64,000 bases of DNA from a virus. Its lineage: Duplodnaviria > Heunggongvirae > Uroviricota > Caudoviricetes. The DNA is taken from the IMG/VR virus record IMGVR_UViG_3300025682_000004; one strand, written 5' to 3'. The position numbers were made by a program, and so were the translations under genes. This document shows positions 1 through 64,000 of the stretch, in pieces (position 1 is the stretch's first letter; the number at the start of each line of letters is the position of its first letter). The notes under the pieces were generated by a model, which ran no database searches, was not told where the DNA came from, and saw only the letters and a program-made list of their open reading frames with translations.

Positions 1-559
1 TAAAATAAGTAAAATCATCAATATAATTACTCATGAAAACAATTCCAATATATTTATATATATTTTTGTGATAATGTTGAAATTCAATAACATTTGAAGG
101 AATATTGTGTTTTTTTAATAAAAATTGACACAATAAAATTAAATTATTAAATTGTGTTTCAGGTATTTTTTCCCAATAAGAACAACTCAACCATTTTTTT
201 TCTATAACACTATCAAAATCACAAACCTCATTTAATTGATTAATAAATTCACCATTAGGAGATTCAACCAAACCGCCCATATTTTCTAAAACAATGGATA
301 TTATTTCTTTATTGTTTTTTCCATCAATTAAATAATTAGTATAATATTCATCATTATAATGTTGAAAAACGTTACCGTTTCTATCTATAGTAAACGTATT
401 CCACATCTTAGATTTACCCATTTCGTTTTGTTGTAATCTAAGAATGTGGTAATTTTTTTTTCTTAAACTAAAAGAAATGACAATTTGTTTTTTTTCTGTT
501 TTTGTTTTTATATAATTATTTTCATTAATTGAAAATGTTTTATCATCAATATTTAACAT
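1..559 (-). CDS. Amidase_2-like (N-acetylmuramoyl-L-alanine amidase fold) protein, 3'-truncated by the window edge; probably degenerate active site
   Basis: Not in the ORF track. Hand-translated open frame from ATG at 559 to the window edge: MLNIDDKTF...QIVISFSLRK...WNTFTIDRNGNVFQHY...ISIVLENMGGL...YWEKIPETQFNNLILLCQFLLKKHNIP. The pattern resembles phage amidases. Confidence 0.55.
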   Translation of the reverse strand, partial: MLNIDDKTFSINENNYIKTKTEKKQIVISFSLRKKNYHILRLQQNEMGKSKMWNTFTIDRNGNVFQHYNDEYYTNYLIDGKNNKEIISIVLENMGGLVESPNGEFINQLNEVCDFDSVIEKKWLSCSYWEKIPETQFNNLILLCQFLLKKHNIPSNVIEFQHYHKNIYKYIGIVFMSNYIDDFTYF

Positions 560-565
560 AGAAAA

Positions 566-742
566 TTATAATTTCCAATATGGATTTTTTTTTAATTTTT
601 TTGCATCTTCAATAAGAATTTTCAAATCTTCATTATTATAAAATTCTTCAGGTTCAAAATTACCCAAATTATCCACAATAGTTAAAGACTTTTTTAATAA
701 ATTTGCTTTTATTCTTAATATTTTTTTTTCGTTTTTATTCAT
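566..742 (-). CDS. Small hypothetical protein (58 aa)
   Basis: Hand-translated ORF MNKNEKKILRIKANLL...NPYWKL*, tightly packed between neighbouring minus-strand genes; too short to appear in the ORF track. Confidence 0.6.
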   Translation of the reverse strand: MNKNEKKILRIKANLLKKSLTIVDNLGNFEPEEFYNNEDLKILIEDAKKLKKNPYWKL

Positions 743-743
743 T

Positions 744-1847
744 TTATTTCATGTTTTCAAGAATTCTAAACGCACTATCATAATTTTCAATTAATAACAT
801 TGCATCATTATATGCCATACCAATATATCTTCTTTTACCAGAAGTAACAAAAACACCTAATTTATCCATTTCTTGCAAAAAATCATCAACCATTTTATTT
901 GAATTTTGAATATTGGTTCTTTCACTAATAATTGATTTTAATTCTAAACCAGGAATTACTTTATCACCAACATTCAACTTACCTTCATTATAAATGAACA
1001 TTAATAAAGAACGATATCTATCTCTTTTTGTATATATTTTTTCAAAATAATCTTTATTTAAAAGATAAAGATTATATTCAAAATATTCTCTAAAATAAAC
1101 ACCACCAATTATTATCAATTCATTAAACACAACAATTATTATAAATAAAAATATGATTTTAGAATCTTCTTTTTGAATATCATTTAATTTTATAGAAAAT
1201 TTATCGTTTTCTATATTAATTGCCTTTTCTTTTTCTTGTTTTAATTTATCAATCCTGTTTGCAATTTCTGTTGATTTTTCAGTAAAAGCATCCCTTTTAT
1301 TACTATAAACAGTTTCACGTGCATCATTAATATAATTACTATATTCTATAGTAAGATTTTCTAAAATAGGGTCATATCTTCTATTAATTGAATCTAATTT
1401 ATTAGATAATTCTTTATTGACAACAATGTTACTGAAATGATTTGTATCTGCCAAATTTTTAGAACCAGATATAGAAAGATAAAAACTTAAAACAACAACT
1501 GATACTAAAACAATAAACCATGTTATTATATTAAATTTAATTTTATTTGCATTTATAATAAAATCATGGGAAAAATTTCTAACAATATATCTTTTTATAA
1601 TTTCAAACATTGTTAAAAAAATCACAGTAAATAAAAATGATAATATATTATTCCAAATACCATCAATTAAATTCACTTTAATTGCTTTTTGTAACGATGG
1701 ATATACTAAAAAATAAGCAAAAAATATTGAACCAATATTTCCAAAAAAAGAAAATCTATATAACCATTTATCTAATGATTTATTTTTACCCTCAAAATCC
1801 TTTTTGTTTATTTTATTTCTTAATGTATCATATTTTTTTATATCCAT
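744..1847 (-). CDS. Hypothetical multi-pass membrane protein with coiled-coil region
   Basis: About four hydrophobic helices flank a charged heptad-like segment; upstream CTATTTAT motif at 1863-1870. Confidence 0.7.
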   Translation of the reverse strand: MDIKKYDTLRNKINKKDFEGKNKSLDKWLYRFSFFGNIGSIFFAYFLVYPSLQKAIKVNLIDGIWNNILSFLFTVIFLTMFEIIKRYIVRNFSHDFIINANKIKFNIITWFIVLVSVVVLSFYLSISGSKNLADTNHFSNIVVNKELSNKLDSINRRYDPILENLTIEYSNYINDARETVYSNKRDAFTEKSTEIANRIDKLKQEKEKAINIENDKFSIKLNDIQKEDSKIIFLFIIIVVFNELIIIGGVYFREYFEYNLYLLNKDYFEKIYTKRDRYRSLLMFIYNEGKLNVGDKVIPGLELKSIISERTNIQNSNKMVDDFLQEMDKLGVFVTSGKRRYIGMAYNDAMLLIENYDSAFRILENMK

Positions 1848-1887
1848 ATTATTAGTTTTACAATAAATAGTTTATGTTTTACTATTT

Positions 1888-4800
1888 TTATGTGATTTTT
1901 AATGACGAAATACCGTTATCGTCAGCAATTACGTCAATAATATAATCGGGTTCAATATTAACTTTATGTTCAATGATTAAGACCCTTTTCGTGTAATTTT
2001 TTATTAATTGTAATATTTCTATAAATTCTTCAACACTATCTTCATCTAATTTACCCATAACTTCGTCTAATAAAAATATGTCGGGTTTTGACTTAATATT
2101 AATTTGATTTAAAGCAAATTTTAAAACAATACTTGCAAACGTTCTTTCCTTTCCACTCGCACTAATTGTATCAATTATTGCTGTTGGTCTTGAATTATAT
2201 GCCAATTTTGGTTTTAAATCATTTTCATCTAGCCAAACTTTAAATGGTGATACTGATAGTATATTTTCAATAGTTTTATTAATTTTTGGTATTAAATAAT
2301 TAACCAATAATTGTTTTGGTATACCATCCCTATGTACACAATTTTTATATAAACCCATCACTTTATCACGATATTCTTGTTTTTCAAAATTAGAAATTAA
2401 TTCTTTATTATTTTTAATTTGAATTTCTTTATCTCTAATAAAATTTTTAATAATAAAAATATTTTCTTTGATTTTATTTTCTTCGATTTCAAAATTTTGT
2501 AATTTTTCTTTACTTAAAATAATATTTCTTTCCGTTTTTTTGTTTTCTTCAATTTGAAGTAAAGAATTTTCATATTCAACAATTTTTTGTTTTAAAATTG
2601 CAATTTTTAGTTCTTCGTTTTGTATCAAAAGTGGAATACTATCAAGTTCTTTTTTTATTTCATTATATTTTTCGACATCATTTTTATCGTTCGTTAGTTT
2701 ACCAATTTCAACTAAAACAAATTCCATGTCAATAGAATTTTTAGTGATTATATTTTTTATATTTATTACCTCATTTTTTAAAACTTCAATTTCATTTAGA
2801 ATATTATTTTTTTCTTCAGTTTCAATTATTTTTATTTTTTTTGCAATATTAAACATCTCATTTTCTTTCAACTGAACCAAATTTTTTATTTTTTCTAAAT
2901 GTTCTGGTTTATTTATTGGTTGACCACATAAACTACATATTTTACTTTTTTTCAAATCAGTAATTTCTGTTTTTAAATTAGAACCATCATTTTTTAATCT
3001 AAAAATATTTCCATTCAATATTTCAATATCATGTTCTTTTTCACGTATTTTATATTCAATGTCTTTAATTTTAAATTTATTTTCGTTTTCTTTTTGTTTA
3101 TGTTCATCTCTTTTTAAAATTAAAGATTCTAATTTTTTTTCATCATATGTTTTTATTAATAATTTTGCATTATCATTTAACAATTTTTCACGTTTTTTTA
3201 TTTCTAAGATATTATCTTCCCCATTTTTTATTTCATAATTAACATCTTCAATATTAAGATTATATATTTCTGAATTGATTCTATATAATTTTTTTGTTTG
3301 TTCTTCAATATACTTTTTTCCATTACTAATTCTATTTTGAATATTTGGTAGTTCAATAGTTTCAACGGCATTTAGTTTATTATTTAATTCATCAATTTCT
3401 CCACCCAATATTCTATTTTGTTCTTCAACAGATTCAACATTACAGTTTATCCTACCTTTTTCATTGATTCTCTTTTGATACAATTTAAAAACGTCTAATT
3501 TTTTATCAAAAATATCTAAACCAGCATCAAATAAAATAGAATCAATAAACACCGCCATATCATTTGATAATATTCTATTAAGTGTATCTGATGTGGTCAT
3601 AACAATACGAATAAAATTATCATAATTACCAAGAATTGATTCAATCTTTTTTTGTGTTTTTAATCTATTATCATCATCTAATTTATCAATAATATTTTCA
3701 TCATTCATATCATCATCTGGTGTAGAAAGTAAATAATAGTTTAATGTTGTTGAAACATTAATTATTTCACCTGATTTATTTTTATTAATTTCAGTTTTCC
3801 TTTTTAAACCATAATATTCACCGTTTACATCAATAACCATATAACCACTACATGAAGTAGCATCGTTTCTATTATTAACATATCTAATATCACCAAATTT
3901 CTTTTTTGTTTCAGTTTCTAATGTTTTATTATATAAAATATATGATATTAATTTCATTATTGTTGTTTTACCATGAGTATTCATTCCTGTAATTTGATAA
4001 AGACCATTCATATCTTTCCAATCAACATCCAATTTATCGTATGACATAAAATTAATACCACCAAATTTCACAATATCCCAACTAATGTGATTGTTTTCGG
4101 TTGTTTTTATTTCATTACTTATTTCATTATCGAGATTAATCACATCATTAATTGTTTTATCATCCACACCAATCTTTTTTAAATATTCTTTAAATATATT
4201 TTGTTGAATTTCAATATTATTAATATCATTTAATTCAACATCATTATTTACATCAATTTTATCTTCTTCAAGAAATTGATTTTTATGGGAAATGTTTATA
4301 ATTTGACTATCAGAATATTTTGTTTTAATAAAATTGATTAATTTTCTTTCATTTTCTTTTGTTCTTGCTTGAGGTAATGTTAACCACAAAAATCTAATTT
4401 TCATGAAATTAGTATGATTTTCAATTTCAAAATCTAAATCATCAAAATCAGTAAATGGTGTTATTTTAATATTTTTAAATGAAAATTCATTTTCAATTGG
4501 AATTTCTTTATGTGTTTTATTTATAATATCCCATAAAATATAACCATGAAAATTATCATCACCTTCACTAAAATCTTGTGCAATTAATGAACCAGAATAT
4601 GCTTTTGTGTTATTTTTATCAAGAAATTGCATTTTATGTATATCACCAAAAAAAGAAAAATCCCCTTTAAAATCCTTAATTCCAAAAAAAGAATTGCTTT
4701 TTAATTCAAATCCTGTTGTTGATTTAGAACCTGTTATGGGGTCATGAAATAAATCAATGTATATTTTATTAGAATCCCTATTCTTTAAAATATTTTTCCC

Positions 4801-5232
4801 TTCTTTAAGTAACCAAGGATTGTTTTTTAATTCACCATGATGCCAAACACACCAAATAACATTTTCATCTTCATAAAAACCAGTTTTATTATAATAAATA
4901 ATTTTATTATTATCAAGTGTTTTTACAATTGCTTCTATTGAATCAACTCGTTTTAAATTTTTTTTACGACAATCATGATTACCTCTTACAATTCTAACGG
5001 GTGCTATTTCTGATAATTTTTTTAAAAATTTATTTGTCAATATTAATTGTTCACCCTGTAAGTCAAGATAATCATGTACTAAATCACCAACAATAACTAT
5101 TCTATCTGGTTTTTCTATATTTAATGATGAAATTAAAGAATTAAAAACATTTTCATATTCTTCGTTTCTAGTTGGAATTTTACGAATGTGAATGTCTGCC
5201 AAATGACAAATTTTAGAAATTTTATTATTCAT
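1888..5232 (-). CDS. Fused Mre11/SbcD nuclease - Rad50/SbcC ATPase
   Basis: N-terminal metallophosphoesterase motifs DIH, GDLVH, GNHD, GDIH. Walker A GMNTHGKT, coiled coil with Zn-hook CSLC, signature-like SASGKE, Walker B LLDE, H-loop IIEH. Confidence 0.92.
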   Translation of the reverse strand: MNNKISKICHLADIHIRKIPTRNEEYENVFNSLISSLNIEKPDRIVIVGDLVHDYLDLQGEQLILTNKFLKKLSEIAPVRIVRGNHDCRKKNLKRVDSIEAIVKTLDNNKIIYYNKTGFYEDENVIWCVWHHGELKNNPWLLKEGKNILKNRDSNKIYIDLFHDPITGSKSTTGFELKSNSFFGIKDFKGDFSFFGDIHKMQFLDKNNTKAYSGSLIAQDFSEGDDNFHGYILWDIINKTHKEIPIENEFSFKNIKITPFTDFDDLDFEIENHTNFMKIRFLWLTLPQARTKENERKLINFIKTKYSDSQIINISHKNQFLEEDKIDVNNDVELNDINNIEIQQNIFKEYLKKIGVDDKTINDVINLDNEISNEIKTTENNHISWDIVKFGGINFMSYDKLDVDWKDMNGLYQITGMNTHGKTTIMKLISYILYNKTLETETKKKFGDIRYVNNRNDATSCSGYMVIDVNGEYYGLKRKTEINKNKSGEIINVSTTLNYYLLSTPDDDMNDENIIDKLDDDNRLKTQKKIESILGNYDNFIRIVMTTSDTLNRILSNDMAVFIDSILFDAGLDIFDKKLDVFKLYQKRINEKGRINCNVESVEEQNRILGGEIDELNNKLNAVETIELPNIQNRISNGKKYIEEQTKKLYRINSEIYNLNIEDVNYEIKNGEDNILEIKKREKLLNDNAKLLIKTYDEKKLESLILKRDEHKQKENENKFKIKDIEYKIREKEHDIEILNGNIFRLKNDGSNLKTEITDLKKSKICSLCGQPINKPEHLEKIKNLVQLKENEMFNIAKKIKIIETEEKNNILNEIEVLKNEVINIKNIITKNSIDMEFVLVEIGKLTNDKNDVEKYNEIKKELDSIPLLIQNEELKIAILKQKIVEYENSLLQIEENKKTERNIILSKEKLQNFEIEENKIKENIFIIKNFIRDKEIQIKNNKELISNFEKQEYRDKVMGLYKNCVHRDGIPKQLLVNYLIPKINKTIENILSVSPFKVWLDENDLKPKLAYNSRPTAIIDTISASGKERTFASIVLKFALNQINIKSKPDIFLLDEVMGKLDEDSVEEFIEILQLIKNYTKRVLIIEHKVNIEPDYIIDVIADDNGISSLKIT

Positions 5233-5254
5233 AGTTAAAGAATTTTAATTTTTA

Positions 5255-5284
5255 CAAAAATAAAAAATTTTTTTTGATTTCAAA
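5255..5284 (-). promoter_or_regulatory. Bacteroidota-type primary-sigma promoter for the Mre11-Rad50 gene
   Basis: Minus strand reads TTTG-N18-TATTTTTG (TAnnTTTG -7 element at 5255-5262). Confidence 0.55.
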
Positions 5285-5418
5285 AAAATAATTAATTCTT
5301 GTCAAAATGGCACATTAAAATATAATTAACTGTAATTTTGTCACTTATGAATTATTGGTATTCTATTTGAAAGTTTGTATTTTTACAAAAAAATAACATT
5401 TATTAAAAATTTATAACT

Positions 5419-5841
5419 ATGATGATAAGAAAACGAAATTGTAATCAAATTAAACCATTTAATTCATTATTCTTTGATTTTTTTGATGATATTTTATTTA
5501 TGCCAATTAATGAAACTGAAAAATCACCAAATTATGATATTATCGAAAATGATAATAATTATGTTATTAACGTATCATTACCAGGTGTAAAAAAAGAAAA
5601 CATTTTAATTGATGTTGAAAATAATAATTTAATATTAACAGCAGAACGTAATGAAAACAACGATTTGAAATATAATTATAAAAGAACTTTTTTTGGTAAA
5701 TACGAAGAAATTTTTACACTTTCAAAAGATGTTGATAAAGATAATATTACCGCATCATTATCAGATGGTATTTTAATAATTACAATACCTAAAAAGGATT
5801 TTGAAAAAGAAAACAATAAAAAAAGAATTGAAATTAAATAA
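5419..5841 (+). CDS. hsp20: Small heat shock protein (Hsp20/alpha-crystallin family)
   Basis: Typical sHSP motifs: YVINVSLPGVKKENILIDVENNNLILTAER, FTLSKDVDKDNITASLSDGILIITIPK. Confidence 0.95.
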   Translation: MMIRKRNCNQIKPFNSLFFDFFDDILFMPINETEKSPNYDIIENDNNYVINVSLPGVKKENILIDVENNNLILTAERNENNDLKYNYKRTFFGKYEEIFTLSKDVDKDNITASLSDGILIITIPKKDFEKENNKKRIEIK

Positions 5842-5842
5842 T

Positions 5843-5866
5843 AAAGGGATGATTAATCGTCCCTTT
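5843..5866. terminator. Bidirectional hairpin terminator between convergent hsp20 and sigma genes
   Basis: AAAGGGATGATTAATCGTCCCTTT inverted repeat with A/T-rich flanks. Confidence 0.75.
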
Positions 5867-5868
5867 AT

Positions 5869-6468
5869 TTATTCATTAATAATACAATTTTTTATTTTTG
5901 TTTTTATATAATTAACCCTGTTACTTATAGTATTACTACTCATATTAAATTCTTTACCAATTTCACAATACGAATAACCCAACACATATTTCATTTCAAA
6001 AAATTTAGAATCTTGACATGAAACATCACTAAAAATATTATTAATTGTATTTGTTGTTTCAAAGCAAATTAAATTAGAATCATTATATTTCTCAAAATCA
6101 GTATAGTTTGAAGAATAATTATAAATTGTATCTAAACTTATTGTTACATTTTTATTATTTAATGAATATCTCCATTTATCAATAACGTAATTATTGGCAA
6201 TACTAATAACCCAAGAACTAAATTTAGATTTATTAAAATCGTAACTATGTAAATTACAAAAAACACGCATTAAAATTTCAGAAACATCATCTTCAATATC
6301 AAATTCTGAATAAAAATTTTCTTTATTTTTTTTTCTTAAATAATTTTTTAAAAATGTTTTATATTTACAATATAAATTATTTTCAGATTTTTTATCACCA
6401 TTTTTTATATTTTGAATCAATTCTATATCTTCCATTAAAATTTTTTTTAAGAACAAATTGGTCATCAA
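5869..6468 (-). CDS. ECF-type (sigma-70 group 4) RNA polymerase sigma factor; true start probably MEDIE near 6435
   Basis: Region 2 (DIEDDVSEILMRVF...SKFSSWVISIANNYVIDKWR) and region 4 HTH (GYSYCEIGKEFNMSSNTISNRVNY). Confidence 0.88.
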   Translation of the reverse strand: MMTNLFLKKILMEDIELIQNIKNGDKKSENNLYCKYKTFLKNYLRKKNKENFYSEFDIEDDVSEILMRVFCNLHSYDFNKSKFSSWVISIANNYVIDKWRYSLNNKNVTISLDTIYNYSSNYTDFEKYNDSNLICFETTNTINNIFSDVSCQDSKFFEMKYVLGYSYCEIGKEFNMSSNTISNRVNYIKTKIKNCIINE

Positions 6469-7462
6469 TTGTTAAATTTCTAGCACTATATAATAAATCA
6501 ACAATTTTATTCGAACCATTATTTTTACGATATTCATCAATATCTTCATTTGTTGGTAATTTTAATATTTTTATTTTATCTTCACATCCCACATAAATAT
6601 TGTATAATGAATAATATAATTTCATTGTATTTTCATATGCATCTAAGTCTAACAATAATATAATATTTGGTTTATATTTTTTTAGTGTTAAAAACAATTT
6701 TGTTGAAATTTTTTTACCTAAAATTGGTATAGTATTAATTGGTATACTTAACATATCAAAAACACCTTCAACTAAATAAACAGTAGAATCCCAATTAATA
6801 TATCCTTCATTAAAAATAATGTTATCTTTATTAATTTTTGGATTTAAATATGAGATAATTTTCTTTTTTTTATCATTATCATAATTTCTTGCAATAAAAT
6901 AATTAACACCACCTTCTTTATTAAAAGAAGGAACAATTATTCTTTTTCTATATTTACCTTCTAAACAAAAACCAATTCTATATTTTAAAATTAAATCCCT
7001 ACTAATTTTTCTTTCATTCACCATATAATTATATGCTTCAAAATGTTCAAGATTAATAGGATTCATTTGTGAAAAATAAATCATTTCTTCTGGTAATTTT
7101 AATTCAAATTCTTCATCATCATTAAAATTATCACTTTCTCTAGTTTGATAAGAATATCCATATGATTTATATTCCTCATAATCAATTTTCGTACCATATA
7201 ATTTAATTAATCTACCTAATGAGCCAGAAAAGTTAGGATTATCACATTTCCAACACTTAAAAACACGTTTGGCAGTATTAATTTCAAGATTATATTTACC
7301 ATCAGGATATGGTAAACCTTCATATTCTTGACACCTTGGACAACATACTTGTAACTGTTCAGATTCTAAATATCCTTTGACATCCTTAAAAATTCTATTA
7401 AGGATTGGATGTATTTCATATCCTTGTATAGTTACCATATGACACAAAAATAAAAAAAACAT
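6395..7462 (-). CDS. DNA primase (Zn finger + TOPRIM); true start probably ATG at 7438
   Basis: CCPRC...CWKC Zn finger, RIIVP..N.EG..NYFIAR, YLNP, TOPRIM LVEGVFD and LLLDLDA. Confidence 0.9.
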   Translation of the reverse strand: MFFLFLCHMVTIQGYEIHPILNRIFKDVKGYLESEQLQVCCPRCQEYEGLPYPDGKYNLEINTAKRVFKCWKCDNPNFSGSLGRLIKLYGTKIDYEEYKSYGYSYQTRESDNFNDDEEFELKLPEEMIYFSQMNPINLEHFEAYNYMVNERKISRDLILKYRIGFCLEGKYRKRIIVPSFNKEGGVNYFIARNYDNDKKKKIISYLNPKINKDNIIFNEGYINWDSTVYLVEGVFDMLSIPINTIPILGKKISTKLFLTLKKYKPNIILLLDLDAYENTMKLYYSLYNIYVGCEDKIKILKLPTNEDIDEYRKNNGSNKIVDLLYSARNLTIDDQFVLKKNFNGRYRIDSKYKKW

Positions 7463-7513
7463 TCTATAAAAAAAATTTTTAGAATGTTTTTTTGTTTATT
7501 TAATATATCCAAA

Positions 7514-8041
7514 TTAATATTTTTTGAAATCAATTAAAAAGGGAAAAAAGGTTATTAATCTATTTAAAAACCCTGGGCAATATATCCTAAAATTACCAAT
7601 ACCTGTATTTGGGTCAACACCCAAATTAATATGATTTGTTTGTATTTCATTGAATAATTCAATTACTTTACTTTTAATTAAATTATCATTATTATTTTCC
7701 GAATTTTTATATTTCTGAAATTCTTCATAAAGTTTTGAATAATCTTCCTTTATTTTTTCATTTTCGGCTAATAATTGTGATATTTGTTCTTCTAACCATT
7801 CAATACCCATTTTTTTATCATCATCAATTATTAACAAATCATCATCTTTTTTTTCTATAGAAAGTGGTATATCTTGTAATAATTCTTCAACCTTTTTTTT
7901 AGCCTTTAGTTCACGTTCTCTATGGGTTGATTTTTTTACAACACTTTTATTTGATGGTGTGTTTTTAGAAAAAACATTTTTTTTCATAGTTGTTGTTTTT
8001 TCATTAGCCAATTTCAATAATTTATTATCCGATTTTGCCAT
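7514..8041 (-). CDS. Hypothetical coiled-coil protein
   Basis: 175-aa ORF in operon context with a charged helical sequence. Confidence 0.7.
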   Translation of the reverse strand: MAKSDNKLLKLANEKTTTMKKNVFSKNTPSNKSVVKKSTHRERELKAKKKVEELLQDIPLSIEKKDDDLLIIDDDKKMGIEWLEEQISQLLAENEKIKEDYSKLYEEFQKYKNSENNNDNLIKSKVIELFNEIQTNHINLGVDPNTGIGNFRIYCPGFLNRLITFFPFLIDFKKY

Positions 8042-8044
8042 AAC

Positions 8045-9463
8045 TTATTTATTATCAATATTTACATTTAAATGTGCAATTAATCCATTTTCATCATTCC
8101 AAATGAAACCATCTGCACCTTTTATTTGACCAATATATCCCTTTTTGTGTAACCATTCATCTGTTCCTGTTAAACTGGATAAATATCTAATTGTAACACC
8201 TAATTCTTCATTTAAATTATTATTCTTATTAATTTCATATTTAATAGTTTTTTTTCTATGTTGATGCCCAATATGCCATTCATGATACTTTGTTTCACTC
8301 CACATTTGTTTAGATGGAATATCACTAGCCATAATCAAAGGTAAACTACTTTCTTTTTCTTCACTACCATGAGTAAAACCTAACAATACATTACCAAACT
8401 TATAATATTTTCTTGGTGATGCATGTGTATCAACAGTAACTTGTGTATCATTATTAAACCAAGCACTAATAAATTTACCTAAATAAAAACTTCTCTCATA
8501 ATCATGATTCCCTGGTATAACCAACACATCAACAGGTACACCCGTTTGTTTTAAAAAATTAATTGCATCAACAATTAATCTACTACCAATATCAAATGTT
8601 TTTTGCCAACGTAAATCTTCGTCTTGTCTAGTACCTTTTGTTGTAGTATTATATATCGTATCTGAATTAAAAAAATCACTACCAATTGGAAATAATATTC
8701 TTGAATATGAAAAACCAACAGACCTTGCTAATAGTTGTTTAATTGCTCTTAAAAATCTACTTCTTGCAATTTTAGTGTCATAATTTTCAAACGTTTCACC
8801 ACCCCATGCCAATTTACCAATATGTAAATCAAAAATTGAAATTTCTAATAAATTATTTTCTTTAAAATCTTTATTAATATTATTAATTTCTAATATTGGT
8901 GGTTCATAATTTTTTATCATATCAATAAACAATTCACCAATTTTTCTTTCGTGAAAAATTTTATTGTTCCTTATTAAATTTGCTTTAACTTGCCAATTTT
9001 GAATTGTTTCTGGTTTTTTTTGTTTCCAACTAGTAACATCCCATTTGTTAATTGTATAATTATTTACTTTCCATAATTCCAAATCAACATTTGCTTCCTT
9101 AAGTAAATCATCCAATGTTTTTATGGTTTTTGTCGTTTTTATTTTACCATTCCATTCAATAATACTTAAATTATTATCATCAGAATATTTAACATCGATT
9201 TCCTCTTTTGAATCTTCTTTTATTTCTTCATTTTCAGTAAAAAAAGTTGATTGTTTAATATAATTCAAATAGGCACTATTAAACAAATTAAAGGAATCAA
9301 CATCTAATTTATTTTTTTTATGTTTTTTATAAACATCTGATTTTACGTTTTTTACATATGTGCTTGCAAAGCCAAAATCTAATGACGCTTTTCTAAGAGA
9401 AATTTTATTTTCAAGAGCATAATTAATAATTTCAATTGCTTTTTCTATTCTTTCTATTGTCAT
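8045..9463 (-). CDS. Calcineurin-like metallophosphoesterase with N-terminal HTH-like region
   Basis: Motifs DLHIG, GSDFF, GNHD, FTHG, WHIGHQH; N-terminal ISLRKASLDFG resembles an HTH. Confidence 0.8.
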   Translation of the reverse strand: MTIERIEKAIEIINYALENKISLRKASLDFGFASTYVKNVKSDVYKKHKKNKLDVDSFNLFNSAYLNYIKQSTFFTENEEIKEDSKEEIDVKYSDDNNLSIIEWNGKIKTTKTIKTLDDLLKEANVDLELWKVNNYTINKWDVTSWKQKKPETIQNWQVKANLIRNNKIFHERKIGELFIDMIKNYEPPILEINNINKDFKENNLLEISIFDLHIGKLAWGGETFENYDTKIARSRFLRAIKQLLARSVGFSYSRILFPIGSDFFNSDTIYNTTTKGTRQDEDLRWQKTFDIGSRLIVDAINFLKQTGVPVDVLVIPGNHDYERSFYLGKFISAWFNNDTQVTVDTHASPRKYYKFGNVLLGFTHGSEEKESSLPLIMASDIPSKQMWSETKYHEWHIGHQHRKKTIKYEINKNNNLNEELGVTIRYLSSLTGTDEWLHKKGYIGQIKGADGFIWNDENGLIAHLNVNIDNK

Positions 9464-9479
9464 AATATTAAAATTTTTC

Positions 9480-9511
9480 CAAAAATATAAATTATTACAA
9501 CACCATGCAAA
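9480..9511 (-). promoter_or_regulatory. Bacteroidota-type promoter (TTTG-N20-TAnnTTTG)
   Basis: Minus strand TTTG catggtgttgtaataattta TATTTTTG, 16 nt upstream of the ATG at 9463. Confidence 0.7.
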
Positions 9512-9516
9512 TTTTT

Positions 9517-9825
9517 TTAAATGAAATAATTACCAGATTCTTTTAAAATCTTAATATTTTCTTCAATTTTTTTACATTCATCTAAAAAAGATAATTCAAT
9601 ATCTAATGTTAAATTAAACCATTCTCCTTCCATTCTTAAATAAGAATATTTTCGTTGTAATGTTTTTTCTATCAAATTTGCAAATTCTGATTGGTATATT
9701 TCAACCAACTTTAATTTTGAAGAATTTCCTGTTTGTAATTGATTCAATCTTTTATTTGGATGTTTTGATAAACCTATCTTATAAAAACCATCATCTAACG
9801 ATTGAATTAAATAAATATATCTCAT
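9517..9825 (-). CDS. GIY-YIG (T5orf172/MUG113-like) nuclease
   Basis: YIYLI...YKIGLSKHPNKRLNQLQTGN...EKTLQRKY...GEWF pattern. Confidence 0.85.
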   Translation of the reverse strand: MRYIYLIQSLDDGFYKIGLSKHPNKRLNQLQTGNSSKLKLVEIYQSEFANLIEKTLQRKYSYLRMEGEWFNLTLDIELSFLDECKKIEENIKILKESGNYFI

Positions 9826-10433
9826 TTAATAATTCCCAACTTTTTTAATCCAGCAAAACCAACAGCATAACTATCAGACATATCAAAACAAATATCTTTT
9901 GGTTCATTGCCGTTTTTTTTATAAAACCATTCAATTTCGGGTTCTAATTTACATACTTTTTCCCAGATATACAACTTTTTTTTCTTTTGATATTCTGGTG
10001 GAAATGATAAAGTTTCAACTAATTTATTTTTTATTTTTTTTGTATGAACCAATTCTGTACAAAAAAGTTTTCTTGATTCATAAACACTAATTTTCATTGG
10101 AAATTTTTGAAAAATATTATATAATATGTATCTACAAATACCATTAAACCCAAATAACAATGCTACCGTATTTGCATTATTGCTTCCACCTAATGGTTCT
10201 TCAACAATAATATGTTCTATTTTTCCATTTAATTTCTTTTCAATTTTTTCTTTATATTCTAAAGCATATTTCTTAAAAATATCCGCTTTATGTAAATCTC
10301 TATTATCAACTTGAATATTTTTATCAATTTTTAATTCAAGGTGTTTTAATTCAATTAATTTACCCTTATCATTCCATAATGCACTACCAATATTTGTTGT
10401 GCTTATATCTAAAGACCATATGTATTTTTCCAT
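9822..10433 (-). CDS. RuvC-like Holliday junction resolvase
   Basis: RNase H-fold acidic motifs: SLDISTTNIG, IIVEEP, DMSDSYAVG. Confidence 0.8.
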   Translation of the reverse strand: MEKYIWSLDISTTNIGSALWNDKGKLIELKHLELKIDKNIQVDNRDLHKADIFKKYALEYKEKIEKKLNGKIEHIIVEEPLGGSNNANTVALLFGFNGICRYILYNIFQKFPMKISVYESRKLFCTELVHTKKIKNKLVETLSFPPEYQKKKKLYIWEKVCKLEPEIEWFYKKNGNEPKDICFDMSDSYAVGFAGLKKLGIIK

Positions 10434-10438
10434 TAATA

Positions 10439-10621
10439 TTAAATTTCTTTATTATCATCTATTAATTTTTGTATTTCTTTCGGTCTTTTTAAATATAAAT
10501 TAATTAAATCTTCAACAATACCACCAATTTTAATAGATTTACCCATACAAAAATTTTTAAATTTTTTATGTAGTAAACCATTTATTATAATTGATTTGGG
10601 TTTTATTACATCGTTAGCCAT
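10439..10621 (-). CDS. Small ribbon-helix-helix-like DNA-binding protein
   Basis: KSIIINGLLHKKFKNFC...IGGIVEDLI has a beta-helix-helix pattern. Confidence 0.5.
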   Translation of the reverse strand: MANDVIKPKSIIINGLLHKKFKNFCMGKSIKIGGIVEDLINLYLKRPKEIQKLIDDNKEI

Positions 10622-10703
10622 TTATTATAAAATTTAATTTTAAAATTTATTTTTATAATAAATACTACGTTTTTATAAAAAAATGTAAATTTTTAGTATT
10701 TTA

Positions 10704-11408
10704 TTAAAAATCAAGTGCAAATAATATTGTTTTTGATATTGTTGAATCTTTTTGTATTGGATTATTTAGTTTACCAATAGCAACCAAATTTTTATTTTCA
10801 TCATATAAACCAACTTCACTAATATATACACTTGATGTACCATCCCAAGTTAAATTATTTGACGAATTAAATTCGTTTAATGCTAAATTAATTGACATGT
10901 CTAATACATAAACATCTGCCTTTATATCAGCAGTTACATTACCCAAAAAAAATGTTTCCTCACCAAACGATAATTTATCCGTTTCGTTTTTAGATGGATA
11001 TTTTAATTTATATAATATATCTGGATTATTAAGTGTGTATGATGGATTATTATTTTTTAATTCAACTCTAATTTTTTTATTATATAATTCATTACCAGTA
11101 AAATATTTAACAGTTCCATGTCCAGGAATTTGATTAGTTACGTTTTTATATTTCCAAACATTATTTCTTGGTTGATTTTCTTTTACTGTTTGATATATGA
11201 TATATAAATCGGTTGCACAATAACCAAAACCATTATTAAAATCATTTAAAAATATAAACTCATTTTTATCAAATTCAAACAATAATTCATATGTATAAAT
11301 ATTATCGGTTTCAACTGTTATTTTATTAATATAATTACAGTGAATTGCACTTGAATATCCATCCTTTTTATTAATCAATGCATATGTTACATAAATATCG
11401 TATTTCAT
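10704..11408 (-). CDS. Tail/baseplate structural protein (tail-collar-fibre-like C-terminus)
   Basis: C-terminal YISEVGLYDENKNLVAIGKLNNPIQK...FALDF motif typical of phage tail-collar/baseplate proteins. Confidence 0.6.
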   Translation of the reverse strand: MKYDIYVTYALINKKDGYSSAIHCNYINKITVETDNIYTYELLFEFDKNEFIFLNDFNNGFGYCATDLYIIYQTVKENQPRNNVWKYKNVTNQIPGHGTVKYFTGNELYNKKIRVELKNNNPSYTLNNPDILYKLKYPSKNETDKLSFGEETFFLGNVTADIKADVYVLDMSINLALNEFNSSNNLTWDGTSSVYISEVGLYDENKNLVAIGKLNNPIQKDSTISKTILFALDF

Positions 11409-11424
11409 ATTATAATATTATATT

Positions 11425-12705
11425 TTAACTAATTTTAAAATTAGGTAAAGTCCAAGACCTATTTGATTTATAAGATAATGCAAATAATAATTCTTGGTCT
11501 TCAATAACAAATATCTTTAAATCGGGAAATACTTTACCCACAACATTATCCCAATTATCACACAAATCATAATAATTAATATTTAAAGATTTAGTATCAC
11601 CAGTTAATAATTTTAATCCATTTTTTGGTGTTAATGTTAATCCTAATTTTGGTGTTATATTTTTATGCCACATTATTGTTGGTATTTCCAATTTAACATT
11701 ATCTAATAAAAATCCCTCACCATATACATTTGCGGGTGAATTATTGGTATAATGTATAACACCTAATTTTTTATATGTTGGATTTTGATTTTGAATATAA
11801 GATACAAAACCACCCATTGATTTGTTTTTAAATTTCGTATATTTTAAATTATTAGTCGAAATTCCAATAATTTCTTCGGTAAAAATTATTGACATATTCC
11901 AAAACGGAAAAACAATTGTTGGACATTGACAATTTTCTAAAAAATTAATTACACTATTATCAACATAATCAGTTTGCGACATATTAAAAACAGAACTACC
12001 ACTATATGTTAATTTGTTAGGAAACACAATTACTTGATTAGTTTTTCCTGTTATAATACTTGAACTATAACCACTAAAAATTGGTAAATCCCTATCAACT
12101 TTAACAAAAATATAATCATTATTATTTTCAAAAATTTCTTCAATTTTGTAAATTAATATTGGATTTGGTGTGTTTTTATTTATATTATCTGCTGTTGTTG
12201 TATTTACTGACCACATTATTAATATATAATCATCAACCAACAATTCATCATATAATATACCATCATTTCCTTTATATAAATTTAATGAACTACCACCATT
12301 TATTTCAGATGGTTTTACAAACAAATCACTTCTTTTTATATGATTACTATCTATAATAAATCCAGTGCAACCACTATTAAAAAAACCAATAGAATCAATT
12401 GAATTTTCTACAGTATAATTTGTTATTGGAATTGATTGTATTTCATTATAACTATCACCATTAAAATTACGTGGTATTGATGATATTATATTTGGGTTTT
12501 TATCAAATGCATTTAATATAACAGAATCAAATCCACTATAATCTGAAGAATCTTTATTTATTTCATTAATTAACCTATAATCAATTTCACTATCACCAAC
12601 AACAAAATATTTATAATTTAATTTACCTTGTGAAAGTAATTCCCTACCCTTAGACGTTAATTTTATATTAATTACTGTTGGGTCATTTTTATCAATAAAT
12701 CCCAT
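11425..12705 (-). CDS. Tail/baseplate structural protein (N-terminal partner of 10704-11408)
   Basis: N-terminal INIKLTSKGRELLSQG...YFVVGDSEIDY motif typical of tail-collar-type proteins; GTATTTAT motif upstream (12725-12732). Confidence 0.55.
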   Translation of the reverse strand: MGFIDKNDPTVINIKLTSKGRELLSQGKLNYKYFVVGDSEIDYRLINEINKDSSDYSGFDSVILNAFDKNPNIISSIPRNFNGDSYNEIQSIPITNYTVENSIDSIGFFNSGCTGFIIDSNHIKRSDLFVKPSEINGGSSLNLYKGNDGILYDELLVDDYILIMWSVNTTTADNINKNTPNPILIYKIEEIFENNNDYIFVKVDRDLPIFSGYSSSIITGKTNQVIVFPNKLTYSGSSVFNMSQTDYVDNSVINFLENCQCPTIVFPFWNMSIIFTEEIIGISTNNLKYTKFKNKSMGGFVSYIQNQNPTYKKLGVIHYTNNSPANVYGEGFLLDNVKLEIPTIMWHKNITPKLGLTLTPKNGLKLLTGDTKSLNINYYDLCDNWDNVVGKVFPDLKIFVIEDQELLFALSYKSNRSWTLPNFKIS

Positions 12706-12758
12706 ATTATTTATTTGTTTTAATATAAATACATTAATTATTAAATTTTAAAAAAATA

Positions 12759-13811
12759 TTAAAAACTACTACCACCAGAAAGATTTGCTCTAATTGAAAA
12801 CTTATTTTTCCCAACTATTCTTATTGGAATTTCTGTGCTTCCAATATAACCTATAACTGATGTTAGTTCAATATATCCATTTGTATTTCTAAATGAAACA
12901 CCCTCATCTTCATCATCAAAATTATAATTAAAATTAATAAAAACATCTTCTAAACTTTTTATAGTAACACTACCTTCTTTTGGATTTGGTATTGTTTCGG
13001 CAAAACTATTATATTGTGTATTTCTAATTGCAGTATAAACCGAATCCTCAAAAATTTCATCGTTTTCTTCTTCATTATTATAATCAAAAATTTTAAGTTT
13101 AGTTTCATTATCAAAAGTATTACCAGGAATTTTACTATTTTCACAACTAACCTCTAAATGATAGTTAAAATTGATTAAAAAACTATTAAAAACATTATAA
13201 TCACCAAGACTACCAACATAACTAATTTGAACACTTGACCTATAATTATCAATCTCTCTTGCATTTATTAGTTTAATGCCGATATTGTTTGTTGTTTTAA
13301 CTGTTTTAATTTCCCCATATCCAAAACCAAAAGGATTTTTTGCATATGCTCTATAGAATACGTTCGTATTAGGTATTAATTTTTCAATATATAAATCAAA
13401 TAAAAACGGAATAGTATTAACAGATACATTATGTTTTGATATTACAATATCTTTTTTGGTTTGATAAAATAATTCATTTTCATTTCCTAATGTTGGGTTT
13501 TGGGTATATATTAATCCATGTTCAAAAACTAATGATGGGTCAAATCCACCGCTATTTGTTATTGTGTTTCCACTAATATCAACCGACATATCCCCAACAT
13601 TTTTTGCTTCACCAGTTAAAATAGTAGGTATTTGATAAATTATTCGTTTTGTTAGTCCACTATATATATTATCACCACGATATTCAACACCATCAATTAT
13701 AAAAAATGACCTATATCTATAAAAACTATTTGGTGTTAAACCCGTAATGCTATATGAATATTTATTTTCGCTTAACGGTCCTGTCTTTAATGTTGTTCCA
13801 CTCCATGCCAT
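12759..13811 (-). CDS. Fibronectin type III-like virion protein
   Basis: FN3-like strands ITGLTPNSFYRYRSF and LIPNTNVFYRAYAKNPFGFGYG. Confidence 0.65.
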   Translation of the reverse strand: MAWSGTTLKTGPLSENKYSYSITGLTPNSFYRYRSFFIIDGVEYRGDNIYSGLTKRIIYQIPTILTGEAKNVGDMSVDISGNTITNSGGFDPSLVFEHGLIYTQNPTLGNENELFYQTKKDIVISKHNVSVNTIPFLFDLYIEKLIPNTNVFYRAYAKNPFGFGYGEIKTVKTTNNIGIKLINAREIDNYRSSVQISYVGSLGDYNVFNSFLINFNYHLEVSCENSKIPGNTFDNETKLKIFDYNNEEENDEIFEDSVYTAIRNTQYNSFAETIPNPKEGSVTIKSLEDVFINFNYNFDDEDEGVSFRNTNGYIELTSVIGYIGSTEIPIRIVGKNKFSIRANLSGGSSF

Positions 13812-13826
13812 GATTAATTATTTTAT

Positions 13827-14999
13827 TTAATATACCGAACAAACTATTGATTCTAATGTTTTATCATTACCTAATACATATCCACTACCACAAAGGGATT
13901 TGATTGTAATTTTTGAAATTCCAGATTCTCTTTCTTTACATTCACTTATTGCATGTGTCATAAAACTATAACAATCACCATATCTAACTACTATTGGTGG
14001 AATAGTATAATTACAAGAAATTTTACAACCAAATTTATCACATATGGTTTTTTGATAATAAGTACATCCATTACAATAAACAAAAATTTGTGGACCTAAT
14101 GAACCTAAATATATACTATCTCTAAACATACAATAATTTAACACAAAACAAAATTCATCATCGGGATTTTGAACTGGTGTTAAATAACCATATTTAGTTA
14201 CTCCAATATAAGGACTACAACAATTATCTGGATATCCTACGCTTGGAATAAAATAAGTAGTAATTCCTGTTATATTAATTTCAACTGGTGGTATATATTT
14301 TTCTTGATATATTTTTATTGTTTTCGAATCACCAATTGTTGGCGTATATATAAGGCAACCAACACATTGATTATTTGGATTTATATTTTCTTCAATTATT
14401 ATTTTTTGATTAATTCCTGTTGGACTAGGATATGTTGGTTCATCCGCAATAACCCAAGGTGTAATAATATTTTCACAACATATTTCATATGTATTTGTAT
14501 ATTCACCATAAATACAAAGATTAATACAACCACCAATTGATGGAATATGTATATAACCATCAGAACATACCGAATAATTAATAGGTTCAACAGTAAAATT
14601 AATATCATTTGAACAAATATATTCGTATTCCATACCATAAAGGTCAATTTTATCATAACCAATAATACAACAACCACCAGCAGAAATAATTTCTGTTTGT
14701 GTGATTTCATTATGTTTTGCTGTTAAACCACAATATTCTGGAATTTCAATACAATAAATATTACCTACAGCACAACGTAATGGTTCACATACAATTGCTC
14801 TGTATTCAAACAAAGCATTTGGTGTTATTTCTATTTTTGGTATTCTATAGCAATTAGTTGTTAAACTATTATATTCTATTTCTTCATTCCAAGTATCCGA
14901 ACCCAATTTTCTATATTGAATACCATATGCAACAATATCACTATGACCAGATATGTTCATACCACCAGAATTACAAATATATGCTTTATTATCACCCAT
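13827..14999 (-). CDS. Cysteine-rich FN3-like virion protein
   Basis: YGIQYRKLGSDTW...ITPNALFEYRA FN3-like pattern; 29 Cys in 390 aa by hand count. Confidence 0.55.
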   Translation of the reverse strand: MGDNKAYICNSGGMNISGHSDIVAYGIQYRKLGSDTWNEEIEYNSLTTNCYRIPKIEITPNALFEYRAIVCEPLRCAVGNIYCIEIPEYCGLTAKHNEITQTEIISAGGCCIIGYDKIDLYGMEYEYICSNDINFTVEPINYSVCSDGYIHIPSIGGCINLCIYGEYTNTYEICCENIITPWVIADEPTYPSPTGINQKIIIEENINPNNQCVGCLIYTPTIGDSKTIKIYQEKYIPPVEINITGITTYFIPSVGYPDNCCSPYIGVTKYGYLTPVQNPDDEFCFVLNYCMFRDSIYLGSLGPQIFVYCNGCTYYQKTICDKFGCKISCNYTIPPIVVRYGDCYSFMTHAISECKERESGISKITIKSLCGSGYVLGNDKTLESIVCSVY

Positions 15000-15008
15000 A
15001 AAAAAACA

Positions 15009-18000
15009 TTATAAATTATTTAAACCAATTGGTTCTTGTGTTACCATATTTTTATTTTCACCATCATAATAATAATCATCCTCACTATTTGTTGCTTTTA
15101 TTGTTTCAACATATAATGATGGTGTTTCTAATTCTTGATTTATTTTAAACATAGCACCATCATCACCAAAATATTTTAAAAACCCATAACCTCTTTTATC
15201 AACATAATTGTTATTATTATTTATACCCCAATATAAATTAACACCTCTTTTATATGTAAATTTTTGTCTTGTAAACAAACTATTACGAACAAGCAATCCA
15301 TTCTTCTTTAGAATTATTGTTGCCGACAATATTTGGTCAATAAACCTTTGAAAAAACGCATTATATTTGTTTAAAAAGGGATGAAGATTTCTAAAGGTAT
15401 ATCCATTAGATAAAAACGGATTGTCTTGACTAAGTTTTGCTCTTTTAAGATATATTTCGTATATTTTTTGAACCGTTGGATACCACCCACCTTTTGAATT
15501 TGTTACAACCTTCCTTGTTCTAACATTTATTAATTTTCTTTGAATTAATTCTAAAAATTCAAGAAATGATAATTTACTAATATCACCTAAATCAAAACTA
15601 TCTGAAACAATTGGAGTAAATAATTCATCACCACCAACAAGATAATAAACACTAATAACCATACCAATTCTTAAAAATTTTGGTAAAAATATTTCATATG
15701 GATTCATTATGTTTACATCATAATCTTTATACGGTTCTAATGCAACACCGTCAATTAATATTTTGATTTCTTTAGCATCTTTTATTTTATAGTTAAGTTT
15801 TAATACACATTTATTAGCAGATTCATTCATATAAATTTTACTTGTATTAAAACTATGTATTTTAATTGTTTCATTTTTTAAATTAACAGTTTCACCTGTT
15901 GATGTAATATATGAATTTAAATTACCAATATTAACATTAATATATGCAATCTGTACATCGCTTTTATTTTCTAATACATAATTATAAACATCTTTATTTG
16001 TTATATAAATCTTATTCGATTCTTCATCATATGTATAATCACCCTCTATTCCAATACCTTTTTTTGTTAAAGCAATACCATTTACTGTCAATTGAACATC
16101 CCCTGATGATTTTGTTGGTAATTTGATGAATTTTTTATTTGAAAATTGTTCAATATCAATATTAATTTTAGTAACAACATAATCAACAACAATATTTATG
16201 GGATTTGTTGTTTTACCTGAATGTACAAATGTTATTTGAACAACGCCATCAAAAGAAGTAGAACCTGTTAATTCATTTATAACTAATTGATTATTATTAT
16301 TAATAAAATAATCAGAATATGTATTTACAGTAAAACCCGTTGAACCAGTATTTCCACTTTTTGGTGGGTTTAATAATATTCCATTATATCTTACTTCAAT
16401 ATCACCTTCATATGTATAATTAATTGGTAAATCAAATATACCATTAGCGTTTTCGTTTAATACAACATTAACATATGAATATGACAAAGCATATCTTGAA
16501 TTATTTGCAGGAAAATCGATATCTTTAACATATGTAAACACATCATATTCAATACCTCGTGCAGTATCTAAAGCAACATCAACTTCTTTTGTGTTAATAA
16601 TCAATCTATTATCTTCTTGATAATATTGTGGTGTTGTGTTATGAATTCTTATTGTTGAACCAGTTTGTATCCATGATTTTTTATTATCAATTGTTTGTTT
16701 TAGATTAAAACCCGCCATTCGAAAAACATCCAAATATTTTTGCCCAGAATCCAAATCACCAGAAATTTGAAAATAAAAATCATTAGTTTCAAGTGGTGCT
16801 TTTGGATACCCAAAATTATCATAGGGTAATGAATTTGTTGGAAAATCTCTTTTTGAAAATGGTACTGTATTTGGATTAATTTTTCCACCAACAGTATAAA
16901 CATATTCTGTTATATTAATAAACGGTTCTGGTATTCCAATCAATAAAAACATTGATTTTATTGATTCACGAGTTCCTTTAGATTTCCAAAAATAGTTAGT
17001 ATTATTTAAAATTCTATGCCATAATTCTAAATCAACTTCTGCTGGTAATAAATCTTTATTTAAATTTCTTTCGTTTTCATCTATCGTTAAAAAACTTTCC
17101 ATTAATTCTTTTTCATTAACCAATGAAAAATATTCCCAACCTAAAGTTTTTGCCATATTTGCAATCAATTGATTTGGAATTGAATTAATTTTATCGTATG
17201 AAATTTTATTAATATAAACTAACGAATCAATAAATTGCCTAATTTGGTCAAATTCCCAACCATATAATCTAAGCAATTTAATCATTTTTTTATTTTCGGT
17301 TAAATCATATGTTTTTAAAGAACTTGGAGTTAAAAATCTATTTATTAAATCTGTTTTTATTAAATCATATTTACTACCAATACTTAAAACAATTTCCAAA
17401 AATTTTCTATATAAGGAATTATCAATATCAATATTATAACCATCACTAGTTGACCATAATATTGATGTGTTTACATAAATTATCTCACCATTATCCAATA
17501 AAGTTGGATTTTTTAAAATAAAACTAAAACCATCGTCTTCAACACGTTCAGATAAAATATATTTTTCATATGGTTTTAATTTTGCTCTAAATTCTTCAAA
17601 TTTTAAATTATTTGGTTTTATATGAAATTCTATACTACCATCTTCATTATTATTTATAATATTTAAAGGATTTCCTTCAACAGTTATAGTGATAAAAAGT
17701 TTTGTTTTTGAGAAACCTGAAAATCCAATTACTTTATATTGTTTGTTTGATTCTGTTGTTGTTATCACATAATCATTATACGATAAATTTAAATTTTTCA
17801 ATATATTTTCATCATTTACTTCATTATTATCGGTTGAAATTATTAAATTAAATAAATTGTTAATTGAACTTATCGGAATTGAAAAAGTAGATTGGTTTAA
17901 TTCTTCATCATAGTTACCATTTTTATAAGTAGTGTTATTTTTTTTATTATTAACATATAAACTAGCAGGATATTTTAATATTATATTTTCAATTGAAACA

Positions 18001-18311
18001 CGTAAAAATTCATAAGTTGAACCAAATTTAACAAAGGTATTTAAATTAGAATTATCTAAATTAAGAACTAAATTTGTTGATATGTTATATAATAATTCGG
18101 ATTGTTCTATTGTTAAATCCATTGTTTCTAATGTAACTGGTCGAACAAAGGTTGTTAAAGTTTTTGAATAATCAATAACTTTTCTATCCTCAAAATTTGA
18201 TGTTACATTAAAAGAACCAAATGAAAATACTGTATTGGATGGAGTATCAGTAAAATTACCACCAGTTAAATTAGAACTTAAATTACGATTAACTACTTTT
18301 ACTTTTGCCAC
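15009..18311 (-). CDS. Large baseplate/tail structural protein; start reassigned to GTG at 18311
   Basis: Contains a wedge-like LAKTLGW...YFWKSKGTRESI motif. The track's extra N-terminus overlaps a terminator (18347-18372) and a GTATTTAT motif (18328-18335), which favours the GTG start. Confidence 0.65.
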   Translation of the reverse strand: MAKVKVVNRNLSSNLTGGNFTDTPSNTVFSFGSFNVTSNFEDRKVIDYSKTLTTFVRPVTLETMDLTIEQSELLYNISTNLVLNLDNSNLNTFVKFGSTYEFLRVSIENIILKYPASLYVNNKKNNTTYKNGNYDEELNQSTFSIPISSINNLFNLIISTDNNEVNDENILKNLNLSYNDYVITTTESNKQYKVIGFSGFSKTKLFITITVEGNPLNIINNNEDGSIEFHIKPNNLKFEEFRAKLKPYEKYILSERVEDDGFSFILKNPTLLDNGEIIYVNTSILWSTSDGYNIDIDNSLYRKFLEIVLSIGSKYDLIKTDLINRFLTPSSLKTYDLTENKKMIKLLRLYGWEFDQIRQFIDSLVYINKISYDKINSIPNQLIANMAKTLGWEYFSLVNEKELMESFLTIDENERNLNKDLLPAEVDLELWHRILNNTNYFWKSKGTRESIKSMFLLIGIPEPFINITEYVYTVGGKINPNTVPFSKRDFPTNSLPYDNFGYPKAPLETNDFYFQISGDLDSGQKYLDVFRMAGFNLKQTIDNKKSWIQTGSTIRIHNTTPQYYQEDNRLIINTKEVDVALDTARGIEYDVFTYVKDIDFPANNSRYALSYSYVNVVLNENANGIFDLPINYTYEGDIEVRYNGILLNPPKSGNTGSTGFTVNTYSDYFINNNNQLVINELTGSTSFDGVVQITFVHSGKTTNPINIVVDYVVTKINIDIEQFSNKKFIKLPTKSSGDVQLTVNGIALTKKGIGIEGDYTYDEESNKIYITNKDVYNYVLENKSDVQIAYINVNIGNLNSYITSTGETVNLKNETIKIHSFNTSKIYMNESANKCVLKLNYKIKDAKEIKILIDGVALEPYKDYDVNIMNPYEIFLPKFLRIGMVISVYYLVGGDELFTPIVSDSFDLGDISKLSFLEFLELIQRKLINVRTRKVVTNSKGGWYPTVQKIYEIYLKRAKLSQDNPFLSNGYTFRNLHPFLNKYNAFFQRFIDQILSATIILKKNGLLVRNSLFTRQKFTYKRGVNLYWGINNNNNYVDKRGYGFLKYFGDDGAMFKINQELETPSLYVETIKATNSEDDYYYDGENKNMVTQEPIGLNNL

Positions 18312-18346
18312 AAATAATAATTTTATTATAAATACGATAAACAAAA

Positions 18347-18372
18347 AAATCCCAAACAATTAGTTGGGATTT
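18347..18372 (-). terminator. Intrinsic terminator
   Basis: AAATCCCAA-N8-TTGGGATTT hairpin followed by a T-run on the minus strand. Confidence 0.7.
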
Positions 18373-18397
18373 AAATATTATAATAAGAAATTAAAAA

Positions 18398-19312
18398 TTA
18401 TTGTATTTCACTAATAACATCATCAAAATTTTGACTTGCATCAATATTTGTTCTCTTTTCTTTAACTTCAAATAATGAAACATTTCCAATATCATCTTTT
18501 ATTTCAAAAATATTAAATTGTTTTGTAATCACCCTATTTTTATCATAATATGTTAAAATACCATTATCGACATCTTTAATTTGTTCACCACCAATTAAAT
18601 CGGATAAAGTATCTATTGTATTTTCAACAAGTTCAACTTCAATAACAACAGGATTAAAAAAGGTATTTGATATTATAATATCTTGATTAGGTATTCCAAT
18701 ATATGGAGAAAGATTTGGTTTAATATCTGTTGAACTACTTGGGGTTAATTGAAGAAATAACAACGAACCTGTATCATCAAATTTATATCTTGTTGCTTTT
18801 TGACTAGTATTACCAACATTTTCATTTATTGGTACAACCCTATTAGAACTAACAATATATCTAACAACATTTCTTATCTTATTATTGGTTAATGTGTTTA
18901 TATATTCAACACGATAACCTTGCATTGCATTATTTCCTCTTAATCCTTCGGGTAATTTGTTAACATCAATAATTAATCCTCTTATGCTTGGTAATGCTGA
19001 TAATGGTGCAACATCACTTATATTAACAATAAAACTTTTTGGTTTTATATAAATTGTATATATTCCCAACTGATTAAATATTGTTGCTGGTAATTTTAAA
19101 TTATATAAACCTTCTAAAATATTATTATGTTCATCATCATCATATTCCCATTCTTCTTCAGGTAAATAATTATATGATAATAAATCTGAAGAATTTAATC
19201 TAAAAATATTATTGTTTTCAGTTTCTCTATCAGGAACATAATTATAAAAAATGTCAATATCATTAATATTAACATCTGCTGGTCTTGTTATTCCATATAC
19301 ACCACAACCCAT
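18398..19312 (-). CDS. Hypothetical virion structural protein
   Basis: 304-aa beta-rich ORF within the baseplate block. Confidence 0.6.
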   Translation of the reverse strand: MGCGVYGITRPADVNINDIDIFYNYVPDRETENNNIFRLNSSDLLSYNYLPEEEWEYDDDEHNNILEGLYNLKLPATIFNQLGIYTIYIKPKSFIVNISDVAPLSALPSIRGLIIDVNKLPEGLRGNNAMQGYRVEYINTLTNNKIRNVVRYIVSSNRVVPINENVGNTSQKATRYKFDDTGSLLFLQLTPSSSTDIKPNLSPYIGIPNQDIIISNTFFNPVVIEVELVENTIDTLSDLIGGEQIKDVDNGILTYYDKNRVITKQFNIFEIKDDIGNVSLFEVKEKRTNIDASQNFDDVISEIQ

Positions 19313-19321
19313 ATTAAAAAA

Positions 19322-19765
19322 TTAATTATACTTATTATTATCAACAATATTAAAATATTTTCCACTTGCATATGTTAATAAATCTAAAAGATTATCAATA
19401 AATTGAAGTTTATGATTATCAACAAATGCTGATTTTTCTTGTCTTTCTATAAATACATCATTATATATTTTTGATTTATTTATTACATTTTTCTTATTTA
19501 AATCTTTATAATAATTTTTATCAACATAATCATTAAGATTTGTTTGGGGTATATATTCAAAATATGTTGTATTTCCTGTTAAATTATCTATATATTTTAT
19601 ACTATTAATAAAATAAACAACCGAAACACCAGATATTGAATTATTAAAATCAACACCATCATTATTTAAATTACCATTACCAAAATATTGTTCTTCAAAA
19701 ATATTAGTTAATCTATATTTTTTCAATTCATTTAATCTGCTATTTTTAGTAATACCTGTTATCAT
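19322..19765 (-). CDS. Hypothetical protein (structural block)
   Basis: 147-aa ORF, translationally coupled to its neighbours. Confidence 0.6.
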   Translation of the reverse strand: MITGITKNSRLNELKKYRLTNIFEEQYFGNGNLNNDGVDFNNSISGVSVVYFINSIKYIDNLTGNTTYFEYIPQTNLNDYVDKNYYKDLNKKNVINKSKIYNDVFIERQEKSAFVDNHKLQFIDNLLDLLTYASGKYFNIVDNNKYN

Positions 19766-20214
19766 TATAATATTGTATTGATTCTATTAAGTAATTCGTC
19801 ATAATTAAAATTTAAAAGGGTTTTTAATCTTTTTTTTATGGTGTTAACATCAACATTTTCAAAATTTTCATCATCAATATTTATTTCCAATCCTTTTTGT
19901 CTTAATTTAATGTTATTATTATATCTTAAATTTTCTTTTAAATGATTATTATAATTTAATAATAAATATGGTTCTTTTTGTTTTTCTTTCACCGTTTTTA
20001 TCATTTCATCTATATTTCTATTAAATTGAATTTTGACATCAATCGGTAACATTGAAAAAACATACATTCCATTCATATCGGTATATAATACAATATTTGA
20101 GTTTAAAAATGCGTTTGCTAATAATATACTATATACCAAAAAAATTATTTTATCAGAAATATTGTTTTCGATATTTTTTTCTGTTTTAAAAACATATAAA
20201 ATATTATAATCCAT
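19765..20214 (-). CDS. Hypothetical protein, weakly similar to the N-terminus of 20653-21600
   Basis: FLVYSILLANAFLNSNIVLYTD resembles NFYSLLLSYLTIKKLYGNVEIYSN. Confidence 0.5.
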   Translation of the reverse strand: MDYNILYVFKTEKNIENNISDKIIFLVYSILLANAFLNSNIVLYTDMNGMYVFSMLPIDVKIQFNRNIDEMIKTVKEKQKEPYLLLNYNNHLKENLRYNNNIKLRQKGLEINIDDENFENVDVNTIKKRLKTLLNFNYDELLNRINTIL

Positions 20215-20656
20215 AGTATACTAATTTTTTTAAATATTTTAAATTTTTTCTATACATTGGTTTTTTATCCAATAAATTATTTGTGAAATTATTTAATAAT
20301 TTAATTCTAGAATCAATAGTTTCTATATTAAATTCCATATTAAAACAATCAACCAATTCCATTTCTTGATTGTTTTTATTAAAAAAAACATCTAAAATTA
20401 AATTATCGTTTAAATAAAATAATGAATGTTCTTCAAATAATTTAATTTTAACATTACTAAACAACGATTTAATTTCATTGAATGTTTTTTTCTTGAAAAT
20501 GACAATATCAACATCACCAACCACTAAATTTGTGTCATAACCCAATTTATTAAAGTGATAATAATCAGCAATACCACCAGCAATAAAAAAATCGTTAATA
20601 TTAATATTATTTACCAAAAATTTTATTATTTCAATATGTTTTTCAAATATTTTCAT
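20204..20656 (-). CDS. Nucleotidyltransferase-fold protein
   Basis: FFIAGGIA...GDVDIV (GG + DxD) polymerase-beta-like signature, third Asp in LILDVFF. Confidence 0.6.
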   Translation of the reverse strand: MKIFEKHIEIIKFLVNNININDFFIAGGIADYYHFNKLGYDTNLVVGDVDIVIFKKKTFNEIKSLFSNVKIKLFEEHSLFYLNDNLILDVFFNKNNQEMELVDCFNMEFNIETIDSRIKLLNNFTNNLLDKKPMYRKNLKYLKKLVYYGL

Positions 20657-21600
20657 TTATTATTAAAACTTTTTAAAAATTTATTTTCGTCTTTATGTTT
20701 AATTGTCATAAAATCAAAATCATTTAATGAATTTTCAAACATTTCTATATTTTTTTTATATTTTGGGAAATTTTTTATTATTTTATTTCTTATTAGTACA
20801 ATAAAACTACCAACATATTTATTTTTACCCAATAAATGCGTATAACCATGCATATTACCTGTTTGATTGTATCCATATTTTAATATATCGCTTTCTGGCA
20901 ATACTTCATATATTTTTTTATTTAATTTTTGAGATAATGAATATAATGTAAATTGTTCAATATAATTTGATTGATTTTTTATTTTTAAAATTCCTTTATT
21001 TATCAAATCAATCATTTTTTTTACATTAAGAAGATATTCATTAAAAAATTCCATATTTCTAAAACCAACAACACCACAATTATATGATATAATTTGTGAA
21101 TATTTTTCATATGATTTTTCTATTTTCTTTTTATCAATAAAATCATGTTTCTCTAACATATCAATGTTTGAGAAATAAAAATTATTATAAAATAACGATT
21201 TTGATGTTTCTATTGATTGTACAATACCATCATATGTTTTATTATTTATATATTCAGATAACAAATCTTTAAAAATAAAAACATCACCTTCAATATGAAT
21301 AAACGGTTCTTTTTGTTTTTCATAAACATTAAATTTAAAAAAATCCCATTCATTTAAATAATTGTAGGAATTTATATTATTGTTTTCATCGATAATAATA
21401 TTGTTATCGTATGGTATATATTTTAATATTTTATCATACGCTAATTTATTAGAATATATTTCAACGTTTCCATAAAGTTTTTTTATTGTTAAATAACTTA
21501 ATAATAACGAATAAAAATTTAATAAATATATATTACTATCGTTAAAATTTTTAGTATCTGTTTTCTTATCTATTTGATAATATGTTTGTATTATTTTCAT
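20653..21600 (-). CDS. Glycosyltransferase-like protein (DUF6734-like from memory)
   Basis: KFNVYEKQKEPFIHIEGDVFIF, YNCGVVGF, YIEQ, GYTHLLG resemble GT-A/nucleotide-diphospho-sugar transferase-like proteins. Confidence 0.5.
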   Translation of the reverse strand: MKIIQTYYQIDKKTDTKNFNDSNIYLLNFYSLLLSYLTIKKLYGNVEIYSNKLAYDKILKYIPYDNNIIIDENNNINSYNYLNEWDFFKFNVYEKQKEPFIHIEGDVFIFKDLLSEYINNKTYDGIVQSIETSKSLFYNNFYFSNIDMLEKHDFIDKKKIEKSYEKYSQIISYNCGVVGFRNMEFFNEYLLNVKKMIDLINKGILKIKNQSNYIEQFTLYSLSQKLNKKIYEVLPESDILKYGYNQTGNMHGYTHLLGKNKYVGSFIVLIRNKIIKNFPKYKKNIEMFENSLNDFDFMTIKHKDENKFLKSFNNK

Positions 21601-21869
21601 AATAAATTGTTTAATCCAACTGGTTCTATTGATTCTGTTTTATTATTTTTATATCCATATTCATAATAATAATCATATTCATCATTAACAATTTTATCAG
21701 AAACCACATCAAAAAAACCTAAATTTTCAACATCTTGATTTAATAAAAATTTTATATTATATACTTTTGTTAAATCTGGTATTATAATATATGTATTCCC
21801 TGTAGAACTTTCAGTTTTACCTGTTGTTAATGCTTGTAATATTTTTTTCTTTATTACTTCCACAATCAA
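21597..21869 (-). CDS. Small hypothetical structural protein
   Basis: 90-aa ORF sharing a C-terminal EP(I/V)GLNNL motif with 15009-18311. Confidence 0.55.
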   Translation of the reverse strand: MIVEVIKKKILQALTTGKTESSTGNTYIIIPDLTKVYNIKFLLNQDVENLGFFDVVSDKIVNDEYDYYYEYGYKNNKTESIEPVGLNNLL

Positions 21870-21874
21870 TATAA

Positions 21875-23683
21875 TTAAATTTCCACATTTTTTCTCATTA
21901 AAATTTTAATATCTTTTTCTGGATATTTTATTTCAAACATTGAATCTTCTGATGAATATATTGTATTATTAATCAAAAGAATTTTTCCTGTTTCAACATC
22001 AGATATTTCTTGTGATATTGTATTGTGTGAATAACCATTACCAACTTTATTGTAAACACTAATGTCTATAACATTAACAACACCTGAAACCGAAAGTATT
22101 TCTGTTTGTAATTTTCCAATAAAAACATCTTTATTCATTTCAGAATTATTAACATCAAAATATTTTTTCACAACATTAATAACACCATTAGCAATTTGAT
22201 TGTCGTTAATATTATCAACATATATATCAATATCAAATGCTAAATTAAAAATTTTACCATCTTTAATTTCAATATAATCATTAATCATACGAAATTGTGA
22301 AAGATATTCAGCAATATTTTGTTTCAACAAATCGTTACTTTTATTTGAAAGTTTACCATCCGAACCAATATTAATAATTGAAATAATCACTTTATTATTT
22401 TCTTTATATGCATTTAGTCTAAACGGTGAACCAAATTTTCCTGGCATTTTATAAACTTGTAACAAATAATCATTTAATGTAACATCTCTATATTGACTAG
22501 AAAAATTATATTTTATTAAATTTCTAATTTGTTCAACAGTTAAACCATCATTACCACCAATTGCTGGTATTGGATTATTAACTTTAATACTATCACGAAT
22601 TTGTCTATTTAGTGTTTCTAAACTACCATTAACAACTAAATTATAGTTACTAATTTTTGTTAATACGTTACTCCCAATATTAGAATTACTACCACCACCA
22701 GTTCTATATTTAACAAATAATGTATAACCACTTTTTAGTTTTTCACCTAACGATGTATTATTTAAAAAATTTTCAAGAAAATATTTGTTAGTAATACCAT
22801 CTTTTAATAAACCATCACGAAATGCATTATTTGTAGCATCGCCTGAACCAAAAGTTAACTTACAAAAACCATTTGGTGTGAATTCTTTTATAAATTTTTT
22901 AGTTACATCAATCCATTTACCAATCTTTAAATCTGATTTTGGATTTGAATTTTCAAAATCTTCAACAAATACTCTTTGCTGTGCTAAATAATCAACCTCA
23001 TAATATCTAATTATTGAATTTTTAAAATCGTTATCTGTAACCTCAACATTAGTACCTTCCATTAATATAACACTATCTATACCAATAATATTTGAATCTG
23101 GTAGTGTTATTGAAAAAAATGGTACAACATCACTTGATGTAATAACTTTTCTATAGATTTGTGAACTACCATTAAAAACAACATCTCGTTTTGTAACATC
23201 GTAATTAATAATAATACCATTAGAATCTGTATTAGGTATAATTCTTCTATTTTTAGGTAAACTCCAATCTATTTTGTTTTGTGTTTCAAATATTTTACCA
23301 CCACCAATTAATTGTGCGCCTGATTCTAAAATAGGATAATAATTTGGGTCTGGTTTATCACCAAGTACAGGTATTGTCACAGTAAAATCAACTACTGTCA
23401 CTGATGGTCTTTTGGGTGGTATATTAAAACCCATATTTTTAGCAATATTAAGTATTGATGATATTTGTTGAGCATTATCCAATTGGGTTTCTTGAAAAAC
23501 TCTATCGGTATTAATTGCTAAATTATTTGCAACACCAGCATTAATATCAATAAGCATAGAACCAACACTAGAATCACTAAAATCACTAAGAACATCAGAA
23601 TATGATTGTTTTATCATTGAAATTAAATCTTCTCTAATTTCACCAAATGTTCTACTCCCATATTTAATTATATTATCACTCAT
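21875..23683 (-). CDS. Baseplate wedge subunit (T4 gp6-like)
   Basis: SRTFGEIREDLI...SDFSDSSVGSMLID, ETQLDNAQ..SILNIAKNMG, YRTGGGSNSN, GGNDG..VEQIR, RDVTLNDY. Confidence 0.85.
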   Translation of the reverse strand: MSDNIIKYGSRTFGEIREDLISMIKQSYSDVLSDFSDSSVGSMLIDINAGVANNLAINTDRVFQETQLDNAQQISSILNIAKNMGFNIPPKRPSVTVVDFTVTIPVLGDKPDPNYYPILESGAQLIGGGKIFETQNKIDWSLPKNRRIIPNTDSNGIIINYDVTKRDVVFNGSSQIYRKVITSSDVVPFFSITLPDSNIIGIDSVILMEGTNVEVTDNDFKNSIIRYYEVDYLAQQRVFVEDFENSNPKSDLKIGKWIDVTKKFIKEFTPNGFCKLTFGSGDATNNAFRDGLLKDGITNKYFLENFLNNTSLGEKLKSGYTLFVKYRTGGGSNSNIGSNVLTKISNYNLVVNGSLETLNRQIRDSIKVNNPIPAIGGNDGLTVEQIRNLIKYNFSSQYRDVTLNDYLLQVYKMPGKFGSPFRLNAYKENNKVIISIINIGSDGKLSNKSNDLLKQNIAEYLSQFRMINDYIEIKDGKIFNLAFDIDIYVDNINDNQIANGVINVVKKYFDVNNSEMNKDVFIGKLQTEILSVSGVVNVIDISVYNKVGNGYSHNTISQEISDVETGKILLINNTIYSSEDSMFEIKYPEKDIKILMRKNVEI

Positions 23684-23690
23684 AATTTAT

Positions 23691-24086
23691 TTATATTATT
23701 ATGTTAATATTACCTTCTTCTTTATAATAACCATTATTATATCTAAATTCAATATTTATATTTAGTTGATTATCTAATACTTTATTTTCATCATCACCAT
23801 CAAAATCAAAACTAACATTTGTAATTTCAATTTCAGGCATATACAATGATACAGTATCTCTTAAATTCTTTTCAATATTATACGCAGTTGTATCATCATT
23901 AAATTCAAATACGTGTTTCAACAAATTAGTACCAAAATTAGGGTCATAATATCGTTCACCCTTTTCTGTTGTTAATAACAAAATTAAATTAGAAATATAT
24001 GAATCTTTAGTTATAATATTTGTTTTTAAAAATTCGTTAGTGTTTTTATTATCTTCAAAAGGATATTTGATATTAAGAGAATTCAT
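23691..24086 (-). CDS. Baseplate wedge gp25/GPW-like protein
   Basis: NLILLLTTEKGERYYDPNFGTNLLKHVFE...LYMPEIEITNV signature. Confidence 0.9.
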   Translation of the reverse strand: MNSLNIKYPFEDNKNTNEFLKTNIITKDSYISNLILLLTTEKGERYYDPNFGTNLLKHVFEFNDDTTAYNIEKNLRDTVSLYMPEIEITNVSFDFDGDDENKVLDNQLNINIEFRYNNGYYKEEGNINIII

Positions 24087-24101
24087 TGTTTTTATTTTTT
24101 T

Positions 24102-24109
24102 ATAAATAC
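24102..24109 (-). promoter_or_regulatory. Putative late promoter element GTATTTAT(A)
   Basis: 15 nt upstream of the gp25-like ATG; the same motif precedes about 16 minus-strand genes. Confidence 0.6.
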
Positions 24110-24118
24110 TAACTAAAA

Positions 24119-24144
24119 AAATCCAAACATAATGCTTTGGATTT
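24119..24144 (-). terminator. Intrinsic terminator
   Basis: AAATCCAAA-N8-TTTGGATTT hairpin followed by a T-run on the minus strand. Confidence 0.65.
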
Positions 24145-24169
24145 AAAAGGATAAAAACTAATAAAAAAA

Positions 24170-24589
24170 TTATTTAATCTTATATTTTTCTTTTATTTTA
24201 ATTATTAGACTATTCAAATTTTGATTATTTTTTATTTCTTCATTATACTCATTCTCAATATTTTTTAAATATGGTATTAATTCATTATTAATAATATTTT
24301 CTATTGATTTATTAATATTCAATAAATTTGCAATTATTTTATTAAATAAATCATCTTTCTTTATATCTTTAATTGTTTCATCAAATATTTCATTCATTTT
24401 AATATCGTTTTCATCAATATTTTTTACACCAAATTTATTTAATTTATCAGATATTTCATCGTTTGATAGATTAATATTAATTTCATCTGCCATTTTATTA
24501 ATTTCACCAATTTTTTTTGCTGCATCTGAATTAAAATCACCAGAATCTAAAGCATCTTTTAAATTTTTTAAAAAATCCATATTTCCCAT
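24170..24589 (-). CDS. Hypothetical protein
   Basis: 139-aa ORF in operon. Confidence 0.65.
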   Translation of the reverse strand: MGNMDFLKNLKDALDSGDFNSDAAKKIGEINKMADEININLSNDEISDKLNKFGVKNIDENDIKMNEIFDETIKDIKKDDLFNKIIANLLNINKSIENIINNELIPYLKNIENEYNEEIKNNQNLNSLIIKIKEKYKIK

Positions 24590-24591
24590 AA

Positions 24592-25506
24592 TTATATTTT
24601 TTTTATTGTTTCCATTTCAATCCCATGAAATTTCCAAACTTCATGTGTTTGATTATATTCAATTCTTTTTATAAAACTATTAATGGTGAATCCAATTAAT
24701 TCACCATATTTGTTTTTAATGTATACAGATTTAATATTTACCAATTCATTAAAAATATTTGAATTATTATCAACTTCATTTATTTTAAACTTTAGGGGTA
24801 TAAAAAATTCCAATTGCCTTTCATTAAAGTTAATTTTTTTTACATGTAAAAATTCTGTTATTTCTTCAATTTTATTAATAACATCTTGTTCTGTTTCACG
24901 GTATATTGTTAAAGGAAATTTTCTGTTTTTCCATGATTTTTTTAATTCATAATCATCGTTAATTTTTTTGTCTAAAAAATTAGCAGATTGGCTTAATCCT
25001 AATTCAATTGGTGTATTATTGAATATATATAATATTTCATAATCATCATCATTGGTTTTCCTTTCAACCAATTCTAATTCTAAAACCTCACCCATTGTTT
25101 TACCGCTATGTTTATGTTTTTCATCAAAAAATCCAAAATGTGCATACCTTCTACCATGTTCATCTTTAATATTCACACCATCATCCTTTGAATTTCTATC
25201 TTTAAAAAATAAATGTTTATCTGATAGTACAACAAATCTTTCCTGTGATGATTTTAACATGACATCATCAGATTTTTTTAATAATTCATAATATTCTTTA
25301 ATATATTTACTATCACGTATTCCAACGTAAAATTTTTCTAATAATTCATTTCTATGCCTTTTACGTTGAATTTTTTTGTCCTTTTCTTTTGTAATATTAG
25401 GGTCTGCTTTTAATAATTCAATTTCAGTATTAAATAATGCAATGCTTATTCTAATAAGAATTGAATAAAATTTTAAATATAACCAAAATATAAGTTTTTT
25501 AAACAT
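24592..25506 (-). CDS. Hypothetical protein with N-terminal hydrophobic segment
   Basis: 304-aa ORF; N-terminal LIFWLYLKFYSILIRISIALF. Confidence 0.65.
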   Translation of the reverse strand: MFKKLIFWLYLKFYSILIRISIALFNTEIELLKADPNITKEKDKKIQRKRHRNELLEKFYVGIRDSKYIKEYYELLKKSDDVMLKSSQERFVVLSDKHLFFKDRNSKDDGVNIKDEHGRRYAHFGFFDEKHKHSGKTMGEVLELELVERKTNDDDYEILYIFNNTPIELGLSQSANFLDKKINDDYELKKSWKNRKFPLTIYRETEQDVINKIEEITEFLHVKKINFNERQLEFFIPLKFKINEVDNNSNIFNELVNIKSVYIKNKYGELIGFTINSFIKRIEYNQTHEVWKFHGIEMETIKKI

Positions 25507-25873
25507 TCTTCTTTATTATTTTTAACTTTTCTTCCAATTTATTATTTTCTTCAATATATTTATTAATATCCAAAGATAATTTTTCGTTTATTTTTTTCAA
25601 TTTTTCTATATTTTCATAACTATATTGTTTTTCTGTATGTTCATTAATAATTGATATTATTTTATTAATAGTTTCATTAGTTGGCAAAATAATTTTATTA
25701 TCCTTTTTATTAAAAAAATCATTAATATATGTTATTTTCATAAATGATTTAAATAAAAGACGATATTTTTGTTTTGTCATCCCATCTTTATAATATTCTA
25801 AAAATTTTTTAACGTTATTTCTACGTTTTCTATTATCATTAATTCTTTTAAAATAATTTAAAATTATTTTCAT
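25499..25873 (-). CDS. Hypothetical protein
   Basis: 124-aa ORF overlapping its neighbour by 8 nt. Confidence 0.55.
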   Translation of the reverse strand: MKIILNYFKRINDNRKRRNNVKKFLEYYKDGMTKQKYRLLFKSFMKITYINDFFNKKDNKIILPTNETINKIISIINEHTEKQYSYENIEKLKKINEKLSLDINKYIEENNKLEEKLKIIKKNV

Positions 25874-25886
25874 AATTATACACCTT

Positions 25887-27719
25887 TTATTTGTTATTTT
25901 TATTGATTATTCTTTTATAAAAATCTGCACGTTTTTTTGTAACATTTGTTAAATGATATTCATCCTTAAAATCATTATATAAATTTTCACCCAATTCTTT
26001 TCTTAAATTTGGGTCTAAAATTAATTTTTTTAAGTTTTTTATCCAATATTTACGTGCATTTTTTTCTGGTGGTATTAATATACAATTCTTCATATGTTTC
26101 CCATGAATATTATATGGTGGTATATCACTACAAACAATAGGTAATTTTCTACTCCAACATTCAACTTGTTTTAAATTTGATTTTAAATGATTGAATTTAT
26201 TATCTGATAATGGTGCTAATACAATATCCGTTTCATCTAATACTTTAGCATAAATATTTGCTTTTTCAGTCCATCTACGAGCATAATTACCTTCATTATC
26301 ATACTTAATATTTCTTTCAAAATTCATTAACCACGATAAATAATCTTCATTCTTTATCATATTGTGATTATCGGTTAAAATTTTCTCATATTGATAATAT
26401 ACTGATTCTTCAGACTTAATACTACGTTTACTTTCATTAAAAATTTTATTTCTATATTTATTTTTTAATTCATTTGGTATTGGTAACATATCAACATTAC
26501 CTTTTGAAGAATTAATTGCTTTAATTATATTTGATGTCCACAATCCCCTTTTTTCAAGTTCAAATTTAAATTCATTATTGAAACTATATTCAGTAGTATC
26601 TCCTTCAGCATCCCAACCAGCAATAATTACCTTAAATTTATCTTTTAATTCCCAATCATTAGATAATACATTTATAACACCCCTTAATTGTTCAATATCA
26701 CCCAAATGTGAATTCCCACACCAATAACTTTTACCGTTTCTTCTAACATATATTATGTGATTTGGAACATTAACACAATAAATATTTCCTTTATATGTTT
26801 TTTTTGAAACTTTATAATAAAGTATTTTTGGACATTCATTTACACATTCGGTTTCAATTAAATTTTTTTCTCTTTTAAAATAAAAATTTGATTTTTTATT
26901 AAAAACTTCTGACATTTCAACTAATTCAAACCCAGATTTTAAATCAAAAGAAACGTACATTTTATGATTTGGTGTTACTGCAAAATCAATAGCACAATCT
27001 GAAGCATAATACATATCACCATCATATGGTTCATTTATATATTCAGTTGGTTTTTGATATTCAATAAGATTTGTTTCTGGATTTAACGTTGCAACTTGTT
27101 CTGTTTTATTTAAATCTTTAAATAATTTCCAACCATCTTCCGTTAATATTTCTGTTTTGTCATCATAGCAAGAACCTGCCATATATGTTATTCTAACACG
27201 ACCATCAGGGTCAGGTTTCCAGTTATTTTGAAATTGTTTCATCCAAATTGGATTTATTGAATTATAAAAAACCTCAACATTATCTTTATTTGTTATTTTT
27301 TTTATTTCAGATGCAAACAAATCTGTTGTTGTTGTTACATAATCAGCAATTTTTAAATTTTCAATAATTGGAATATGTAATTTTCTTTCACGACTTAATG
27401 TATAAAAAGGATGTTGTTGTGGTAAATACCAATAATCATCAATATCTGCTATTAATAGCACACCAGATTTTTTTAATTCTTTTGATAAATTATTCATAAT
27501 ATTCAAATTACCATGTAATTGACGATGATAATGTATAATATCAAAAGATTTTAAATAATCTAATGTTTTTAAATCATTAAAATCTATGTGTGGATTAATT
27601 TCAATATAAAAATCATCTGAATGATTTTTTTCCAATTCAATTGCAGGTGTTTGTGTTCTAAAATAATTAACACCAGCAGTATCAGAATTATAAAATAAAA
27701 TTCGTATTTTGTTATTCAT
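25887..27719 (-). CDS. GT-B (GT4-like) glycosyltransferase interrupted by a mini-intein
   Basis: AGVNYFRT..P, IADIDDYW, TTTTDLFA, RITYMAGS/SHLGDI, DIVLAPLSDNKFNHLKSNLKQVE, PIVCSDIPPY. Confidence 0.85.
   Translation of the reverse strand: MNNKIRILFYNSDTAGVNYFRTQTPAIELEKNHSDDFYIEINPHIDFNDLKTLDYLKSFDIIHYHRQLHGNLNIMNNLSKELKKSGVLLIADIDDYWYLPQQHPFYTLSRERKLHIPIIENLKIADYVTTTTDLFASEIKKITNKDNVEVFYNSINPIWMKQFQNNWKPDPDGRVRITYMAGSCYDDKTEILTEDGWKLFKDLNKTEQVATLNPETNLIEYQKPTEYINEPYDGDMYYASDCAIDFAVTPNHKMYVSFDLKSGFELVEMSEVFNKKSNFYFKREKNLIETECVNECPKILYYKVSKKTYKGNIYCVNVPNHIIYVRRNGKSYWCGNSHLGDIEQLRGVINVLSNDWELKDKFKVIIAGWDAEGDTTEYSFNNEFKFELEKRGLWTSNIIKAINSSKGNVDMLPIPNELKNKYRNKIFNESKRSIKSEESVYYQYEKILTDNHNMIKNEDYLSWLMNFERNIKYDNEGNYARRWTEKANIYAKVLDETDIVLAPLSDNKFNHLKSNLKQVECWSRKLPIVCSDIPPYNIHGKHMKNCILIPPEKNARKYWIKNLKKLILDPNLRKELGENLYNDFKDEYHLTNVTKKRADFYKRIINKNNK
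26712..27170 (-). mobile_element. Mini-intein (153 aa, no endonuclease) in glycosyltransferase
   Basis: Block A CYDDKTEILTEDGWK, block B VTPNHKMYV, block F YKGNIYCVNVPNH, block G YWCGN followed by Ser+1. Confidence 0.9.
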
Positions 27720-27805
27720 GTTTTTTATAAATTTTTACAAAAAAATATAATTTATATTTAAATACGTAAAAATATATAAAAAAAATGAAATATGAAAAAA
27801 TATTC

Positions 27806-28210
27806 TTATTTTTTATTTTTTGTTTTTGTTTCTGAAATGGTTTTATTGTCTTTAGATTCTACAATATTGTTTGTTGTTTTATTTTTATCTTTTTTATTTT
27901 CCTTTTCAGTTTTTTGTAAAATTTTTTTATTCGATTTCTTTTTTTCATAAAGATTAATATCATAATCATTCACTTCAATTACAGAAATTAAACCTTTTAT
28001 TCTTAATCTACGTATTGAGATTGTTAAGAAATTTGTTTTTAGAAACAAATCTTCCTTTGGTTTAATTTCTGTTTTTTTTTCGTATATACCATCAATATAT
28101 TCAATGATTAAATTTTTATTATAATTTAAACTATTTTTATCCAATAAATGTGTTATATTGGTTATTTTAAATGTTTTCATGTTTATATCTCCTATTATTT
28201 TAAACCCCAA
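27806..28210 (-). CDS. Hypothetical protein
   Basis: 134-aa ORF with a Lys-rich tail. Confidence 0.6.
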   Translation of the reverse strand: MGFKIIGDINMKTFKITNITHLLDKNSLNYNKNLIIEYIDGIYEKKTEIKPKEDLFLKTNFLTISIRRLRIKGLISVIEVNDYDINLYEKKKSNKKILQKTEKENKKDKNKTTNNIVESKDNKTISETKTKNKK

Positions 28211-28971
28211 ATTATGTTATTTAATTTAATTCCATCAAAACCCAATGATTTTGCTTTTAATATTATTGCTCTTTCTTTAATTCTATCAGAATTAATATTT
28301 GATTCTTTATTCAATTCTTTAAAATTCACATTTGGAAACCAAAATTTAGATAAAATATCAACTAAATTTTGACCATTTTTATATGAAATACCATTATTAT
28401 CCATATCAAACAAATTATCAAATTCAATTTGATATTTATCAAAACCATCAATTGGTGAAGATAAGAAAAAATTACCATTTTGTGAATTTTCTTTAATAGG
28501 TTTTTTTCTATATCCATACAAAACTATTGGATTTTTATCATATTCCATATTGGAAGATTCTAAAGAATTTAAAAATTGTGTATCATCATCTTGATAAAAA
28601 TTAATAGTATCTTGAGATACAATTTCTTCTAAATTTTGCAATTCTTTATATTCAAAAATATCTTGTATTTTATTTAAAATTTTACAACTATCTAAAAAAT
28701 CTAAATTAAGTTTAATTATATAAACCATTGAATTATTTGATAATCCATTAACCCATTTATAATGACCATCCAAAATGTTTAAGTCTTTATCAACCCAAAT
28801 TGGGTTTTTTTTATCATTAATAGTATTATTAGAATATTTTGAAACAATATATGGTTTTGTTGGTTTTAATATGTTTGGATTAATATCCATTTCATTATAT
28901 TGAATATTATTATTGTTTAATCCATCAATCATTATATTATATGGTGTTGATATTTGTAAAATTTTATTCAT
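28195..28971 (-). CDS. ParB/sulfiredoxin-like domain protein with extra C-terminal domain
   Basis: NPIWVDKDLNILDGHYKW resembles the ParB-N motif; C-terminal AKSLGFDGI. Confidence 0.5.
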   Translation of the reverse strand: MNKILQISTPYNIMIDGLNNNNIQYNEMDINPNILKPTKPYIVSKYSNNTINDKKNPIWVDKDLNILDGHYKWVNGLSNNSMVYIIKLNLDFLDSCKILNKIQDIFEYKELQNLEEIVSQDTINFYQDDDTQFLNSLESSNMEYDKNPIVLYGYRKKPIKENSQNGNFFLSSPIDGFDKYQIEFDNLFDMDNNGISYKNGQNLVDILSKFWFPNVNFKELNKESNINSDRIKERAIILKAKSLGFDGIKLNNIIWGLK

Positions 28972-29000
28972 TTTTATAATTCATATATTAATAAATAGTG

Positions 29001-29564
29001 TTATTTTAATTTTATAATTTCTTCATTAATTATATTCAAAAGATTATATTTAGATTCAACTAAAATAATATTTTCATCAATAATTTTATAAATATTAAAC
29101 AAAATGTTATTAGATATTTCTTTTTTTATATTTTTATAAGAAATTATATCGACATCCCTATCGTCATAAACGCTAATTGTTTTTAAATTTGGATATTTAT
29201 TAATGTATTTTAAAATTCTATTACCTTTATCTAAATCATTGTTTTTCATATCTAAATAATCAACATTAATATTATTAACATCCAAAATTTTTTGAACATA
29301 AGGTCTTAATCTTTCAATTCTTGAAGTTAAAATAATAACATAAGTATTTGGTTTATTTATTGCATCTTTTAATTGATTTAATACTGATTGAATGGGTTTA
29401 ATATCAAAAACATTTAAATCTAAACTTTCACTTCTACCCCACCAACCTAAATATGGATATTCTTTATTATAATATTCAGACCAATACCTTTTACCATATT
29501 CTGGTTCTGGTGTTTGAAATAATGTACCATCAAAATCAAATGCTTCTAAATTTTCTATTAACAT
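29001..29564 (-). CDS. HAD-superfamily phosphatase (Swiss-army-knife RNA-repair-type)
   Basis: Motif I FDFDGTLFQTP, motif II ILTSR, motif IV VYDDR. Confidence 0.8.
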   Translation of the reverse strand: MLIENLEAFDFDGTLFQTPEPEYGKRYWSEYYNKEYPYLGWWGRSESLDLNVFDIKPIQSVLNQLKDAINKPNTYVIILTSRIERLRPYVQKILDVNNINVDYLDMKNNDLDKGNRILKYINKYPNLKTISVYDDRDVDIISYKNIKKEISNNILFNIYKIIDENIILVESKYNLLNIINEEIIKLK

Positions 29565-29573
29565 ATAATAATA

Positions 29574-29957
29574 TTATTCAAATTTTATTTCAGTAACTCT
29601 ACCAACAATATTAAACGGTCTTTTAAGTAACTTCCAATTTACTAAGTTGTTTGATAATTTGGGTACTCCATCATTTTTACGATTTACTCCTAATGTTATG
29701 TGTGGTATTTTATTTTTACTAGGAAAACCACTTACTCCAACAGCAATAACTTTATCGTCCATTGCAATAGTATTTACACTTAAACGTACAGTCATACCTA
29801 AATATTTTTCATATTCGGGACTAATTTCACCAAGATTAATGGTCATATGATGTGCAATAATTTCCCAATCTTCAGGTATTTCATTTTTAAATCTATTAAT
29901 TAATTTGTTTCTTGAATTTTCATCAAGAACAACTGCACTATAAAGAACATTACTCAT
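29574..29957 (-). CDS. 2H phosphoesterase (tRNA-ligase CPDase-like)
   Basis: Two HxT motifs: AHHMTINLG and IPHITLG. Confidence 0.8.
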   Translation of the reverse strand: MSNVLYSAVVLDENSRNKLINRFKNEIPEDWEIIAHHMTINLGEISPEYEKYLGMTVRLSVNTIAMDDKVIAVGVSGFPSKNKIPHITLGVNRKNDGVPKLSNNLVNWKLLKRPFNIVGRVTEIKFE

Positions 29958-31489
29958 TTATATCCATTCATTCTTTTTAATAATCCGTAAAAAGATTCAT
30001 TTAATTTATTTTTATTTTGTTCTAAAACATCAAGATATTCATCTTCAACACCCAAAATTTTTGCAACATCTATTGGTGCAACTTTTTTTGCTGGTCTTAA
30101 TTTAATATTATTATCACTTTCTGTGACAACTTCCAGTTGTTTATTAATATAATTTAATAATAAATTAACAACACCAGTTACCGTATCAAACACTCTAATC
30201 ATTGCATCTTTATCAGCACCCCAAATTGCAACATAATTGAAAGATGTTGTTTTTAAATCAAAACCATATGATGCCAATATCATCCATGCAGATAATTCTG
30301 CTTGTTGTTCTACTAATTCACGACCTTCAGAAGTACCAACAAAATATCGGGCAAATTCAGATTTTTTATTTTTTAAATATGTTTGATGTAACAATTCATG
30401 GCTTATTTCATGTGCTAATGTTTTAGTAATACCAACATCATTACCTTCATTTTTTAATAATTTAATATATCCACCACCACTAGAACCCCTAGCACCACCC
30501 AAATCATCCACCATTCTTATTTCAATACCGTTATCATTACAAAAATTTAATAATGCATTATAAATGGGTTTAACTTCTTCAGAAATCATATCTTCCTCAA
30601 ACCATTTAATTTCATTAAAATTTTCATAATCACCCAATAAATTTTCTTTACCTTCCATTTGTTTTGTGTTAGATACATCATAAACAGGAGTATATTCAAA
30701 ATTATGTTTAACAAATTTACCACGTAATTCAACACCCAATCTTTCTTTTTCACCAGCATTTAAATCTTCATATTTTTTCTTATTAACAGAAATTAAAAAA
30801 TTTTTAATAATTTTAACCTTTTCTTCTTTACTATATTGTCTTAATGCACTTTTAGCGGGTGAACAAATTATCATTCTTTTAGTTTTATCAATAATTTCCC
30901 TATTAAATTTATTCCAATTATATTCACTTTTTACTAATCTTGCTTCTGGGTTTTGTAACCAAATAAGTATTGAATTCCTAAAACTATATTGATGACCTTG
31001 TGCGTTTTTAAAACTACTTATAATTTGCATTGTTTTTTTAAATTCTTCATCATTATCAAGATTAACAATTGTTTCTTTAAATCCATTAAGTTTATCGATA
31101 ATTTTCTTTTTTTCTTCATCTGTTATAGTACCATCTTCGATATTCGATGATGTTTCTGCTGATTTTATTTCACCCACAATATCATCTAACGATGCTATTA
31201 AAGATGCTTTGCTATCATCTTCCGATGCCCCTTCCAATCCATGTACTTCTTTTAACGCTGGTTCAATAAAACGCTTGTAAACATTTCTCCATTGGTCTTC
31301 TGTTTTTCCAATATACCAAAACCAAAATTTTCCATTAGAATCCCATTTAGCACCATGTTTTTTAAATATATCTTTATATTTAAATGTTTCTGTGTTTTCA
31401 GGTAAATTGGGGTCTATATATGCAATAGGATTTCCTTTTAAATCATACTTTTTACTAACTTTAAATGCTTCATTTAGAATTTTTTTCAT
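29954..31489 (-). CDS. ArdC-like ssDNA-binding/zincin-like metallopeptidase protein
   Basis: HQYSFRNSILIWLQNP (ArdC-N-like), PVYDVSNT, KTLAHEISHELLH (HExxH), EQQAELSAW. Confidence 0.75.
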   Translation of the reverse strand: MKKILNEAFKVSKKYDLKGNPIAYIDPNLPENTETFKYKDIFKKHGAKWDSNGKFWFWYIGKTEDQWRNVYKRFIEPALKEVHGLEGASEDDSKASLIASLDDIVGEIKSAETSSNIEDGTITDEEKKKIIDKLNGFKETIVNLDNDEEFKKTMQIISSFKNAQGHQYSFRNSILIWLQNPEARLVKSEYNWNKFNREIIDKTKRMIICSPAKSALRQYSKEEKVKIIKNFLISVNKKKYEDLNAGEKERLGVELRGKFVKHNFEYTPVYDVSNTKQMEGKENLLGDYENFNEIKWFEEDMISEEVKPIYNALLNFCNDNGIEIRMVDDLGGARGSSGGGYIKLLKNEGNDVGITKTLAHEISHELLHQTYLKNKKSEFARYFVGTSEGRELVEQQAELSAWMILASYGFDLKTTSFNYVAIWGADKDAMIRVFDTVTGVVNLLLNYINKQLEVVTESDNNIKLRPAKKVAPIDVAKILGVEDEYLDVLEQNKNKLNESFYGLLKRMNGYK

Positions 31490-31658
31490 TAATATTAATA
31501 TTTAAATCAGTGTTATTTTTTTCGTTTTCAAAATCACTATTCATAAAATCATTGTAAGTGGTTTTTAAACTTTCATCAATGAGAATACTTTTATATTCTT
31601 TTTCAACACCTAACACTTTTGCAATATTTAAAGGTGTAATTAATTTTGCTTGTTTCAT
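31470..31658 (-). CDS. Small protein paralogous to the C-terminal tail of the ArdC-like protein
   Basis: KQAKLITPLNIAKVLGVEKEY versus RPAKKVAPIDVAKILGVEDEY. Confidence 0.55.
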   Translation of the reverse strand: MKQAKLITPLNIAKVLGVEKEYKSILIDESLKTTYNDFMNSDFENEKNNTDLNININEKNSK

Positions 31659-31718
31659 AATAAATACTTTTAATAATTATTTAACTATATACGAAAATAA
31701 TAAAAAAATGTTACAATA

Positions 31719-33764
31719 TCAACCTGTTGATTCAATAAATTCAATTTGTTTTACTGGTATTTTTTCTGGTGTTTCATATCTTTTTGATGATGCACGATGT
31801 GTATAACAAAAAAAGCCCCTTTTATCCGCACCTAATGAAACACCATTAGATTTTTTTGTTTTATTTAAAAATTCTTCAGGTTTATTCAATCCTAAAACAA
31901 TACCACCATAAGAAGGAATTGTTTTATATGTACTACCACCACCCAAATATTGTAAAATTCTTTCTTTCATTTCTTTTGATATTGTTTTGGATTTTAATAT
32001 TGATTCTTTTGTTCTACTATATTTAGATTTTTTTTCTTCATTCAAAGAATTTAAATTTAAAATATCTTTATTCTTATTTTTATCTGAATACACCAATTTA
32101 TTACCAAATAATGAATATGTTTTTTTTAATTTTTTTATGTATTTTTTTCCCATACCCCTTTTCACATAAGAAATTGTCATATGTGGTTTATAATCTGAAT
32201 AATCTGATGTATGTGGAAATTTTTTAATAAATTTATTAATTTCAACTAAATCATCAGAATCAACATCAAATTTCACAACATCATAATCAGAATTTTCAAA
32301 AATTGAAATTTCATTTATTTTTATTTCTATTGGTTTTAAATTAAAATTGTTTTTTATTTCATCAAAAAGAACATTTGGTTTAACATCATCATGAAACCCA
32401 TATAATATTGTAACATGTGGTTCATTTTCAATACCATATCCATCTAAATCGTAAATATCTTCTTTTTTTATTAATGATGTGATATAATTCCATTTAGGTA
32501 TATCAAAAAACAACATTAAACAACCATACTCAATGTTATCATTTTTTTTGACTTCATTAATAAATTTCTTTTGTTTTAAAAAATCAACTAATTCTTCTTT
32601 ATTATTATTAATTTTATCAGAATAAATATTTAATAATAAATTCTTCATGGCATTTCCAATTTCAATACCTTTTAATCCTAAACTAATTAAATCATTACCA
32701 TTTATAGCAAGTTCAATTGTTGTTTTAGGATATTTACCATTTAACAATTCTTGACATGCATTTTTTAATATATCTGGTATAATTTGACTTTTTAATGTTT
32801 GAGGTGAAATTACATACATATTATGTGCAATCATTCTTGCTTCTACATTATTTGTAATTTCTTTTGAAAAGGCTTGTTCCAACCCTTTAATTTCTTTATA
32901 TGTGTTAATATCACCCTTTAAATCATTTTTATAAAAATCAGATGCTATTTTAGTTGAATTATTAGACAATAAAAAAATAAATTCACCAAGAGTTTTTACA
33001 TTATTCCATATTTTATCATCTTTACGATATATTTTAATTTTACCACTTATATTACCAAAAATTTCTTTTAACAACCCACTTTGTTTAAGTAATAATGCAC
33101 CAATTTTACAATCACCTTTAGTTACAATTTTTTCAAGTTCAATCAATATTCTTTCTGGACTAATTTCCTTAATTCTACCCACATTATCCCTAATCATTTT
33201 CATTGTCATTGGTTCTATTACATATTTAAAACGACTTCCAAAACTAATCATTCTTAACATTCTAAGTGGGTCGTCTTTAAATGCATCAGGATTTGCAGCA
33301 GAAATTTGTCTATTTTCAATATCTTTTAAACCACCCAAAGGGTCAATAAATTTACTATTATTAATATTTATTGCCATTGCATTAAATTTAGCATCACGTC
33401 TTATTAAATCATCTTCAATTGATAAATTAGGATTGCTTTGAATATCAAACCCACGATAACCACCTTCACCACTTGGTCTTTCTTTTCTAGGTAATGCAAT
33501 ATCATAATCAATACCACTACCATCATTAAATTTAATAACACCAAACGATTTACCAACAATATCAACTTTACCGAAATTTTCTAATATTTCTATAATTTTA
33601 TCGATAGATAAATTACGAATAACTAAATCTATATCCTTGTTTGGTTTATTTAATATTAAATCTCTAACAACACCACCGACTAAATAAACATCACCACCAT
33701 TATTAATTAATTCTTCTATAAATGGTTTTTGTTTAATTTTATTTATGAAATTTCTTATTTTCAT
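31719..33764 (-). CDS. CCA-adding/poly(A) polymerase family nucleotidyltransferase fused to a 2H phosphoesterase (Acb1/gp57B-like) and a C-terminal domain
   Basis: LVGGVVRD..L...KDIDL, DYDIALPRKE, DDLIRRDAKFNAMA, DPLGG, DDPLRMLR; 2H motifs PHVTILYG and KPHMTISY. Confidence 0.88.
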   Translation of the reverse strand: MKIRNFINKIKQKPFIEELINNGGDVYLVGGVVRDLILNKPNKDIDLVIRNLSIDKIIEILENFGKVDIVGKSFGVIKFNDGSGIDYDIALPRKERPSGEGGYRGFDIQSNPNLSIEDDLIRRDAKFNAMAININNSKFIDPLGGLKDIENRQISAANPDAFKDDPLRMLRMISFGSRFKYVIEPMTMKMIRDNVGRIKEISPERILIELEKIVTKGDCKIGALLLKQSGLLKEIFGNISGKIKIYRKDDKIWNNVKTLGEFIFLLSNNSTKIASDFYKNDLKGDINTYKEIKGLEQAFSKEITNNVEARMIAHNMYVISPQTLKSQIIPDILKNACQELLNGKYPKTTIELAINGNDLISLGLKGIEIGNAMKNLLLNIYSDKINNNKEELVDFLKQKKFINEVKKNDNIEYGCLMLFFDIPKWNYITSLIKKEDIYDLDGYGIENEPHVTILYGFHDDVKPNVLFDEIKNNFNLKPIEIKINEISIFENSDYDVVKFDVDSDDLVEINKFIKKFPHTSDYSDYKPHMTISYVKRGMGKKYIKKLKKTYSLFGNKLVYSDKNKNKDILNLNSLNEEKKSKYSRTKESILKSKTISKEMKERILQYLGGGSTYKTIPSYGGIVLGLNKPEEFLNKTKKSNGVSLGADKRGFFCYTHRASSKRYETPEKIPVKQIEFIESTG

Positions 33765-33765
33765 T

Positions 33766-36700
33766 TTAATTTATTGATAATAATTTTGCTTCTTGTATGT
33801 TTTTTATTATATTTAGATTTGATTCTTTCATACTTTCATGTATGTTTCTTATTGATTTGTTTGAAAACAAAAAGAAATATAAATCTTCTTTATTTTCATC
33901 CATTTTAAAAACATAATAATTATTATGTTCAGAATTACCAATATCACAATATATTTGAGATTCTGGTTTTTTTATTGTATTAACATATCCACCCAATATA
34001 ATTTCTCTAAACCTTTTTTTGTTCAATGTTTGAATATCTAATATATCACCAAGACTACCACCAGAATTAAAAACTATTCTTGTATAACCATCATTAATAG
34101 CCATATCGTATATTTTTTTTGTTTCATCAAAATCATAATTATTTTTATATTTAATACGATATATATTCAACATTACTTGTAAATGACCACCTTCTATAAA
34201 TTTACCATCTGGTGTAATCCATCCAACATGGTCACGTATTGGTACTAAAATTTTACTATCTGTTAAATTCTCATTCATTGTTGACCCACTATATCTTTGT
34301 GAATAATCTTTTCGAATATGTGGATATTTTTTATAAATATATCTTAAAATAGAATCATTTGTATAACCCAATAATCTTCCAATTATATAGGCTTCTTTTG
34401 GTGTTTTATCTGAAAGATATCCACCATGTGATTTCATTATATCATGTAACATATTTGCTTGTTTTTCATACCCATCACAATATATTATTGATGTATTTGC
34501 ATTTTGTTGTTCTTGTTTTACAGGTATTATATTTAAACCCGAATTAATCACAAAATTTTTTAGATTTTGGTTCTTATGAAAAGACACCAATCCAACATTT
34601 CTTTTTCCATTAATAATTGTCATTATCGCACCTTCAACATCATATGCTTCACTTGCATCAATTTCTTCATTAATATTATTGGAAAATCTATAAAAAATTT
34701 CTTCAATTGGTTTAATAATTAAATTGTTAATATCGCCTTGATTACAAGCAATACTTTTATTTCCCAAACCACCTAATTTACATTTCTTTTTTACTTCAAC
34801 ACTACTACTATCCTTCATTGCAGAAATTTGCCTTTCCGATAATTCATTAGTGTTTCTTATGATATTATTATCTATTGGGTCTGAACTATCAATTTGATTA
34901 TATGTTGGTTTATTATCATCACTCACAGTATTTGTTGTAGAATATAAAGAAGAACCACCAAAAACTTCATCAATTTCAATATTTTGTAAATTATTAGGAA
35001 CTAAAAAACCATCACCAAAACCAATATCAAAAAAACCTAATTTTCCATCTTTTTTATATCCTAAATTTTTCCAATTATAAAAATCCAAACTAGATATTCC
35101 CAATTCATGACATTCTTTTGCAATTTCTGTTATTTCACGAAAAAAATCAACATCTTCGGGATTTTTTTTAAAATAATTATAAATATCAATTTTTCTAATC
35201 CAACCCGAATTAAATCCTAAATATTCTTCAACCACTTCAGAAACATCAACATTAAATAATTTAGAAAAAACATAATTTAAACGATTGTATTTTCTTTCAA
35301 TTTCTGAAGTAACTTTTAATTTTTCTAATAATATCGCATATGTTTCTGGTATTTTTTCTGTTTTTGATTTTATTTCATATACATTATATGGTTTTGCAAT
35401 TCTTTCTAAATTTTTACCAATTAAATTAAAATTTTCAACGGCTTCACTTCTATCTTTAGTTATTTTCAAAATCATATTATTATTAACTTCATAGGCAACA
35501 CCAAAATTACCACCATCAATATACTTTAAATTTTTTAAATTAAGTTTATTAACAACTTGATTTGCAATTCTATTTGCAAGATTTATATCATATGTTTCAT
35601 TAATAACGTTTTCATTTTCTGGCAACAAAATTAAAAATTTTTCAAGATTAGGTTCATTCGCACGATAATCACCAAAATCAAAAAATTTTAACACACCATT
35701 TTCATCATATCCTATATTTTCAGGATTACCATAATCATTAGACTTAATACCCAAATCCATTAATTCTTTTTTTATTAATAATATACCCATCATATAATTA
35801 TATGCTGCTTTTCTTGTTTCAATTGGAATATCTGCTTCTTTATTTTGATTTAAAATTCCACCTAATAAATTTTTTATTTCATTCATATCATTGTAATCAA
35901 AATTTCTTTTTTTCATTTTAATTAAAAAATCAGCAGTTGACATATTATTTGGTTTAATTTTATCTATTGCTCTATAATATGAATAAAATATTTCTTTTGG
36001 TTTATTTTCAATATTTTCTTCAATAATTCCATAAAACGACATATTATTTTCAGTATCAACTATTTTATAAACATTATATACCCAAACTATGTTTTTAGGA
36101 TTATTTCTTCTTAAAATAGATGCCCCATCTGCTTCACCAACATCTGTTGTTAATTTAAAAACATTACCATCACTAATTATAAAAGCATAACCATATGAAC
36201 CACCTTTCAATGATTTTACTATTGTAAAACCTAACTTTTTACCAACTTCCGATACAATTTCTTTAGCATAATTTTCATCCTTTATTGAAAATTTCTTAAC
36301 TGGTGGAATATTATCTAATTTAACATTTTTAAAATCATATTCTTCATGAAGTTCTATTTTATCTCTATTATAACAATTTTGGGATATTAAATATTCTTGA
36401 AGTTTTAAAAATTTTTCAAAAAATTGTTTTTTGTTTTTAACACTGTCTAATGTTTCGTTCAAATTATTAATACAATTATAAAATTCATCACACAACACGC
36501 CAATATTAGATACTGGTTTATTCGGATATTCATTTCTATTTTCGACAAAAGAAATAAAACGTTCATTTATTTCACCATTACCACTTCCAATATCTTGAGG
36601 TATTAATGCCCAATTACTATATTTAATATCGTTTGTTCCATTGTCATCTGATAATATATCATCATTACCATCATTAAAATTATAAAGTTCATACATTTTA

Positions 36701-37323
36701 ATTTTTTGTTTCCTATTTGGACTATAATGTGTGTCATAAACTTCTTTATTTAAACCATAATCTACCATAACAATCTTTGGTTTACCATTACGCATTACCT
36801 CACCAAACGTACTAGGTCTATTAGTATCACCTAAACCAATACCAAAACAATACATTAAATTTGTTAAATCAATTACAAAATCATTATTTGACAATTTATC
36901 AATATCAGATTGGTCAATTTTATAAATTCTTTTTTTGTTTTCATTTTCCAATTCTTTATTCACCAAATATTGAGATAATAACCATAAATTTGGAATTCCT
37001 GTTAATTCTTTTATTCTTTTTTCGGTCACTTTTTTAGCCTTTTCTGATATAATCCAAGTATAATCATCAGAAAATTCAAAAACCATTGTTATAATATCCT
37101 TAAAATCATAATTTTTACCTAAATCAAACTCTACATTATTTTGTGCAACACCTTTTTGATTTTTTGCTAATTTTAATACTTTAGTATCGTTTAATTCATA
37201 TACAATTCTACCACTACCACCACCAATTCTTGTTAAATTATTATCTGCATATTTTATTCTATTAGCAAAACTATTGATATTATTTAATTCCTTTAAAAAA
37301 TTAGAGATTTTAAATTCATTCAT
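33766..37323 (-). CDS. Multidomain protein with three tandem protein-kinase-like domains
   Basis: Three sets of Gly-loop/Lys/catalytic-Asp/DFG motifs: GGGSGR..VLK..GD..DYG; GGSYG..VFK..ND.GNPEN..DFG; GGNFG..ILK..LD.YNWKN..DIG. Confidence 0.8.
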   Translation of the reverse strand: MNEFKISNFLKELNNINSFANRIKYADNNLTRIGGGSGRIVYELNDTKVLKLAKNQKGVAQNNVEFDLGKNYDFKDIITMVFEFSDDYTWIISEKAKKVTEKRIKELTGIPNLWLLSQYLVNKELENENKKRIYKIDQSDIDKLSNNDFVIDLTNLMYCFGIGLGDTNRPSTFGEVMRNGKPKIVMVDYGLNKEVYDTHYSPNRKQKIKMYELYNFNDGNDDILSDDNGTNDIKYSNWALIPQDIGSGNGEINERFISFVENRNEYPNKPVSNIGVLCDEFYNCINNLNETLDSVKNKKQFFEKFLKLQEYLISQNCYNRDKIELHEEYDFKNVKLDNIPPVKKFSIKDENYAKEIVSEVGKKLGFTIVKSLKGGSYGYAFIISDGNVFKLTTDVGEADGASILRRNNPKNIVWVYNVYKIVDTENNMSFYGIIEENIENKPKEIFYSYYRAIDKIKPNNMSTADFLIKMKKRNFDYNDMNEIKNLLGGILNQNKEADIPIETRKAAYNYMMGILLIKKELMDLGIKSNDYGNPENIGYDENGVLKFFDFGDYRANEPNLEKFLILLPENENVINETYDINLANRIANQVVNKLNLKNLKYIDGGNFGVAYEVNNNMILKITKDRSEAVENFNLIGKNLERIAKPYNVYEIKSKTEKIPETYAILLEKLKVTSEIERKYNRLNYVFSKLFNVDVSEVVEEYLGFNSGWIRKIDIYNYFKKNPEDVDFFREITEIAKECHELGISSLDFYNWKNLGYKKDGKLGFFDIGFGDGFLVPNNLQNIEIDEVFGGSSLYSTTNTVSDDNKPTYNQIDSSDPIDNNIIRNTNELSERQISAMKDSSSVEVKKKCKLGGLGNKSIACNQGDINNLIIKPIEEIFYRFSNNINEEIDASEAYDVEGAIMTIINGKRNVGLVSFHKNQNLKNFVINSGLNIIPVKQEQQNANTSIIYCDGYEKQANMLHDIMKSHGGYLSDKTPKEAYIIGRLLGYTNDSILRYIYKKYPHIRKDYSQRYSGSTMNENLTDSKILVPIRDHVGWITPDGKFIEGGHLQVMLNIYRIKYKNNYDFDETKKIYDMAINDGYTRIVFNSGGSLGDILDIQTLNKKRFREIILGGYVNTIKKPESQIYCDIGNSEHNNYYVFKMDENKEDLYFFLFSNKSIRNIHESMKESNLNIIKNIQEAKLLSIN

Positions 37324-37397
37324 ATTATTATAATAATTATATTAATAAATAGTTACTTACTTTAACGAAAACATTTTTTTTATAATTATAATAAAAA

Positions 37398-37429
37398 AAA
37401 ATCCATTTAATATAAATTAAACGGATTTT
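37398..37429 (-). terminator. Intrinsic terminator
   Basis: AAAATCCGTTTAAT-loop-ATTAAATGGATTTT on the minus strand (one G-U pair), followed by a T-run. Confidence 0.65.
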
Positions 37430-37449
37430 ATTGTTTTAAATAAAATATT

Positions 37450-38082
37450 TTATTTTGGTTTTGTTCTTTTTTGAAGTTCACGTATTACATCATAAACAAT
37501 TTCTTTTATAAGATTTTTATTCTCTTTTAATACTTCTTTTATTCTTTCAACAGCATATAATTCAACTATTGTACTTTTTATTGTTTCCTCAACAATTGGT
37601 GTAAAACTTTCAAGTAAATGATTATCAATAATTCCTTTAATTTTTTGATTTAATAAATCATCGTTAATTTGTGGAAATGAAGGTTGCTGATTTTTATTTA
37701 ATGAATATTGAGAATATTTTTCTAGTGAATTTGCCAATGTTTGATTATTTCTCCTTTCTATTTCTTTCCACAAATCATCATCACGTTCCATATCATTTTC
37801 TTTTGAAAAAATAAAAGGTTGATGTGTTTGTTTCTGATTATTAAAATTCGTATCAAAATTTTCATTAATTGGTAACATTGTTTTTTCATTCTTTTTTTCC
37901 GAAACCAAATTATGAACTCTTTTCACTAATACTGAAGCATTAGTTTCTTTTCCACTATCAACCGATTCATATAATTCTGTTAAAAATTTATTACGTGGAT
38001 TTACATTACTAGATGTTAAATTCAAATCATTCTTTCTATTTGATATTTTTTCTTTTAATTTATTTAAATCGTGTTTATTCAT
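37450..38082 (-). CDS. Hypothetical protein
   Basis: 210-aa helical ORF. Confidence 0.65.
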   Translation of the reverse strand: MNKHDLNKLKEKISNRKNDLNLTSSNVNPRNKFLTELYESVDSGKETNASVLVKRVHNLVSEKKNEKTMLPINENFDTNFNNQKQTHQPFIFSKENDMERDDDLWKEIERRNNQTLANSLEKYSQYSLNKNQQPSFPQINDDLLNQKIKGIIDNHLLESFTPIVEETIKSTIVELYAVERIKEVLKENKNLIKEIVYDVIRELQKRTKPK

Positions 38083-38118
38083 AACAAAAATATAAAAAAT
38101 TATTATTTTTTATAAATA

Positions 38119-39060
38119 CTATAAATTTTTGAAAAGTGTTGTTTTTTTATATGGTATTGTTGATATGTTTTCAATTTCATTAACGTTTAACGATTTTTTT
38201 GAAACTTCTTTTTTTATTTTATTTAATTTCTCAATATATCTTCTATCATCAACCTGTTTTTTATTAATAAAAACATCTGATAAATATGGTAAATCACCAA
38301 TTATTGCACTATCAGGTATTTTATATCTATCTTTATCTTTAATTGTTATAAGTTGATAATTTTTTTTATCATCAACAACAACTAAATAGTTACTCAATTT
38401 TCTTTTATGAAATCTACTAACCAAATCACGCAATTTAATAACATCATTTCTCGTTATTTGGACTGAATTTTTATTACCCCTTCTAATACTATCCCATTTT
38501 TCTTTATTTAATTCACTTGGTTTCTTTTCAACACCATAAAATTCTTTATCATATTTATATTCAAAATCTGGTTGGTTTTTTGTTGAAACATAGGCATCAA
38601 TTGAACTCATATTATCATCACCACCTTCATGATATCCCTGTGGAATCATTACCAAACCATTAGAATCATGAAATTTTTTACCCGTTGGTAATATTTTTAT
38701 TATATTTTCAACATTAAACATTCTCCAACCAGGTTTATTACCTTCACTATCAACCCAAAAATCATGATTTTTACTATCTTTTCTAGTAGGTCTTTTATCA
38801 AAATGCCAACTATTTTTAGGATTGTCTTGCCATGCTCTAATCACTTTTTTTCCTGATGTTTTATGTGTACCTAAAACATATATTCTAACTGTTCTAAATT
38901 CCTTTGCCTTTCTATCATTATCAGCATCATAATATAAATAAACCCATTCATGATTATTAATAGCATTAATGATATCATTTTCACTAACACCTTCAGTTAA
39001 AAGATTTTTTAATCTTTTAATGTTATTAAATAATATTTTTACTTCAGATATCATTAACAA
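38119..39060 (-). CDS. WYL-like domain protein
   Basis: VYLYYD...FRTVRIYVLG...VIRAWQ...GWRMFNVENI matches the WYL/SH3-fold pattern. Confidence 0.6.
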   Translation of the reverse strand: MLMISEVKILFNNIKRLKNLLTEGVSENDIINAINNHEWVYLYYDADNDRKAKEFRTVRIYVLGTHKTSGKKVIRAWQDNPKNSWHFDKRPTRKDSKNHDFWVDSEGNKPGWRMFNVENIIKILPTGKKFHDSNGLVMIPQGYHEGGDDNMSSIDAYVSTKNQPDFEYKYDKEFYGVEKKPSELNKEKWDSIRRGNKNSVQITRNDVIKLRDLVSRFHKRKLSNYLVVVDDKKNYQLITIKDKDRYKIPDSAIIGDLPYLSDVFINKKQVDDRRYIEKLNKIKKEVSKKSLNVNEIENISTIPYKKTTLFKNL

Positions 39061-39320
39061 TTATCACAATATAAATAAGAAGATGAATATATATTACCAC
39101 AATTTAATTGACATTTTCTAATAAAAATATCACAGCAATTACCTATATATTTACTATTTTCAGGTTCTCTACCTCTTTCATCCATATTATCAGATTTTGT
39201 ATCTATGTGATTTTCATCATATTTATTACTATTATAATCATATCTACTACAATTATAATTTATGTTACACACACGATAACATTCACTAATTCCAAGTAAA
39301 TTACTATAATTATCTTCCAT
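39054..39320 (-). CDS. Small Cys-rich hypothetical protein
   Basis: 9 Cys in 88 aa; preceded by the TATTTAT motif. Confidence 0.55.
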   Translation of the reverse strand: MEDNYSNLLGISECYRVCNINYNCSRYDYNSNKYDENHIDTKSDNMDERGREPENSKYIGNCCDIFIRKCQLNCGNIYSSSYLYCDNC

Positions 39321-39364
39321 TTTTTTATTTTATTAAATAAATATTATTTTTTTATAAATACTAT

Positions 39365-40147
39365 TTATTCATATTTCTTAAAGGCAATTGTCAAATATTC
39401 TAACAGATGTGGTACTATATCCAAAAAACTAATTTCACTTATATGATACCAACCATAACCATTATGTTCTTCGTTTAAAACAACATTTGTTGGGTCACCC
39501 ATATATTTAGAAATATATATATGTTCAATACTATTTTTATGTCTTTTTATAGAAAACAACCATTTAATATTATCCAAAATTAATTTTGTTTCTTCAAAAA
39601 CTTCTCTTTTTACTGCTTCTTCTGGTGTTTCACCAATTTCAACACCACCACCAACTAATCCCCATTTTGTTGGCATCCATATGTTAGGATTATCACTTCT
39701 TTTTAATAATAATATTTTATTATCCTCATTAAGAATAATAGCAACTGCGTTTTTTTTCAATTCAAATTCACAATAATTCCATTCTTCATTTAATCTAGGG
39801 GTTTTATATGGTTTTAATTCTGAATTTGGTTTTGTCATTACATCTTGTTTAATATTTTTACTCATTTTAACCGCATTTCTATCTGAATTTAATGTACTTT
39901 CAACAAAATTTTTCATTAAAACACCACCAGCAAGTTCATATTGAATATCATTTTTACCATTAGAAACAAAATAATCAAAAAAATTTTTTAATCTTTTTAG
40001 TGTTTGATATGTAATTTCTTTGTTATTTAAAAGAAATTTTGCCCTTTTAATACCAATTCCATTAGGATTTAAAATTAAAACTTTTTTTATGTGATTTAAT
40101 ATTTTTTCTGGTATTTTATATTTTTTATTATATAATTCAGAGTTCAT
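39365..40147 (-). CDS. Two-domain protein with C-terminal Nudix hydrolase
   Basis: Nudix box GGGVEIGETPEEAVKREVFEET. Confidence 0.88.
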   Translation of the reverse strand: MNSELYNKKYKIPEKILNHIKKVLILNPNGIGIKRAKFLLNNKEITYQTLKRLKNFFDYFVSNGKNDIQYELAGGVLMKNFVESTLNSDRNAVKMSKNIKQDVMTKPNSELKPYKTPRLNEEWNYCEFELKKNAVAIILNEDNKILLLKRSDNPNIWMPTKWGLVGGGVEIGETPEEAVKREVFEETKLILDNIKWLFSIKRHKNSIEHIYISKYMGDPTNVVLNEEHNGYGWYHISEISFLDIVPHLLEYLTIAFKKYE

Positions 40148-40770
40148 TAATTAAATTCCAACAACTTCATTAACTTATTTTTATCAGATTGACTTAATTT
40201 ATTAATTAATCCTGCAACTTTTTTTAATTTAATATCCCTAATATCGGATAGTGTTGATTTATTTGTTAAATCACTGTCTATTTTATTATCAACCATCATA
40301 TCTTCTTTAACATAATCTTCATCAATATTTTTAATTGGTTTTACTGTATTTTTTAAATAATCATCAAAAATTTTCATTATTTTGTTAACCCAAATTTCTT
40401 CTTCTTTTATATCATTAGAATATTTTTTTTTATTTACAAATAATCTATAATCGGATTTTAATTTATTTGGATTTTTATAGTAATGCTTAATTACATTAAA
40501 TGTTTTTTCTTGCATTAACTCTATTAAATCGTTAACCAATTTATCTTGTTTTTCATCACTATCTTCACCTTCCATAAAAGGCATTAATGTAAAACCAAAA
40601 CGACCCAACATATCATATCTATATGGTTGAGTTCCAATTCTACTATTATAATCAGTAGTGTTATTTGCTTGTGATTCTAAATCAGAACCATTTGTTGGTA
40701 TTTTTTTTCTACCAATTAATTCACCATCACTATCAATAATTTCAAAAATTTCTTTTTTACTAAATTTCAT
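40147..40770 (-). CDS. Hypothetical protein
   Basis: 207-aa ORF with GTATTTATA upstream (40786-40793). Confidence 0.65.
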   Translation of the reverse strand: MKFSKKEIFEIIDSDGELIGRKKIPTNGSDLESQANNTTDYNSRIGTQPYRYDMLGRFGFTLMPFMEGEDSDEKQDKLVNDLIELMQEKTFNVIKHYYKNPNKLKSDYRLFVNKKKYSNDIKEEEIWVNKIMKIFDDYLKNTVKPIKNIDEDYVKEDMMVDNKIDSDLTNKSTLSDIRDIKLKKVAGLINKLSQSDKNKLMKLLEFN

Positions 40771-40827
40771 ATTTATATTTTTTATATAAATACTATAAGA
40801 AATTGTGTTTGAAATATTAAAACGATT

Positions 40828-43800
40828 CTAATAATCGTCAAAATTTTCACCCATAGATTCTTCTAATTTTCTTGTTTCAACATATGTTTCAAATGCATCT
40901 TTTGCATTTTCAACTTCATTAAAAAGTTTTTCCATTGTATATTCTTCTGAAAGATTAAAATCTTTTTTGAAATCAAGAAAATATTGTTTTGTTTTTTCTA
41001 ATTCACGTTCATTGCTTTCTTTTTTTGCTCTATCAATAATATCGAAAACTTCTAAATTATCCAAATTCTTTTTTTGGTTTTCTTTTCTTATTCTATCCAA
41101 TTCCAATTCAAAATCAGATTTTGGTATATCAACATTGTTTCTAACAATTTTTAAAAAAATTCCATTGTATAAACCCAAATGATATTTATCATCATCTTTA
41201 ATTAAAACTAAATCACCATTATCGTAATTTGAATTTATAGACTTAATTTTCGATTTATTTGCTTTAATCATCTTATCATTTAAATATTTTAAAGCATTAT
41301 CATAAATTTCATAATGAACTTTATAATTTTCATGCATTTTAAAACCATTCCAAATTAATCTAGGGTCATATCCCGTTTTATTCCAAAAATCAACTTCCAT
41401 TTTTTCTAAAAACATTGATTCGTTTAAATCATCATTATCAAAATTTCTTAATTTAATATCATCTTTTATTGGATTAATATCATTTTTAATCAATTCACCC
41501 TTACTATTTATTTTTATTAATATTTTTTGTCTTATTTCAGGATTAAAACCAACTAAAATACTTTCAACCCGTTTATTAAATGCATCTAAATATTTTTCAA
41601 CATTATATTCACCTAACATATTAGGATTTTCAACTAATTCTTCTTTATTAATTAAAACCGCACAAAATCTTTCTTCACCTGTTTTTTTATCAATAATCCT
41701 TCTTGAATCACCATGTGATTTTTTATATCCACGATTAACATAATATATCATACTATCCAATTCGGGTTCTGGTGGCATATAATTAGAAACATATTTTAAT
41801 TTTTCTTTAATTGTTAATTCTTTATTAATGTTTTCTAAATTAAATTTGTTTTTGTGTATTTCAAACAATTCATTTACTAATTTTTCCCTATTTTCAATTA
41901 TCAATTCCATATGGGCTTGCATACCCTTATCCCTACCATTTTTATCTTTACCTCTTTTATTATATTCTTTAATGGTTAATTTAATCCTACTCTTACTTGC
42001 TATTTTCTTTAATGGAATTCTCATATAAAAAATATCATCAACATATTGATTATAATATTCAATAAATTCTTTTTCTTTTCCATTTAAAATTAAATTAATT
42101 CCATTATCAATAAAATCTTCAATATATTCTGGCATTGTTTTAGATTTTATCGTATTACCTGTTAATTTAACAACATTTTTCATTTCATTAGTTTTTTTAT
42201 CTTTTTTCTTTGTTAATGTTGCATAATTAATACGTGATAAATTCAAACAAGAAATATTTTCCATATCATTATCTACTGACATATATGGTGGTTTCATTTC
42301 TTCTTTATTATATTTTTTTATTAGTGCATCAATACCCTTTTCATCATCAAAAACCCACATATTTTCAATAATATCCTCATTTTGATTATATTCAACAATA
42401 TCATTGATAATACGAATTGTTGTTTTATTAGGTATTTTAAAATTAATACCATCCGTTACTGCCAACAAAGGAATACAACCAAAATCATTAAACCATTTTA
42501 TTGCATGTCTTAATTGAATTCTACCAATACAAGTAATACGTGCTGCACATACATTATCTGACCAATTAAATGAAATATTTGAACCCAATGCACCAAACAA
42601 TGAATTATTTAATATTTTTAATGGTAATTGTTTAATTTTTGAAATTGAAACATCACTATCTTTTAATATACCATTCATATATTTAATATATAATTCAAAA
42701 TCAATTTCTTTTAATAATGAAAGTTCGTCATCTTTCATTTTAATACCAGAACCTAATTTTTTATATATATTACGTGTTGATGTTAAATATAGTAACATTT
42801 TTTTCATCACACCAGTAATATCAAAAAATGGAAAAACATTATCTGTCAATTGAATCATTGGGTATAGGGAACTATAGTCAATTTTTATTATTCGTTCAGT
42901 ATATCCTGTTTTATAACATCTAGCCAAACCACCACTAAATCTTTCATTTTCATCACATATCGGTATTGCCAAACCATTTTCATAACTCCATGCCGTTAAC
43001 AATAAATTCCAAATTGAAGCAGTACCCATTGTACAAATACGTAAAAAGGTAGTTGGAACTATTTTTGCAAGCATAAAAGAGGTTTGATTATATAATTCAT
43101 CCACTTGTTCCGTTTCCCATAAATCATCTAATAAATATTGTTTTACTATTCTCTTACCATTAATAAAATTAAACATTTTATTTTTTTTAGTAAAATTTCT
43201 ATACCAATCAACAAAATTTTTATTATTATCTAAACACCTCTTTTTTCTTTCTTTGTATTCTTCATCAGATATCTTACTTTTTTCTATTTGTAATTTAAGC
43301 AACAATTCACCAATTTTTTGATATTCATTGGGTAATTCATAATATTCATTACTTTCATTAATTAAAAATATTTTATTTTCATTATAATACTTACCAATCA
43401 TATTATCTTCACCCTTAATATATGTTCTATTTGGTTTTGAAATGTTTTCAAAATTAGCAACATATTTCAATCCAGTTGCTCTTAAATCACTATTTACCGC
43501 AGCAGTACGTTTTGCTGCATGTAAGGTATCAATTATTGAATAACCCCACATATCAGTTGATGTATATTTTTCAGTAGAACCACCAATTTTTACCGTACTA
43601 TTTCCTTTTCTTTTTATTGAAATTGATTGATTTAAACTTGTGGGTATTTTTGATAAATCCATATTCAAAATTTTAGCCCTACCTAAAATAAAATCAAAAT
43701 CAAACATTTCAGAGTTATAACCAACAATAATTGCGGGTTTTAAATAATTAATTAAATTAAAAAAATCTTGAATTATTTGTATTTCTGATAAATCATCATC

Positions 43801-44466
43801 ATTTTCTTTAACACTTAGTATTGTTTCAAAACCCATATTATCCCTAATACCAATTGCAAAAATTCTTGATGTTTGATACCTTAATCCCGTAGTTTCAATA
43901 TCGAATGTTAACTTATGTATTCTTTTATATTCTTCAATACCCTTATATAATCTACTTTGAGTAGAAATAAAAAATTGTTCAGTTGTTCTTACACCATAAA
44001 ACATATCTCTATGTGAATATATATAATCGCCATTACTGTCTCTAACAAAATTACCATCATCATCTACCAATTTTTCATATGGATTTATACCACCATCTTT
44101 TAAATAATTAATAATATCGTTATAAGAACGATTACTTGTTATCATATAACAATATCCATCAACCAATCTTTTTTGATTACCTGTTTCTAGTTTTTTTATT
44201 TTTATACCGTATTTAATTCGTTTGCTTTCAACCAATTCATCTGATTTACCCATATATAATTTTATGTTATTTTTAGATAAATCTTTCATATATAAAAATG
44301 GTTCATATTGGATTTTTTCAATACGTGGTTCTTGATTTGGTTCATGTATTATACATTCAGCATAATTTGTTCTAGGGTCTGTTTCAACATTAACAATATA
44401 TTTTAAATCATTATTATAACCCTCAAGAAAACTCTTAATTTCACTTAATACTTTACTTTTATCCAT
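40828..44466 (-). CDS. polB: Family B DNA polymerase
   Basis: ExoI FDIETTG, ExoII GYNSEMFDF, ExoIII YLLDD, motif A IDYSSLYP, motif B KILNNSLFG, motif C variant LAVTDG. Confidence 0.93.
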   Translation of the reverse strand: MDKSKVLSEIKSFLEGYNNDLKYIVNVETDPRTNYAECIIHEPNQEPRIEKIQYEPFLYMKDLSKNNIKLYMGKSDELVESKRIKYGIKIKKLETGNQKRLVDGYCYMITSNRSYNDIINYLKDGGINPYEKLVDDDGNFVRDSNGDYIYSHRDMFYGVRTTEQFFISTQSRLYKGIEEYKRIHKLTFDIETTGLRYQTSRIFAIGIRDNMGFETILSVKENDDDLSEIQIIQDFFNLINYLKPAIIVGYNSEMFDFDFILGRAKILNMDLSKIPTSLNQSISIKRKGNSTVKIGGSTEKYTSTDMWGYSIIDTLHAAKRTAAVNSDLRATGLKYVANFENISKPNRTYIKGEDNMIGKYYNENKIFLINESNEYYELPNEYQKIGELLLKLQIEKSKISDEEYKERKKRCLDNNKNFVDWYRNFTKKNKMFNFINGKRIVKQYLLDDLWETEQVDELYNQTSFMLAKIVPTTFLRICTMGTASIWNLLLTAWSYENGLAIPICDENERFSGGLARCYKTGYTERIIKIDYSSLYPMIQLTDNVFPFFDITGVMKKMLLYLTSTRNIYKKLGSGIKMKDDELSLLKEIDFELYIKYMNGILKDSDVSISKIKQLPLKILNNSLFGALGSNISFNWSDNVCAARITCIGRIQLRHAIKWFNDFGCIPLLAVTDGINFKIPNKTTIRIINDIVEYNQNEDIIENMWVFDDEKGIDALIKKYNKEEMKPPYMSVDNDMENISCLNLSRINYATLTKKKDKKTNEMKNVVKLTGNTIKSKTMPEYIEDFIDNGINLILNGKEKEFIEYYNQYVDDIFYMRIPLKKIASKSRIKLTIKEYNKRGKDKNGRDKGMQAHMELIIENREKLVNELFEIHKNKFNLENINKELTIKEKLKYVSNYMPPEPELDSMIYYVNRGYKKSHGDSRRIIDKKTGEERFCAVLINKEELVENPNMLGEYNVEKYLDAFNKRVESILVGFNPEIRQKILIKINSKGELIKNDINPIKDDIKLRNFDNDDLNESMFLEKMEVDFWNKTGYDPRLIWNGFKMHENYKVHYEIYDNALKYLNDKMIKANKSKIKSINSNYDNGDLVLIKDDDKYHLGLYNGIFLKIVRNNVDIPKSDFELELDRIRKENQKKNLDNLEVFDIIDRAKKESNERELEKTKQYFLDFKKDFNLSEEYTMEKLFNEVENAKDAFETYVETRKLEESMGENFDDY

Positions 44467-44824
44467 TTTTTTTCTTTTTATAGGTAAGACGTTTTGTTTT
44501 TTTATTAAATTTAATAACTACATTATCAACTAAACACTGATTTTTATCAATCAAATCATAAACATTTTCAGGAAAAATACCAGACAACCATAATGCACTA
44601 ATAAAATTTTTTGGAATTACTTTAATATAAACATTATCCCCCTTTATATCAAAATCCAAAAATACAATATTTTCCCCAACTCCTTTGTTTTTTTGTAAAA
44701 TTTGAACAAAAGTCGCATGAGTTTTTGTTAAAACATCCTTATTCGATAAATCAATATTATTAAAAATTAAATACAATAAATAATTTTCAATAAAATTATT
44801 ACTAACTTGAAATTTACTTCCCAT
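44459..44824 (-). CDS. Hypothetical protein
   Basis: 121-aa ORF coupled between the helicase and polymerase genes. Confidence 0.6.
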   Translation of the reverse strand: MGSKFQVSNNFIENYLLYLIFNNIDLSNKDVLTKTHATFVQILQKNKGVGENIVFLDFDIKGDNVYIKVIPKNFISALWLSGIFPENVYDLIDKNQCLVDNVVIKFNKKTKRLTYKKKKNG

Positions 44825-47462
44825 ATTTACTTTTTATTTTCTCAATAACATCACTCAACACCGATTCTTCAACATTTGATGTATATTTTTCATTATCCAA
44901 CACTTTTATAATTTCTTCACGTTTAGTTTCAATTTTTGAATAAACATAATCATCTATTGTATCTAAAAATATTAATGGATATATATTTACAACATCCTTT
45001 TGACCAATTCTATGACATCTATCTGCTGCTTGGTCATATTCACCAACACTATATGGTAAAGTCATAATAAATAACTTACTTGCTGCTGTTAATGTCAATC
45101 CATAATTACTTGTTTGAATCGTACCTAAAAAGATTTTCATTTGATTATTTGGGTCTTGAAATGAATTAACAACATCTGAACGTTCTTCAATACTTTGATT
45201 ACCTGTATGTAAACCCGCCAAATTTCCAAAATATTTTTTTAATTCATATAGTGATTCTTTAAAATAATCCATAATAATCACCTTTTCACCAGTTTCTATA
45301 ATATTTTCAACCAATTCTATAATATGTTTTATTTTAACTTCCGATAAATATTGTCTTAATCGAAGCATTATAGTTAATGGATTATAACTTGGTTTATCAA
45401 TAAAATCGTTAACAACATCCTGTTCAATTTTATTATAGGTTGATAATTCATCATTTGTTAATTCTAATACAATTCTTTGATATATTTTATCAGGTAAATC
45501 ATTCAATACTTCAAATTTTCTTTTTCTATGAGTATATGGTGCTATTTTATAGTAAAGTTCTTCAAATTTTTGTTCCATTGTATTTTGAACATAACCCCAA
45601 CCATTTTCAAAATCATATGTCATACCACAATAATATTCATAAAAATATTTTTTTGTTGGAAAATCAATTGATGATATTTGATTTAAAACAGTATATAATT
45701 CATATGCTCTATTTGGTGCTGGTGTTCCACTTAAAAATAATTTACTAACTTTTTTATTTTTAAAAATGCCTTCTTTGAAAATTCTTTTAAAATTTTTATA
45801 AATATTTGTTTTTGTGTTCTTTAATTTTTGTGATTCATCACAAATTAAAACATCTATATTATTAATATTTAATTTATTCCATTTTAAATCAAATTTAGTT
45901 TTATTAGATGGATTAAAAAAATCATAGTTTATTATAATATATTTTGCTTCATTAATATCACAATCATTTTTTTTATAATTAACTACAAAAGCATTACTTT
46001 TTGTGAATTTCTTTACTTCATTAAGATAATTAAATTTTAATGAATTGGGTGTTATAACAACAACCCTTTCAAATTTATTCATTTCAACATAAAGAATACT
46101 AGATAACGTATTATGTGTTAAAATACAATGATTAGTTGCATATAGATGATTATCACAATCAACAGATATACATTGTGATTCTTTTTTACCAATATATTTA
46201 ACATCAACAATTAAACGATATGGTTGTATAATAAATTTATATTTATTTTTTATTTTTTTTGGCATAAAATCAAATGGTAGTGTAATTCTAATTAATTTAT
46301 CATCAACTATTTTACCAATACCACCCAAACTTTCAACCACAAATTGAACATCTTTAATTAACAATGTAGATTCTGATTCAAAAATAATTTCATTTCTAAT
46401 ATGAATATATTCACAATTTTCCAACAAACCATTTAATAGTTCAAACCTATCATCAATATTTGAATACATATAATCATTTGGAATAAAACTGTTTTTAGAA
46501 TTAATTTTATGTAATTCATAAAATTTTAATGATGCTTCAATTTGACCATCAGATATTTTTAAAAACTTTTGATTAAAATCACCACAATACAATAGCAAAC
46601 CTAAATTATATGGCTTAATTAAAAGATTTCTTTTTTCAAATGATATTGGTTTTATCATTGGAATTTCCCAACAATAAAAATTATTATTATCCACAATACC
46701 AAAATTTATAATATCTTCTAATGTTTTAACAACATATTTACTATTGTTAATATTTTTTACTTTCCAATAATGTTCAAGACATGATTTAGCAATTGTTCCA
46801 TCACTAAATTCAATTTCGTAAATATCTTTTAAACCTTGTGGATAAACACCAGTTACTTTTTTTGGTAATCCATCGTAACCAATAACATAATCACCAACAT
46901 TAACATCGCCCATTCTAATCCAACCATTTGGTGTTAATAATAATGAATCTAAATCTTGGGCTTTACCCAATCCCATTTCATGTGAAATTAAAGCATTACG
47001 TGTAGAATTTATAAATAATGCTGCAACTATTTGATGTGGATATAATTTAACATTTTCATTTAAATAACTATGACATTCATCCCAATACTTTTCATAATTA
47101 TTTTCTAATTCTTTTTTATATTCAATCCATTTTTCCTTCTTTTTATTTAATAAAATAATTTCTTCACGTTTTTTATTTTCAAGTAATTTTATTTTATTTA
47201 CTTGTTCCTTAAAAACATTTCGTGAATTTTCATCACCGAAATCAAAAAAAATTTTATCAGAATTTTTATATGATTTAATTAATTTAAATAACGATTGGGT
47301 AGTTATTTCCCATTTTTTTAAACCACCATTCCACTTACGTGTTTCTTCTGGTAATTTTTTTATTCTACCAACAATTTGTTCATTATATGGAAAATCTATA
47401 TAATAGGCTTGTCGTCTACCAATTCTTTCACAAGTAACAACAAATAAAAATTTAGATTGCAT
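44814..47462 (-). CDS. SNF2-family helicase/ATPase (HARP-like N-terminus), intein-interrupted
   Basis: LYPHQ, HEMGLGK/T, ICDESQKLK, LSGTPAPN, GLTLTAAS, QAADRCHRIGQ. Confidence 0.92.
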   Translation of the reverse strand: MQSKFLFVVTCERIGRRQAYYIDFPYNEQIVGRIKKLPEETRKWNGGLKKWEITTQSLFKLIKSYKNSDKIFFDFGDENSRNVFKEQVNKIKLLENKKREEIILLNKKKEKWIEYKKELENNYEKYWDECHSYLNENVKLYPHQIVAALFINSTRNALISHEMGLGKAQDLDSLLLTPNGWIRMGDVNVGDYVIGYDGLPKKVTGVYPQGLKDIYEIEFSDGTIAKSCLEHYWKVKNINNSKYVVKTLEDIINFGIVDNNNFYCWEIPMIKPISFEKRNLLIKPYNLGLLLYCGDFNQKFLKISDGQIEASLKFYELHKINSKNSFIPNDYMYSNIDDRFELLNGLLENCEYIHIRNEIIFESESTLLIKDVQFVVESLGGIGKIVDDKLIRITLPFDFMPKKIKNKYKFIIQPYRLIVDVKYIGKKESQCISVDCDNHLYATNHCILTHNTLSSILYVEMNKFERVVVITPNSLKFNYLNEVKKFTKSNAFVVNYKKNDCDINEAKYIIINYDFFNPSNKTKFDLKWNKLNINNIDVLICDESQKLKNTKTNIYKNFKRIFKEGIFKNKKVSKLFLSGTPAPNRAYELYTVLNQISSIDFPTKKYFYEYYCGMTYDFENGWGYVQNTMEQKFEELYYKIAPYTHRKRKFEVLNDLPDKIYQRIVLELTNDELSTYNKIEQDVVNDFIDKPSYNPLTIMLRLRQYLSEVKIKHIIELVENIIETGEKVIIMDYFKESLYELKKYFGNLAGLHTGNQSIEERSDVVNSFQDPNNQMKIFLGTIQTSNYGLTLTAASKLFIMTLPYSVGEYDQAADRCHRIGQKDVVNIYPLIFLDTIDDYVYSKIETKREEIIKVLDNEKYTSNVEESVLSDVIEKIKSKYGK
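46110..46961 (-). mobile_element. Ala1 intein (284 aa) with class 3 WCT signature and a degenerate LAGLIDADG-like region
   Basis: Starts AQDLDSLLLTPNGW after the Walker A Lys. Block B CLEHYW, block F SQCISVD, block G ILTHN followed by Thr+1. Confidence 0.9.
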
Positions 47463-47491
47463 AACCCAATTTTATAAAATTAATTAGATTA

Positions 47492-47499
47492 GCAAAAAT
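47492..47499 (-). promoter_or_regulatory. TAnnTTTG -7 element upstream of the helicase-polB operon
   Basis: TATTTTTG on the minus strand, 29 nt upstream of the ATG at 47462. Confidence 0.5.
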
Positions 47500-47523
47500 A
47501 AACATTGTTTTTTAAAAAAACAA

Positions 47524-47940
47524 TTATTCTACTGTTGTTTTTGTTAAACTATCAAAAATTACAATTGAAATATTACCATTTGTTGGTATTGTTATCTTAC
47601 CACAACCAACATCGTTATCCAAAAAATCTAATTTAAATTCACCAAAAAATCTACCAATTTTTGAAGTTTCAAACTCTTTAAATCTATATGTTAATGTGTA
47701 TTTTTCTTCATCAGGATAATTCATTCTATCATCATTAATAACAAGATTTGCTGATACATTTGCAATATGAAAAATACCATAACTATCTATCATTGAAAAT
47801 GTAACACCAACATTATCCAACATATCTTCTGTAATATCATACTGTTCTCTAAAATGCTGTGTTAAAGGATACTTTAATTCTGGTAATGTACTATCCTTTT
47901 TTATATAAAAAGTTTTTAATGTGAATGTACTATAATCCAT
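47524..47940 (-). CDS. BppU-like baseplate/Ig-like protein
   Basis: FYIKKDSTLPELKY...VTFSMID...YRF......G.F.GEF...KITIP pattern. Confidence 0.55.
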   Translation of the reverse strand: MDYSTFTLKTFYIKKDSTLPELKYPLTQHFREQYDITEDMLDNVGVTFSMIDSYGIFHIANVSANLVINDDRMNYPDEEKYTLTYRFKEFETSKIGRFFGEFKLDFLDNDVGCGKITIPTNGNISIVIFDSLTKTTVE

Positions 47941-48326
47941 TATATTTCATTTTCTTTACTTAATTCATCCAATAATTTTTTTCTATCAGCACCAATTGAT
48001 TTTGTTCTTCTTTTTAATGTTGCACCAATTCCATCACCAATTAAACCTAAAGAAACCGCATCAAAATATCCAAATTCATGCCCACTTACTTCATTATAAA
48101 ATCTAAAAAGAATATATGTAGATAAAAATGTACTTAAATACCTTTTCCAATTATCATAAAACCAAAATTTCCAATTCCATTTTTTTGGTGTATTCTTACT
48201 ATGAATATCACGACCTGTAGTTTCAACTAAACTATAAAGAAAATATCCGACAAGAAAAAACCAACCATAACCAAAAAGTTGAATCCACGTATAATCACCA
48301 AACAAAACTCTTATTAATTCTTTCAT
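47940..48326 (-). CDS. Small membrane protein, holin-like
   Basis: Two to three hydrophobic segments and a charged C-terminus. Confidence 0.45.
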   Translation of the reverse strand: MKELIRVLFGDYTWIQLFGYGWFFLVGYFLYSLVETTGRDIHSKNTPKKWNWKFWFYDNWKRYLSTFLSTYILFRFYNEVSGHEFGYFDAVSLGLIGDGIGATLKRRTKSIGADRKKLLDELSKENEI

Positions 48327-48355
48327 TATTTTATTTATTTATTAAATATTATTTT

Positions 48356-48880
48356 TTAACCAATACACCTACCGCTTATTAATACTTTATATTCCAAACC
48401 ATCTTCAGGTGGTTCACCAAATTGTAAACAAACAGTATTTGATGTTGGTCTACTTATATCTACAAAAACTGTATTATATGGACTTACATTACGAACAACC
48501 TCAACCGAAACAAAATTATTATTTTTATTATGTGTAATAGTAAAACCTGTTGTTGTACTATCACCAGTTATTGTATATTCATTTAACAATGCTTTACCGT
48601 ATTCATCAGATAATAATTGTAAATTAGTTCCTGTATATGGTAATATTGGTATTACATCAACATCAGAAGCATTTACTTCAACTAACCCATTTGAACTAAT
48701 AATAATATAATTATCTGTTGTTGTTAATGTAATATTAGTACCACCACTTAATGTTTTTAAATTTAACGTATTATTTGTTAATCCAGTGTATATAATACCA
48801 TTACCAACACCCAAATTGGTTGCACCTGTTATTACACCATCAACAAAACCCGCTTCATTTATAAAAATTGCTTTTGTCAT
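48356..48880 (-). CDS. Tail-fibre-associated protein
   Basis: GATNLGVGNGIIYTG...LNLKTLSGGTNITL module also present in 54855-56816 and 56828-59446. Confidence 0.6.
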   Translation of the reverse strand: MTKAIFINEAGFVDGVITGATNLGVGNGIIYTGLTNNTLNLKTLSGGTNITLTTTDNYIIISSNGLVEVNASDVDVIPILPYTGTNLQLLSDEYGKALLNEYTITGDSTTTGFTITHNKNNNFVSVEVVRNVSPYNTVFVDISRPTSNTVCLQFGEPPEDGLEYKVLISGRCIG

Positions 48881-48883
48881 ATT

Positions 48884-49177
48884 TTAATATATTATACTAT
48901 AATTTTTATATCTTTTACTAGCATTAGTTGAACTTATTCCAGCATTTTTTATCCAATATATTTTTTGTTTAGAATCCCAAGGTACATTAGTACCATTACC
49001 ATCATAATCTGATGTAAACACCTTACCCATTCCATGATTATCTAAAATAGATATTGTTCCACCACTTTTAATTATTAAATTTCCAAATATGTTTGTACAT
49101 CCCGACAAATTTAATGTTTCGGTTGTTAATTGTTCAAACTTACATTCATTTAAATTTAGTTTAGTATCTAACGCCAT
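48884..49177 (-). CDS. Short (possibly truncated) tail-fibre paralog
   Basis: N-terminus KFEQLTTETLNLSG parallels QFKQLSGTTLTLSG (59467) and VDQKGTLTLCG (50382). Confidence 0.5.
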   Translation of the reverse strand: MALDTKLNLNECKFEQLTTETLNLSGCTNIFGNLIIKSGGTISILDNHGMGKVFTSDYDGNGTNVPWDSKQKIYWIKNAGISSTNASKRYKNYSIIY

Positions 49178-49283
49178 AGTTTGTTCAATAAATTAAATTT
49201 TATTTTCAAATAATAATATATTATTCACCATTAATTATAAATACTTTAAAAAATAACACACAATCATCAAAAAGAAATAAAAA

Positions 49284-49307
49284 AAACCCATCGAAATCGA
49301 TAGGTTT
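49284..49307 (-). terminator. Intrinsic terminator
   Basis: Minus-strand AAACCTATCG-ATTT-CGATGGGTTT hairpin plus T-run. Confidence 0.75.
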
Positions 49308-49331
49308 AAGAATAATAAATTGAATTATTGA

Positions 49332-50255
49332 TTATTTTTGTTTATTTACTGCTTCAATGATTTCATCAACATTGAATAAGTTTACTGTATCATATGGAAA
49401 CTGTTGAACTTGACCAGATATATCAAATTGGTCTAAATAACTAAATTTATTTATTTCTCTAACATAATTAGCATTTGGTTTAATGTTAATGTGTTCAGGA
49501 TATCCAAAAACTTCTGGTTTGTTTCCAATCCAAACAACTGTTGATTGTAAATCAAGAGCAGCAGCAACATGTTGTGCAAAACTATCAATAAATAATCTTT
49601 TTGTACTTAACGGAAATACGGCATATAATTCTCTATGTGGTAAATTTAACATTTCAACACCTTGTAAAGTTGGTTGTTCTTGTGATTTAATATGTAAAAT
49701 ACGATATGTTTTATTAAAATGATTTACTATTTTTTGTGCTATTTCAATTGGCATATCTCTATACCAAGATTTTTTACTATATTGTGAATTTGGTGAACCA
49801 CCATGTGTTTGCAATAACATTATCGGTCTATTATCTGGTTTTATTTTATCTTTTGCAATTTCTAATTCACGAGGATTAATATATATTTTCGGTTTATAAC
49901 CATCGTAAGGTATGTTATACATATCACACCAAGATTCAGTTAAATGTTTTCTTTGTAATATATGGTCTTCAGAATGATAAACTTCATGTCTTAATATTAT
50001 TGTATCATCTTTAATATAATCACTGAAAAAATATTGCATTTGACCAAATGTATAAAAACGAAAAACATCGGGATTATAAAAAAACGGTCCGTCCCATGAT
50101 GTAACAACCACCAATTTTCTATCGGGATATTTTTTTTTAATCGCTCTACATACAGCAGTTGCCATACATTGTTTTCCATGCCCACCTTCTGTATGAAATA
50201 TAACATACTTATCATTTTCAGATATTCTATCACTGTTTAATTGAATTTTATCCAT
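49332..50255 (-). CDS. GT9-like (heptosyltransferase-fold) glycosyltransferase
   Basis: EGGHGKQCMATAVCRAIKKKYPDRKL and FIDSFAQHVAAALDLQSTVVW resemble GT9 N- and C-terminal motifs. Confidence 0.7.
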   Translation of the reverse strand: MDKIQLNSDRISENDKYVIFHTEGGHGKQCMATAVCRAIKKKYPDRKLVVVTSWDGPFFYNPDVFRFYTFGQMQYFFSDYIKDDTIILRHEVYHSEDHILQRKHLTESWCDMYNIPYDGYKPKIYINPRELEIAKDKIKPDNRPIMLLQTHGGSPNSQYSKKSWYRDMPIEIAQKIVNHFNKTYRILHIKSQEQPTLQGVEMLNLPHRELYAVFPLSTKRLFIDSFAQHVAAALDLQSTVVWIGNKPEVFGYPEHINIKPNANYVREINKFSYLDQFDISGQVQQFPYDTVNLFNVDEIIEAVNKQK

Positions 50256-50330
50256 AAATTAAATTTATTAAATTTTATAATTTTTTATAAATACAAAAAT
50301 AAATAAAAAAAAACTCAAAAAAAAAAAATA

Positions 50331-50362
50331 AAAAATGGGAAATTATACAATTTCCCATTTTT
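50331..50362 (-). terminator. Intrinsic terminator
   Basis: Perfect 14-bp inverted repeat AAAAATGGGAAATT-ATAC-AATTTCCCATTTTT. Confidence 0.8.
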
Positions 50363-50381
50363 ATAATAAGATAACCTATGG

Positions 50382-53300
50382 TTAATTCATGTATGAAACT
50401 GCAAACCAACCACAAATACCTAATTCTTCAGAATATACTAATTCTAATGAACCATAATCTGTATTTATTAATGCATTATTATTACCATCAAATTTATGAG
50501 TACCACCATGTGAACAAATAATAACATTATTTGTAAGTGCATTACCTGATACGTCTTTTATTTTGAATGCTCTACCATTCGATACTGAACTTGGTAACGT
50601 TACACAGATTGAACTATTAGTAGTATTTACCGCAATTAAATATGTTTTACCCGTATTTGTAAATGAAGTATTTGCAGAAATTCCACAAATTAAATAGTTA
50701 TTATTACTATCACCAATATCACATCCAGAAACTGTCTTAATCATTTTATCTGTAGAATTCCAAACTAAAACAGAATCACTAACAGAACCACTAGATGGTG
50801 TTTCCCATATTACTAAATTAGGTACTATTGCAGTATTACAATATGAATTTTCTGGAATTCCAATACTACAACCACCCAATATTATTGAATAATTATTACC
50901 ACAATTCAAACTATTAAAAGTACCACCAATTATTGTTCCATAACAAGAATTCACACAATTTGCATAACCAATTGAAATTGAATAATCACCATATGCCCTA
51001 GTACCCCAACATATATCTCTACCAATTGCAATAGATTGACAACCACATGCAATACCACCCATCATTGATAATGAATAATTACCATATCCACCACTAGTTA
51101 GGTCTGAACCACCAATAACAACACTATTATAACCACATATAATTCCAGAACCACCTATAACTGTTCCATTCTTATAATGACATACTGAACTATGTTGTGG
51201 TGAAATTTTTATACAATCACCAACAACATTAAATTCTTTTAAATTTGGTATATTCAATGAATTACAATCACCATAAATAGTAGTATCACCTGTTAAAGTA
51301 CCACCTAAAACAATAGTACCACCACTAACACTTAAACCATTATCTGCATTAACTTTAATATTATCAACATATTCTTTATCAACCAAAGAACGACTTGTAT
51401 ACGTATCATGATAACAATCACCATATTCAATACCAGTACCATTTATTGATGTAAATATTGTGCTATAATTGTTTATTACTAAACAATCACTATAAAAACA
51501 CATATAATCTTCTGATAATTTAATACTTGAATTACAAGCATTTAATTCAATTAAATTATCAGAACCACAAATAGTTAAATTACTACCACAATTAGATAAA
51601 CAAACAATATCATTATTACCATTTAAAATTAAATTTTGATTACAATTATTATAAACACTAAAATAATTTAAAGAATTATATAATTCCATTTGTACCTTAT
51701 CATTATTTACATAAACAACATCACATGCATATATTAACATAGCACCACTACAATCACCATGAACACCAACATTAATACCAGCAGCAACATCAAAATGACC
51801 ACCACCTAACATAACAACAGTTTCCCCAGAATCAGTTCCCAATTCAGCATAACCATCTTGAATTGTTACACAACTATTACTATTGCAAATAGTAAATTCA
51901 TAACTATCAACATCAATTTCAGTATTTCCTGTTAATGTACCACCCAATACAACAACATTACCTTCTTTTGTTAAACCATTACATGCTGTTTGAATTCCTG
52001 ATGTTGATGTTAATCCTGTTACAAACCCAGCATCAACCAAACTTCTTGCCACAAAAGTAGCACTATAATCATCAGCATATTGAATACCACGTTTATTTGT
52101 TATTGCAGTATCTTGATAAGTCAAACCACAAACATCATTACCACAAATTACTGTTGATGTTATTAATTGACCACCCAAACAAACAATACCATTATTATCA
52201 GTTAATCCATTTGTACTTCCACTTAAAACACCACCCAATACATTATTTATTGCTGAAGTTTCAACAATTAAATCATAAGAATCATCAAATTTAACAGGAA
52301 CACCAGTAGTGCCACCTGTTGGTACATCTACATTAATAACACCGTTTTTCCAACATAATCCAGAACCTGCAATACTGCTGTTTATTGTCAATTCTGAACT
52401 ACTAAAACACAAACCCGAATTATCTGCTAAGTCAACACTAATTGTTTTTACTGCACCAACTGTTGATATATCAATACCATTACCACTTGAAACATCAATT
52501 AGTTGTGAAAATTTAGTAAAAATTAATTCATCTACATCTATAGTAATTGGGTCTTTAGATGTCAATATCCACAATGTATTTGCATTAGTATTTCCTGTTA
52601 TTACTGGTATTAATGCACCTTGCGTAACTTCGCCACTTGGAGTACCATCAAAATCGTTTGCACGATACCAATTACCATCATTAACAATATAAATACCATT
52701 TTCCGTTTTATCATCTTGGTCTTTTACTAAAATTCTATCACCACCAGTTAAACTAATACCATCAATAGTTTTAATATCAATCAATTCATCAATATTTGCT
52801 GTTGTTGCAACAAGAACTGCCGATTTTGGGTCAATACCGTAAACAATATTATCAACATAGCGTTTAGTAATTAATGAATTATCAACAAAAGTATCTGAAT
52901 AGTCAGAAGAATATCTTAAACCCATTCCATCTGAAGTAGTAATAGTACCACCCGATATTGATATTTGTAAATTTTTATCGCTATTAATACCAATATTTTC
53001 ACTACTATTTATTGTTAATAAACCTAATTTACTTCCAGCAGAACCTAAACTTAAATTATTTCCATCACCACAAATAGTAGTACTAGAAGAAAGAACACCA
53101 CCCAATCCAACATTTTGATTTCCACAATCAACAATACCATTTGTTCCACCAGTAATTCCACCAAATGCTGCTAAAGATGTTTGACAAACTTCACCAGAAC
53201 CACCTAAACAAAGTAATCCACCACTTCCAGGAATATTTGCAGTTAAATACAATCCACTTCCACCAATTTCAACACCACTTGTTACACCACTAAATTTTAT

Positions 53301-53711
53301 TGTATTACTATTAACACCAAAACCATAAGAACCCGAAATTGTTGTGTTTTTAGTTAAACTACCACCTAATTCAATATTATGTGAATCAATTTTTGTTATT
53401 CCATTGGAAGCACCTGTTACTGCAACATTTGTTATACTTTCAATATCAGTTAATCTATTATCGGTATCTCCTGTATATTTATTAATTTCTGTTTTATTAT
53501 AAAAACAACTATTTAAACAAGTTAAAACACCACTAGTTATACCTGTAACATAACCAACATGGGGTACGGATAGACAATTATAATCTTGTGTTTGGTCTGT
53601 TAAATATACTAAAGAACCCGTACTATTAATTTGATTACATCCACATAATGTTAAAGTTCCTTTTTGGTCAACTTTAGAATCATTTATTAAAATTTTTGTA
53701 CCAACTGCCAT
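50382..53711 (-). CDS. Long mosaic tail-fibre-like protein, Cys-rich
   Basis: Five NG(L/I)...LGG.L repeats, SL(V/I).K.YVD motifs, a VATTANI...GDRILVKDQ...NGIY fibre module, and a C-terminal gp34-like repeat. Confidence 0.8.
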   Translation of the reverse strand: MAVGTKILINDSKVDQKGTLTLCGCNQINSTGSLVYLTDQTQDYNCLSVPHVGYVTGITSGVLTCLNSCFYNKTEINKYTGDTDNRLTDIESITNVAVTGASNGITKIDSHNIELGGSLTKNTTISGSYGFGVNSNTIKFSGVTSGVEIGGSGLYLTANIPGSGGLLCLGGSGEVCQTSLAAFGGITGGTNGIVDCGNQNVGLGGVLSSSTTICGDGNNLSLGSAGSKLGLLTINSSENIGINSDKNLQISISGGTITTSDGMGLRYSSDYSDTFVDNSLITKRYVDNIVYGIDPKSAVLVATTANIDELIDIKTIDGISLTGGDRILVKDQDDKTENGIYIVNDGNWYRANDFDGTPSGEVTQGALIPVITGNTNANTLWILTSKDPITIDVDELIFTKFSQLIDVSSGNGIDISTVGAVKTISVDLADNSGLCFSSSELTINSSIAGSGLCWKNGVINVDVPTGGTTGVPVKFDDSYDLIVETSAINNVLGGVLSGSTNGLTDNNGIVCLGGQLITSTVICGNDVCGLTYQDTAITNKRGIQYADDYSATFVARSLVDAGFVTGLTSTSGIQTACNGLTKEGNVVVLGGTLTGNTEIDVDSYEFTICNSNSCVTIQDGYAELGTDSGETVVMLGGGHFDVAAGINVGVHGDCSGAMLIYACDVVYVNNDKVQMELYNSLNYFSVYNNCNQNLILNGNNDIVCLSNCGSNLTICGSDNLIELNACNSSIKLSEDYMCFYSDCLVINNYSTIFTSINGTGIEYGDCYHDTYTSRSLVDKEYVDNIKVNADNGLSVSGGTIVLGGTLTGDTTIYGDCNSLNIPNLKEFNVVGDCIKISPQHSSVCHYKNGTVIGGSGIICGYNSVVIGGSDLTSGGYGNYSLSMMGGIACGCQSIAIGRDICWGTRAYGDYSISIGYANCVNSCYGTIIGGTFNSLNCGNNYSIILGGCSIGIPENSYCNTAIVPNLVIWETPSSGSVSDSVLVWNSTDKMIKTVSGCDIGDSNNNYLICGISANTSFTNTGKTYLIAVNTTNSSICVTLPSSVSNGRAFKIKDVSGNALTNNVIICSHGGTHKFDGNNNALINTDYGSLELVYSEELGICGWFAVSYMN

Positions 53712-53789
53712 AATATTCTTACTTTTAAAACATTTATTATTTTTTTATATAAATAGTTTATTTTTTTACTATTTTAACATTTTATTATT

Positions 53790-54824
53790 TTAATTATAAA
53801 AAGCCACAACACTCCAAAAAATACCATTATATCTTAAAGTTATTGAACCATAATCACTATTAATACATGCCAAATCATCTGAATCACTACTAATGTAATT
53901 ACCATTACCATTAATAATAATTGGATATTTTAATGCACATCCTTCAATATCTGTAATCGTAACACATTGACCCAATTTTGGTTTATCTAATAAATAAACA
54001 TATGCTTCATTACTAATACTATATCCAGTAACAGCAATCAAATCATCATCTTCTTCCGCATAAAAAGGATATAATGGTTCAGCATATCTAACATTAATAC
54101 CATCTAATTTATTATCAACATATTCTTTGTCAACTAAAGAACGATTTGTATAATTATCATGATAACAACTATCATATATAATACCAGAACAACTACAAAC
54201 ACAAATCTTACCATTAAGACCACTATATGAACAGGTACTTAATATAATATCACCATTTTCAACACAATTTATTATTTTATTTGTATTTTTATCAATAATA
54301 ATTTGAGCAGAATTTAAATCATTGTTTGTTTTTAATATAATTTCATTAACATTAATATTTGTACAAACATAAGACGAACTTCCACTGCTAATTGTAGTTA
54401 AAACACTTCCAGTTGTTCCTGTTAATATTAAATTAAATTGATTTATGTTTAATGTTGTTTCTGTTATTAAATTCCCACCTAAACTAACAATATTGTTATT
54501 ATCAGTTAAACCATTTGTACTTCCTGTAAGACCAATAATCGTTCCACCACTACCACTTGTAATAAATTTTTTCCAACCATCGTGATTATCAATGTTATCA
54601 ATATCAACCAACACATAATAATCATTTTCACTTATAACATACACAATTGTTGCATGTTCTTTCATTTGACCAGATGCTGTTGGTTCATCGATTTTTAATG
54701 ACAAATCATATAACTCGGTTAAATTATTAACCTTTGTTCTAAATCCACCTTTTACAAAGTCACTATCAACAACTGCTAAGTTAGGATTATTATGTTCTAC
54801 AATATCGCTTCTTCTTAATGCCAA
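53790..54824 (-). CDS. Tail-fibre-like protein
   Basis: Shares NGL..LGG, CYHD..RSLVDKEYVD and C-terminal IN.DYGS modules with 50382-53711. Confidence 0.7.
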   Translation of the reverse strand: MALRRSDIVEHNNPNLAVVDSDFVKGGFRTKVNNLTELYDLSLKIDEPTASGQMKEHATIVYVISENDYYVLVDIDNIDNHDGWKKFITSGSGGTIIGLTGSTNGLTDNNNIVSLGGNLITETTLNINQFNLILTGTTGSVLTTISSGSSSYVCTNINVNEIILKTNNDLNSAQIIIDKNTNKIINCVENGDIILSTCSYSGLNGKICVCSCSGIIYDSCYHDNYTNRSLVDKEYVDNKLDGINVRYAEPLYPFYAEEDDDLIAVTGYSISNEAYVYLLDKPKLGQCVTITDIEGCALKYPIIINGNGNYISSDSDDLACINSDYGSITLRYNGIFWSVVAFYN

Positions 54825-54854
54825 TTTTTTAATATTTAATTTAATATTTATTTT

Positions 54855-56816
54855 TTATGTTATTTTAATGCAATCACTTAAACCATATGCTTGTCTTGCG
54901 TTTGTTTTATATACTTTATAATTTACCGATACACCATGTAAATTAGTAACGGAAACGTTTGTTAATCCACTCCATGCCCCTAAATCTTGTTCCACACCAT
55001 TTTTTATTATCGATGTTATATCACTATAATTACTTGGATACACATAATATGTGTAATTATTTGCGGGTGTATTAATATTATTCCAATTTAAAGAAACATC
55101 AGGCATAAAACATTTATTACCTAATGTCTGAATTTGACTGCTATTCAATGGATATGTATTATTAAATCCCCAATACGAATAATCTTTAAATCCAATCGAT
55201 TGATTACCACCACAACCATTTGTGTATTCATCTTCATAACAAATTCTATAACTAATACAAGTAGCGTTATTACTTATTGTATTATCTTCAACAGATGGAA
55301 TATTAATACATTGTTCATTTAAACTAGTACCCGATGATATTGTTTTCCATGAATCACCACTATAACATCTTTGTAAACACCAACCAACTATATTAACTAA
55401 TTCTCTGTTGCTACAAACATATCCACTTGGACAACTAATAACATTACCTCTTTCCCTAGAATTTTGTGTTTCAGGTGATGTAATATCACCATTTAACGAT
55501 ATGTTTATATTTGGTGCAGTATATTGTTGTGGTGTTACTGAATACGATACAGTTTCTGAAGCACCAGCAGTATCATATACTGTATATCTAAAACAATTTG
55601 TACATGCATTAAATCTATCATTAATATAATGTTTGAACGTTTTACAATCAACAGATTCAGTTAATACAGTCCAACCAAGAATATCACCCCCATACCATTC
55701 AAGACACACACAATCAACATCAGCATCTAAAGTATTAATTACATAATCAAAACATAAATTAATTTCTTTATCAACTAAACCAAATCGAACATCATCACCA
55801 CTTGAAGTTAAAGTAACTGTTGGTTTTTTTTCTTCATTTAATGCCATTTTTATTACATCTATTGCTGTTTTACCACTTGATGGTATAACATCACCATTTA
55901 GATATTTACCAAAAGTTTTTCCTTCACATATACTAACTTCTATATCATAATCAAAAACACTATCACCACCACTACTACTTCCAGTTGTTGAATGTATAAT
56001 AATATCATAACCTACTTTACTAACTTTAGTACCACCACTACCCTTAATTGTATTAAATATAATCTCCTTTTCATGAACATCAACATATGGTATAACACCA
56101 CTTCCAACACATGTTACACCCGTAATAATATTATCTTCTAAAAAACTAATTCTACCATCAGTATTACCCGAATAATTATTAATTTCTGTTTTCGTATAAT
56201 AATTATTAAAACAACTATAAATGTTAGATGTTATACCAGTAACATATGAAACATCAGGAATACTATGTATTTCAAACACATCATGATAACAATCATCATA
56301 TTTTAACCCAAAATTACAAGATAAAGAAAGAGATAATCCTGAATGTGATAAACAAATGCCATTATTATCAATATTAAATGTCGATTCATATTGATTTGAA
56401 GAATTTATTCTAAAATTTTCAATACAATCAAAATGAAAACCATGTAATCCTAAACCATTAATTGTTGTACCAGTAACTAAATTACCACCCAATCTTATTG
56501 TTGTACCAGCATTAATTAAAGATAAACCATTTTCAATAATAAAGTCACTATCATAACCAACATTAATCCAACTATCTTCACTTGTATAATTAGAAGCATC
56601 ACATAACCAATAAACACCATTCTTGGAAGTATCAATATCATTTGAAACAACAACGATTGCACCATCATACAACCAAACACCACCATCACTATCACACCAA
56701 GTAGATTCTAATAATAAATCAGAATAACTATCTACAAGTTGTCTTGCATCTAAAGGTGCTTTTTTTGCTACTTCATAATTTGCAGAATATTTAAATGTAC
56801 CTAAACTTCTTCCCAT
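54855..56816 (-). CDS. Tail-fibre/virion protein, Cys-rich
   Basis: N-terminal KKAPLDAR motif, shared fibre modules, Ig-like C-terminal region. Confidence 0.7.
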   Translation of the reverse strand: MGRSLGTFKYSANYEVAKKAPLDARQLVDSYSDLLLESTWCDSDGGVWLYDGAIVVVSNDIDTSKNGVYWLCDASNYTSEDSWINVGYDSDFIIENGLSLINAGTTIRLGGNLVTGTTINGLGLHGFHFDCIENFRINSSNQYESTFNIDNNGICLSHSGLSLSLSCNFGLKYDDCYHDVFEIHSIPDVSYVTGITSNIYSCFNNYYTKTEINNYSGNTDGRISFLEDNIITGVTCVGSGVIPYVDVHEKEIIFNTIKGSGGTKVSKVGYDIIIHSTTGSSSGGDSVFDYDIEVSICEGKTFGKYLNGDVIPSSGKTAIDVIKMALNEEKKPTVTLTSSGDDVRFGLVDKEINLCFDYVINTLDADVDCVCLEWYGGDILGWTVLTESVDCKTFKHYINDRFNACTNCFRYTVYDTAGASETVSYSVTPQQYTAPNINISLNGDITSPETQNSRERGNVISCPSGYVCSNRELVNIVGWCLQRCYSGDSWKTISSGTSLNEQCINIPSVEDNTISNNATCISYRICYEDEYTNGCGGNQSIGFKDYSYWGFNNTYPLNSSQIQTLGNKCFMPDVSLNWNNINTPANNYTYYVYPSNYSDITSIIKNGVEQDLGAWSGLTNVSVTNLHGVSVNYKVYKTNARQAYGLSDCIKIT

Positions 56817-56827
56817 TTTTATTTATT

Positions 56828-59446
56828 TTAAAATTCTAATCTTATTGATATACTACTTCTATCAGAACCATTATATTCATATCTACGATAATCAACTGTT
56901 TGACCTTGAATTGTTTCTGTTTCAGAAGATTCTGTCCAAAATGTTAATGCGCCTTGTTTAGAACCCGATTCATATTCCCAAGAATTATTAGTCGTATTAA
57001 ATGTTGAAATTCCATCTAACTCATTGCTTGATAACCAAGCACACGGAATTTCAAATTTTTGTTTACCACCAACTTCACTAACTAAATTTATACAAACATA
57101 ATTACTTGACATTGATACTAATGGTTGTTTTGTTAATACATTAATATTTGATGTTGTGGCATACAATGGATATACACCATTAATACAACTTGCTTTAATT
57201 GATGTTGTACCTGATGGGCAAGCACTCATTGGATTACCACGACTATCAAGTGGTGGACTACTAGGTGCATTATAACTAATAGAACCTGACCAACATTGAA
57301 TACCCTGTTGAACTTCATAATCACAAATATCAACTTTTACACATAAATCACTACAAATTATAGTATTAAGACAAGTACCTTGTAAATTATGTGATATTGG
57401 AAAACCAACAGAATGGGACGGACCACCACAATAAATTGGTAAAATTGACCCACGATTAAAGTTTGAAGTTGCCGACATACACGAAATTAAGCATCCAATT
57501 TCTTTTAATCCCGATTCTGATAATGTAAAACTACTAGAAGGACTTGTTATTGTTGGATATAGTGTTGGTACTAATAACATTTCAAGTATTTCATTTGATG
57601 TTTTACCTGTTAAAACATCACCTTGACAAATACCACCAAGAGTGATTGCTGCTGGTGATGATAATTCATAAAAACCACTTCCACCACCAGAATCAGAACA
57701 AATAATCAAACAATCATCACATGTTTTAACATGTGTTCCACCACTACCAACAATTGATTTTAAATTTAAATTTTTACCATTATAATTATATACAATACTT
57801 TCGCCAATACCACAAGTAGAAACATTAGAAACTGAAGTAATGGCAGATAAATAAACAAATGCACCATCAAAAGAAACTTTAAGATTTTCTGGGGTTTTGG
57901 AATTAATAGTTCTAAGATACATTGTTTGATTATCAACATATGAATAAATCGGACCACCAACACAAATTGTATTACCTGTCATTGTTGACCCTGAAATAAC
58001 CTCTATTGATAACTCAGAACCATTATTATAAAAAGAATATGGTGACCAATAAACTTCAGTATATGGTATTGATGATTCATAATATGATTGTAATTTACTT
58101 AATACATTACAACCAATAAAACAATCAAGATGTCCAGACAATAATATCCATCCCATAGTATAACAATTCGCTAATGGTGATTCGTAATTGCTCCAAACAA
58201 AAGAAGTATATTTCATAGAACCACCACTAGTTTCATGAATAAATCCCCTTCTACCAACATCAACACCCCCAATATTTATTTTACCAACACAAAGAACACC
58301 ATTAGAATTAATATAATAATTATTATACAACGAATCATAATACCCAGCAAATTTATATTCATCAGAATAATCTAAATACAATCTTTGAGTTCCACTTTTC
58401 CCTATATATAAACCAATATTATTACCACATTCCACATAATTTGAACTACTACCATCTGATGAACTATAAACAATAATTCTATCACCAGATGTTTTTACTG
58501 TTGTATTTCCACTACCTTGAATTGTTCTAAATTTTAAATTATTACCATCCAATCCTGAATATATTTCATTGGCTTTTCCTATATTAATACCACAAATTGT
58601 TGTACCTGATATATCTATATAAGCAGCATCATGTGAAATGTTTATTATATTCGGTGTTGTTGTTTTTATTGTTCTAAGATATAGAGAATTATCTTTAGTA
58701 CGTGAATAAATTGGATTTCCAATTTTAATTTCACTACCCAAACCATTAAGATTACCTTGAACACTTGAAATAATTAAAGAACTATCATTATTATAACCAC
58801 CAGCACTAGGATTCCAAGTAATTTCATTATATGGTTCATTAAGTAAACCGTAATAATTTTTTATTCTTGTTTTTACTGATTTTTCAATATATTTTGAAAC
58901 ATCAACATCAACCAAATTCCAACCAATTTTATATGAACCAATAACCTCATAATCACTCCAAACAAAAGATGCTTCATAAATACTATTTTTCAATAAATAA
59001 GCCCTTCTACCATTACCATCACTAGGAATACCAATTTGTAAATTACCTAAATTATCAATATAAAAATTTGGGTATGTTGAATCATAATCACCACTTAAAT
59101 GTGAAAAAATACCAATTATTACTATTTCCAATGTTTGAATATTAGATAATCCTTCATAATATCCATAATTAGTCGCACCAGTAATGTAACCACTTAATAA
59201 TCCAGTACCATCTACTATTTTTTCAACTAAATCATTATTACCAATACCATCTTTATACCAATATTCTGTTCCATTAATATTAACAGTTAAACCAGTATAT
59301 CTTTCACTTGGTATTATTTTATTATTGACTTCTGTAATACCTGAATATGGTAATTGACTACCATTTAATGTTCTATTACTTAAATATCTCCAATCTAATG
59401 GATTGGGAGCAGCAATTTTTATATTTTCATTATATTGAATAGCCAT
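56828..59446 (-). CDS. Tail-fibre/virion protein, Cys-rich C-terminus
   Basis: APNPLDWRY N-terminus, internal duplication (FVWSDY/FVWSNY; YLRTIKTTTP/YLRTINSKTP), repeated L.FRTI.GSG modules. Confidence 0.7.
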   Translation of the reverse strand: MAIQYNENIKIAAPNPLDWRYLSNRTLNGSQLPYSGITEVNNKIIPSERYTGLTVNINGTEYWYKDGIGNNDLVEKIVDGTGLLSGYITGATNYGYYEGLSNIQTLEIVIIGIFSHLSGDYDSTYPNFYIDNLGNLQIGIPSDGNGRRAYLLKNSIYEASFVWSDYEVIGSYKIGWNLVDVDVSKYIEKSVKTRIKNYYGLLNEPYNEITWNPSAGGYNNDSSLIISSVQGNLNGLGSEIKIGNPIYSRTKDNSLYLRTIKTTTPNIINISHDAAYIDISGTTICGINIGKANEIYSGLDGNNLKFRTIQGSGNTTVKTSGDRIIVYSSSDGSSSNYVECGNNIGLYIGKSGTQRLYLDYSDEYKFAGYYDSLYNNYYINSNGVLCVGKINIGGVDVGRRGFIHETSGGSMKYTSFVWSNYESPLANCYTMGWILLSGHLDCFIGCNVLSKLQSYYESSIPYTEVYWSPYSFYNNGSELSIEVISGSTMTGNTICVGGPIYSYVDNQTMYLRTINSKTPENLKVSFDGAFVYLSAITSVSNVSTCGIGESIVYNYNGKNLNLKSIVGSGGTHVKTCDDCLIICSDSGGGSGFYELSSPAAITLGGICQGDVLTGKTSNEILEMLLVPTLYPTITSPSSSFTLSESGLKEIGCLISCMSATSNFNRGSILPIYCGGPSHSVGFPISHNLQGTCLNTIICSDLCVKVDICDYEVQQGIQCWSGSISYNAPSSPPLDSRGNPMSACPSGTTSIKASCINGVYPLYATTSNINVLTKQPLVSMSSNYVCINLVSEVGGKQKFEIPCAWLSSNELDGISTFNTTNNSWEYESGSKQGALTFWTESSETETIQGQTVDYRRYEYNGSDRSSISIRLEF

Positions 59447-59466
59447 TTCTTATATTTTTTTATATA

Positions 59467-60612
59467 TTAACTAAAAGTCATACTATAATTTATTGATGTT
59501 GGATATGAACTAATATAAAAAGTATATGGAACGTTAGACCAATATGAATTTGGTGATGATATACAAACATTACAAACAACAGAATTATTATCAAACAATC
59601 CTGTTTCACTCGGTATATTTCCTTTATTTTCAAGGCTATTACCACCCTGCCATTTTGTTTTAAGACAACCACCACAATTTGGTATTGCTAACCAAATTCT
59701 ATTTTCTGAAGAATTATAATTATCAACAACCACATTACCATTTGTCGGACAAACACAACAACCACTAGCATTATTAATTAAACAATTTTGATAACAACTA
59801 TTACTAGAAAAACTACCAGTATGGTTACTCACACCCCAAAAATATGGATAAACACCAATTTTATTAATACAAGAAGTAAGACTACCAGCAGGACATGTAC
59901 ATCCACTAATATCGCAACCATTACTATAATGTGGTGGTTCACCTTCACAATAATAAACAGTTCCTCTAATTCTATTAACACAACAATGTGAAATTGGAAA
60001 ATTATTTAATTTTGGTGTATTAACAAGACTGTTTGTAACACAAGTACAAATATTATAGTAACAATTACAACTAGGACAGTAATAATCATATTTATAACAT
60101 CTTGGAATTCCAGTTCTATAAGAAGTACCACCATAAGAAGGAGTAACAGAACCTCTATTATAAATCGAACAAACACAAATACTACTAATAACAGAACCAA
60201 CCTCTTGATATAACTTAGTTGATGATTTTTCAGTAAATGTGTATGAATTTGGTGTTAATGTTGGCATTAAAACTGGTGCAACAATACATTCTAAAATTTT
60301 ACTAATTTCACAACCATAAATATCTGTCCCACAATTTAAACCACCAACAGTGCATGTTGTTGGTGAACTATTATAATATACACCACCACCACCACTACCA
60401 CCAGACATTAATACAATTTTACCATCATAATAAGTTAAAACTTTATTATTACTAGCACCAGTTACAACAATTGGTATTTTATTATCATTATCATCAGTTA
60501 ATATTAAACCTGTAGTATTATTAAATATTGTTTTACCTGATAATGTTAATGTAGTACCACTTAACTGTTTAAATTGGACATCATCTAAATTTGGACGACT
60601 AAAAAAAGCCAT
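59467..60612 (-). CDS. Tail-fibre/virion protein, Cys-rich
   Basis: 28 Cys in 381 aa by hand count; N-terminal motif shared with 48884 and 50382. Confidence 0.65.
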   Translation of the reverse strand: MAFFSRPNLDDVQFKQLSGTTLTLSGKTIFNNTTGLILTDDNDNKIPIVVTGASNNKVLTYYDGKIVLMSGGSGGGGVYYNSSPTTCTVGGLNCGTDIYGCEISKILECIVAPVLMPTLTPNSYTFTEKSSTKLYQEVGSVISSICVCSIYNRGSVTPSYGGTSYRTGIPRCYKYDYYCPSCNCYYNICTCVTNSLVNTPKLNNFPISHCCVNRIRGTVYYCEGEPPHYSNGCDISGCTCPAGSLTSCINKIGVYPYFWGVSNHTGSFSSNSCYQNCLINNASGCCVCPTNGNVVVDNYNSSENRIWLAIPNCGGCLKTKWQGGNSLENKGNIPSETGLFDNNSVVCNVCISSPNSYWSNVPYTFYISSYPTSINYSMTFS

Positions 60613-60768
60613 ATTATTAATATCTTATACCATCAATTTTATTATTTTTATTGTTCACAAGTTTCATAACCTACTGACCGTACCCCCAATTAACAAATTC
60701 GACCATTTAAGGTCGATTTTATTTATAATAAATACAAAAGAATGTGATTAAAAACAAGATAAAATAAA

Positions 60769-60800
60769 AATTCCCCATAAAAAAAAACTTATGGGGAATT
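60769..60800 (-). terminator. Intrinsic terminator
   Basis: Perfect 12-bp inverted repeat AATTCCCCATAA-N8-TTATGGGGAATT with a T-run downstream on the minus strand. Confidence 0.8.
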
Positions 60801-60823
60801 CAAAATCAAAAAATATTTAGGAA

Positions 60824-61948
60824 TTACAAGTCAAATGGTTTCATTTTTCTTGCTTTTCTTTTCAATTCATTTAATTCTCTTAATGCATTTGGATTAAAAC
60901 TTTCTCTTTTAACAATACTCACCATATGATTAAATTCACTTTCAGATATTACTTGACCAACATATCCTTCGCTTTTTAAAACATAACTTTTTGGTGATGT
61001 TGATGATGTTGGTTGCCCATCAGTATCTAATGTAGCAGTAAATTCAATATCTAACAATTCTTGAATTTTTTCATGTACATTTAAAGTAATTGTTTCTTTA
61101 GTTTTTTTCAAAACCTTTTCAAGTAATTCAACAACATTACCATTATGATTAGTTTTCATATTTTGATATGTTGTATAGAAATCAATCTTTGATGTTTTCT
61201 TTTTCAATTCTGAAATAATAGCCAAAGAACCGTAACAATCACGAATCATTAAATTCCATACCTGTTCTGCATACGTAAATGATGGAAATTTATCAATAGC
61301 AACAATTTCACCATCAATAAGTACAATAACGCCAATTAAATTTTTTGGTCTTTCAAAATGAGCAATAAACTGTTCAAGTTTTTTATCGTACTTATCAAAA
61401 TACTTATCAAGATAATTACCCGTATTTGAATTAGTATCATTACCCAATTTATTAATTGCAGGATAAATTCTTGGATATCCACCACTTTTACCAATACTAT
61501 CAAATAACATTTCACGCATTGTTACAGGAATCATTCTAAATTCAGAAGTATTTTTAAAATGTCCACCTTGACTACCTTGAACACAACCAGCATCATGATA
61601 AGTAGTATTTCCATAAGATTCAACATAACCCGCTTTAATCATACCATGATTTTGAGCAACTTGTTTGGTCATAACAGCCATTTGTGTTGGTATAATAATT
61701 TCTTTATCATTACTATTCACAAAACTCATTTGACCATAACTTGAATTACTTGATTTGATTGATGTTAAAGGATTTCCAAATCGATTATCTAATGAATATT
61801 CATTATCCGTTGTTAAACAAACAATTTGCATATTCATAATAGATTGAACGATGATATTACCATCCATATCTTTTAATGGACGACAACCCTTTAATAATTC
61901 TGAAAATTCTCTTGTATTCATAGTATAATTTTTTTTAGTTATTAACAT
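60824..61948 (-). CDS. ARPP-1/DUF6569-like protein (assignment from memory); likely start MNTREF
   Basis: KQVAQNHGM, AGCVQ..QGG, HFERPKNLIGVIVLIDGEIVAIDKFPS pattern; adjacent to a vWA gene. Confidence 0.55.
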   Translation of the reverse strand: MLITKKNYTMNTREFSELLKGCRPLKDMDGNIIVQSIMNMQIVCLTTDNEYSLDNRFGNPLTSIKSSNSSYGQMSFVNSNDKEIIIPTQMAVMTKQVAQNHGMIKAGYVESYGNTTYHDAGCVQGSQGGHFKNTSEFRMIPVTMREMLFDSIGKSGGYPRIYPAINKLGNDTNSNTGNYLDKYFDKYDKKLEQFIAHFERPKNLIGVIVLIDGEIVAIDKFPSFTYAEQVWNLMIRDCYGSLAIISELKKKTSKIDFYTTYQNMKTNHNGNVVELLEKVLKKTKETITLNVHEKIQELLDIEFTATLDTDGQPTSSTSPKSYVLKSEGYVGQVISESEFNHMVSIVKRESFNPNALRELNELKRKARKMKPFDL

Positions 61949-63188
61949 TAATTTTATTAATACGACTTAAATTAGATTCTTCAAGCATAAGAACTTGATT
62001 TTCCAACCAACGCTTAGTGTCAATTTCAAGTAATCTTGCTGAAATTTGTGGTTGAATTGCAATTGGGTTATTAACTGCCATTGTAATAACATTATCACCA
62101 ATTTTTCTAACATTAGAATCCATTTCAGCACTTGTTATTGGGGAAATTTGAAATATTGGAATATCAATACCTGTTTCAATTTTCCAAACATCAATAATTT
62201 CATTCAATAACCCATCATAAATATTTTCATATCCATCGGTTAATATAAAAATAGCATCATATTGTAAATTAGATGTTTCATTCTTTTTTAATAGTTCAAT
62301 AAATGAACTACCCAAATCAGTAAAAATATCCTTAGTTTTTACAACAACATGATTTGTTACTGATTTTGACAATACTTTAGCAGTAAAATCAACAATTGCT
62401 CTTGGAGTATTTTTTGATTCAATTTTATTACCTGTCATTGAAATACTATCATCTTGAATAATACCAATATTTGTGTAATAAAAATCCTTTATTTTTCTTT
62501 TATTAGCAAGATTATCAATTGCATTTGTTAATTCTAAACTAAAACCATTTTCATATCCTGTTTTATATAATGCAAGAAAATCAGTTGCCTTATTTAAATC
62601 AACAGTTTTATCTACACCCAATTTAACATTAGATTTTGTTTGACGAACTTGTTGATTAATTGATGTAACTTCCACATTTTTACGAATTAACGCTTTAGTA
62701 GATTCTCTTTGTTCTTTATTAGACCATAAAACATGATATTGTGGATGTTTAATATCAGAAATCAAACCAATTAATACTTCTTCTGGTATTTTCTTTATAT
62801 CACTAATATCAATTTTTGCTTTTTGATATTCACTAATTAATGGAAAATCATTAACATCACTATACAAATCAACATCTTGTTTTTTCTTGAAAATAAAAAA
62901 CAATAATTTTATGGCTTTAATCAAATCACCATTATAATACTTTAAAACTAAACTATTTAAAATACCATGTTCTTTTGGTGTTAGTATAATTTGATTATTA
63001 TCAGTTAAAAGTAGTTTATTTCCAATTGATAATAAAATAGATATCATTTTTTCACCATATACATGTTTAAAAATTTTAGCAATTTTATTACGATATTTTA
63101 AACAATAAAATTCAAGATTTTCCTGCCCCCAAATAAAACCTAAAACAAATTTTCTTGACCTTTCATTATTAATTTTATTAATTTTCAA
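61935..63188 (-). CDS. vWA (MIDAS) domain protein, TROVE-like architecture, apparently lacking its N-terminus
   Basis: DDSISM (DxSxS), TDLG, FILTDGYEN. The track start is TTG with an in-frame TAA 16 codons upstream. Confidence 0.7.
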   Translation of the reverse strand: MKINKINNERSRKFVLGFIWGQENLEFYCLKYRNKIAKIFKHVYGEKMISILLSIGNKLLLTDNNQIILTPKEHGILNSLVLKYYNGDLIKAIKLLFFIFKKKQDVDLYSDVNDFPLISEYQKAKIDISDIKKIPEEVLIGLISDIKHPQYHVLWSNKEQRESTKALIRKNVEVTSINQQVRQTKSNVKLGVDKTVDLNKATDFLALYKTGYENGFSLELTNAIDNLANKRKIKDFYYTNIGIIQDDSISMTGNKIESKNTPRAIVDFTAKVLSKSVTNHVVVKTKDIFTDLGSSFIELLKKNETSNLQYDAIFILTDGYENIYDGLLNEIIDVWKIETGIDIPIFQISPITSAEMDSNVRKIGDNVITMAVNNPIAIQPQISARLLEIDTKRWLENQVLMLEESNLSRINKINVNN

Positions 63189-63259
63189 ATCTTGAAATAA
63201 TCTAAAGACATATGTTATGTGTAAGTGTTCCGTTTATCCTTCTAATCAACATTTCGGTT

Positions 63260-63860
63260 AAAAATTTTAAAAGAAAAACCCACCCACTTTTATAAATTCA
63301 TAAATTCGATAGTTTTTATTCTTCCATCATAATCCACCTCTATTTCACCATCTTTAAGTTTATCCCATATATTATTTACATACATAGAATTTCGTGTTAA
63401 ACCAGCAAATAGTTTTTTATAACCATCTTTTTTAAGTTCAGATATTAGTTTTTTATATAAAATTTTAGCAAATCCTTGATTTCTAAATCTTTCATCAACT
63501 GATATATTACCAACATTAGGTTGTCCATCTCTTTGTTCTTCAAATGATATAATTTCACTTCTATATGAAAGTTCAATAGTTCCTATTAATGTTTTATATG
63601 GTGTTGTATAAACATCAATACCCCACAATTTACCATCCTTTCCTCTAACAATCTTAAATTCTAAATCATTTTCATTCTCATATTTGTGGTATGATGATTT
63701 ATGATATGGTTCTAAATGATAACCATCTAAATTGTTTTCATTCAAAAATTCTCGTATAGTGGTTTTAATAAATTTTCTCAAATCTTTCATATATTTATTT
63801 TCTTTATATATAAATATTTTAAATTAAATTTCCCACCCTTCTTTTTCTTTTAAAATTTTT
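63260..63860. repeat. Inner perfect 19-bp inverted repeat 63260-63278 / 63842-63860, each arm next to CCCACCC
   Basis: AAAAATTTTAAAAGAAAAA and TTTTTCTTTTAAAATTTTT; CCCACCC at 63279-63285 and 63832-63838. Confidence 0.9.
63290..63790 (-). CDS. GNAT-family acetyltransferase
   Basis: Acetyl-CoA motif A VGNISVDERFRNQGFAKILYKKLI; N-terminal leader MKDLRKFIKTTIREFLNE. Confidence 0.85.
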   Translation of the reverse strand: MKDLRKFIKTTIREFLNENNLDGYHLEPYHKSSYHKYENENDLEFKIVRGKDGKLWGIDVYTTPYKTLIGTIELSYRSEIISFEEQRDGQPNVGNISVDERFRNQGFAKILYKKLISELKKDGYKKLFAGLTRNSMYVNNIWDKLKDGEIEVDYDGRIKTIEFMNL

Positions 63861-64000
63861 GTTCAATTCTCCGATTAATCATTCTACCTTAATAATCCAC
63901 ACCTACACATAACAAGGTGTATATGTAATGTGAGGTTCTGTGATATATTCATGTTTCCACTTCTAATCAAGTTCATTGGTTAAGTGAGGTTTAGTGTTTC

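Follow-up and report, generated by a model that had tools for sequence, protein, structure and literature searches.

The paired repeats at the end of the 64,000-nt stretch of phage DNA analyzed here (the window) mark the last unit of an array of three gene cassettes that was inserted as DNA in a Ro60-like gene of a large, AT-rich phage, probably at a secondary site of an integron-like phage system. This reading is based on an insertion with base-exact borders, an empty allele of the same phage, turnover of cassettes at a single point, covariation between the ends of related cassettes, and the linkage of a recombinase gene to cassette arrays in relatives. An earlier note on the window had interpreted the same repeats as an intron-like, bypass, or mobile RNA element that interrupts a vWA gene and loops out a GNAT gene. 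The features concerned are as follows (window coordinates).

60768-60801: terminator-like hairpin after the ARPP-1 gene
60824..61948, minus strand: ARPP-1 domain gene, which overlaps the end of the Ro60-like gene
61935..63213, minus strand: 3' part of the Ro60-like (TROVE plus vWA fold) gene, residues 124-548 of the uninterrupted allele
63214..64000, minus strand: GNAT cassette, last of three in tandem (full unit L001:9763-10577, 815 nt)
63214..63228, minus strand: outer helix 3' arm ACACTTACACATAAC, the final 15 nt of the cassette
63260..63278, minus strand: inner helix 3' arm TTTTTCTTTTAAAATTTTT, which pairs with 63842..63860
63279..63285, minus strand: trailer-side G-rich motif beside the inner helix (family consensus GTGnGTGG)
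63290..63790, minus strand: GNAT acetyltransferase ORF, 166 aa (Pfam PF00583, E 9e-8)
63737-63790, minus strand: leader peptide MKDLRKFIKTTIREFLNE, codons 1-18 of the GNAT ORF, common to unrelated cargo proteins
63802..63816, minus strand: TATTTATATATAAAG box, conserved in most of 37 aligned leaders and located 11 nt ahead of the ATG; a putative promoter or initiation region of the cassette
63832..63838, minus strand: leader-side G-rich motif beside the inner helix (family consensus GAAGGGTGG)
63842..63860, minus strand: inner helix 5' arm AAAAATTTTAAAAGAAAAA, which covaries in variants
63899..63913, minus strand: outer helix 5' arm GTTATGTGTAGGTGT, with an invariant GTTA core and a G at position 11 that gives a conserved G-T
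63916..64000, minus strand: P1 (5'-terminal hairpin), loop and 3' strand (stem 3' strand 63916-63934; 5' strand beyond the window)

The split Ro60-like gene

Judged against its homologs, the Ro60-like ORF in the window is truly 5' truncated: it encodes 417 aa, whereas nearly all of the 120 homologs listed, of 376 in total, have 540-548 aa. The earlier note had seen the reading frame continue upstream as protein-like sequence before reaching an in-frame TAA (63234-63236), and this continuation proved to be true homology, since YVFRLFQDLK aligns with YVLRLFVDLK of full-length homologs. The N-terminal exon that it had placed beyond the window was found on extension in locus L001. The first 123 codons lie ∼1.9 kb away (L001:8301-8668, about 1.1-1.5 kb past position 64000), and homolog residues 1-123 and 122-537 align to L001:8301-8669 and L001:10573-11829, respectively. 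The junction thus falls after residue 123, where base 63213 is the last of the Pro123 codon, whose first bases belong to the upstream part; the empty allele described below makes these borders base-exact.

By its predicted fold, the protein is Ro60/Rsr-like, with a HEAT-repeat ring followed by a vWA domain. A Pfam sequence search with it gave no match, but Foldseek with a predicted structure of the uninterrupted 548-aa allele (pLDDT 71.5) returned Ro60/Rsr in places 1-13 (E 2e-6, TM 0.42-0.48), and the gene carries the MIDAS motifs of vWA domains, DDSISMTG and LTDGYEN. The split leaves an upstream piece of 131 aa and a downstream one of 417 aa; in the allele of the window, TTG is the only start available to the latter, while in allele P0001 the inserted DNA supplies it with an in-frame ATG. 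In contigs from RNA libraries, the uninterrupted Ro60-like and ARPP-1 gene pair spans exactly the unit that ends at the 60768-60801 hairpin. Relatives of the Ro60-like gene had no DNA match in the GenBank phage collection, and a peptide-pattern search of IMG/VR gave none confirmed by tblastn. An analysis of dN/dS on the split gene had no power, as the strains are identical over the 1,278-nt downstream part.

DNA insertion and cassette turnover at one point

The Ro60-like gene is interrupted by a 1,909-nt DNA insertion made up of three tandem cassettes; in the L001 allele these encode, in order, a 71-aa protein, a 154-aa protein, and GNAT. We located the uninterrupted allele through the neighboring ARPP-1 protein. 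It was not among the matches listed by word-index protein searches, and exact patterns for the empty and the occupied junction had no match in IMG/VR. Four DNA contigs (L088, 75.5 kb; L089; L091; and L094) carry this empty allele as a 548-aa ORF reading GGAATACC|ATATGTC, and they match L001:7401-8668 at 100% and L001:10573-13000 at 99.96% identity. Different arrays occupy the same point in other contigs: MTase plus GNAT in L003, and another MTase in L086 and L087. All arrays in the Ro60-like gene end ...TAAC|ATATGTC. Because the genomes that carry these different cassette sets are 99.95 to 100% identical, exchange must be fast and ongoing. About half of the contigs represent the occupied allele, which is therefore tolerated.

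The true 5' end of the GNAT cassette (GGTTGGG...) lies 28 nt past the end of the window. An identical cassette occurs in another context, locus L006, and the boundary ...CACATAAC| is the same in all contexts. The crossover point is 63214|63213, or one base earlier (a C is common to both sides). A target-site duplication was considered and rejected: ATACC occurs just once at the empty site, and ATAAC forms the right border. The earlier proposal of a mobile, cargo-carrying element in the gene stands in that respect; however, the helices enclose the GNAT unit only, not the whole 1.9-kb interruption, and what interrupts the gene is three independent tandem units rather than one.

Nested helices are conserved and covary

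The two helices described earlier are present on the minus strand: the inner one pairs 63842-63860 with 63260-63278 at 19 of 19 positions, and the outer one pairs 63899-63914 with 63213-63228 at 15 of 16 positions, with one G-T. Both repeats are longer than chance would give: 63189-63914 holds a perfect inverted repeat of 19 nt, versus at most 15 nt in 500 dinucleotide shuffles of that segment. The two GGGTGGG copies inside the inner helix (63832-63838 and 63279-63285) were likewise confirmed and occur nowhere else in the window. They do not make a G-quadruplex a feature of the element, however, because four G3 tracts (two G3 runs on each side) are found in 1 of 37 distinct cassettes, that of the window itself; the boxes beside the inner helix are conserved as G-rich sequence, not as G3 tracts.

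Among the 37 canonical cassettes we found no compensatory changes in the arms, which are nearly invariant and show a few one-sided changes; covariation emerged only once divergent cassettes were compared. Outer arms from the same cassette pair at 13.9 of 15 positions, versus 10.6 of 15 for arms that do not belong together. Positions 5-9 and 12-14 show two to three types of Watson-Crick pair, GTTA/TAAC is invariant, and the G-T at position 11 is kept in 7 of 9 cassettes; in all, eight G-T pairs and no A-C pair were counted. The inner helix is missing from minimal cassettes, but in variant cassettes (L028a, L028b, L035, and L008b) it covaries, a flipped version included. The nested helices are thus real, selected structures. 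P1, whose position is filled by at least six unrelated stem sequences among the cassettes, favors the sense strand: of 51 distinct hairpins, 44 fold better there. When folded as single-stranded DNA, the cassette junction is predicted to form a single hairpin (−38.1 kcal/mol, z −6.0).

The promoter motif of its own that had been ascribed to the GNAT gene is present as a conserved TATTTATATATAAA(A)G box, which may serve as a cassette promoter or initiation region, but it does not match the σ70 consensus: a σ70 promoter scan gave fewer matches than shuffles did, and none at the conserved box.

A family of cassettes with shared design and shared leader peptide

More than 40 cassettes with one shared design occur in about 80 metagenome loci; the 82 leader cores from these loci reduce to 37 distinct canonical cassettes with unrelated ORFs. 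In the first loci compared (L006-L010), the DNA outside the cassettes has no similarity to the window or between loci. A cassette starts 4 nt before P1, a hairpin of free sequence, which is followed by a 15-nt arm beginning GTTA, a promoter-like box, the ORF, and finally a 15-nt arm that ends TAAC and can pair with the first. Larger cassettes contain a further helix, the 19-bp inner one of the window, while minimal ones have ∼100 nt of noncoding sequence that amounts to one hairpin and one 15-bp helix. The ...TAAC| border is exact beside at least eight unrelated flanks. Genomes have zero to three cassette matches, and at least some cassettes are intergenic. The same ORF can be seen behind different P1 hairpins, so homologous recombination within the conserved leaders also appears to reshuffle cassette parts.

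Most cargo proteins share an N-terminal peptide of 18 to 21 residues that ends L/I/V-N-E, with leaders of the types MKDLKQFIKTTIREFLNE, MSKEMREQINKVKNFxQFINE, and MELRKFIATTIREYLNE. In an alignment of 37 cargo proteins, mean column identity is 12%, and I8, N17, and E18 are each conserved at ≥90%. Recognizable cargo includes GNAT (three cassettes), ART-PolyVal (three; best E 1.6e-20), PARP (one), and, in L086, an N6_N4 methylase. No reverse transcriptase was found among the cassette cargo, which is GNAT, ART, or unrecognized. Otherwise unrelated proteins thus carry a common N-terminal peptide ending (L/I)-x-E, the motif cut by the T4 prohead protease. We matched a protease of this type (PF03420) in a distant complete relative only, and not in the nine fragmentary related records or the window ORFs scanned. 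That relative (G001, 289 kb) has a stranded cargo gene and trailer, without a recombinase. By analogy with T4-type phages, the cargo proteins are probably packaged into the capsid and injected, with the leader peptide as a putative capsid-targeting signal.

A recombinase and a primary site adjoin cassette arrays in relatives

A gene for a 265-aa Xer/IntI-type tyrosine recombinase (PF00589, E 2.5e-32, with a SAM_4 N-domain) was found in 12 loci; linked to cassette arrays, it lies at their 3' end in the same orientation. In every one of nine distinct loci, the array end reads ...TAAC|TATTATATAT (TAT(T)ATATAT) and precedes the start of the recombinase gene by ∼50 nt (49 to 62 nt), so that cassette arrays lie beside a recombinase gene with a primary site. 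The families nearest to the enzyme are XerA and integron integrase (PDB entries XerA 4a8e and IntI4 2a3v). Its best match is NF040815 (XerA/"integron integrase") at 179 bits, below the cutoff of 220, and it scores 152 bits in two stretches against TIGR02249, whose cutoff is 265; at 265 aa, it does not have the extra domain of IntI and is not classed as one. Neither the gene nor such an array end beside it was found in the window or in the 20 kb of L001. The insertion site in the Ro60-like gene, AATACC|ATATG, resembles the primary site, and we read it as a secondary one. The recombinase seen in relatives may be the enzyme that moves the cassettes, and the recombination site may work as a single strand. 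A model taken directly from integrons, with crossover within the GTT box, was rejected because arrays end ...TAAC| with no hairpin after the last cassette.

Alternatives to an integron-like system

On sequence alone, a DNA insertion with paired ends can mimic an intron, and an intron would explain several of our observations. The cassette or array would be removed from the Ro60-like mRNA by self-splicing, or be cut at the helix ends and rejoined by phage RNA-repair enzymes, and the gene would stay functional. The helices do bring the ends of the element together on the sense strand, covary, and tolerate G-U; the occupied allele persists; the phage encodes domains of the RNA-repair type (HAD_SAK_1, tRNA-ligase CPD, and a CCA-adding/2H protein); and three metatranscriptome assemblies have contigs of 2.7 to 2.8 kb in which the gene parts are joined seamlessly. 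We nevertheless give this reading very little credence. The junction-spanning RNA contigs are no evidence of splicing, because the same joined sequence exists as DNA in contigs of up to 75 kb from the same phage. In addition, the RNA runs contain no words of the GNAT cassette, and their share (0.51 to 0.61) is about that of the downstream gene part alone; these runs probably sampled the empty allele. Rfam searches at E values up to 10, over window positions 61000-64000 and L001:7400-10700 (which holds the whole insertion), returned only tRNAs and chance hairpins, with no intron or ribozyme. The last base of the element is C, or A with the border moved by one position, instead of the 3' G of group I introns, and its first bases are GGTTG instead of the group II GUGYG. 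Of group I we recognized neither the P3-P9 core nor the terminal G nor a U-G pair at a 5' splice site, a weak sequence test given that an ORF-sized loop can hide a core; of group II we recognized neither the 5' GUGYG, domain V, and 3' AY nor the reverse transcriptase ORF that is usual there. Minimal cassettes have no core beyond hairpin and helix, some cassettes lie between genes, and each of three tandem units would need removal. The proposal of an intron-like, bypass, or mobile RNA element is therefore not supported.

Transposition of single-stranded DNA by "peel and paste," as in the IS200/IS605 family, is a very unlikely alternative in our judgment; here an HUH (Y1) transposase acting in trans would cleave both the left flank and the 3' end of the element itself just after a TAAC-like pentanucleotide, guided by base pairing with GTTA. 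In IS608, cleavage sites are recognized by pairing with short guides beside the end hairpins (PMC3201880). Seamless insertion without target duplication, a target (ATACC or ATAAC) that resembles the 3' end of the element, a strand-specific 5' hairpin, and a fixed orientation would all suit such a mechanism. Against it, a search for Y1 transposases (PF01797) gave no match in five related viral records, in which controls matched, or in the window ORFs scanned; a local hairpin is missing at the right end, and it is a tyrosine recombinase that is consistently linked to the arrays. It is also unlikely that the cassettes have no dedicated mobility at all, with leader and trailer as conserved regulatory modules, as in promoter-stem-loop (PeSL) units, the helices as an RNase III-type processing or stabilizing stalk like that around rRNA genes, and homologous recombination doing the shuffling. 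Leaders are 80 to 100% identical over about 200 nt, one ORF can follow different P1 hairpins, long gene-flanking helices suit RNase III, and PeSL-mediated shuffling is documented in T4-type phages (PMC2839356, PMC4122927). Homology does not explain insertion at AATACC|ATATG, however, where the match is only ∼4 nt, nor do we see why different trailers would then end at the same base of the same site, why ...TAAC| would be exact at so many unrelated flanks, or why DNA borders would coincide with helix ends. Copies are also few per genome, unlike in T4-type genomes, which reportedly hold many PeSLs.

Comparison with known systems and a proposed mechanism

We prefer the integron-like reading, in which the helices would be the halves of a folded, attC-like recombination site, parted to either side of the gene upon integration. 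P1 would have an arm on each side in a cassette excised as a circle, and likewise where two units join in tandem, and the noncoding part would fold from one strand into a long bulged hairpin; the circle junction would read ...CACATAAC|GGTTGGGTG (CATAAC|GGTTGG). The primary site beside the recombinase gene, together with the arrays, would form an integron-like platform. As in integrons, sedentary chromosomal ones included, a polar array of small, unrelated cassettes in the same orientation lies beside a gene for a recombinase of the Xer/IntI clade, with a conserved primary insertion site next to that gene. The cassette site partly resembles attC: it is an imperfect palindrome whose AAC...GTT core is invariant and whose arms covary, one position is conserved as a non-Watson-Crick pair, and the apical hairpin varies; folding is strand biased, secondary-site insertions occur, and DNA methylases are among the cargo. 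The site cores, ACATAAC and GTTATGT, are each one base off RYYYAAC...GTTRRRY, with the core beside the apex and a crossover that splits the site around the ORF. Bottom strands of attC sites are cleaved ...AA|C, with which the cassette border is compatible.

There are also clear differences from integrons. The 265-aa enzyme falls below the integron-integrase cutoff and does not have the additional IntI domain, and the phage recombinase gene follows the 3' end of the array and is read in the same direction. Crossover lies next to the apical hairpin, whereas in attC it is at the base of the folded site; an integrated cassette therefore has an arm at either end, and these covary with the ORF between them. 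A promoter-like box is present in the cassettes, most of which also share a leader peptide; larger ones have a further helix and ∼70 nt of conserved loops, and the host is a lytic-type jumbo phage. Clusters of attC sites have been reported in virulent phages (Qi et al. 2023, PMC9892861).

Several phage systems share parts of this design. PeSL units, each a promoter plus stem-loop, flank accessory genes in hyperplastic regions where close relatives differ by whole modules (Arbiol 2010, PMC2839356; Comeau 2014, PMC4122927), and small circles have been proposed as intermediates; PeSLs, however, are short and numerous and move by homologous recombination, whereas the units described here are few per genome and have base-exact borders without homology, their ends pair and covary, and a tyrosine recombinase is linked to their arrays. 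The capsid-targeted internal proteins of T-even phages (IPI-III and Alt; reviewed in PMC3012670) are similarly unrelated small proteins that share only an N-terminal peptide and, with T4 Alt, include ADP-ribosyltransferases; the leader here differs in length (18 to 21 residues) and sequence, and its cleavage and packaging are proposed by analogy. IS608 also inserts seamlessly and in one orientation 3' of a short sequence like the element end, with no target duplication and with structured, strand-specific ends (PMC3201880), but for the cassettes we found no HUH transposase, there is a local hairpin at the left end only, and the ends pair with each other. The division of a conserved phage gene into two ORFs by a mobile unit with its own gene, persisting in the population, is shared with the split genes of T4-type phages. 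In Aeromonas phage Aeh1, for example, nrdA is split by mobE; the insertion in the Ro60-like gene, by contrast, is something other than a homing endonuclease gene.

Implications for phage gene exchange

One phage offers a natural experiment, with an empty site and at least three cassette sets at one base-exact intragenic position. Together with the covarying arms, these alleles fix the crossover point and the functional unit without bench work. Integrons are known as bacterial gene-capture platforms, but the cassettes, the primary site, and the simpler recombinase described here all belong to large lytic-type phages; published reports of classical integron fragments and attC clusters in phages read them as bacterial components carried by the phage (PMC9892861). 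It is close to an even chance, if slightly short of one, that large phages of sludge and freshwater run an integron-like gene capture of their own, with a short Xer-type recombinase and a site whose halves flank each integrated gene and come together again only once the cassette is excised as a single strand or a circle. A promoter of its own and a capsid-targeting leader would come with every cassette, and the array would be a library of injected effectors (acetyltransferases, ADP-ribosyltransferases, and methylases) that can be exchanged between otherwise unrelated phages, while insertions at secondary sites within genes would create presence/absence alleles in one population. If the leader is indeed a capsid-targeting signal, phages could in this way swap injected anti-host enzymes.

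A GNAT gene within nested inverted repeats

The window's minus strand ends in a GNAT gene enclosed by two nested inverted repeats:

63290-63790, minus: GNAT gene, 166 aa (PF00583, E 9e-8)
63842-63860 with 63260-63278, minus: inner inverted repeat, 19/19 complementary
63899-63914 with 63213-63228, minus: outer inverted repeat, 15/16 plus one G-T

Both helices drawn in the earlier note are present, and the 19-nt perfect repeat is longer than any found in 500 dinucleotide shuffles of 63189-63914 (longest, 15 nt). The 64 kb contain just two copies of GGGTGGG, one adjoining each inner arm; the G-quadruplex that the note had proposed does not hold as a family feature, because two G3 runs per side occur in only 1 of 37 cassettes. 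G+C in the window is 18-30%, ORFs lie nearly all on the minus strand, and the phage genes include baseplate gp25, a family B polymerase, and an Mre11/Rad50-like fusion.

Other minus-strand genes deserve mention. An SNF2-type helicase ORF (44814-47462), whose SNF2 match spans 550 residues, has within that domain a weak Hom_end-associated Hint match (E 1.6e-4) and may contain an intein. Domains of RNA-repair type cluster at 29001-33764: HAD_SAK_1, the CPD domain of fungal tRNA ligase, and a 2H phosphoesterase joined to a CCA-adding/poly(A) polymerase head. Anti-CBASS Acb1 is a further match of the 2H domain (E 5.6e-7). At 9517-9825, a short stand-alone gene encodes a GIY-YIG/T5orf172 nuclease of 102 aa.

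A split Ro60-like gene

The ORF downstream of the GNAT gene has 376 homologs, nearly all of the 120 listed being 540-548 aa long versus 417 aa in the window, and its residue 1 aligns with homolog residue 132. Looking up the exact GNAT protein yielded contigs that run past the window end, among them L001, which reads the window's minus strand as plus (L001 position x = window 73791 - x). The missing N terminus is a 130-aa ORF at L001:8301-8693. In alignment with a full-length homolog, residues 1-123 fall on L001:8301-8669 and residues 122-537 on L001:10573-11829. Joined there, ...GGA ATA CC and A TAT GTC TTT encode G-I-P-Y-V-F-R-L-F, and homologs have G-L-P-Y-V-L-R-L-F; thus, the earlier note was right that the frame upstream of the vWA ORF is protein-like and that an N-terminal part lies beyond the window.

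Pfam gave no match for the uninterrupted protein. A PDB fold search with its model (pLDDT 71.5) returned Ro60/Rsr at places 1-13 (E 2e-6, TM 0.42-0.48), and the split gene is Ro60-like, with a TROVE ring and a vWA domain. It is paired with an ARPP-1 gene (window 60824-61948, minus), whose product also weakly matches the Thoeris inhibitor Tad5 (E 0.0034, residues 244-311). Just upstream of the Ro60-like gene lies a tRNA cluster (L001:7655-8060, ∼1.7-2.1 kb past the window end) with two members above the Rfam cutoff and one below (25.7 bits); L085, an uninterrupted relative, has a longer cluster at the same place.

A DNA insertion rather than a demonstrated intron

Contigs of 2.7-2.8 kb from three metatranscriptome assemblies join the downstream part seamlessly to the end of the upstream part; their loose end, at 63218, reads as GCTTTGAATAATTTAAATATTGATAATGGA in reverse complement. 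By themselves, these joined RNAs look like products of splicing. We located the uninterrupted allele by look-up of the neighboring ARPP-1 protein: four DNA-metagenome contigs of the same phage (L088, 75.5 kb; L089; L091; and L094) carry an intact 548-aa gene, match L001:7401-8668 at 100% identity and L001:10573-13000 at 99.96%, and read GGAATACC^ATATGTC at the empty site (^ marks the border). At the same base, further contigs of this phage, with flanks 99.95-100% identical, carry a methylase unit plus GNAT (L003) or another unit, with an N6/N4 methylase and a divergent trailer (L086 and L087); about half of the neighborhoods returned were empty and half occupied. Since empty and variously occupied alleles occur in near-identical DNA contigs, the interruption is a 1909-nt DNA insertion without target duplication, polymorphic and in rapid turnover. 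None of the GNAT cassette appeared in the RNA runs, which most likely sampled the empty allele. The Rfam search proposed earlier matched no intron or ribozyme, and the element's ends are unlike those of group I or group II introns. Of the intron-like mobile element first envisaged, the mobility, the cargo, the interrupted gene, and the first part past the window stand; an intron is not demonstrated, and the element is instead a cassette of DNA belonging to an integron-like system in phages.

The contigs from RNA runs X15, X16, and X18 (window 61900-63218) cover the uninterrupted Ro60-like/ARPP-1 pair, approximately one operon. They begin near the start codon (14 nt inside to ∼72 nt upstream) and stop 40-90 nt before a terminator at 60768-60801, which weakly suggests transcription of the empty allele as one unit.

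The insertion comprises three tandem units, the GNAT unit being last:

L001:8669-8984: unit 1, 71-aa ORF
L001:8985-9762: unit 2, 154-aa ORF
L001:9763-10577: unit 3, GNAT

Units 2 and 3 have in common a ∼240-nt leader, the first 18 codons, MKDL(K/R)(Q/K)FIKTTIRE(Y/F)LNE, and a ∼80-nt trailer ending in CACTTACACATAAC. An identical GNAT unit occurs in another contig, L006, where an unrelated CorA-like gene directly follows ...CACATAAC; a GIY-YIG gene near that cassette (L006:8569-9324) differs from the window's GIY-YIG/T5orf172 gene.

In the window's allele, TTG at 63188 is the only start available to the downstream Ro60 piece, the trailer ATG (AAATGTTGATT) being out of frame with a TAA between. 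The L086 allele (858-2174, corresponding to window 61935-63213), with its other methylase cassette, has a variant trailer one base shorter that brings the same ATG into frame, giving a 438-aa ORF (P0001).

A family of cassettes with constant design

Exact-pattern scans with the leader core and trailer collected 58 loci from metagenomes and 4 + 17 viral ones, in which leader cores number 82 and distinct canonical cassettes 37. The first loci to be compared (L006-L010) have no DNA similarity, beyond the cassettes themselves, to the window or to one another. Each of four fragmentary relatives has zero or one leader core and two or three trailer-like matches; in G001, a complete relative of 289 kb, a single trailer is present and the leader core is absent. 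The G001 remnant (L084:2060-3400), cargo plus a canonical trailer ...ACATAAC^ without the usual leader, sits directly after a tmRNA-like 3' end. Its ORF and the next gene have an identical 22-residue N terminus, MKHIKLFEDFMNLDNLKGLQMI(D/N)E, which on sequence looks like a second leader-peptide type copied by duplication.

The order of parts is constant: ...(A/C)TAAC^G(G/T)YY, hairpin P1, TT, arm GTTATGTGTAGGTGT, conserved loop, inner arm, G-rich box, TATTTATATATAAA(A)G, and ATG with the ORF; then G-rich box, inner arm, conserved loop, and arm ACACTTACACATAAC^. P1 is represented by at least six unrelated sequences, all stem forming. Its sense strand is better folded in 44 of 51 distinct versions (mean difference, 4.8 kcal/mol), and 155 of 1299 stem pairs are G-U. 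One copy (L080:11840-12030) is inverted between ATAAC and GTTAT boxes, and here the antisense strand folds better (-24.8 versus -15.0 kcal/mol), suggesting that part of the site can invert. The window also encodes an ECF-type sigma factor (5869-6468, minus; Sigma70_r2 and r4 domains), which could read the conserved TATTTATATATAAA box.

Covariation of the arms

The arms are almost invariant in canonical cassettes; divergent cassettes supply the covariation test.

Table. Leader arm and own trailer arm of divergent cassettes
L028a: leader GTTATGTACAGGTGT; trailer GCACTTGTACATAAC
L028b: leader GTTATACACAGTACG; trailer AGTATTGTGTATAAC
L028c: leader GTTATGTGTAGTAAT; trailer ATTATTACACATAAC
L069b: leader GTTACCTGCTGGTGC; trailer GCACTTGCAGGTAAC
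L086: leader GTTATATGCTGGGCG; trailer AGCCTTGCATATAAC
L008b: leader GTTATATGCAGTGCG; trailer AGCATTGCATATAAC
First unit of the window phage's insertion: leader GTTATAAGTA...; trailer ...TACTTATAAC

Own pairs scored 13.9/15, versus 10.6/15 for non-own pairs: a leader arm's partner is the trailer of its own cassette, not its neighbor's. Positions 1-4 (GTTA/TAAC) are invariant, two or three kinds of Watson-Crick pair occur at positions 5-9 and 12-14, and position 11 is G-T in seven of nine cassettes; G-T pairs number eight, and A-C pairs are absent. The inner helix covaries as well (AAAAACTTTTTAAAAAT in L028b and L035, AACAAAAACAATT in L028a) and is flipped to a T-rich/A-rich version in L008b; minimal cassettes, among them L028c and unit 1 of the window phage's insertion, lack it. 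Selection thus acts on sense-strand pairing between the two ends of one cassette. Where cassettes abut in tandem, in the order that a circle junction also has, the trailer, P1, and leader form one long hairpin as single-stranded DNA (-38.1 kcal/mol, z -6.0; other strand, -33.0 kcal/mol, z -4.9).

Recombinase and integron-like platform

Six cassettes have in common the right flank TATTATATAT..., after which L028 encodes a 265-aa tyrosine recombinase (PF00589, E 2.5e-32; Phage_int_SAM_4). At 12 loci, homologs (49-80% identity) follow the cassettes and share their orientation, and the junction ...TAAC^TAT(T)ATATAT is ∼50 nt (49-62) before the recombinase start codon in 9 of 9 distinct loci. Its nearest families are XerA/"integron integrase," integron integrase, and XerC/D, all below cutoffs; the IntI match falls in two stretches, and PDB neighbors are XerA (4a8e) and IntI4 (2a3v). 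Neither the window nor L001 yielded this recombinase, nor did G001, though G001 has stranded cargo and trailer. By sequence, the relatives' arrays and recombinase likely constitute an integron-like platform with a shorter enzyme. Since the Ro60 site, AATACC^ATATG, resembles the primary site, insertion there would be a secondary-site event. The cut may be at ...TAA^C, because C precedes both borders; bottom strands of integron attC sites are cut at an ...AA^C type position.

Cargo and significance

Mean column identity among the 37 cargo proteins is 12%: M1 alone is invariant, with I8, N17, and E18 ≥90% conserved. Recognizable cargo includes GNAT (3), ART-PolyVal (3; best E 1.6e-20), PARP (1), and methylases. 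The common N-terminal peptide ends in L/I-x-E, the cleavage motif of T-even internal-protein peptides, on proteins that are otherwise unrelated, as are the T-even internal proteins. T-even phages load those proteins into the capsid via such a common peptide (PMC3012670). Only G001, a distant relative, yielded a prohead protease domain of T4 type (PF03420). By analogy with T-even phages, the leader peptide may be a capsid-loading signal for cassette cargo.

Classical integron pieces and attC clusters have been reported in phages (PMC9892861), and PeSL shuffling has been published for T4-type phages (PMC2839356, PMC4122927). New here are a base-exact, probably secondary-site insertion that interrupts a conserved gene; the coexistence, among near-clonal phages of one population, of an empty allele with several occupied ones; covariation of the arms across an ORF, which places the crossover beside the apical hairpin; an extended, two-helix version of the recombination site; and a common leader peptide on effector-type cargo.
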